The notes beneath the pieces are model-generated. The model made no database searches. It saw only the letters and a list, made by a program, of their open reading frames with translations, and was not told the DNA's origin. The position numbers were made by a program, and so were the translations under genes. DNA of 61,380 nucleotides, filler included, from Sphacelaria rigidula (Eukaryota), in NCBI GenBank assembly GCA_964200075.2. It is 5 parts of 5 records of this genome, joined end to end, with 100 filler letters (N's around TTAATTAATTAA, not from the genome) between each part and the next. Parts side by side here need not be neighbours in the genome. Positions count along the whole stretch, not along the records: positions 1 to 12,197 come from CAXNAA020004015.1; 4 more parts are not named here. One strand, written 5' to 3'. Shown piece by piece: positions 1-61,380 of this stretch (the stretch's first letter is position 1; each line of letters opens with the position of its first letter).

Positions 1-100
1 GTGATTCCTAGTCGTGATGATTCGTCCTAACCGTGCAAGCTACTCACGGGGCGAGCACGGATTTTCACCTGCCAAGCTACTCAACATTCGCATGCCGTAC

Positions 101-2264
101 CTGCAATAGCTCTGACACAAACTCCCGAAAGCAGGCCCCGACAATCCTCGCCGTTTCCGCTGACCAAGCCACGGTGTAATCACCGGTAGCATCAGGGCTG
201 TCCAGGGATTCTATCCCTGGGTTGATGAGAGAGGTCAGGCGAGCGCACAGTACCGACATCGGGCCAAGACCCACGAAGTCATCCGAGCTCACCAAATAGT
301 CTGTGTCCAGGTGCACCTTTGGACGGCAAATAACCCATCCGATGCCGAGACACCGAAGTGGGTAAGGAGACATGGGGACGGGGGACGGGGGACGGGGGGG
401 GGCGGGCACGGGTTAGTCGAGTACATGACAGCTGCAGACAAGTAGCGACAAGACGAAAAAACCGCAAGTGCTTTTGTCATACGCTCAGGTGTCGAACGAG
501 TCACGACGTCCGGGTGACTGACCACAACAGATCCACGGGAGGGGTTACGCTAGCACAATAATTACACAAACGTTCACGGGAATGTTGGGTAGGGTACTTC
601 CTACATTCGGGTATCGTGGAAAATCAAACTCCAAGCACCCAAAACTTGGGGTAAGAGTTATTGAGATCGTGTTCAACATTATAGTGGGTAGAGCAATGCG
701 ATCGTACCTAGCTATACCCAAGATTTGGGTAGAGTTTGGAGATCGGACCATCGCATCACAAAGTTGGGGAGAGTAAATACCCCGGTATTTCTCCCATCAA
801 CACCCCGTTGCAAGCGTTCAAGTATACCTGAGTAACATGACGTTCGAATGAACACTCAACATACGTTGACATGGGTGGTGTACGGAAAATAGTGGAATAA
901 GCGAACAAACACATATGAAGAAATCATGGCTTAATAAACCCTTTTTGAAACCAAGCACGTACACCATAGTACTACACGACACGGAAAGACGAAACGCAAA
1001 CATCGCCTGTGTACGCAAACGGCAGGCATGGGCGCACACCTGAACGGCATCTTTGGGTAGGTCCACCTCCTGCGCCGTGACCGAGTGCAACCCCAGCAGG
1101 AATGGGGTAGGGCACTGCAAAAGGTCGGCAGCCATGCGCCTCGGTAGCAGGGGCACGTAAACATGGCTCCACACCAAGGGATGCAGCAATGCTCTAGAGA
1201 CGGCGACAAGATCAAGCGAGGAGCGCGATCCAGCGTGTGTAAAATCGCGGGTAAAGGGGGTGCAAAACGACCACAGAGCGATATTTGGATTGCCAGTGAA
1301 GAGCTTGTTTCAGTACTACGAAGACGAACCGGCACCGGAACATCCGACTCGGTGCAACAGAACAGCAGGATACCCCCCCCCCGCCCCTCCCCGTTCTCGA
1401 GATAATGTCCGAAGGTGAATGTGGGGGGTACAAGACAAATACAAGAGACGTGAGAGAAATAAGGGGGAAACATGCGCTGACACGGAAAGTGGACGAAGAA
1501 GAGCACCTAAAGATATACGGAGAGTTGAGAGAGGGGATGCGGATCGAAATACAGTAGTGGGCGGTCTAACTATTCATTCTGAGGCATTTTGTGATTTCTT
1601 CGTCATTGACGATTTTCTTGGGCTCTTTTCGCTTACCACCACTCATCATATTCAGGATCTGAAGGTATTTGTATCCGCTCCACATTACAGGGGAAAAAAA
1701 TTATCTGTACTCAATATTGAGTGACTTACGGGCTGACCGGTGATGGGGGGTCCTGCGACGTTTCAGCCCAGATTCTTACTCTTCGGTATGTTCGGCCGAT
1801 CAAGCCTGACCCAATCATGTTATTTTTTAGATGTACAGTATTATTTTTTCCAAGTTATGCCTACTCATTGCACTAGAGCCGAAAAACTGTGTTTCACGGT
1901 CAATAACACCCTCCTGATGAACGGGATATTTACTCGTTTCGCCCGATAACACCACCTAGCACTGACTTGGGCACCATGTTTTGAGGGTAATCTGTTTATT
2001 GTACCAAAATCTACCGACGCTAGCAATTTCGAGTCCTATCGAAGAGTAGCACGCGAGGAAAACCTCAAAATCCCGCTGAATAGTTAGACGGCCCACTACT
2101 GTACATATGCAAGGCCCGATGGACCACACACAAAAAAAATGAAAATGCGATTTTGAGTGGGGTACCTGGACCTGCCAGAAAGAAGACGTGTACCAGTAAT
2201 CGGGTGGAGGAGAAAGTAGATGCACAGTATTACCCCTGTGGCGAGCAATATAAAGTAGAACTCA

Positions 2265-2325
<61 letters not shown>

Positions 2326-4048
2326 TCGTCCCATCTCTTCTGCGCGCCGGTCTACACCTTTCGGTATATGTGGGCGCACCAGCTGGGGTCACACAGGAGG
2401 AAGATCAACACAGGAGCTTTTTCTTGTCATTTTTTTTTAATACCCCACCTTCCTTCTGCGGTGCTTGCCTTTATTTTTGTATCGCGAGAGGGGTTTAGCA
2501 GTCCCTTTCCCTCGTCGACCGGTGAGTCGCATTTTGTGAGAAAAAAAATCCAGATCGCCCCGAGAATTGAACCCACGACCCAACCGCCAGAAGGGTTCGA
2601 GGTTACCAACTGAGTTACCGGGGCGACCGGCTTCGGTGGCAGAAAATGTGAACTATGCAAGTTGGAACGGGACGCGTTAGAGGGGAAACTGTGGGAAGTA
2701 AAGGAAGGTGGCATAAAACCGTGTGATACATGGTAGCGACGAAAATATCGCAATACTAGGAGCTAGATTGGGGCCTCAGACAGCGAAACAGGAAGGGGAT
2801 AAGAAAAGTAAAAAAGTTTTTGTGGGATGTATAGAAGAAACGTGTGCGTCAAAACGCTCAAGGGGTCTCTATTAGAAGTAGGGACGGTGCTCCGTCTCGA
2901 AAGGGATGCGTGGTTGTCAAATGACCAAGGCACCCCCTCCCCCCGCCCTTTTCGACATGCGTACCAGGTCCACAAGAAGACTACGCGAGAGCGGCCAAGA
3001 TCAGACACAACCAAGCCAGCAGGTACCACCGTGGTCTGCCTGCTCTGCTCACGTAATCAACGATCCTCACCTGAACACCTCTCCCGCCATGGTGAGCAAG
3101 CTCAAACGAGACGACACCATCACCACCTTCCTCTCGCAGAGCAGCGCCGTCACCACCATGCACAGCCGCCGGGGGCTGAGACATCGCAGTACAACAGAAG
3201 GATCGAAATCGACGGCTGCCCACACCCCTCCAAGCCCCCTCGGCAGCCGCGCCGGCGCGGCCAACGGAGTCGCCTTCGATAAGAACGGCGCTGGATGTGG
3301 TGCCGCCAGGACGGGCGACGAAGCAGGCCAATGCAACGGCTCGCTTGTCACTTCGCTCGCTCTCATGGCCCCAGATACGGCGGAATCCAGAACGTTTGTA
3401 CGCTCCACCTCTTGGTTTTCATCCACGACGCCATCGCCACCATCTTTCTCCATTTCACCCACGCCACCACGGTTCAAAAATGGAGCCATAATCTGCTCGA
3501 GTTCCATCCCAGTAAGTCCGGACCACGGCCCGCCAGCACTATCGCTTCCGCCATCTCCGCCACAGCCAACGTTGAGTACTGAGCAGCTCCGACCGTCTGG
3601 CAATACCTCCTCACTATCACCCCCTTCTCCACGGCCATCAGCATCCCAATCGAGCGGTCCACACGCGTAAAAATCAGCAGCATTACGAAGGCCATTTCCC
3701 GCCGGGGTGTTTTGCACGTCTGGATCCCCGTCCGGCAAAATATCATCGACCTTCGCCGACCGACCCCCTGTGATCGCCACCTCCGCTGCCGCGGCCGAGT
3801 CTCGCAAAACGTCTTGGCCGTGGACTCGCCAGTACTCCGACAGCGCATGCCGCATCGCGCCGCTCTCCGGGCGGGTGGACAAGAGGCACAATCCACTGGG
3901 CACGTAAAATACATGTCTTTGTCGCTGCTGCTGGCCGGGCCTGGCGCTGGCGCTAGTGTTGTCGCCACCGCGGCTCACTCGCCTCCCATCTCCGCCATCC
4001 CAGCTGTGGCGACCCCCGCGTCCGTCATTTCCGGCGGCCGGCGGACCA

Positions 4049-4080
<32 letters not shown>

Positions 4081-7000
4081 CGTCGCTCGACCGCCTCCGC
4101 TGCCGTCGGAGGCCGCCCTTGCTACCATCCCGCCCTTGTCGCCCGCTGTGTTTGGGACCACGTGCACAGCTTTCTGATTTGATCCGAACACGACCTTGCT
4201 ACCGCTGCTAGCTACGGCTACGTCCGAGCCGACGTCTACGGCCGTCGTTCCAGGAGATGACGCGGACGAAGAAACTGCTGCGGCGACGGCCGCGGCGGCC
4301 GCCACGGCAAAGTTGGTCCCCGTCCCCGACCTCGTACGGACCGGCGGCGACTTCCCAGCGACCTCTTGTGAGGACATAACCCTGCTTTTGAAGGTCTCCA
4401 TTTCCGTCGACAAGATTGAGCCTTCGTCCGACAAGGTAGGGGAGGCGAGGCAATTGGTGATGGCGCGCGGCTCTGGCGGCGGTGGCCCGCTTGCGTCGGT
4501 GTTGGCGGAGTCTGTTGGTAGCGGCGGTGACGGTACCTGGGATGCCTGGGGCTGGCTGGCTGACTTCTGAGAACGCTCCGTTGCACCTGATGAAAAACAA
4601 ACGTGGCGATTATTACACAGGACAGGGTGAGCAGTGCAAATATCAACGGAAATCAACCGCGCTGAGTCAACGCACCAAGTAGACAGCTTGCAAGTATCTA
4701 CACAACTGATGAAAGAGGTGAGAATAGGAGAGAGTCGAGCCAAAAACAAAAGCACTTCATGAGGCATCAAGGGGTCAGTTGCCAGAGTCCTGCGAACACA
4801 CTGCGACACCAACCTCGTAACACCTTTTTCGACACAGCTCTATTGCCCCTAAGCAACGCGGGTGAGCGGCTCTATTCTCTTCCCCCCCCCCCGATACACA
4901 CACCCCGCGTAGAACATGGAGCTAGCTCACCGAGGAAACTGCGCGCTCGACCGGCGTACGTCGAAAATTTGCTTGCTCCGCCGGCCGATGACGCAGACGC
5001 GGCAGCCCCAGATCCAGCGGTAGACCCGCCGAAGCCAGAGGCCGAGCTACTACTCGCCGAGCTCAATGACGATTTTCCACCGGCGCCCGTCACTGATGCT
5101 CGTGATCCTGCCGAACTGAACATCCCCATGGTCATCTTGAATCTCGACGCTGTCGATGTTGCTGTTGTTGTTGCTAATGTTGAAATTTTCGTGACCTGTT
5201 CCGCCTCGTCCGGCTTACGTTCTTCGGCCTCCGTAGGCACCGCAGTCTGCGCCGCCCCGCCTGCTACTACACCTTGGGAACCACCACCCACCGCTTCACC
5301 ACCATCTTCAGTTGTTGCAGGGGTCGTTGCTGTTGTAGCCGACGCTGAGACGATACCCAACGGCATCGTAGACGTACTATCAGTCACGCTGCCGTCAACC
5401 GCAGCCAAACTCCCACCCTCCACGGACGACACTTTCGGTGCAGCTGTACATGGCTCAGCTGCCGGTGCAGCCGATAGAGGCAAGCCGGGAGTTGTTTCAA
5501 GGCCGACGTGGTCGAGAAAGGCCCCACCCACAGCAGCCGCGGCCGCCGCGGGTTCGTGATGACTACTTGGCACAGCGACTGGTGTCGCTACCGGTGTCGG
5601 CCGTGAGCTCGAGGTATTAACCTTTGACGACGAGTCGGAGACGCTCGATCGACGATCGTCAGCAGCGCTCGCCGTCTCCTCGTGCTGACCGATCCACTGA
5701 GCTACCGGCCTGACAGCGCCAACGGCGAGCGGGGTGGGCCGAGAAACATGGATTGGACGCAAGCCACGAAAGCTACTGGCGGGGATGAAAAAGCCACCAC
5801 AGGGTATGAAAAATCACAGAGATAGGTTCCTGTACACACACATATATATATATATTGAAGATGTACATGACAAGAAAAAGATTTTTTGACGTACTGGTCG
5901 CGCCCAATCACTTCCCGCAAACATATCGCAAAATAAAATAATGGTCCAAAGTGCCGTTTCCATCAAACATTCGCACATACGCATACACACCTGAACACGG
6001 ATAGACAGGCCCCATAGAACATCCCCGCGCCGTTCCTTCCCGGCGCGGCGAACGTAAACAGCCGCGGAGGCGGACACCCGCACGGAGCCGCCTCCGCTTT
6101 GACACCGGCACGCCCCCGGCCAAGACGATTTCCGTCTTCATCCACGCCCTCCGGCGAGCATTGACACGGCCCATGGCCATTGGCCTGGAGCTCGGGGTAG
6201 AAGAATGGTTCTAAACCTTCTGGCACGGCGTCATCCACCGTTGTTCGCCCTACTGCCCCTTCCCTGCTGTTCACCGCTTCCCCAACCTGAACGGAGCGAA
6301 CGCGTGCCACCAGGTGCCTTGCTTAACTCAGATATGATGACTGTGGGAATGACAATTTCTAGAATATTATACCCTTCGCGGTTTTCCATGGCGATCGTAG
6401 TGTGTAGTTACAGTGGTGATTTAGGGTAGTACCGTATCTCAGCGTTTTACAAAATGTGCTTAATCCAAGAATAGGGTATATTCTAGACGGAACCGCGTCT
6501 ACAAGGATAGGAAGATGAAGGCATGCCCAGCTCGTCTGTCGGGTGGGGCGTGGACATGACTCTCATCTCATGAGTAGTTAAAAGATAATCGGCGGAAGGT
6601 GGGTTAGACGAGAGTATGACACTCGAATCGAAGTCGCTGGCGCAATGCCAGTCAACAAGCCATCCATCGAAACTATGGAATCAAAAAGAGAGAAAATAAT
6701 GGCTCTCGATCCTTGAACGGACGGACAGACACACTCGACTGTCGGCAGGGTGCCGCCGACAACAATATATCAACAAAATGCATGCTCCACAAAACAAACA
6801 CAAAACAAACACGCACACAAAGACTGACATACGTGCAGTATCTTCGAAAATAAGACGATGAGATGATCAATTCCATATGTCACCTTGACGTGTGTCACCC
6901 CGTGCTCCAAGCAGGACGAAAACGTCATCATCCACTCGGACACCCCGGCAACGCAAACCCCTTCTCCTCCACCCCCACACCCACCACTACTACCCCCGTC

Positions 7001-10000
7001 GCTACCCCCGCTGCCACACACCGATGTATCCCCCATTTGGTCATGATCCACTTCCCGCCTCGACGCGAACCCCCCGGGGGGTGAATTCAACACCAGCCCC
7101 TCTCCAATAACGCCGCCGTTCGGCAATGACGCAAGACTTTTGAGGTCATCACCCGCCGAGTAGCTGACCCTGCCGGTAGGAACACGGTGCCCGGGAGTTC
7201 CGTTCGCGGCGGTGCCTACATCGAACGATCCAGACGGCGACCGTTCCCCTCCCCCTCCTCCAGAGGAACATGAGCTAGTAGAGGCAGATGGTCGGCTCAT
7301 GTCGCGCTCCTCCGCGGTGATGACGTACGGACGGCGGCCAAACCGTCGAGCCACATGCGGAAGAGAGAGATGGTGGCGGAGCTCGGGCGAGGCTGGCGAT
7401 TTCGGGCGGAGGTATAGCGGGGAAGGGGGGAAATGCCGATGCAGCATGGGGGATCGAAAACGGTGGGCAGTGCAGGACCGGAAGCGGAGGGTTTGCGGAG
7501 ATAGACGGTCGTGACGCATACAAACTTACATTATATAATATAGGGTTTCGGTCATAATTTTCGAATGACGGTGAATCAAGAAACGAGACGCCCACCGTTC
7601 ATCTCGCGCAGAGAAAGTTTGGGAAATACGGAATATTTTCCATGACAATTTTTCAGAAAAATGACACCGAAAGCTTACAAGAAAAACGTACAAACACGGA
7701 CCCGCGAGTTCCACGACACCCGTTCGGCGGATTCATAAACTGAATGGCTGCGCATGGCCGCCTTGGCTAGCCGATTGCAACGATTAGCCGAGTTTGTCCT
7801 GACTTGAGCGACGTTCAGAATATATACGCCTATATTGATCATCAATACAAGACGCAGAAAAAGCCAAGGGGGCAGAACCCGCGGAAATTGCCGTGTGTGC
7901 CGTATGTAGCACCGTCTGTACCTTGTGAGGTACGTATGAGGTTTTCACGTGTCCGTCTTTGTTATTCATTGTTGGCGTGTGGTCGACAGCATGTCGGTAG
8001 AAGCGGGTGGGGTCGACGGTCGTCACCATGCCAAGTAGGCCCCTTGACAAACGCCTACTCTACAGCCAGCAAAAATTCGAGTACCAACGCAGGATGGTCA
8101 CGCCGCCACGAGCATCCGACCAGCGAATACAATTATCATACAAAAAAATGTATCCACCCACGATCGTTACTTCACCTGACCCCAATCCCGCGCCACTCCC
8201 GCTCCTGGAAAGCCTCCGAACAGGACGCGTCGCCGACCTTCCCTCCTCGTTAGACCCGCGGCCCCCCAACGGCGGCCTGTGTCGCGATATATGCGACGGC
8301 AGGTCCATCTTTCTCATGACCTTCTCCAGCACCCACCCACGCGATGCCTCCCACAGGGCCCCGAACTGCGGCCCCGACAACTCCGTCGCTGCGTCAATTG
8401 GCCCGCTACCGCTGCTGCTGTTGCTGCCGCTGCTACCACCACCAAATTCGTCTCCTTCTCCGCCTGCTCCCATTGCTGCAACCTCACCTTTCGCAGGGAG
8501 GGCGAGCGCCGTGCTTCTCTGCACATCGTCGCCACTACCGTTACCGCTGGCGGCGCTGGCGTTGGTATCCCTCCGCTTCTCCGGAGAATTTCCGAGGAAC
8601 GAAAACGGAGATGCGGGCATCTCGTCCGTCCCCAGCAGCTGCGGCGGCGACATCGCTATCCTCACGTAACCCCCGGGGCCAACAGCGCCACCACCACCAG
8701 TCTCTCCGGCTTTAATCTCAAGTCCCAAGTTGCCGGTGGCGTTGCTCGCGGGACTGTCAAACGTGCTGTCGGCTCCCGAGCCGGCGTTACATTCGACGGA
8801 GGGTTGGGGGGGGCGCCGGGCGCGTGCGGGGGACCCCACCGTGAGCTCCTCGCAGAGTTGTTCGTAAATGGGGCTCGCTTGGAATTCCGGGTACACTGTT
8901 GCGCAGAGCTGTTTACCGTGTGAGGATGGTGGAAATGATTTTTGGCCAGGAAGGGGAAGATGGGAAAGCGGGTACGCGGGTAAGTTTGATACATGTTGTG
9001 TACACCACGGAACGAGGATCTCCCGGCACACGAAGTACATCCACGTCTGATGTGCCTGTTAAGCTAGTAGGGTGCATGCCATTACACAAGCACCGAGGCA
9101 TAGAACAGCCAGCACACGTTGTCGTCGAAGATCCGCGTGCATCATCATGCGTACGATAATCTTCCACCCATTGGTGAGTGATGACATACACCAGTAAACG
9201 TTCATCTTAAAACGATAAGGAGAATGGCCGGGCGTGCCTGGAAGCAAGTACAGCTAACCTTCAACCACAAACTTAATCGTGACATACAAACGAGGAGTAG
9301 ACAAAGCAGCATACACTACACACCATACGCCTCACGCTGGGAAGAAGAGCCAACGCAACGGCGTGTCTCAAATTGCTCAGTTATCCCATTTATTAAAGCC
9401 ATACCCCATGCCCGCCAATACATGAAACTTCATCGAACAGGGGGCCGTCAACATTGTCCATACTAGTTGTAGCATATCTGAGGTGTTGCACTACACTCGA
9501 GAGACATCGATTTCGATACAAACCTCTCAGTACGAGCTCGCAAAGAATAGGGGACTCCCCCGTCTCGACTGTCGGTGCGACCTTCTTCCCCGGATGTGTC
9601 TCTCCTCTTTTCCTCCCCCATGATTCTCCTACTAAATTTCGAACGTCTCACACGGAGCAATCCCAAATATCACAACACCAAACCACCAAAACACCAAAAT
9701 TTCAAACTATATAATCCGCTGCCCCAACCATCACCGTGAACACACCTCGCCAGCTGCAAGTCCCGCACATCTCCCGAACAAACCTTTGTGCGGAATCTGA
9801 AGGCCGCCAACATACTTATCCTACAGGCATTTTATCAACCCGCAGCATTTCTACCCGGCCACGTCCGCATCTCCGTCACCCTCACCTTACGCAACACCTG
9901 CCGCTGAACCTCAAGCAACGCCTTCCCGATCGTCACTGCCCGGTCCACATCCACCCCGACCTCCCCCTCGACTTCCCCCGCGCCAAGACCAGCCACCCTC

Positions 10001-11472
10001 CGCCCACGCCCCACCGCTCCCCGCTCCTCCAACAACTCCCTGAGCGACACATAGGCGCTGCACTCCCGCGATAGGCCTATGAACGCGTGAGCAGTGCTCG
10101 ACAGGAAGAAGTCCCATAGGTACGTGGCGGAAGCCAAGATAGACGTCGCCGCGTCGGCTTTGGATTCCACAGGACCTTGATGTTGGTAATGGCGGTGGCG
10201 GCGCTGCGGGGGGGAACGTCTACGCCTGGGGGCGGCGGCGCCGGTGGTGCTACCGCCGCCGTCGTGCTGGTACCCGCTGGAAATATAATTACTGTTGTGG
10301 TTATATCCGCCGACTCTCAAACCGCCGCTTCCAGATATTGAAGGTCCATCGAGTGAGGTTCTCAACGACTGAGCGACATTCTTTCCAGTTCGTGCGGGGG
10401 AGGAAGGGGGAGGAGAGGGACGGCGCGCGCGCGGAGGGGGGGTGCTCATACTCCATTGTTGCTTGCCTCAGCACTTCAACCATTCACCACGCATCCCTTT
10501 CGAGACGAAGCACGGTAGGTGCACACACACAAACACACACGTTTGTGCCTTGTGGCAGTCAATAACATAACAGTTTACCATCTATGCTATACCGTAGGAA
10601 CAGATTTTATTCGATACAAAAGCGAAGACGAAATAGATCAGCGTGTCACGTTTTGGCTCTCAACAAATATATACCTCAGCTTCCCGCACAAATTCTTCCG
10701 CGACTTCCACCAACTCCCTGGGACCCCAGGTATCTGGCGAAAAAAATCGAGAAAGTCAATTATACAGCCTTTCGAAATACCTCAAAGCACTCGCGGGTAC
10801 AATTTCAGGGTTCAAGTCGAAACACGGCGTGAGCTTACGCTGGGGAGTAAATTCCGGCCGTTCACCCTGAACGAGCTTGTAATGAGTTCCCGAATGTATG
10901 TACTGACCTCGAAAATCTGAAAGAGGTGGTCTGCCATACGACTGCTCAGTACGACAAAAAGTAGCCCTTGTACAAACATGTGTGCGCATTCTCTGCTACA
11001 GTTAAATGTGCCCGTTAACGCAGATGATTCCAGCCAAATCGTGTTCAGTTTCTCCGCGAAAAACCCTAGGTTTCCACACCCCTTTACCCTAGGGGGTTCA
11101 AACGAAGGTCTTGGTAAATCCTATCCATATCCTCACGTCTCATCCCTAGGTTCATCTCTCCCCCGCCCCTCCAGAAACTCTCTAGTGCGGCACTGTGCGT
11201 GCTTGGTGTGAGCTTCTCGAAGTTGTCAAGAAACACCCAGCAAACATTCACACACAAATAAGGAAAAAAAGAAAGGCAACACAAGAAATACTCACGGCGA
11301 CAATGGGCATGCTGCTGAGGCTGTTCACGCGTACAGGAGGACTGTTTGATGTACGCCGCACCGATCGCCGAGTCTGGAGAACGACCATACGAGGCTTAAC
11401 GGCCAGCTCCACTTCTCGCCACACCATCAACCACCCGGGTACCTGGCCGGTGATCATATGCAGCAGCATCAC
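101..11472 (-). CDS. Partial multi-exon gene: N-terminal split RGS domain followed by uDENN/cDENN/dDENN (putative Rab GEF); runs off the contig
   Basis: GT-AG exons 11296-11472, 9886-~10380, ~8085-8908, 6884-~7350 (5' edge uncertain), 5991-6286, 4931-5709, 3071-4586, 1040-1193, 101-316. Junctions are phase-consistent except the unresolved ~8085/~7350 junction. DENN motifs: PEGLEPFFYP...FTFAA...FYGACLSVF, YVPSGLCLLSTRP, VVTALLCERKVVMVSSRLSLLT, LLHPLVWSHVYVPLLP...LLQCPTPFLLG. RGS-like helices in the three 5' exons. Confidence 0.85.
1040..1193 (-). CDS. DENN core exon
   Basis: ALLHPLVWSHVYVPLLPRRMAADLLQCPTPFLLGLH, a classic cDENN motif. Phase-2 join to the upstream exon and donor CAG|gtgtgc. 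Confidence 0.9.
1552..2101. mobile_element. Tc1/mariner-type non-autonomous element (MITE) with TA target duplication
   Basis: TIRs CAGTAGTGGGCGGTCTAACTATTCA / TGAATAGTTAGACGGCCCACTACTG, flanked by TA at 1550-1551 and 2102-2103. Confidence 0.85.
2265..2323. repeat. (TG)n microsatellite (SINE tail)
   Basis: Near-perfect TG dinucleotide run with one TA interruption. Confidence 0.95.
2265..2631 (-). mobile_element. tRNA-derived SINE with (CA)n tail
   Basis: The minus-strand head GCCGGTCGCCCCGGTAACTCAGTTGG...GGGTTCAATTC has Pol III A and B boxes. The body is shared with 23495-23720 and 57050-57398. The element ends in the (TG)n tract at 2265-2323. Confidence 0.8.
3071..4586 (-). CDS. Large exon of the RGS-DENN gene (cDENN N-terminal half with low-complexity inserts)
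   Basis: Acceptor tcatcag|GTGCA at 4586 and donor TTCAG|gtgagg at 3071. Encodes FYVPSGLCLLSTRP and VLRCLSPRRLCMVVTALLCERKVVMVSSRLSLLTMAGEVF. Confidence 0.85.
5991..6286 (-). CDS. uDENN exon
   Basis: VPEGLEPFFYPE...PRLFTFAAPGRNGAGMFYGACLSVFR. Donor TTCAG|gtgtgt; phase 2 matches the next exon. Confidence 0.75.
9886..10380 (-). CDS. RGS-domain exon (central helices)
   Basis: SATYLWDFFLSSTAHAFIGLSRE...LLEVQRQVLRK splices in phase 0 (AAG|gtgagg, then aaacag|CTC at 8908) to LCATVYPEFQASPIYEQL, matching the RGS C-terminal 'yPrFl.S..Y' motif. The 5' edge of this exon is approximate. Confidence 0.65.
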
Positions 11473-11957
11473 CTACAAATTTGAAAGACAACCGTTACGC
11501 CGGGCGAGAGGGGGCGCGCGATGAGGTAGGGGTAGGGGGTACATGATGATACAAAACAGACGTACTTATCTCTCACGGTGAAATGCGCGAGGACATCCAG
11601 TGGCGAAACGAACGAAGGACAACGGGAACAACAAAATGTTGAAAATCAAACGACCAGAAACGCTTTCTCAGCTCCTGTACTAGTCTGTTGAAACAAAACA
11701 ACCGAACACTTGCAACTTCAACAAGTGCTCCACGGCAGAATAAACACCGCATTAAACACATACACGAAGACCCCCTTACCCCCCCCCCCCCCCCCCTCCT
11801 TCCTCCTGTAGTGCGGTGTGGGAGAATCTCAACTCCACACAAGGGAGATGATCGTACTACGTAACTTTGAAAGAGTGAGACACCCATGAGGCAGTGTATA
11901 AGCCGTGGCTGTCTCTGCAAATGGCGATACCAGAAAATGAAGCAACTCATTGTAGGC

Positions 11958-12197
11958 TGTCATCCAAATGCAAGATAATCAGTACGATTCGGGCCGAACA
12001 ATCGTAGCAGGATGCAGCTCACCCTTCATGCGACTCGCCTATAACACCACGGCGCTTCGCGCTTGGTTAGGTGCGCGCCTGGTCCGGCGAAAACGCAGCG
12101 TGCTCTGCCCCGGTTTTGTAGGGATGCGAGGTCAATAGTCTCGTGACTATGGCATGCATGATCATGAGTACAACCCCCCACCATCCCCCACCCCCCC
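11958..12197 (+). repeat. Dispersed repeat, probable 3' end of a second retroposon family, ending CATGATCATGAGTAC + C-tract
   Basis: Homologous to 36265-36490. The terminal motif also occurs at 36890-36930 and, reversed, at about 36668-36706 and 48299-48337. Confidence 0.7.
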
Positions 12198-12297
12198 NNN
12201 NNNNNNNNNNNNNNNNNNNNNNNNNNNNNNNNNNNNNNNNNTTAATTAATTAANNNNNNNNNNNNNNNNNNNNNNNNNNNNNNNNNNNNNNNNNNNN
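12198..12297. other. Artificial contig-joining spacer (44 N + TTAATTAATTAA + 44 N)
   Basis: Identical 100-nt spacer recurring every 12296 nt. Confidence 0.97.
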
Positions 12298-13325
12298 CCC
12301 CGAAATAGTTTCAAGGAGGTCGGGGGGCATGAGGTCGTCCATGTGAAATTCATTGGTCATGACTTTAGGTCAGGGAAATCACTGTTTTCGAGTTGAAAAT
12401 CATTAAAATGTTGAACCTCAATATCGAATCCAGGCTGTTTCATCCAAAACACCACTTACGAAATGTGTGAGAGTACCCCAGGATTACTATTTCAATGTGC
12501 TTGAGATATCCCGAATCGATCTGCAAGCGGGGATGCCCTGATCCATATTCTTGTGCAATCTTGAATCGTTAGGAGTCCCTGAACCAGACAAGATTTCGCG
12601 CAAAAAGTGCACCCCTACCGTAGCATTGCTCCAATGCCGGCAACATGGAGAATAACCGCGGATATTCCGTAGTTGAAGACGAGTCGTGGCTGGTGTAAAT
12701 GCACATTCAGGCTGGGCACACATATCTAACGGCCGATTTTCATCATTTTCGAGGATGGAACTTTTCATTGATGATAATAACTCGGAAAATTAAGGTATCC
12801 ACACCAATTCTTCGTAATATGGTATCATCTAAATTCCTCACAATTGTTTTTTCGCTTAGGATCTCAACATTTTCGTTATCGCTGCCACACAAAACATTTG
12901 AACCAAAATCGATAATGACTACGAGAACGGCAGACGCAGCTCGCAGACAGCAGCGAGCACGAAACAGAGCACACTGAGCAATGAAAACTTCGCCGAATCT
13001 TCCTCGGTGATAACCTTCCACGCCTTGGTCCCTTAAGCAGTCACACCTACGGCGAAGATATCCACGAGTGGCGTGTGTGGTGGAAGGGGGGGGAGGAGGG
13101 GGTACGGTACAGAGTAGTACGTCGAGTATCGGGTAGTACGCACAGTACTGGCACCACCTCTCATGACAGTACTGGCAACACCTTTATAGACAGTATAGGC
13201 AGTACCTCTATGAAGAGTAAGTGCAATCAACAGAACACGCCGAGACAGCGACGAGCAGGCAACAAGTATTGTGTTGGGGAAGAATGCGGCGAGAATAATA
13301 CCGTTTCAAGCGCAGCATCATTGAG

Positions 13326-26490: not shown

Positions 26491-27407
26491 CTTCAGAGCA
26501 CAGACGTCACCACGCTTGGCCGCTGCGCAGGCCATATTGACAAAACGGCTACCACTGTCGCCATTCCCGTCAACACCTCCGGGCGTTGACGTTCGCTGAG
26601 CAGGATATTCTCCCCCTTCACTGTTTAGCCCCTGCAAATCATCCCTGACGCCCCCCCGACTCGGCGGCTTAATTGCATGACTGCATATTTTCCAAGTCGT
26701 GGTGTGATCGTGGTCATCGTTGCCGTCCATTTGTCTTCTCCCTTTCTTCAAAGAACCGCCATTCCCCTGCGCAACGCACGCACGGGGTATACACGCCTCT
26801 CTTCCCTCAAAGGTACGCTTGCTGAATCGTACACGAGCCGTTTGTAAGACATCTCTGATCGCTCTCATTGTATTGCCCACTGTGACAGCCACGTCCATTT
26901 CGTTCGTCCCCTCATCCCTCCCTCCTTGCGGTGAAGGTAAACTGCACTGATCTTGGGCAAGCTCGCTCCTGAAAGCCGTCTCCAGTTCACCCAGCACACA
27001 TTCTACGCTGGCACAGTTCGCTCCAACCCCACGCCTGCTACTACTCTGGTCTGTCTCGCTTGTATTATCGCTGCTGATTGAACCCTCCGGCGGTTCTGGA
27101 GTAATCTCGATTGTTAGCCTGTCCGGTTTCGTGTTTTTTAACGCTGGTCCTTCCTCTGTTCCGCAAATGACGTCGGCTTTACGGGAATCATCATCCTCGC
27201 TCTCAAGAGCGTCTCCGCTATGTTCCGCTATAGATGCGACACCCTCCAAGCACTCTAAGATGCTCGGCCAGTGTAGTGGCGAGAGGTTTCCTGCGGTGAC
27301 CTCCGTACTGTCATCAACACCGCAGTACGGTCGGGATTGGTGATTGTTCATTTCCCTTGGGCTTGCCAAAAGTAGGATTGTGTCGTCCGTGGCGTTGACT
27401 CCCACGT
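26491..27407 (-). CDS. Probable internal exon of a hypothetical protein (acidic, low complexity)
   Basis: Open frame of about 300 codons with acceptor gtcag|AC and donor AAG|gttaca. No domain recognised. Confidence 0.5.
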
Positions 27408-27537
27408 CTGACAGCGCGATCGACGCATTTTCTAGCGTGATCCATTTGGTGCAGTCCTGCCATTATCGCCGTAAATGATGAGATATAGTCAGAAAATAAA
27501 AAAACGACACTCATAGCGCTATTAAACCAGCGCCTGA

Positions 27538-27787
27538 GACACTTTGTACGATAGCCCCCCCCCCAAAAGTGCGTGGTTTGGGGAGGCAAGATCTTCACGT
27601 AAATTGAAATGGAAAATGCCAAGCACAACGAGCAGCTGGAAATTCCCACGCTTGGGTTCATTCTCGCCAATACCGCCCATATGAGGCGCTTCATGCAGTC
27701 TGAACCCAAACATCAGGCGCCGTATGACCATTATTTTCGTGACACTTTTGGGCTGGTTTGGGGGGGGGGGCTATGGTAGAAAGAGTC
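27538..27787. mobile_element. 250-bp MITE with C-tract TIRs and 4-bp TSD (CTGA)
   Basis: GACACTTTGTACGATAGCCCCCCCCCCAAA ... TTTGGGGGGGGGGGCTATGGTAGAAAGAGTC with CTGA on both sides. Related copies at about 41051-41290 (reversed), about 34320-34480 (diverged) and 61317-61380 (truncated by the window end). Confidence 0.8.
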
Positions 27788-29457
27788 CTGACCAAAAACT
27801 CCGTAAGCTCAAGTGCTGGTTGTTTGTTCAAGTCACCATTCAAACCTTCAACAACAACGTAGTAAACAGTGCTCCGGTGTGCGCATGGTACCCTTCGCTT
27901 TATCGAACCTACAACCCAGACAAAACAGAATAATCAGTTGCGGATGGTACATGTTACTCCACGTCAGTAGCGCCCAAAGTTACAGGATAGGACATTCAGA
28001 ACGTACGCACGTCGCGAACGAGATTGAATGCGCGAATTACAACCCGATTCACATTATACAGACATTGTTCACGTATAATGACGTTTGAACTCCGAAAATA
28101 TGCATGCGGCAGGATAACGTGTACCAGCGGCCACCAGAGCTTGTTATGGGCGAGTGTATTGATTTCTCCGTGCCTACATCGGAGTGTATCAAAATACTGC
28201 CGAAGGTGGATGGAAGTGTTCCTTGGTTGGGGAGTTCAAATTCGAGACGATTCGACTATGTAGACGACAGTGATGACAAACCTACCTACTCACAAGAGCA
28301 TGCCGGTGAAGCGCGCGCCTGAGATCGCGAAGAGTATCGTGAATGTTCGCGTGGCGATTGGCGTTGTACATTCGAATCAACGTGTTATCCCGTGCATGCT
28401 TACGCGCTGATGTGTATTCAGTCGCCTTGAAGTCCATAAACTCCTCAACACCCACGTGCTTTCTCCCTGGCAAACCGCCTTCTTGGTTCTGTGGTGTAAA
28501 CTATTGGGAGAGAGCGGGGAAAGGGCAAAGAGGCTTTCAGGAGACTTCAGGAGACTTACAAGCAGGACATGCATTTCATGTTGGTCATAGCTGTTGGTCA
28601 TGACTACATCATAACATACTCGCTCGCCCCACTCTCCTGAAGGTATACAACTCGTTTCCTTGTATGCTCTATGGATATACTGCCACAGGCAGGTGTGCGT
28701 ATTGAAAAACGGGGCGCCTTTCTAATCGAGTGGTCGCAGTGTCCCCCGGGGAATATCCTCATCGCTAACAGGGTACTCATAAGTGCTTCAGGACAGTAGA
28801 TTATCCAACGTGTTGCACATCGCATACGATTTCTCTTCCGAAACAACAGTAGTCTCGATGCCGCTCAGCCAGACCCACCAGTGGTACACGCAGACTGGGT
28901 GTTGACTTTACCCGAAGCGACTCCTGTCCGGGATGGGCTCGCAGCAGCTCTTCATACATAGCCTCTTCATTGTGCTTCTCGCGGTTGTACATTCTAATTA
29001 GAGCTATCTCATCCATCGGAGCTATTTTCTCGCCTTCGGTAATTGAACCGCCGGCACCCATGACGATGCCTTCCTCCCCAGTAGCTACGCGATCAACGCT
29101 CTCCCTGTTCAAAGTTGCATCCACTGTAGAGTTATGAAAATGACGATACACACATCTCGTGTAATAGTATCGGCGCGAGAAGTGAACGCTCAGCTCGCCC
29201 AGTATTCCAACTTGACCTCCGAGCACTATCAAATTGGCTGTTGTTGTACATGTTCAAGTTTTCGCCGTCAAGTCATTTCTGCCAGCTGCCTGTGATTAGA
29301 GTTTGTATTGGAACCACCAACCACCACATAGAAGGGAAAATGACCCCACAAGTGTCCGTCGACGAATAAAAGGGGTGGGGGGGGGGGAACCACCACACAG
29401 GAGGGAAAATATCCCAGAAGTGTCCGACGGGGAATCACTTTTTTATATTTGTTTTAC

Positions 29458-30065
29458 GTACGAGCCGAGCCAGCTTAAAGGTGGCGAAAAGTTGCTCACA
29501 CCACAGCTTTCCCAGTTTCCCGAATGACCCCGATATAAGCATATCAGTATGAACTGCACACCGACCTGATGACAAAGGACTGCGTCGCTGTTCGATTGGC
29601 GTCGTATTGCCGATGGCGTTATTGTACTGCATAAGATACGGGGTGCGTCTCATATCGTTGGGCGATAGCGTGTCGGAGTTTTTTTTCAATGCGGTGGGTT
29701 CACGTCAGCAATCACCCCACAATGGGTACATGTGGGGTGCAGCAGCGTCACGAAAACGTTGCGCGCACGGCCCAACTCGACGACTCTTGAGCTGAAACTT
29801 CACGAAGACCTTCTGCACCCAAGGAAATGATACATCCCGGGAGCAGCTGCAGAGATTCTCATCCTTTTCCCTGGACTTATGACATTATCTCGTTTTTGCT
29901 GAAATTTCCCCATAACTCCCTGTTGTTTTCTTTTTTGCTTTGCTGTTCTCGTCATATTTTGCATGTCGATCATAATAAGCTGCTGTCAAAATTTCAGCGT
30001 CCAACTCCTATTTTTACGCCGTGCGTCGCCTGAGCGAGAAAAATACCCCTTGCTGGCTGGCCCAG
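29458..30065. repeat. Dispersed repeat family; this copy lacks the inserts present in the 46053-47515 copy
   Basis: Three blocks are collinear with 46053-46165, 46780-46885 and 47290-47515: AAAAGTTGCTCACACCACAG, GGGGTGCAGCAGCGTCACG...TCGACGACTCTTGAGCTGAAA and AAGCTGCTGTCAAAATTTCAGCGTCCAACTCC. Confidence 0.8.
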
Positions 30066-33000
30066 CTCGTACAGTCACAGCTCCAGAATTCTCGTGCAGT
30101 ACGTTGATCGGTGAGGAGTACAAGCAATTCAGTTGCTCCGGATTGACTCTCAACAACGCGCACGTATCACTAGTCGTTGCCTAGCCGTGGTTTTCACGGT
30201 GGTATGGTGGTCGGACAATTTGGCCATACTGCTTGTACGCTTTCGACCACTACTCCAGGCTTCAAGGGGCAATGGCATAATATTCAAGTCGTTGCGTGTA
30301 CCAAGAGAAGTCTGATGTCATTAGTCACGAATGGGTGCAACCGACCGCCGTATGTATGTTGATTTTATTGCATCAGTCATACAGGATGAACGATAGCCTC
30401 AAGAGCAGAGAACGCGTCGCGAGACGAACAAGGTTCACGGTTGCAAATAGCGAATGTGAAACAAAGTTGTTAAGTTGGGTTGTATACTTTCCAGGCTATG
30501 AATGTGCGGGACAGCTACCACCGCAAGACTGCTGCAGTGCGAGACGCATGTTCCAGCGGCGGAGGGATCGCGATATCTTTGACGGCAGTGCTGTACTCCT
30601 GGACTCCTCCGGTGGATGCCAGTTCACAGGAAATCGGAGGAAGTACTATTTGGGGAAAATGAATAATCCTGTCGCCTACTGTTCTCGAGCATGTAATTTC
30701 AAGTGAATGTTCGCTCCTAATCCACGGGAGAATACCAAGCTTCACGTTTCTGGTAAAGCTTGGTGAAGCTCGGTGAGGTTTCTGATCACGGCGTCCGGTG
30801 TGTGGTGGCAGTGACGAAAACTACTGTTGTTGTACGTACCGCGAAGCGCAGGAAACTACAGACAGCGCGGTGTAATACAGTGAGTGCTCCAGTTGTGGAT
30901 CTACTTGTGGATCTATCTCACTCGAGTATTGATGCGAGCTGCGGCATCATCAGTTTGTTCGTCTGAATCTACAGCTAGAAATCTAAAGCGAGCGGCTAAC
31001 TCCGTCGTGAATAAACGTCTGTACGGTGTACGGCACACACCTACTGTCCAGAGTCCAGAGTCCAGACTTGGGATGCTAACTTGAAGAGTGCGGGCGAACC
31101 GGAAACAATTACCCCGCAAACGGAGAACAGTTGTAACTGGCAGAACGCCTCCGCTAGACCACGGACCTCGGTATGTTTCATCACCCACTTTGTTTGCTGC
31201 CATCGCACCCTGTATAGTACTGTAGATAATACACGGTGATTTCGAGAATTCGTGAGCAATATGTCCAACTATCAGGTGAGCTGTTGTCTACAGGGGTGAA
31301 AAATAGAGGAGCTTCGGCGCCTGTGCCGTTGCTGTATCCGTTGCAACATGTCGAAAGGGTCCTTTTTCTGAAGGCTCCGCAGTAACCCCGTGGTCCTGAG
31401 ACCTTTGCTGGCGATTAAAGCGGTGCTACCGCACAGGTCCTTCGAACTTCGGACAGATATACACGATTATCTCAATTGACTGAGCGTACCGGGGCAGCCG
31501 TCGAGATAGTGATGGCGTTTTGGAAAGCATTCCAGTGGTTCCGTTCCCCGTTTCTGTTTCCATGTGCGTTTGTGCGTGTGTGCGTGTGTGCGTGTGTGCG
31601 TGTTCGTGCTCTTGCCTTCAGTCCTCATGGCGCAAAGTTCCATACAAGAAGCAACTCAAGCTTTATTACGGTATATTCTGCAGTACTGTACTGTAATACT
31701 TCGAAGTACTTCTGTACCGTTGTCTGTGCAGTACCGCACGGTCTTGTACTGGCTGGTTTCCACTTTTCAGTCAGGAGCTGGACTGACTAAAGACCACCAC
31801 AATTGTACACGTGGTAACCGTAGACGTGGTACATGATGCAAATTATTGCTGTGCTCTAGGCAGGAGGTGGGGAGGGTGTGGGTGGGGGGCGCAAACAAAA
31901 CGAGCCGCGATAATTCGTTGTTGTTGGTTGGGGCAGGTTTACCTCCATGCGGGTCTACCGGTAAATTCCTCATCTGACCGGGGTATGTCAAGTACAATAT
32001 TGTACTGTTGTGCTCCAGGCCGCGGACTACCGTACAGTATATACAGAAGCCTGAAACCCTAACGTGGCAGCTCTGCAACAGCCTAAGAAATATGAAGGTG
32101 GATGGTGAAACGCACTCTCTGCAATGCCCTTGGTTGAGCTTGATACTTGATCGCGGGGCTACATGGTGATGTTGCTGGCGATGCCCAATTACTTTTCCTT
32201 CTCCACGCTCTGAGAGCTGTCGCGAAGATTTTCCACCAAGGACAACATTCCCAGAAAATTACTTGAACTGGATACAGTAGTAGGGCCCAACAACAACAGA
32301 CAGTGGCGGATATGACTTGACTCTGCAGGGGCAATGATTGATTTTTGTCCTCCGTGGGGCGGCGATTCCGACGTCGAAATTTATATCGCGGCAAGGCTCT
32401 CGCCATGTGCAACGCATACATTTCTGTTGATGGATACGAGAGTAAATGTACAGTACCATACGGGAAAATATTTATCGGAACAATTTATGTTCGGCACGTA
32501 TGTCTCATTGCGACACCACCAATGCACCCACTATTAGTACGGACATCAGGGGGAAAGAAGCCTGTGAATGCAGCTTTTGATCAATGCCTGTCTCCTGCTG
32601 TGAATTGACGCACCACGCGGTCAACAAAACCCAAAACATTGGGTGTTGGTTCTACGTGATCGCCCATCTTCCCTTCACGTTCCATATCAACATCATATCT
32701 GCTGTAGAGCCGGTAAAACGGTGCTAACGGGTATGTCTAGGCAGTGAAATGGTCCAACGTAGATGACAATCATACGTGATGAGATAAAAACACACATCAC
32801 CGGGCTGCTCCCAACCCACTTTCCTACGGCACTCTGGATTGGGCACGCGGTGCATGGGGCTCGAGGGGTGCCATGACTCTCAGTCACGGCATCATTCCCT
32901 TCCCCACTCCTCTCTTGAATATGGGTGCCGTTGCGGGTGAGGGGAAGGCCCAATTTTTCCTTTTTTTTGCCGTGTCTACCGAGACTATCAATAAAGGCGG

Positions 33001-34673
33001 GAAAAAGAACAAGCGTCCAAATGCAGCATGTTGAATGATCGGCGGGCAGCTCCATGGTCGCGGCGACCAATCAAAATGCTCCTTTCGGACGCTTGTTTCG
33101 TTCTGCACTTCAATTTTGGACTCAAAGAAAAGCCTCCGGTGGGGTGTCGAAACCGAGATATGACACAAGGCACCTCTTGTTGCAGACTGAGTTTGAGGCG
33201 AGGATAATGGATACGCATGTCTTTGTTTTTTCGCCTTAATGGACGATGGAAAGTTACAGCGGCTCGCGTTGGCTCAGCGAAGTGATTTCCTCTACCCTAA
33301 CCGTGAGTCTAGAACATGAACTTCGGCCGTACTGTTGTGCTGATTGAAGTGTGGGGGCGGTGACTCGTTCCGGGTCATACTCATGCACATGCGAAACAGC
33401 CTCTGAGGAAAGGAGAGGACTGAGCTTGGGTGATTCTGTCCGCTCTTGCCGACAAAAGACCTACAGCATTGGGCGTATATCTATGGTTGATAGCATGACT
33501 ACTTGATTTTAGAATGGAGAGAGTTCTGAAAAACTTTATGGTTAAGGGGTCCAGAACTTGTTTTTGTCGAAATCGGCGCCTGCGGCGTCGATTTGAGGTC
33601 TGCCAACGCACACTTTGCCTCGGGAAACCTACGCAACCCCCTTACCCGAGGGTCTCCTACACCTTGAGTCGGGGTTAGGTTAGTGTTATCGTTGTCTGTT
33701 CGAAAAAGTCAATCATAGATACATGCACAGAGCTGCAGGTCCCCTCCCTGCTGAGTTGCATCACCAACTGCAGCATTGGCCTCACCAGTAAAGTTCTCAC
33801 GGACCCGGCTCCCTAACTTTGTCGCCGCAAAATACTTGTTGCGGGCCACCCATAGTTGGACCGCTTCCTGTGGCGAACGAAAGCATTATCCTGAGAAACT
33901 ACTTTTTCGGCCCTTCTGTGTCGTGTTACGCCCTTGGCCGTTTATCCAAGAAAATTTCAGCGTTTGGCCAAAAAAGCAACTGCGGCGTAACGTGGTGGCT
34001 AAAGTCTAAACTGCATGCGTGTGTTGTGCATTCAATAGCACCCTTGGTAAATGGTGGGAGTATAATCACGTCCTTTTGTGCGGCTTGGTTGAGTGATGCC
34101 GCCCTTGCCTCCCGCCTCCCCCCCGCCCTCCCCCAAAGGGGGCTGCTTTGAGGAGGAAATCTCTACGGATGAATCAAAGTGACAAAGGCTGAGCGCATCG
34201 ATTGACTGATTCAAGTGATTGATTGATTGTCGCACTTTGAATTACCCCCCAGGGATCCAGCCGTGGTAACATGATGGACGTCCCAAGAAAAAACAAAACC
34301 GTAACACTCGCTGCAGAAGAAACGAAAACTGAGCAGCTAGAAGCTCGCACGTTTGGGATCGTCTTGACCAATGTTGCCCACATGAGGCGTCTTATGCAAT
34401 CTAAATCCATCTATCACCCGCTGTATAGCCAGTTTCTTCAAGACATTTTTCGCGCTGGTATTTCGGGGGGAGGGAGGGGGGGCCATCGTGACATGACTCT
34501 GTTCTCCGGCGGTCATGTTCCTACCGTAACCGCTGCCGCCGGAGCAAATCACTTCCGTCCACGCACCCGTTTTTTTCTTTCGGTAGTCTGACCACTGTGA
34601 TTTTCTCACTTGTCCGTTCATGTTGTCTCATATATTGTATATCACCGCGTTTTCTCTTGCTACCTGTAACCAG

Positions 34674-36649
34674 CAGACACCGGAGTCGAAAAAGGAGGAA
34701 TTCCGCAAGTACCTGGAGAAAAGCGGGGTCATCGATGCTCTGACCAAAGTCCTGGTTGGCCTGTACGAGGAGCCAGAGCGTCCCCCAAACGCGGTGGATT
34801 ACATCAAGAGGTGAGCACGCCCAAGGCCGAGTTCTTTTTCCGAAGAGGTCGTTAAAACGACACAAGATAGGTACAAGAAGGGTTAGAACGCGCGGTGACA
34901 GTGAGAGTCAATCTGGCGGTTTGCCCTTCCGGTTGGTCAGAGGTGATGGGCAACCAATGGGAAGGGCAGCAGAGAAATAAATGAACAAAACCGCCATGGT
35001 TATTGTCATTGCCGCTCTCACGGCGCGTTCTACCTTTTCTTGTCCCGTTGAAACACGGCTTGATGCCGAAACTCGAGTAGGCCCTGGAAAAAACATTTTC
35101 TTTTCTTTCATGCAACTCACAACTACAACACAGAAAGCCTCGTTTTTCTCCTTCCCCGGGGCCGTAGATAGCGAGCTCATGGTCATGGCCATGGTCCTGT
35201 CCTATATGATCGATGCGTTCATGTGCTCGTTCCTTGCCATATTCGGTTTTACAAGCAACCAATCCTAGGAGTATCATTCACGATTCCGACGATGTGTTTC
35301 CCCCTTGGACATACGTGATTTTGACTGCTGTACTTCAATAAATAAATAAAAAGCAGTGTACACGAGTAGATCTATTTTGGGAAAGGTCTCTGTTCTATGC
35401 GACAGTTCCGATTATCGGCTTACTCGTTGTTACTACTTTGTGTATACAGTACACGCGGGAACTTCTTATATTCAATCGGTTTCCTGTAGCTCAATCGGTC
35501 TCATACGGATCTTTCGTAGTGTAGGTGCCCTTTTTTTGTGTGAATGTTTTGTTTCTTGCCTTCTTCTGCGGGCTGTTTGGGTTTTGGGTATGGGTGATGT
35601 GCCCCCTGCGCTATGACCACGGGTTCGAGAGGTCGAGCTAATGTGACGGATATGATAATAATGAATATCATAATAATAGTGAGAGGGGTATGGGTACCGT
35701 GGAAATGCACCGTGTAGTGTATATTGTCATGGGGAGCGGTGGACGCATATGGAGGAGCGCTGCTCAGCGTGTCTGCAGCGCTGGGGTTACCGGCGTCGAA
35801 AATCAGGGGAGTGATTTCACGGTAGGGGTGCACATTTTTTTAGGCCCTCCACTTCAAGAGCCTGTTGATAATGAACATCTGGGCCTTATTATCAGTCTTG
35901 GGGAAAATTTGACTAAAAACTGCATCCCTACCGTACAATCACCAGCTTCAGCGATATGTTCCGAAAGGAATCTGGCACCCCCGCCGCATACACGTGGCGG
36001 GCTGCAAAAAAAATAGTACAGTAAGAGGTGACCAATAGCGCTCTGTTCGCTTACTACCATCGCGGCATTCTTCGTCCGGAGCTCAAAAGCGCGCCAAGCG
36101 TGGCACAGTGTTTTGACACGACACGAAGCTGTGACCTACACCACTTATGTGTTCACTCTATATACGAGTATCGCTCGGCTTCTTCATAATCATGTATAGT
36201 TATAAAAAAATGCCCGTATCATGTTCTTGAATTTACCAGAAAATGAAGCAAGTCATGGGAGGCCGTCATCCATATGCAAGATAATCAGTACGCTTCGAGC
36301 CGAACAATCTAACCAGGATGCAGCTCACCCCCCATGCGACTTGCCGAACACAAGACGGCGCTTCGTGCTTGGTGATCGATTAAGAGCGTGGTCCGGCAAA
36401 ATCCCGGCGTGCTCCGTCCCGGCTTTGTCGGGATGTGAGGTCAGCGGCCACATGACTCCAGCGTGACGTACCAATACACCCCCACCCCCGTGGATTTTGT
36501 TGGTCGACTTTATATTGTATATATGTGGTCACAACAGGTACATGGGGGCTCCCACAGGCGTGGATGCGGAAGCGATGCGGTTACAAAACGAGGAGTACAA
36601 AAAGGAGAACGATGAGCTTCGATCGAAACTCCAGAGCCTAACGGAAAAG
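34674..36649 (+). CDS. MYCBP: c-Myc-binding protein (MYCBP/AMY-1) homologue, two internal exons
   Basis: Exon 34674/34677-34810 (QTPESKKEEFRKYLEKSGVIDALTKVLVGLYEEPERPPNAVDYIKR) joins in phase 2 to exon 36538-36649 (YMGAPTGVDAEAMRLQNEEYKKENDELRSKLQSLTEK, coiled coil). First and last exons not located. Confidence 0.92.
35811..35942. mobile_element. Miniature inverted-repeat element in the MYCBP intron
   Basis: ACGGTAGGGGTGCA ... TGCATCCCTACCGT. The same terminus occurs on longer elements at about 12530-12627 and 48338-48432. Confidence 0.65.
36265..36490 (+). repeat. Second copy of the 11958-12197 repeat (intronic)
   Basis: CATCCA.ATGCAAGATAATCAGTACG.TTCG.GCCGAACAATC...CAGGATGCAGCTCACCC is shared. 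Ends in a C-tract. Confidence 0.75.
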
Positions 36650-36789
36650 GTGCGTGAGCGCACTGCATGGGGGGGGGGTGTACTCATGATCATGCATGCC
36701 ATAGTGTATGGGGGGGGGGGGGGTACTCATTTTTTTGTTGCCTTAGCCCTTTGCCCATTGACCACGCATCCCTTTCGAGACGGAGCACC

Positions 36790-36889
36790 NNNNNNNNNNN
36801 NNNNNNNNNNNNNNNNNNNNNNNNNNNNNNNNNTTAATTAATTAANNNNNNNNNNNNNNNNNNNNNNNNNNNNNNNNNNNNNNNNNNNN
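36790..36889. other. Artificial contig-joining spacer
   Basis: 44 N + TTAATTAATTAA + 44 N. Confidence 0.97.
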
Positions 36890-36949
36890 CTTATGACTAT
36901 GGCAAGCATGATCATGAGTACACCCCCACTCTCAACGTGGCGGGGGGGG

Positions 36950-39345
36950 GGGAGCTTGTTGCTTGTCTTGGTTGTTTGACCATTGACCACGCATTCCTTT
37001 CGAGACAGAGCGCCATTCCTTCTCCGTATGGAGACACCTCCAACATTTGGGCGCTCACTACATTTCTTCCATACATCCTCTCTTTCCTGATTCGCCGTCT
37101 GTAGCCACCATCTATTTCCTAGTGTAGGCATTATTTTCTCCCTACTGTCTAATGCATCAAACGATTTCCTGCCACCTTCGTTTACTTCCCGCATTTCCGT
37201 CTCCACCACGTCCCGTTCCTCCTTGTACACACTCACATTTACATTCAGCCACTAGATGAGTTCTACCCTCTATTGCTTCGCCGCAGGGGTAGCTCTGTGC
37301 ATCTACTTCCTCCTCCACTCGACTACTGGTATACCTCTTTTTTCTTTCTGGTAGATCCAGATCCCCCACCCGAAACCGCAGTTTCCATGTTTTCGAGGAG
37401 TCCATTGGGATATGCAGATATGATTTCATCCCTATTCCCTCTCTCAATTCTACGTATATCTTCAGGTGTTCTTCCTCGTCTACCTTCCGTTTTAGCGTTG
37501 ATTTTGCCTTCATTTCTATCATGTCTCTTACTTTTGCCTTGTATCCCCTGATTTCACCTATGGACATTATCTCGTCTTGGTTTCCTCCTATGTCCGTCCA
37601 TACCCTCTCAACTACGCCATCCCACCATATTCCAGCCTGCTCTTTCGTCACTTTCTTCCATACCGTCCCATCGACTCTGGCTGGCAGTCTCCTTCTCTGC
37701 ATATTCCTTAGCTATATTGTCATTTCATTTTCCACATGTCTCTGTTTGTTTCAAGTGGGTATAATCCCAATTCTGCTCTCAAAATTGTATTACTCGTCGC
37801 TTTCCACCAACTTCGCGTTCCCCTCCCATATTTCTCCAGCACATTCTAGCATTGGTACAGTCACAATTCATCAGATTACATCTCTTAATCCTAGTATCGA
37901 GGTGCGAATCTCGTCGTATTACGTCCATCCTGTATATATATATCTTACCCTCTTTCATTACTTTATTCATGTGTGTATCCCAAGAACAGTTTTTCGAGAT
38001 CTCTACACCAAGGTATGTATACTGGTTTACAACCGGCAGCTTCTCTTCTCCCCGCTTCCCTTTGAACTCTGCCGGCTTTTCCTTACCTTCTTTACATACG
38101 AGTACGGCGCATTTGTTATCGTTCGCTGTCACGATGCATTTCCTAGTGTATTCTAGCGCCTTCTCTATTTGCTTCTGCATTCCTTCTGGTGTTTCTGATA
38201 TCCTCGCGGAATCATCCGCGAGCATCAATCCCGATACCATATCTTCTACCTTGACTCCTTGATTTGCTGCTTATATTGCTACTATTATATCAGGTCACTA
38301 CTAAATACCTCGAACAAAGTGGGTGATAGCGTACATCATTGTGCAACTCCTTGTAAAGTATCAAAATATTCCGATGTTTCCCTGTCTAGCATAATAGCCC
38401 TTCTGGCACATTCTGTCATCTTCATCATTCTCCACATTTTTCCTCTGATCCCAGTTTCCCACATCTTTTTCCACGGGCCATTTCTCCATACTGTATCATG
38501 TGCCCTTTGTAGATCTAGAGAGAAACAATACGTTGTTGGCCTGGCGTCTTTCCTACCTCGAGTAATCTTACCTGATAATGTTTACACGTGGTCTACGCAA
38601 CTACGGTTCGGTCTAAAACCTGCTTGCCCCTCGCTGATTTTTCTTCCTTCTCTCGCGTCGTTCCCACTCTAGCATCCAGAAGCTTACGGAATGTTTCACA
38701 CGTCGGGCAGGTCATGAGCTACAGTACCTGAAACAACCAATCGAAGAGAACTCTCCGATCAATCGTACAAAAATACAAGACATGTGGCAGTAGTGTCCGA
38801 GAAGCCAACGCATTACCTTCCCGCAACACGGCGTGCTCGGCATCCATCGCTGCGTGAGCTAATACGGAAATAGTGGACAGATGAGCTTGCTCATGATCCC
38901 GATCAGTACTCTAACAAGAAGTAATATCCACGTACTTCGTGAGCTGTGCGACGGTGGAATTTTTTTCCTGCGGTGCTTAGTAACGTTATTCCGGCATGGT
39001 TCCCAGGGTCAGCCATATCTAATTTCTTGAAAAGGTTTACTATTTCTCCTTCTCTCCACCTCTTGCGTGTGCACTCATTTTCCCACATCCAAGTATACAG
39101 CATAACTATCACGGTAATCGTTCCCTCTTCCCCGTACTTTGAAAATTCATTCGCTATTCTGTCTGCCCCTGCTGCCTTTCCCCTTGACGCCAACTCTGGT
39201 AAATTCACTCTGCTATCGTTTGGAGCCACGATTCTTCCGTTTTGACGCCTCTACAGTTGCCTCTGCCCACGCGTTGATTTCTTTATCAAATTCCGTGTCG
39301 AACCTCTTGTTAGTTTTTGGTGTTCCTAGTTTGCGGTAGTGCTCT
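36950..39345 (-). mobile_element. Non-LTR retrotransposon (LINE) with decayed reverse transcriptase, 5'-truncated
   Basis: RT motifs across stops and frameshifts: KAAGADRIANEF, GEIVNLFKK..DPGNHAGITLLST, QAGFRPNRSCV, LDLQRAHDTVWRNG, QGVAQ*CTLSPTLF, GLMLADD, YTYLGVEI. Confidence 0.92.
38697..38956. mobile_element. Short hAT-like element (same terminus family as 20244-21446) inserted in the LINE RT
   Basis: Left end CACACGTCGGGCAG, right end CTGTGCGACGGTG, and an 8-bp TSD with one mismatch (GAATGTTT / GAATTTTT). RT-like sequence continues on both sides. Confidence 0.7.
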
Positions 39346-42300
39346 ACTAGTACTTCTTTCTTCCCCTTCGAACTACTAACCATTTTACCGTTCTGTGCCC
39401 CGTAGTGTGGCTATCCCGGGGGTGGGGGGGGCATGGTGCATGCTGGAGCGGGGGGAAAACCGTCCGCGATGGATAGCATGTACTGTAGCGCCGAGGGACG
39501 TATCTACCTCCATGATATTTTGTAGACAAATAGCGATGGCTCTGACTCTACATGGTGTACGTAGTGTTGAAATATTGAGATATTTCACACAGTACTTTAA
39601 TCGGAGGGGAACAGAAAAAATGCACCCACCGGGAGATGAAATCAACGCATTCCTCCCGGAACATGCCCGCATGTTCTGTTATGAATTTCGCTTGTGAATG
39701 GCGATGACCCTGGACATGTGAGAGGTATGAACAAGCAGCAAATACTACCCCGTTTATTTGTGGACCCCAAACAAGCGGCGAGGGTGCTATCTACCGTTTC
39801 GTCCTGCAACGTTCGAATGGAGATGCCGCCACACACGTGAGATGTGCCACCAAGACCCTCACACCTTACCCCACTGACTTCTGGCAACCCTGCGCCCTAC
39901 AACCGCGGGGGTGAAATCAACGCACTCCTTTCCCTAAAACACTGGAGGGGATGTTACCTTTCGTCTCGACCGGTAACATTTGAATGACCTGGAAGTATCA
40001 TGGGCATCACCAAGACGCATTGATACTGTCCAGTTGGTTCATGCACCGGGGAGCTAACTACTCCCTTCCCAACACACATTGAGGAACGATGTTGTTCAAC
40101 GTGTACACCATTCGACGACGAACGATGAGGATGCCCGGGGAATGTGAGAGGCATCACTGACTCTTCTACATCCTAACGTAAGTCTACCATACATCCACCC
40201 CACAACGTGACGCCGTGTTCTCTGACATGAATGATCGTGCCATGCCAACGCTTTAAATCTGGAATGAATTGGAAGCTCGTGCTGCGGCGTGACAAAATCG
40301 CCGCCTAACGTGTGAGGTCGTCCATGATGTGCGTGTGCGTGACAACTTCAACGGCTCCAGTTTTTGATCGGCCCATTTACTTTTCCGTTCGGATCGGGCG
40401 GAGAAAAAAAAACTCAGGGACTGCATTTCAATCATGGACGGTCCCAAACCTGATGCTAACAGCACAGGAGGGGGTCTCGCAACCTCGCATGCCATGGTAT
40501 ATAACGCGACCGTGCTAAGGGGCATACAAAGACAGAACACGCTGTACATGGGAACCAGCACCGCTGGTACCGGCGATTTGAACCATTAGAGTTTGACACT
40601 GCAGCTGACACTATACCTACAAGAATATAGTCGGGAGCACGTCGCCGGGAGCGTGCTACTCGTGGACCAAACTGGCCCGACCCCAGCGGGGTGCTGGCTC
40701 TAAGCGCATGTAACATGGTTGGCGTAGATGTTTTTTTCTTTCACTCTGCTTGGTAACCATAGGTGTTGGCGAAATAATTGGCGTCATGCCAGGGGCAGGG
40801 GATTGGAAGTAAGGATTACAAAGCGGCTGCATAAAGTTTGAATGCACTGAATCTGATGAAGCAAATCGGAGGGCACAAAAAGGTCACTTCAACATACCTA
40901 CGCGAAATGTCCAAGCGGTAAAGGTATTGTGACATCGTTTGAGCATGCGCGGCGTCTTCGCAACGTGGCCTACGACAAATCTTCCGTCCCCCTATATTTG
41001 GAGCAGTAAAAACACATGAAATCGTGCATCAGCAAGAACTTCGTGATGAGACACTTTCTACGATCGCCCCCCCCCAAAACCCCCCCCCCCCCCCAAAACC
41101 AGCCAAAACCTGTCACGAAGAAAATGGTCATACAGCGCCTGATGTTTGATTTCAGGCTTCATGAAGCGCCTCATATGGGCGACATCGGCGAAAACGGACC
41201 AAAGCGTGGGAATTCCTAGCTGCTTGCTGTGCTCGTTTTTTTTCATTTTGATTTACGTGTAGATTTTGCCTACCCAAACCAGCCACATTTGTCATTACTC
41301 TTGCTTCCCAAGTTTCATGCTGTCAGGAAGGTCAGATTCGTCTTTTGAAAAACATCGAAAAATAATTTCAAACCTTTGACCGCTATGGAGGATCATGTCT
41401 GTGAATCATCACATGATGACTGCAAGACCTAGATAACCCACGCTGGTGGCCGAAGTGGTAAAGTGAAGCTGGCAACAGGAGGCAGGTGGTGCTTTACAGC
41501 GAGGTGACGTAATCTGATGCTTGCTTATACCTATATAGAGATATCGCAGTAGCGCACCTGGGCTGCTCTGAGGCAAATGGCGACGTCACACTTACTGCTC
41601 TGCACGTAAAATTAGTTTCGCTGTGTATCCAAAACATATCGTCACGCGTACCGACGCAATACTACTCTCTGTGCAGATCAGGTTCGGTTATGAAGAAACA
41701 TGTAGCAGTTCTTGTTTCGTAATAATTGGAGGACGCTGCACAGCGAGGCAATAATATGTTCTAATGCGTGCGAATTTCTACAGATACAGCAGTAGTAAAG
41801 CACGCGGAGCGCACCGAGACAAAAGACGAGATACCGCCGCGGCTGCAATATATGTGTACTACGCTCCACATCGACTTGTGTTCCACTGTGTTTCTCGTGT
41901 CATGTGCTCAGTACTACTACTGCCTGTGGAGCATCGGAGTCGACGTGTGATCAAATGTGGAACAGCTTTTATTGACAGGAAAACAGAAGTAGAGCAAGCG
42001 ACGTGTACTGAGACATAGAATATACTCCGTACCATCTTGGCGGCTGCACGCACCTATCCACACTGTTGTGTGTGTCAAGCAGTCTGTGCAGCTTCCGTCC
42101 GCTGAGACAAGTCGGTCGCTTCAAAAGTAGCCTCTGTCTACTTTGCATTTGTTTTTTCAGGAGGCCCAGCTTGCGGCCACATCAGCTGGAATAAAAACAA
42201 GCAAAAAAGTGATTTCGGTCGATACTCCTCCGTGCGTTCTCTACGAACCTCGCTACAGGGTCACTTGAAGTTCATGTTCCTATTGGATCTCATGTTCTAA

Positions 42301-42859
42301 AAACCTCAGCTATGCTGTACTGTTATGGGTGGGAATGGGGGACCTAAGAACTCAAACTCGAAGGCGAACTAAAAATAATAGAAAACGCGGAGGAATAATG
42401 GACACGTCAGTAGGTGGTCGCACCTGTGTCGAGGCCCTCACGGACGGAACACACGTTTCATCACTTTTTAACTTGGTTTAGTATGGGACAGCTGTAGCAC
42501 TTGAGATCGCGCGGTTCTCGTCACAGGAAGCAAGTGGGCCCACGGCACTTCACAGCCCCCCGCATACACACAACAGCTAGGGAATTTGGTTACACCTTTT
42601 TCCCAAGTCGCGACAGCGGACCAGAACCCCCCCCCCCCAAAGCCGAAAACACCTTATTTTTGTATATTTGGGTTTGTTGCGGCTTAGTATCATGCGCAAA
42701 CGCCAAAATGTAACTTGGTGACCTAGTTTGGATGTGTTGGAAGCGCACGCAAGAAACCGCAGTCCAATCCTCCGCTTCGTTGCCGAGATCTAAGCGTTGC
42801 GCGATCGGCACTTTTGGGTTGAGTATCAGTAGAGTCTTCGAGGTCGGAGATGGTAAATT

Positions 42860-43925
42860 CAAAAAAATCGGTGCGCATGTTTTTTTCCTGCCACAAGCAA
42901 GTTGTGACGACATGCAGTTTGGTTGCGTGCCGCCAGGCGCTGTTTTGTTCTGTGTAGCTCTGCACAAAGGGCAATTTTACCTTTCAACAGCGAGTATCAT
43001 TTCAAGTGTCAAGTCGCAGAGGGAGAGTTTACAGAAGAAAGACAAAGCTGGCGGCTGCTTTGTGTCAGGGCTCCAGTGCAGCAGCCAAGGCGTCGAGAGC
43101 GATTTTCTAAGTATGTGCACTGCTGCCTTACATCTGCTGGCGACTGTGATAATGTATTTTGTAACTGTCCGTATATACTAATATATGAATGATATGCGAA
43201 CTATGCGACGTTCGACCAGCTTCGTTTTGGACTGCGTGTTTTTTTTTCTTGCGGCGAGTAATCTGTGCCGGCATTTCACTTTGTGGCGTGCCACCAGGTG
43301 CTGCTTTGTTCTCTTCGGCTGTGCACAAAGGGCAAATTCGCCTTTCAACAGCGAGTACCCTTCATGCATTGAGTTGCAGAGATCGAGGTCACACATGAAT
43401 TTCGCCTGCTGTGTCTGAGGGTTCTAGCGGAAAAGCCAAGGCGCGAAGAGCGATTTTTATTTTAGACTACGCACTGACTATGATGACCAGGTCGGCAGAG
43501 CCACGATTATGCAAGTGACTGCCTGTACATACTGCAAAGAATATGTAAACCATGCGATTTGCGCCAACTTGCATCTTCGACCAACTGTGACTTAATTACA
43601 CCAATCAATATCATGACATTTACTTTGGTGGCGGTCCGCCATGTGCTGCTCTGTTCTGTGGGAATGTGCACAAGGGACAACCTCACGTGTCATGAGCGAA
43701 TACCCTTTTATCCCTTGACTTGTACAGAGTGAGTTTACAGATGAAATACGGCTGCTTGTGGCAGACGGTTTCGGGACAAAACCCAAGGCGTCTAGAGCGA
43801 ATTTTATTTTCGATGACGCACTGGCCATGTATGACCGGGTCGGCAAAGCAACGATGTTTGACGTGACTGCCTGTACATTGTGCAAAGAACATGTAAGCTA
43901 TGCGACTTTAGCCAACTTGCTGTTT
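42860..43925 (+). repeat. Three diverged tandem units of about 350 bp with decayed Cys-rich coding potential
   Basis: Unit anchors at about 42925, 43287 and 43631 (GCGTGCC.CCAGG.GCTG.TTTGTTCT...TGCACAAAGGGCAA). Confidence 0.7.
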
Positions 43926-44180
43926 TACGGGGACACTGTAGAGGCGGGAAGGAACCCAGTCGGTGACAAACCAGTTCACCTCATTTGAGGAGCGTCGCCC
44001 CCTCCCATATCACCATCCATCTCATCTCTGCCGACCTCACATTTTTTGTCGCGTTTGTTCAAGTTCGTCCCTTACGAGATTTTGAAATTAGGGTAAAATT
44101 GACGTCGAAAATGTTGATCTGGACAGAGTGTACCAGACCGTGCCCAAGCGACTGACAAGATGGGATACCCCCCGCTCATG

Positions 44181-45352
44181 TCATGACCATGACCCCATGG
44201 GGCCCATGAGAAATTCACTCTCTAATCCCGCAGTCATAGCTATGTGTAGGACATGCAACGCGCAGCCACTCCGCACAGCGTGAACCTCTTGATCGTCAAC
44301 ATCGTCAACATCGTTCTCAGTAGTTTCCACATGCGCGACGCTGCTGCTCATGGTCTCCAAATTCCCGTACTTCCTCGTTCTAGCAATACTATGCCAGACA
44401 CGCCTTTCACTGCAGTTACGCTGGTGTGTGGCGGCCACAACTGCTGCTGTTCGTCTTCTTGTCTTGTAATCTTCGTAATGGCGGTAAACGTGGGGTGGCA
44501 ACTCGGGGGCGTGTGCTTCCCTAGTATAGTACTCGTACAGCAGCTGGACGCGTGTGCGATTAGAGTTCCCACCCACTGATCAGCGAGTTGTCCGGAGGAA
44601 CATATAATCTCAACACCGACCACTCACAGGCTTGAACATATGTACTACATCCATAGTACATTTCATATGAGTCAGGTCGTTGTTTTTAGGTGACGTGTGT
44701 ATTTTTTATTGATATGATTCGCCCGATTACGGTCCAATTTTTACCCATCGTAGCGTTCGCGATTCATTTTCTCGAAATATAGCGCCCCAAATCAACCCCC
44801 ATTCCCACCCATGACTGCGGCTTCCACGCAGGGGAATACTCATCAATGGCTGAGATCTCAGCCCACACGAGGTCTCAATCCACACAGATATATCTGAAAC
44901 GAGAGTATCGTCTAATTATATGCGTCTTCTCACCACGATCTTGTCGTGTGAGCTTCTGTGTCTTGCGCCCCACATCCATTCGCATTTGTGTCTTGGTCGT
45001 ATCGGTCGCCTGTGCTGTTTCGATTCCTCCTCGGCCCAGATGACACCTTCAACGCGGCGAGATGACGAATAGCGATCGCCTGAATGCTGCTGGTTTCTCG
45101 CGAGGATTGGGAATGGACACTACTCTGAGGTGACAGCAGGTTCCTCGAGGAGCCGTTGCTGGCAACAACTGAGGCATGTCGCGTAGGAGACGAAGGGGAC
45201 TGTGGTGCGGTTCCACCTAAGCTTGCCACCGGATAGTTGTTGAACCTGGCCGACGCATCACGTTCGTCGGTGAAGACATCCTTTGGCCTGGAGTTAGAAT
45301 GGTCATTAGACTTCCTTCCCCTGAGCTTGGTTGTACTTGCTCCACTCCCCAT
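44181..45352 (-). CDS. Hypothetical protein with predicted N-myristoylation signal, first two exons
   Basis: Starts MGSGAS (MGxxxS). Exon 45047-45352 ends AAG|gtgtca and joins in phase 0 at 44543 (branch-like CTAAT upstream of ccag|CTG), giving IRHLAALK-LLYEYYTREAH. The 3' end is uncertain. Confidence 0.55.
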
Positions 45353-46244
45353 GCGTACAATCTAAGCTGACTGTAGCTTAACCTCTAAATGTTCACTTGT
45401 TCACATCTCACACGCTCACCGCGAGCGAAGGACGCGGACCGTTTCCTGAACAGGAACATAAATATAGAAAAGGCGGCGGAATTTCTTCCAATAGGAACTT
45501 GACTGACAGCGTCATCGATCGCGGATACGTATCTATACGTATCGATCGGGTTACTGCTGTATGCTTTCACATGATCGTACAAAGCAACGAATCGATCGGG
45601 TTACCGCTGTATGCTTTCACATGTACTGATTACGTACCCGCGCAACGTATCTATACGCCGTATACTACACTAACGTATAGTTCAGGACAGTATGATGCGG
45701 CACGATGCGGTGCGGGACAGAACAGAGTACGACGTATAGCCTACAAACAACACCACACAGCTGCAGTATACACACGATTGAACACTCTTTTGCGGTACAC
45801 CACATACCTACTAACACACTTAGTAACGACAGTCGTGTCCGCTATGCCACACAAGGAGAGCGCGGGAGTGCTGCAAACTACCATGCAAACCCTTTCAATC
45901 CTATATCTGCTGGGACGCACCGCCGGAGCAAATGATGTGAACGTGCGCTGCGGCGAAACGCGGTGATCCGCGACGCACCATGCAGCGGTACGACGTGAAT
46001 AAATGAGGCGCTACTACTATATACTGTTTGCATGACGAGCAGTGTGCTATTATACGAGCTGGGTCAGCTTAAAAGCGGCTAAAAGTTGCTCACACCACAG
46101 TTTTCCTAGTTTCCCGAATGAAACCGATGTAAGCATATCACTGTGAAGTGCAGATCAACCTGGTAACCCGCGGCACCGCCGCGAAAGAAAATGAAAAAAA
46201 AGTGCACTACATAATACATGACCTCAACAACGGACGAAAAAAAA

Positions 46245-46711
46245 GGGTCTTGCTATTTACGTCAACGTTTACGTAATCTGTTACATCCGTCAACGTTCAG
46301 CATCCGTCCCACAAGCCCCGCATGGACACAGCAACACATGGACAACACTCACACAGTCTCTAGCTATCGTTCAAGCCATCGCACGGAGCAAACGGACCCG
46401 TAACGGATGACATACATGCATGATGCATGGTGGCATGCCACGTTTAAGCCATCGCACGGAGCAAACGGACCCGTAACGGATGTGATAAATGCATGATGCA
46501 TGGTGGCATGCCACAAGAGTGCTCACTCTGCCATAAGCATGTATCTCACCCGTTACGGGTCCGTTTGCTCCGTGCGATGGCTTGAACGATAGCTAGAGAC
46601 TGTGTGAGTGTTTTCCATGTGTTGCTGTGTCCATGCGGGGCTTGTGGGACGGATGCTGAACGTTGACAGATGTAACAGATTACGTCAACGTTGACGTAAA
46701 TAGCAAGACCC
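46245..46711. mobile_element. Foldback element with near-perfect inverted arms of about 160 bp
   Basis: 46245-~46408 pairs with ~46549-46711 (GGGTCTTGCTATTTACGTCAACG... / ...CGTTGACGTAAATAGCAAGACCC). Internal 73-bp tandem duplication. Confidence 0.85.
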
Positions 46712-46886
46712 CCCAAAACAATCTGTTGGGATATGAACTAATGGCCTCCATAAGTGGAGTATCCCCATCACTTGAATTATAGGGGTGCAGCAGCGTCACG
46801 CAAAATATTGTACGCACGACTCAATTCGACGACTCTTGAGCTGAAAGTTCAGGAAGACCTTCGGCACCCGAGGAAATAATACATCA

Positions 46887-47287
46887 CACACGAGGCCATT
46901 CGGCTACCCCCATAAACATTCTCTATCGCGATTTTCATCCTCTCGAGGGTAAAGTGATCCTCCGAAGAAGGAAAAAACCCTCTAGAGGGTATTTCATACT
47001 CAATTCCGGTCATGAAACGAATTCTCTGGAGGGCATCCGATGCTCCAGTGACTTTTGAGGTCTGAATCCCTCGAGAGTAACAAAAAGATGGTGCTCTGGA
47101 GGGCTGCGCATCCTCCAAGTTCCTCCAGAGGATGCGCGACCCTCCAGAGGTAAAACAAGCCTCTGGAAGCGTTCGATCCCACCCTTCTGGAGGGCCGCGC
47201 ACCCTCTAGAGGCGTTTAATTCCGCTAGAGGCTCGAAAAGTTGACCGGAACAGGGTATTTTGAGGGGTAGCCGATTGGCCGCGTGTG
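46887..47287. mobile_element. CACTA/EnSpm-like non-autonomous element (CAC...GTG termini, 2-bp TSD)
   Basis: TIRs CACACGAGGCCATTCGGCTACCCC / GGGGTAGCCGATTGGCCGCGTGTG with CA duplicated on both flanks. The empty site is visible at about 29830-29850. Internal CCCTC(C/T)AGAG motifs occur in both orientations. Confidence 0.75.
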
Positions 47288-48298
47288 CACGTGAGCAGCT
47301 GCAGGTTCTCATTTTTTTGCTGGACTTACGACATTATCTTGTTTTGGCTGACATTTCAAATCCCCATAACTTCCTTATTTTATTTTCTTCGCTGCTCACG
47401 TGATCTTCTGCATTTCGATCATATAAAGCTGCTGTCAAAATTTCAGCGTCCAACTCCCGATATCGCGCCGTATGCCGCCTGAGCGAGAAAACCACCCATT
47501 GTTGGCTGGCCCAGGTCATACCTCTACCTCGAGTCGTCCAGCCCTTCGCACCCGACGGTACCTCTCGGTAGGGGGCTTCTTCTATAACAGCAACTCTTGA
47601 CCGGGAGGACAATACCCCTGCCCACGTCGTTGGCGAGCTGGGCCATACGCGCGCATCTTGTCCTTGCTGCTTCCGTCGACGGTAGGTGACCAGCCAAGAG
47701 ATAACGACGCGCTTAATTAAGGACGTGAATGTGGATATAGCAGACGGCTAACGGACTGCATTGCTACTTCTAGCCGCCAAGTATGGTGACGCCGCTGAAG
47801 TAAAAATTCTGGCGAAGGTGAACGGGATGAAGAGTACGAGTGATCTGTGCTTGATGCCGCCGCTGACGGGGAGGTGAAGGACGGGTTACGGGAGGGCGAG
47901 TGGACGTCATCAGAGGACGTACGTGTATGGCAAGATGTTGACGTACCTTCGATTAAGTGTGAAGCGACAGAACAGCTTGTTCTCCACACGGATGAGTACA
48001 ACCAAGCGGGTGAAGTGGAGGCCAGTTAGGTCTGTATTTGTTTTGCAAACTCCACCAGAGATCTAGCCATCTATGTGGTAGATCCATCTGCGAATTCACT
48101 TGCAGATTTTTCCAAAACAATATCCATCTGGGACATGGATGTACATTCGGCATGTAGATTTTCATCTGCCAGAATAGTGATGTTCATCAACGGTGATGTT
48201 CATCAGGCATGTCCATGTGGCGTGCCCCTCACAATCCTCCCTGTTCACATGCCAAACTTTCCTTCCACAATCAATCACGGCGCAATGCTACGGTAGGG

Positions 48299-48337
48299 TG
48301 TACTCATGATCATGCATGCCACAGTCATAAGACCATT
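48299..48337 (-). mobile_element. 39-bp retroposon 3' stub with 15-bp TSD
   Basis: AATGCTACGGTAGGG at 48284-48298 and 48338-48352 flanks TGTACTCATGATCATGCATGCC... Confidence 0.8.
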
Positions 48338-49085
48338 AATGCTACGGTAGGGGTGCACTTTTTGCGCAAAATCGTGTCTGGTACAGGGGCTGCTAACGAT
48401 TCTACATGCACAAGAATATGGGTCAGGGCAAGGGTCTGTCGAGAGAAATGTTTCGGACACGGAGCCCCCCCCCCTCCCCCACCCTCCAAAAGAGCATTTT
48501 TTCGAAAATTATCATAATTTTTGTGATTTTTCTTGTGATTTTTCTTTTGATGTTTCGTGATTCTTGTGATTCTTGTGATTCTTGTAATTTTTTGTTGAAA
48601 ATGTTGAAAGAAATTGGTCAACAAACACTGACAAAAAACTAAAACTCTGGCGGGCTTTGTGAGGTTCGTATATTTGTTTCTGCTCCTTGCCCGCCCTGTC
48701 CTGATGACCTCGGATGCCGGCAACGCTCACACACATCCATGTACAGTACACGAGCGCACGATAGCGACAGCCTGTAGCCGAAGGAGCAACATTATCTCAC
48801 GCCTCGCCGATTTTTCCCGGACTACTAGTAGTAGGTAGTCGAGGCACACGACACGATACATGATACCATAAATGTAATCATGGTAGGTGATGAGGTTGGA
48901 GGGGCGATGTGTCCGTCATCTCAGCGGTCTCCATGCCAAGAATCTCTGTACACGGCAGCTGACTGCATCCGCCGATGCCTCGACAATAAACTAGGGGGCA
49001 GCAGATTTGGTGCCCCCCCCCCCCCCTGCTCCGTCTCAAAAGGGATGCGTGGTCAATGGTCAAATGACTAAGGCAAGCAACAAAT

Positions 49086-49185
49086 NNNNNNNNNNNNNNN
49101 NNNNNNNNNNNNNNNNNNNNNNNNNNNNNTTAATTAATTAANNNNNNNNNNNNNNNNNNNNNNNNNNNNNNNNNNNNNNNNNNNN
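49086..49185. other. Artificial contig-joining spacer
   Basis: 44 N + TTAATTAATTAA + 44 N. Confidence 0.97.
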
Positions 49186-51499
49186 GACTTCAACCTCATT
49201 TTATGTTTCAACCCCAAAAATTAGGATCGGCTGTTGATAGGTAATACTCGAATTAGTAGGAGTTCAACTGATATTTACTGCCAACCTCGTCTGTATACAC
49301 CATCCCGTTTCTGGTGTGCGAACGTGTTGCAAACTCCCGTGTGGTAAATACAGTAAGCACAAGCTTGATGGGTGAAGACCGCATAGTATTGTGTTGCTCC
49401 TTACATCTGCATCACATAGCAGAAAGCACACAGCAGCTGTTGCATGGAAATATTTTGTAAAGCAGTATAGAGAGTCATGTAATCCTAGCATCCACTGTGA
49501 CTCTACTCATTCGGGTCTACACGACAAGATTTGACCCTTATATAGTAACAGGATCCAATCGGATTACCGTGCACACATCATAGCCGTTAATACTCAAAAT
49601 TTGTATCGCTGCTTTTGTTTCCCATTCGAGCCGCCCTCGGAGGCGGGAGTGGAAAATACAGCTAGTAACATGACATTTTTGGTGTATGCCGCTATCACAG
49701 AATTGATTCTTGTGTCGAGTAACGGGGGACGTGTGGTAAAGCTGTGCTGGTTAGGAACAACCATAGTATCGAACCGCGTGACAACTGTGTTGAACGATAT
49801 ATTCAGCGTCGCGCAATCGGTATCTACATTGTAGTTTCTCGGTCATCGTACTGTATCTTAGATTGGTTCCGCAGGACACAAATAATCACGTTGGGAGCAA
49901 GCAAGCGCAGGACGACTGACAGAAGTACGCAAGCATCGGTGCAAACGTTTGTGCAACGCGAAATCTAGCAGTAGCACAGTAAAGTACACCACAGTACAGT
50001 CGCTTATCATCAGGTGTCCACTTGCAATACAAAAATGCTCATGTCGCGAAGAAGCAAGTGCGGGACAACTAGCACGCGGTACACAAAAAATCTCGAAATA
50101 CTCCGCGTTTATATGGCAATGTGTATAGGGGGCGCACTTAATGCATAGTGAGCTAAAATTTGCCCCAAGTCCATCGGGTTTTGTTTCAGCGACGCGAGGT
50201 AACATATCACCGAACAGTAAGGCATGATCGATGCAGGATAATGGTGAGGGATAACTGGTAGCATTCACATGGCAACAGTAGGCCGCATCAGGTTACAGTA
50301 AGATAGGGTATCAGCCTGGTTCGTGCACTGTGCAAGCGTTGAGCAAGTTCATGTTTAGTGACGGGACGCACACAGTAGATGGCCCCCCTTCATGCCAGTT
50401 CAACAGCAACAGACAGCACAGTACATGAAAATTTTGATTCGGGCAGCATGGTGTAGAGTATCTCCGATTTTTAACAGGGCACAGCAAGCTTCGATTCAAG
50501 CAGACAGCATTGCAACGGCATCCCTGCACCCCATGATATAGATATACATGTGTGCGCTTATTGCAGACACATCGTAGTCCTGCATAGATGCCGTAGAAAC
50601 GCGGCTTCACGTGGACGAGAGTAAGCACTACATGGATGCGGTAGCTTGACTCCCGCGAACAGCAATGAGCTCAACATCATCTCGGCAAATATATACATAT
50701 ATATATATATACATATATATATGTATCGGGCTACACAAGCAGTCCAATGTTCCGTTTCACAGCACCCGCGGTTCATCACAACATTGGCTCTTACCCAGAT
50801 GAATTATGAGGCAAGCGTTTTCCACGCGATCATCCAGTGAACCATGAATCCAAAGCGGATAGCACGATGTCTTCAGGCCGAGCCATCATTTTCTTCTTCT
50901 CCACAGGTTATAGCTTGTTACAGACGCGTTAAAGTCGTGCACAGACGCTGTAGAAACGCGACTTCGCGAGAATAAACGCTGCATGCATGCGGTAGATTGA
51001 CTCGGTCACTTGATTTTTTCAATTTTCGAATCCTCCGCAGTTATAATATAAAATGTACACGGATGTTTGCTGTCTGTATACGACATGCGTCATCGTCGGC
51101 ACGGCTGCCTTTGTTGAGTTTTCCCGTGAAGGCACGGCCTGCAGACATTACATGAGCCAACTCGCATCCCCGCCATAGCTACTATTCACAACTGTAGCAT
51201 AGTAGAGCAGAACGGGTGTCTTGCCTTTGCGTGGAAAGCATCATTTCGAACTGTCAAGAGGACCTCGTCAACCGAACGATATGGGTCATGTAGGGACGTG
51301 GCTGCTCACGGCGGGCAATTTTGCTTCAACTACCCGTTATACTGTAAAATACACATATAAGGCAGGGCGATAATAGCTGCACCCCTAACATCAAACTCAA
51401 TCGTTCAGCAATAATCGCTGCGCCAACGCCGTGGACACGCATCTTCGGTGGCGTAAGATAAACACAGCAGGCAGTGACTTCAAGCACATACGAGATTGA

Positions 51500-52400
51500 C
51501 CGAGGACGCACTCGTTCCGTGGCTCACTCAGAGACAGCATAAATTCGGCATCACATTCGGGGTTATCGTTTGAGATGAACAACGAATTTTCACATATGGG
51601 GACCGAAAAATCACGGTGGCTGATGCTTCGTTGAAAAACCGCATTTTGGAAAATCGCAAGAGGAGTGATCAATACGTCACGGATGACAACAGTCGACACA
51701 ATAGTCCCACATCGGAAGCACCATGTTACAAACAGACGGTGAAGTAGCCACTCTGGCTTGTCCGTGCACGGGTTCGTGTTTACTACTGTCTCAATTGTCA
51801 TGGTTACCCCGATCGCTGCTCAAGCACTGTGATGACGGATCTACATAAGACGGGGCATAAAGTGAAATTTCCTACTTCATCCGAACATGCGGCATTTTCA
51901 TCCATGTGCAGTACAGTATGCAGTGATTTGTACGTACTTGCTCAACATTTATCGCAGGGCAAAACAGTTTTCCAGCACAAGGGATGATCAGTTTAACGAT
52001 GAACAGCTCATCCTGAATGTCAGGGTGTCTTGTTCACAGCTTCAGGCGATGGTATTTCTCTTTCGCAATGGTGGTTCTGAATATCATTTTTCAGGTCACT
52101 TCGTGCCCTTCCATAGAAAACACTGTTAGAAGTAAAAACCAGGGTGCCGGTTAACATCGAATTCTCGAAAGAATCGAGTTCAAGCCGGATGTAAAGAGGA
52201 ATGTTTTTGTAACCGTCTTCGTACGGATTAAACATCTTCACTCCTGACTGCGGCACATTGCGAGTTCCTGCGGTCAGCCCTCCGGGACGTTTCCATCAGA
52301 TTAGATGAGCCCATCATTGTACTGACCTTCCTCCATGTATGCCGCGATCCATAACACATCCGCCAGGTACTTGTTTTAGTCGATGAAATCGGAGACGGAG
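51500..52400 (-). pseudogene. Possible decayed Ulp1-like (peptidase C48) coding relic, probably transposon-derived
   Basis: Fragments in order: IQDELFIVKLIIPC...NHCILY, ISLYAP, FQRSISHRDFSVPICENSLF. These resemble the Ulp1 order (P..HW.L, YDS, Q..DCG). Stops and frameshifts present. Confidence 0.4.
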
Positions 52401-52825
52401 CTTGCTTGCTACCATGTATTGCCCCTGAGTAATGCTGCGATAGGGTCTGAACCTTTGGGGCCAAAACCGGCCTGATTCAGGGGTTCCTGAAATTAGGAAT
52501 TACACAAGAATTTGGGTCAGGATATCCCCGTTTACAAATACATTCGGGATATCCCTAGCAAATTGGAAGAAAAACCCTGGCGTACTCTCACCTATATCGA
52601 AAGTCGTGTTTTGGATGAGATAAAGGGTTCCTAACAATTCTACTCTCAGGCCGTAAAAGTGCTGACCCTATCGCAGCACCACTCCCCTCATGTTTTCACC
52701 AACCCAAATGCGCACACATTAGCGAGAATGCACCTTATCTAACACATGTCCAAACACCTTCATGACCCAATTCCGAATTTGGGGAAATGACTCTGCATGT
52801 TTCAATCTCTGCTGACACTGATGAC

Positions 52826-53188
52826 GAACAAATGCGAAGTGCTGGTTGCCCCGACCAAACGTACAATATCGTTGAACACTACCTGATGTCACACATGTCG
52901 AAATTATCGCCGCCCAACAATTGTACAACCTCCATCCGTGTTACTCAAGTTGGTGAACCTTATCCGAAGGCACCATTCAATAACACATGCGACGTTTTTT
53001 TCGACGACCGAACAAATACGAAGTGCTGGTTGCCCCGACCGTACGTACAATATCGTTGAACACTACCTTATGTCACACATATCGAAATTATCGCCGCCCA
53101 ACAATTGTACAACCTTCACATCCTTCTTACTCAAGTTGGTGAACCTTATCCGGAGGCACCATCCAATTACACATGCGACGTTTTTTTC
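52826..53188. repeat. Tandem duplication, two copies of about 180 bp
   Basis: GAACAAAT.CGAAGTGCTGGTTGCCCCGACC...ACACATGCGACGTTTTTTTC starting at 52826 and 53010. Confidence 0.92.
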
Positions 53189-53812
53189 AGCCACGATCAC
53201 CATTGTACATTGCGAGATACGAAAGCCTCTCTGAACCATATGTTTTCGACTTGCGTCACCCCCGGGAGGCCCGTACCAAGCTCCCGAAGGAGAACTTTGT
53301 ATATAATATAAAGTAGAACGTTTTGCTGGTCAGACTTGCAACAAAATAGGAACTCGAAACACGACCATGGAAGCTTGAAGTATTGAAGCCCGATGAAGCC
53401 TGTCGGCTTTTGTGGTGACGAGTCACGCGGCATGGAGCACCTGAGGGAAGCTGGCTGCAGGAGGCGCAAAAAAAGATATCGCAACTCTATGCGCATTTCA
53501 TGCGCGTTTCAAGTATATTGAGCTAATTATAAGCTTTGGGATGAAAAGGCCCTTTTGAACTCAAAAATTCCACATCAAGCTCAACTTGATGCGCGCACAC
53601 GCAACTAAAGCTTAGCTGTGTTGTCTAAGGTCGCAATAGCGCCGCACTTTTGGATTCGTCCTCTGAAGATCTTCAACGTCTTTGTATTCCACGGAATCGG
53701 GCGGTTAAGCAGAGTAAACACCTACCTGTTTAAACGGATACATTGGCGCACACGATGCGGATAAGTATCTACAAGTCGCTCATGTACCTATCGACGGTCG
53801 TGGTTCGCAAAC

Positions 53813-54214
53813 TATAAACAGCCGACCATCGGAATTGAGGATGAAGCTTTCAACTGGCCATGAGAACGGGGGGGTTAAAATCGTCGTATTCACACCAAAT
53901 CTTCGACTTATAGTTCCATTCCTTCACCTACTGGCAGCTATTGACAACTGCTACACGCCCTACAAATTTGGATTTCGAGGACCCGGTTCGGATCGCAGAC
54001 ATTCCCCGAACTTGTATGTTTTACCTAGGACCCCAATATTGCGGTCATCGAAATCCACATTTATAGGGCGTGTAGCGGTTGTCAATAGCTGCCAGTAGGT
54101 GAAGGAATGAAACCATTACTCGAAGATTTGGTGTGAATACGAAGATTTCAACCCTCCGAGGTCACATCGTCAATGAAAAGCTCCATCCTCAATTCCGATG
54201 ATTGGCTGTTTATA
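53813..54214. mobile_element. Palindromic foldback element related to the two downstream copies
   Basis: Arms TATAAACAGCC...CGTATTCACACCAAATCTTCGA...CTTCACCTACTGGCAGCTATTGACAAC and their reverse complement. Confidence 0.8.
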
Positions 54215-54457
54215 CTCAACAGCCTGGTACGAGACAACACGCTTCCGATGACGGGAACCCACATCCGACTGTTGGTCTCATGCTGCCCATTCATCTCCAG
54301 GAAGCATCCACGCGCGGGTGCACGCACAGTGCCATTGTCTCAAATACACCACAAGGTAGATGTGACATGAAAGGATCCAGTGCCATGTTGGCGATGATCC
54401 TTTGAGAGTACTGCTCTGTTCGTCGAATAGAGAGATTATCCTCGAATACGGCCACGG

Positions 54458-54885
54458 AACACGGGACCTTACAAGTTGGGGAAGAGAAACCCGGAGAATT
54501 TAAATCTCCGTATTCACACCAAATCTTCGAAATATGGTTCTATTTCTTTCTCTACTGATAGCCATTGACAACTGCTACACGCCGTAGAAATTTGGATTTC
54601 GATCGCCGAAATGTTGGGTTCCTAGGTGAAAAACCAATTTTGGGGAATTCCGGGTGTCCGAACAGACGCCAAAATGGTTCCGATTTTGTTTTTTTCACCC
54701 AGGACCCCATCATTTTGGTGATCGAATCGAAATTTGTATCGCGTGTAGTAGATGTCAATAGCTATCAGTAGGTGAAGAAATGGAACCATGTTTCGAAGAT
54801 TTGATGTGGATACGAAGGTTTGAATTTTCCGGGTTTCTCATCCCCAATTTGTAAGATCCATCCCCAATTTGTAAGATCCCGTGTT
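54458..54885. mobile_element. Foldback MITE, AACAC...GTGTT termini, 4-bp TSD ACGG
   Basis: Long inverted arms. ACGG at 54454-54457 and 54886-54889. Confidence 0.85.
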
Positions 54886-54911
54886 ACGGAGGTGCAACAG
54901 TAGTAGGTATT

Positions 54912-57900
54912 TCACGTAGCATCTCGTAAGTGACTAAGTATTTCATAATCAGGTGGGTCCGATGGCTCCTGACTGGTCGATGCCGGCAAGCGATGACGGT
55001 TCGGCGTTTCGTAGGCGGGTGGTGGGGGATCAATCGTCGCCGCCACTGGAGATGCTGGACTCTGCTGGGACGCCTTCTTATTCCTTGTCAACATTGTACC
55101 TACAGTATGGGGAAGGCGGGTGGGGGAGGGCGGGCAGGCGGGGGGAGGTGAAATGGGGGTGGTCTTCAACACATGACTCTTACTATACGTGGCGTGCGAT
55201 CAACATCTCACTACTAATTCATTAGCACGTATACGAGGAAGAGCATTACCCACAAGATTGTTCACCGTTAACACGGGATCTTACAAATTGGGGATGGATC
55301 TTACAAATTGGGGATGGATCTTACAAATTGGGGATGAGAAACCCGGAAAATTCTAACTTTCGTATCCACACCAAATCTTCGAAACATGGTTCCATTTCTT
55401 CACCTACTGAAAACTATTGGCACCTGCTCCACGCGATATAAATTTGGATTCGATCACCAAAATGTTGGGGTCCTAGGTGAAAAAAACAATTTCGGAACCA
55501 TTCTGGCGTCCGTTCGGACACCCGGAATTCCCCAAAATTGGTTTTTCACCTAGGAACCCAAGATTTCGGCGATCGAAATCCAAATTTCTATGGCGTGTAG
55601 CAGTAGTCAATCGCTATCAGTAGGTGAAGAAATGGAACCATTTTTTGGATATTTGGTGTGGATACGGGGATTTAAATTCTCCGGGTTTCTCATCCCCAAT
55701 AAATGATCCATCCCCAATTTGTAAGATCCCGTGTTCGTTGCAGGCAGAGTCCATGCAGAGCGAGCATCCAGTCTAAAGCTCCTGGGCCATGCACGCCACC
55801 TCTACCAGACGTCATCAAAACACGAGGTCTGCACGTAACGCTTGCGGTGAGTGCGGCCCAACAGCATGAAAAACGCACACACCCACCGCTAATCGCTGTT
55901 TTTGCTAACAAATTCGACCATCAGGTCTATTGAACAACGCGTCGGGCACTGATTCTACCCTGAGCACATTCAAACACGGCTCCGAACTCTCAAACCATGC
56001 ACAGCGCGGTCTCTCGCTCGGTAGGAGTCAAATAAGTCGAATATCCGGCAAGCAAACCAGTATCAGACTGACGGTACGAATACACACACCGTCGACCTTG
56101 TATCGAATGTAGAATCTTTAGAGTTGGGAGGACTAAGCACTGTGTTTTATGAGAGCAGCGGAGACGTACGAACCACGTATCTTGCTCACTTTCGTAGGAA
56201 GGCAGATGTCGTCCAGAAGAAGTCTCAGCTGCTGGTACTGCGAAGAATTGCGAAGAATTGAAGGCACAAAACACGGATTCGGAACGCGTAGGATCAATAC
56301 CGGGCTTTGATGGTGCGTAAGAAACTATTCGAATTATGCAGACGTGTGCTCCCATGTTGTAAATCGACGAGACCTTCTACTGTACAAACCTTGGCACCTG
56401 ATACTGCGAAATGTCATAGTGTCACTCTACAGTGGAGTTCGTGGCGGTGGTTTGAGTCGTCATGTGCGCTTTTACGTTGCTAGTGGTGCGGCCTTGAAGC
56501 CGAACCAACCATTCATATCGTGTGACTTATGAGCTTCTGCGATTTCGCCACACGATACATGTGCACACCGAGGAGACGAGCGTACTTTGCGCACCTTTAA
56601 AGTCAGTGGCAGGAGCGTTTTTGTCCCGTCGCCCTCTGCAGCATAGACCTGAAGCACATAACATGGAACAGCCCGGTCAGGAGAATTGTCGGCAACCACT
56701 CGTAGAGAGAACGAAAATGACCCATCAGAGCTGCACCGTCTCCCGCGTGATAACATTCGGGTGAATCCACGCGCCTGCCAGTCGCCGCCTAACTGTACAC
56801 GTGCCTTCAATCAAGTGGACGAAACAGTGGACGCCATTCGAGGATCTCATGAAAATTTCCCTCTCGTCAGACACACGATGAGTTTAATTACTCTGCGGGC
56901 AATATCAACGTGACCCACGGAAAAGAATATATCTTTCGTTTCGCGAAGTGCTTCCAGGCACATCAATCGTGGCCCAGAAGAAGTGCGGAAATATCAACAA
57001 ATGCGTGGGTGTTTCTTCCACTACCAAAAAAAAAGCAGCGCAAGAAATAGTGTTGTCCCATCTATTCTGGATGCCGGTCTACACCTTCCGGTACATGTGG
57101 GCACACCAGCCGGGGTCACACAGGAGGAAGGCCAACACAGGAGTTCGTTGTCTTTTTTATTTGTTCCAGTTCCCAAACTTCCTTCTGCGGCGCTTGAATC
57201 TATGTTTTATCGCGAGAGAGGTTCAGTAGTCCCTTTCCCTCGTCGACCATTGAGTCGAATTATGTGTACCCACGACACCGTCGCTCTCCACTGTTTGGCA
57301 TTGTGTGAGAAAAAGTCCCAGATCGCTCCGAGATTCCAACCCACGACCCAACTATGAAAAGGTTTCGAGTTTACCAACGGAGCCACCGGGTGACCGGCTG
57401 TTAGTCATATATACATAGTATGCCCATGTAAGCTCGCGACACTCACATAGCCCCAAGAGAGCCATGAGGACGAAAAGACCGCCGCCACTCGCGATAGTGC
57501 CAATTTCCCAGGTCGCGAGATCCCCAGAGTCACCCTCAGAAGCAGGTTCCAGGATCGGGGATGTAATAGGAGCACGTGAAAGAGCAATAGGGCTGGGCGT
57601 TGCTTGCACTGTGGGCGTTTTCGTCGCTGTAATCGGTGAAGGGAAGCTGCCAACCAAGCTGGGAGTCGGCGTGAGTAGCGGAACAAAACCATCTTCATTT
57701 CCCGACGGAGGCAAGGTAGACAAACTAGGGGTCGGGGACACAGCTGGAGACGGAATGGGAGTAGTAGGGCTGGGTGTTGCTTTCACTGTGGGCGACGGCA
57801 TCTCGGAGTTCTCCAGCGTCTCGAACTTGACCGCGAGAAAATCCTGGCTTCCCGCAGCTTCAGTCCACTGTCCATAAGTGTTGCCCCCGAAGAACAGATG

Positions 57901-59074
57901 CCCTTGTGAGTCAAATCCGGCGAACTTAATTATGTCACCACTAGAGGTTCCATCCTGATATACCAATAGTTCGTCGCCGGTCTGGCCGTCGAGCACAACG
58001 GCGACCATATCGTATGATGATGTCCCCTCCAGCCCACCGGCGCCCACGACGTAACCTGTCACGGGGTCAACTGCTACGGCATTGAAGATCGATCTCCCTG
58101 GAAAGGCGTACGCCCCCGAGTAGTACCAGATCTCGGCTCCAGTTTGACCGTCAATTTTCAACACGGTCGCATGTTCCGCGATGTGTCCCTGCAAGTTCTC
58201 TGCACCCTCACCCCCAGCTACGTACACGTTCCCGTCGGCATCCACATCAACACTGTTTAGGGCGTCAGATGTTAACGAAAATCGGTCAAACTCCCAAATA
58301 ATCTCCCCGTCGTCCCCCCTAAGCTTCTTCACCGTAATGGCCAAATCGTCATCCCCGGTATAGCCCGCAGTCACTACGTCGCCAGCAGGATCTACCTTTA
58401 TTCCGCGGGTAATGTCTCGGAGAACCGAAGACCCTCCTTGCACGGTCCAGAGCGCGGCTGCAGTTGCCCCGTCCAGCTTCCTCACGAACCAGTCGAAATC
58501 ATTTGCAGCACCCTTACCGGGAACCAACTCATTGCTCGTTTCCCCGAAAAGAAAAACGTTGTCGTCGGTATCTACGGCCACATCCAGAATAGTCGTAATA
58601 CCGGGCCACAGTAACCCAGAGGAGCTCTCCAAGTCGTCGGCAGCATCCTGATACGTCCAGATTTCGTCGCCCGTGTCCCCGTCGAGCTTGACCACAGCCA
58701 TATCCCTTTTTTGGTTCGAGTTAACGCCGTCCCAATCCCCTTCTGTAAACCCACCCAGTACGACATTGCCTTCGCTATCTACGGCCGCCGCATTGATTAC
58801 ATCCACAGCTGAAAGGGCAGAGCTATCGTTCCATGTCCATAGCTTAGCACCCGTCAAGCCAGATAGTTTGACCGCTTGGAAGTCTCCCGATAGTTCACTT
58901 ACAAACGTGTCATCGTCCAAACCAACAGATACAAAATTGCCGAACCCCGCTAAAATCAGGTTCCCAGTCGAATCCACGGCACCATCCTCGACACCTTCTG
59001 TTGAGGCTAGCCATCCCTGATACCGCCACGTCTCCTGTAGTCGCACCGTGCCGGCAGCCATACGTGCGATGTAC
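54912..59074 (-). CDS. Type I membrane protein: beta-propeller repeats, Pro/Thr/Ser stalk, TM helix, Cys-rich juxtamembrane segment, PY-motif tail
   Basis: Large exon 57447-~59074 with repeats AVDxxGNVxxxG...VVKLDGxTGxExW, a PSPT stalk and TM IGTIASGGGLFVLMALLGL. Then phase-1 exons 56595-56648 (CLCCRGRRDKNAPATDFK), 56190-56237 (VPAAETSSGRHLPSYE) and 54912-55099 (STMLTRNKK...PPPPAYE...PPDYEILSHLRDAT*). Signal-peptide exon not located. Confidence 0.8.
55270..55735. mobile_element. Foldback MITE, same family in opposite orientation, 4-bp TSD CGTT
   Basis: Reverse-complement match to 54458-54885. CGTT at 55266-55269 and 55736-55739. Terminal 20-bp unit GGATCTTACAAATTGGGGAT is triplicated. Confidence 0.85.
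57050..57398 (-). mobile_element. tRNA-derived SINE copy in an intron
   Basis: Full-length similarity to 2324-2631, including the tRNA-like head. Confidence 0.82.
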
Positions 59075-59347
59075 CTAGTCTTTGGCCAACGTGTGGAGCC
59101 TGTATACCGATCTTCAACTGTGTGGATTTAGTCAGGCAGCACCAGCAGGGGAAGTGCGCATTGTTTGGACCCCGGGCTCAAGAAGTCCACGCTACAACTT
59201 TTCAGGCAACATATCGGAGGGTTAGCTCGGGGCTAGCGCGATTTAGCTCCTGTATAATGTCATCTGCCCCTACGGTCGACTGCGCTTCTAAGCATTCGCG
59301 GGATGTCACAAGCACGACAACATACCACCCGGTAGGGTCGTAGTAGG

Positions 59348-59497
59348 GGCGTACTCATTTGTCGCTTGCCTTAGTCGTTCGACCATTGACCACGCATCCC
59401 TTACGAGACGGAGCACCATTCCTTCTCCTAATAGAGACACCTCTAACATTTAATTGTCATTACGTGTCTTCCACACAGTACACAAACTTCTCTTGCG
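59348..59497 (-). mobile_element. 5'-truncated LINE 3' end with 17-bp TSD
   Basis: GGTAGGGTCGTAGTAGG at 59331-59347 and 59498-59514. The insert matches the reverse complement of about 25680-25823. Confidence 0.88.
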
Positions 59498-61380
59498 GGT
59501 AGGGTCGTAGTAGGATAACCAAATCGAACACCGCTCGCAGAATTGAGCACATTTTCGGCACTTTTGAGTCTCGAAAAAGCAAGTGATGATCATCTCCTTG
59601 TGCATTATACTCACCCTTGCGCGCACCTACGCGGCTTACCTATGAAGTAGTGAGTACGAAGCAGCAAAACCACACAATGTCATATTTTCTGACATGTCGT
59701 TGAGCAACACTTAGATTTCGGCTGTACCAAATGTGTCAACGGAAGCGCTACGACTGCTGAGGATGGGTCCTACACGGCAAGCAATAGTCCCATCCCAGGA
59801 TGTGGTCAACAAAACGCTGAAAGCGGTCGAGTCGAGGCTGGACGTGCGGTATAGAATATGCAGTACAACAGTACAGATAGCCATTTCATGTAGCAGCAGA
59901 GGTACGCGCTCCGGCAAATGATCAAAACATTGTTTTTAAGCACCAAAATAGGTGTATTTCGGATCGGATCCCAGACGTATCGGTTTAAGACATCGTGCGC
60001 GAACTAACGGCAGATGCATAAGTGGATGGACCATTCGGGAGTGATGTTGGAATACTACCCTACTGAACACGGAGAAGTGTTGATATCTAGCCGGTGCAAT
60101 CGTTCATTAATAGCAACATGTACAGTATTCTGCGCAAGACGAACGTACATAGCAGAACTGAACGAGAGTTCCATAAAAACATTGTCCACGAAAAACGTGC
60201 GCTCCTTCACCAACTAGCGCGTCGTTCGTGGGGCCCTGTGTTGTTCACGTCTCAGGCGCGAAGGCAGTTTTGCCCAATCCGTCGATATATTTCATGGCTG
60301 GCGCATACTTGTTTTTGTCAAAGCACAACCACAACCGTAACCGTAACTCAACACCAAACCCATGTAACACCAAGGACCCTTGGGTAAGGGTCGTGCAGAG
60401 TGCATCTAGGCAAAGGATACGTCGGCGAAGCTGAAGTTACAATCGTTGATTTGAGCGGGAAATCTTGCTGAGCAAGGTGGCAAACACTGGGGTATGCCAT
60501 CCCTCCTGAGATCCGAACGTGATGCTCCACGCTGAATCAACATGTGTTGTGACTATTGGTTGTGGTAATAAGATGAAGTGAAGTTTACTGCAGTCTCGTG
60601 CGGTCGCCTCCATCGTTATCTCGGAGTATCGTGAACGACCTCGTCAGTGACCGTGAACGTAAAAAACTTATACAGGCTACACTCGCGGGGGGGACATGCA
60701 CCACCGTTGCCCACCACTCGATCGTGGGAAAAAACTGAAGTCCGCATACCATGAAACCCAGTCTGTTTATAACAATCTTCGCACGGAAGCAGCCCCGGTA
60801 TTATCAGGAAACGCACGCTACAACGCCTTGTAGCCAAATGATACCAAGCCGTAGGTTTCAGTTTAATAGCATGCATGATTGGAGCAGTCGCAGGGGACAG
60901 GGGATCCTGGATTGATGGCCCTTATCTGTGTGCCCCCTTGCTGCTGGCTTGTGATGTGGTCTGTTGAAAATCACTCCATGATAATAACAAATGAGAAGAA
61001 AGGACTTATCGAGCACGAGGCCAGTGCTACTGGAGGAGTCCCTCGTGGATAATCTTGTTGTCCAGATCATCTGGCAGAGGTTACAATATCTAAATATTAT
61101 TCTTCCGGCACTCTGTCAGAGGAGTCTTGGCTGAGGAGAAAGGCTGGGCAGCAGCTTAGAGCCAGTGTAGCCCACAGACAGGAGGAGACCAACTTGAAGC
61201 GCACAGCAGAGCGGGACGCTTCGTGAGGGAGGGCGCACAAGGCAGGCAAGAGTCTCTACGTGAAGTGTTTCGAGCATAGACGACATGGCTCAAGCGGCGG
61301 CAGTGCCGCTGGTGTTGACACTTTCTACGAAAGAAAAAAACAAAAAAGTGCATGGTTTTGGGAGGCAAAATCTTCACGTA

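Follow-up and report, generated by a model that had tools for sequence, protein, structure and literature searches.

An RGS-like region and a DENN module in one gene

Sphacelaria rigidula possesses a gene in which the exons coding for an RGS-like region and those coding for a DENN module belong to one transcript, one reading frame and one polypeptide. The RGS-like part is probably an RGS-homology (RH) region of divergent sequence that is interrupted by low-complexity inserts; it lies N-terminal to the DENN module and would serve there as a GTPase-binding control module for a Rab exchange factor (Rab GEF). DENN proteins are a major class of Rab activators, with the question of what switches them on being mostly unanswered. 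If the RGS-homology module is truly built in, it would suggest a testable mechanism for the control of a Rab GEF by a heterotrimeric G protein or by another Rab, and this in a multicellular lineage with little-studied signalling. The window, by which the whole analysed stretch of DNA is meant (61,380 nt including filler, assembly GCA_964200075.2), covers this single large gene of the brown-algal type from its middle through most of its 3′ part. The brown-algal RGS-like/DENN protein is a new arrangement of domains of known kinds; no paper describing an RGS-DENN protein was found in the literature searched, though the main survey of RGS architectures (Anantharaman et al. 2011), which lay outside it, might mention one.

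Exon structure and splicing

Nine GT-AG exons, running from 11472 to 101 on the minus strand, splice to 4875 nt, i.e. 1625 codons with zero stops, and all the boundaries fit the AG/exon/GT pattern, with the true exon ends including 101, 6884 and 11472. The contigs of the public runs X1, X2 and X8 were treated as RNA-type: no run is on record as RNA for this stretch, yet the contigs are spliced. X1 and X8 have records of equal lengths and are possibly one data set. In the contigs of all three runs, position 8176 is spliced straight to 7392 with the frame kept, and the intron 7393–8175 thus defined is the junction left open (8085–7350) in a preliminary description of this DNA, which had called for reads spanning it. 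DNA run X5 is contiguous through this intron and unspliced over 2890–8440. The spliced contigs span 9978–10380, 8414–8908 and 8176–8440, the last joined to 7036–7392, with further joints of 5990 with 5708 and 4928 with 4583, and contig record 6 of X2 reaches from 6284 to 100. With 100% identity to the window across the matched part, protein P0005 is continuous from the end of exon 1 (...SSMPIVA) to the start of exon 2 (NVAQSL...). An AG acceptor lies ahead of exon 1 at 11472, therefore there is at least one more exon upstream; exon 9 is followed by a GT donor and the contig continues for another 1271 nt, so the gene extends beyond the window.

The first three exons cover RGS-like region 2, numbered according to the orthologs described below. 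Exon 1 of the part seen (11296–11472, 177 nt, aa 1–59 of the window model) contains VMLLHMITGQVPGWLMVWREVE, a putative early helix of this region, and matches P0003 451–489 with 77% identity (tblastn, E 1.5e-13), the RNA-type depth being 8.9 in the bin 11229–11629. Exon 2 (9886–10380, 495 nt, aa 60–224) consists of low-complexity sequence, ATYLWDFFLSSTAHAFIGLS, which would form the middle helices, an insert and LLEVQRQVLRK; the contigs stop precisely at 10380, P0003 559–658 is matched at E 2.4e-20 (tblastn), and a search of 1.84 billion representatives yielded 14 relatives at E ≤ 0.001 (best E 6e-30). Exon 3 (8176–8908, 733 nt, aa 225–468) starts with LCATVYPEFQASPIYEQL, the putative last helices, followed by a low-complexity linker and the conserved block GPQFGALWEASRGWVLEKVMRKMDLPSHISRHRPP; it is covered by contigs 8414–8908 and 8176–8440 and matches P0001 1071–1130 (tblastn, E 1.6e-14). 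The peptides quoted in the preliminary description were all located on the minus strand, namely GWLMVWREVE in ORF 11248–11472, ATYLWDFFLSSTAHAFIGLS and LLEVQRQVLRK in ORF 9835–10467 and LCATVYPEFQASPIYEQL in ORF 8060–9058, and AG/GT ends, spliced contigs and relatives show that these 5′ ORFs are real exons and not chance ones.

Exon 4 (6884–7392, 509 nt, aa 469–638) codes for a linker and the presumed start of uDENN, VSEWMMTFSSCLEHGVTHVK, with its donor (AAG/gtgaca at 6884, minus strand) placed by frame and ortholog alignment. The presumed uDENN continues in exon 5 (5991–6286, 296 nt), which contains DAVPEGLEPFFYPEL and RLFTFAAPGRNGAGMFYGACLSVF and is represented by the contig piece 5990–6284 joined to 5708 and by a match to P0003 1057–1144 (tblastn, 52% identity, E 3.3e-15). 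Exon 6 (4931–5709, 779 nt) is a low-complexity insert within the DENN module, its contig pieces 4928–5708 being joined to 4583 and 5990 in an unbroken frame. Exon 7 (3071–4586, 1516 nt; contig piece 3071–4583) includes HVFYVPSGLCLLSTRPESGAM and a long insert as well as the first half of cDENN, with RCLSPRRLCMVVTALLCERKVVMVSSRLSLLTMAGEVFR; the cDENN part is 81–83% identical to the Ectocarpus proteins. The second half of cDENN, with LVWSHVYVPLLPRRMAADLLQCPTPFLLGLHS, is encoded by exon 8 (1040–1193, 154 nt), matching P0002 775–827 with 81% identity (tblastn). The size of this exon is consistent with 157 unlisted letters in contig record 6. Exon 9 (101–316, 216 nt; contig piece 100–313) lies downstream of cDENN and codes for the presumed start of dDENN, matching P0003 2006–2081 with 55% identity (tblastn, E 3e-19).

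Relatives in other brown algae

All nine exons have collinear counterparts in annotated proteins from two Ectocarpus species (2173–2403 aa), and tblastn matched them in order in both P0003 (2173 aa) and P0001 (2403 aa). A partial Scytosiphon protein, P0011 (1717 aa), is collinear with exons 1–7 and matches aa 1–493 of the model at E 2.4e-76. In these alignments, three further brown algae have the RGS-like/DENN arrangement too, as single gene models, and the earlier guess of a stramenopile is borne out, the best relatives being Ectocarpus and Scytosiphon. Since the contig joint is in frame and the proteins of the other brown algae are single and collinear, the RGS-like and DENN exons code for one polypeptide, as had been proposed. 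It is highly improbable that there are two adjacent genes, one RGS-like and one DENN, only apparently joined. In favour of such a pair, the joints 9886/8908 and 6884/6286 are not displayed, their support coming from the frame, the orthologs and contig overhangs (70 and 74 letters) that are not listed. Against it, exon 3 bears the linker as well as the last RGS-like helices, and contigs of three runs join it, with the frame kept, to exon 4, which carries the start of the DENN region; moreover, the 1625 codons are free of stops, and single gene models exist in three species.

The orthologs carry a PDZ-like domain and a second, better-scoring RGS-like region, both upstream, giving the order PDZ-like, RGS-like 1, RGS-like 2, DENN. 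Neither tblastn (best E 0.56) nor a three-ortholog HMM in six frames (best E 1.5) detected any of these upstream parts in the 61 kb, whether the PDZ-like domain, RGS-like region 1 or the initial helix of region 2. A word-based search with exon 2 gave no match among proteins of 290–2000 aa, and a profile search with the alignment of the relatives recovered only the three known full-length relatives. Precomputed Pfam annotation of the ortholog proteins lists DENN only, or nothing, in accordance with the earlier expectation that automatic annotation would miss the region; domain annotation in brown algae overlooks domains broken up by low-complexity inserts.

DENN module

The gene product possesses a cDENN domain as recognised by the PF02141 profile, for which two ORFs of the window, 818–1309 (50.2 bits, E 3.7e-13; exon 8) and 3067–4839 (24.1 bits, E 4e-5; exon 7), score above the cut-off of 23.4 bits, the orthologs reaching 92–96 bits (about 1e-26). 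Among solved chains, DENND1B (3tw8, E 2.2e-11) and DENND1A (6ekk, E 5.7e-10) come closest. The preliminary description had named uDENN, cDENN and dDENN, of which cDENN was recovered, but uDENN (PF03456) and dDENN (PF03455) gave no Pfam match at E ≤ 1 either in the window pieces or in the full orthologs. Collinear conserved blocks flank cDENN in the tblastn comparison with the orthologs, and it is from this collinearity only that the uDENN and dDENN labels are presumed; their profiles may be hidden by divergence or inserts. Compared with DENND1A and DENND1B (connecdenn) and other DENN Rab GEFs, the algal protein is similar in having cDENN well above the threshold and flanking blocks in the expected order, but it differs from them in very long low-complexity inserts inside the module, in the lack of Pfam uDENN/dDENN matches and in an N-terminal RGS-like region in place of the RUN, PLAT, PH or WD40 partners listed for DENN proteins in the preliminary description.

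RGS-like region

The ortholog stretches P0011[110–665] (E 0.0013, 19.5 bits) and P0003[111–682] (E 0.0012, 19.7 bits) match PF00615 as their sole Pfam family (at E ≤ 10), with scores short of the 23.9 bits of the curated gathering score for RGS membership. The best stretch of P0003 corresponds to profile positions 25–74 and to the upstream region, and that of P0011 to positions 87–116, the LLDMQRHVLRKLCASVYPDFQAS stretch, which is equivalent to the start of exon 3 (the third element of the preliminary description), so the matched stretches occur in profile order. About 14 of the approximately 19.7 bits come from the upstream region outside the window, since P0001[117–654] scores 14.2 bits even though the last helices of region 2 are missing from it. 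P0012[1–194], whose share of the RGS-like sequence is limited to the middle and end of region 2, has no Pfam match at E ≤ 10, and the three 5′ exons of the window taken singly have no Pfam match at E ≤ 1. The earlier claim of RGS helices in canonical order is supported by the sole family and the profile order, but not by the score or by the window exons on their own.

In an ESM Atlas language-model search with P0011 420–665, RGS is the family of the top three clusters that bear a name (0.86, 0.83 and 0.82), and the best ten family-bearing matches all belong to one clan; Atlas scores below 0.9 are leads only, with one third of shuffled proteins reaching 0.8 and ten-of-ten agreement in a calibration made on whole proteins. 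Exon 2 alone gave no usable match in the Atlas. The hhalign alignment of RGS-like regions 1 and 2 with each other was not significant (E 0.28) and in the wrong register. PDB sequence searches found no RGS chain at E ≤ 10. SRP68 (E 0.13) and antibody Gly-Ser linkers appeared there instead and were set aside. The AlphaFold2 model of both RGS-like regions together has a mean pLDDT of 44, which is too poor for a fold test; Foldseek with this model found no match in the PDB at E ≤ 0.001, and a wide structural comparison gave generic helical bundles with no RGS chain among the best 50 rows.

The helical region of the window is, on the evidence of these profile and embedding matches, a probable RGS domain. 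One could also regard the 5′ exons as a conserved brown-algal helical linker resembling RGS by chance, the protein then being a long DENN Rab GEF. We consider this unlikely, though by no means negligible: two unrelated methods, Pfam (E about 1e-3) and the Atlas, choose RGS among about 24,700 families, and the matches occupy the expected profile positions, in the correct order (25–74, then 87–116). Like canonical RGS domains of the RGS4 type, the region has conserved hydrophobic motifs in order and spacing and PF00615 as its sole Pfam match. In contrast to them, its relatives contain inserts of about 30 to 80 residues between helices and score under the curated cut-off, and the presumed Asn/Ser contact is Gly.

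The motif A..IY..[FY][IL]...[AS]...[VL]N[LI], aligned without gaps, is taken here as the one whose Asn/Ser contacts the switch region of G-alpha (Asn128 of RGS4). In a register set by eye on this motif, the window (IGLS) has Gly at the presumed contact position, as does every other aligned relative covering the site (LGLA, LGVA or VGVS), and the orthologs have His there in their upstream RGS-like region (VHEL). RGS-homology domains without the contact Asn/Ser usually bind and are not GAPs; binding of G-alpha or a Rab is therefore more likely here than the GAP-type "shut-off". The RGS leads keep the earlier proposal of a link with G-alpha alive, but its "G-protein shut-off" is made doubtful by the presumed Gly. 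A working RGS domain acting as a GAP, by which one protein would shut off G-alpha and activate a Rab, could draw on the same PF00615 and Atlas leads and on the presence of G-alpha in Ectocarpus, but it seems quite improbable in view of Gly (or, upstream, His) at the presumed contact in the by-eye alignment.

Possible function and comparison with known systems

In the binding-module reading preferred here, the helical 5′ region would adopt the RGS fold and, instead of being a GAP, would bind a GTPase for the purpose of regulation or targeting. It could bind activated G-alpha in the manner of RH-RhoGEFs or GTP-bound Rab in the manner of D-AKAP2, SNX13 and SNX14, and this binding would recruit or switch on the DENN module, which would then catalyse GDP/GTP exchange on a Rab of the membrane in question. 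The choice of G-alpha or Rab as the partner is purely inferential; both are plausible candidates because G-alpha is present in Ectocarpus (PMC3971589) and Rab binding has precedents. The RGS-type domains of D-AKAP2 are reported to bind Rab4 and Rab11, and those of SNX13 and SNX14 to bind Rab5 and Rab11, rather than acting mainly as G-alpha GAPs (preprint PMC13596360, which cites the D-AKAP2 precedent). D-AKAP2/AKAP10 (tandem) and SNX13/SNX14 (PXA-RGS-PX) resemble the algal protein in their divergent RGS-type domains, which seem to be tandem in the algal orthologs too. Unlike them, the algal protein displays no PXA, PX or PKA-anchoring features, and its RGS-like regions are located on a Rab GEF, which would give a Rab-to-Rab or G-alpha-to-Rab relay.

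The best working analogy is with the RH-RhoGEFs, which likewise combine (PDZ), RGS-homology and a small-GTPase exchange factor in one chain. In p115-RhoGEF, PDZ-RhoGEF and LARG, the chain has the order (PDZ)-RH-exchange factor, and G-alpha binds RH and turns on the GEF. By this analogy, the PDZ-RH-RH-DENN protein of brown algae might be a Rab GEF switched on by G-alpha and so correspond, for Rabs, to the RH-RhoGEFs, a specific version that we regard as unlikely. If true, it would mean that receptor or G-protein signalling is wired by a single polypeptide to a vesicle-traffic switch, with polarised secretion of wall material as an example of use. The algal protein is not a member of the RH-RhoGEF family, its GEF being DENN (Rab) and not DH-PH (Rho); DH or PH families are absent at E ≤ 1 from P0001, P0002 and P0003. 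An Atlas cluster with PF09128 RGS-like (23% of its members) appears at rank 23 for the algal region.

Gene structure and splicing

The DENN-gene signal lies on the minus strand, where every peptide quoted in the preliminary description was recovered inside stop-to-stop ORFs. The gene model includes nine exons, all on the minus strand: exon 1 (11472-11296), exon 2 (10380-9886), exon 3 (8908-8176), exon 4 (7392-6884), exon 5 (6286-5991), exon 6 (5709-4931), exon 7 (4586-3071), exon 8 (1193-1040) and exon 9 (316-101). Spliced together, they give 4875 nt, or 1625 stop-free codons, with both ends open, and all the boundaries read AG|exon|GT once ambiguous bases are shifted.

The joints 8176|7392, 5990|5708 and 4928|4583 were shown directly by spliced contigs from each of the public runs X1, X2 and X8, none of which is recorded as RNA; the X1 and X8 records have identical lengths and are possibly one data set filed twice. 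Contigs of the DNA run X5 are contiguous over 2890-8440, 8414-10507 and 10487-11878. The first of the joints settles the junction between ~8085 and ~7350, left open previously: the intron occupies 7393-8175 and the frame is unbroken across it (…G|CC = Ala, then SPELRHH…). The joints 9886|8908 and 6884|6286 are based on contig overhangs of 70 and 74 letters, the frame and the orthologs, which read …RHVLRK|LCASVYPDF… uninterrupted, matching 9886|8908. The joint 11296|10380 is backed by a relative, P0005, 100% identical to the window exon (…SSMPIVA|NVAQSL…). Record 6 of X2, 4268 nt long, extends from 6284 via 3071 to 100 and continues for 1271 nt past the window, and further contigs cover 8414-8908 and 9978-10380, the one ending at 10380 extending ~1390 nt more upstream (~1.2 kb beyond exon 1).

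In introns and flanks, the stretches 1605-3208, 10427-10827 and 11630-12020 have a summed X5 contig depth of 10^4 to 10^6 versus ~60 for the exons and are high-copy repeats, including a (GT)n tract around 2257-2331 and a poly-G tract around 11780-11800. Pairs of 44-N runs, 12 bases apart, occur every 12,296 bases (12198-12297, 24494-24593, 36790-36889, 49086-49185), and because of this regular spacing look like masks rather than assembly gaps.

Orthologs and the single polypeptide

The cDENN exon matches three Ectocarpus proteins: P0001 (2403 aa), P0003 (2173 aa) and the partial P0002 (993 aa). Their identity over the cDENN part is 81-83%, and DENN is the only domain in the precomputed Pfam annotation of each. 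All nine exons are collinear with P0001 and P0003 (TBLASTN). For exon 2, a search of 1.84 billion representatives gave 14 relatives at E ≤ 0.001, of which 12 reach E ≤ 1e-10; most are short fragments. Another ortholog, P0011 (1717 aa), is a partial protein from Scytosiphon promiscuus. In three other species the RGS-like and DENN parts lie together in one gene model, in line with the proposed fusion, and the relatives agree with the earlier stramenopile guess, placing the organism in or close to the brown algae.

P0001 contains some 200 extra residues, between ...RHVLRK and LCASVYP..., precisely where exons 2 and 3 are separated by their intron. Since its residues 644-850 match (TBLASTN) repeated ORFs elsewhere in the window, at 37057-37711 (minus) and 25131-25669 (plus), with 42-66% identity across pieces and summed E-values of 3e-47 and 1e-31, they are probably a transposon ORF common to both genomes and wrongly swallowed by the gene model. 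Neither repeated ORF matched a Pfam family at E ≤ 0.01. Exon 3 contains a block at 8228-8380 (minus; …GPQFGALWEASRGWVLEKVMRKMDLPSHISRHRPP…), placed between the RGS-like and DENN parts, with 51-57% identity to the Ectocarpus orthologs, the flanking linker not being conserved.

The orthologs possess ~440 residues N-terminal to the exon 1 equivalent (P0003 aa 1-450, P0011 aa 1-440), consisting of a PDZ-like stretch at the N-terminus (Pfam E 0.008-0.03, below the cut-off), a first RGS-like region (region 1), which reads …ARLMFWLEVQVLFEM…MSKVYDKFFRPGSGFYVHEL… and, after a ~160-residue insert, …FRASQEKVEETLTAGCFYRFKTSPW…, and the first helix (…VPFERIMAEQELRD) of region 2, the RGS-like region of window exons 1-3. 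None of these three elements was detected in the 61-kb window by TBLASTN or six-frame HMM searches. Upstream of the DENN gene and on the same strand, two ORFs at 18040-20013 (minus) represent a PsbP-like gene, one with a Pfam PsbP match below the cut-off (E 0.0027), the other reading ...YSSPDGTFALRYPAAFKAF...; its presence is consistent with a photosynthetic host and hard to square with a very long 5' intron in the DENN gene.

RGS-like regions

Scanned singly, the three RGS-like window ORFs matched no Pfam family at E ≤ 1. On ortholog stretches spanning regions 1 and 2, PF00615 (RGS) was the sole Pfam family at E ≤ 10, with P0011[110-665] at E 0.0013 (19.5 bits; best stretch profile 87-116, the third element of the preliminary description), P0003[111-682] at E 0.0012 (19.7 bits; profile 25-74, upstream region) and P0001[117-654], without the last helices, at E 0.06 (14.2 bits; profile 25-73, upstream region), all under the curated cut-off of 23.9 bits. 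Region 1 scores higher than region 2, and P0012[1-194], which covers just the middle and last parts of region 2, had no Pfam match at E ≤ 10.

Of the 17 sequences in alignment A1, 3 matched RGS. With P0011 420-665, the top three ESM Atlas clusters were RGS (0.86, 0.83 and 0.82, scores below 0.9 being leads only), Oomycota being the commonest phylum in two of them, and the ten best family-bearing matches share one clan. The hhalign alignment of region 1 with region 2 was not significant, and PDB sequence searches gave no RGS chain. The AlphaFold2 model (nine input rows, long inserts) is so poor, with a mean pLDDT of 44, that the Foldseek and VIA results are uninformative either way. Overall, region 2 quite probably has the RGS fold.

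Predicted function

Two ORFs matched PF02141 (core DENN), 818-1309 (E 3.7e-13) and, in its terminal part, 3067-4839 (E 4e-5), which confirms the cDENN claim. The closest solved relatives of the DENN module are DENND1B and DENND1A, both GEFs for Rab35.

In a by-eye alignment, ATYLWDFFLSSTAHAFIGLS matches the RGS motif without gaps, which would put the Asn/Ser presumed to contact the G-alpha switch region on Gly; this Gly is present in all aligned relatives covering that site, and region 1 of the orthologs has His at the presumed contact position. These replacements would argue for a predicted binding module rather than a GAP. The RGS-like region may bind a partner, a candidate being activated G-alpha, as in RH-RhoGEFs, which bind activated G-alpha and whose PDZ-RH-GEF layout is mirrored by the brown-algal ortholog protein. 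Binding of either partner type, activated G-alpha or a GTP-bound Rab, for both of which there is precedent, would position or activate the DENN module. Ectocarpus possesses G-alpha (PMC3971589).

No description of an RGS-DENN protein was found in the main texts of the literature searched, and neither 'RGS' nor 'PDZ' occurs in the DENN survey PMC3521125. The newness is in the reading of the architecture, the proteins being already public as unnamed products.

Elsewhere in the window, a 591-codon open frame at 57355-59127 (minus) has a beta-propeller-type Pfam match, PQQ_2 (E 1.3e-5, 25.5 bits versus a cut-off of 27.6).
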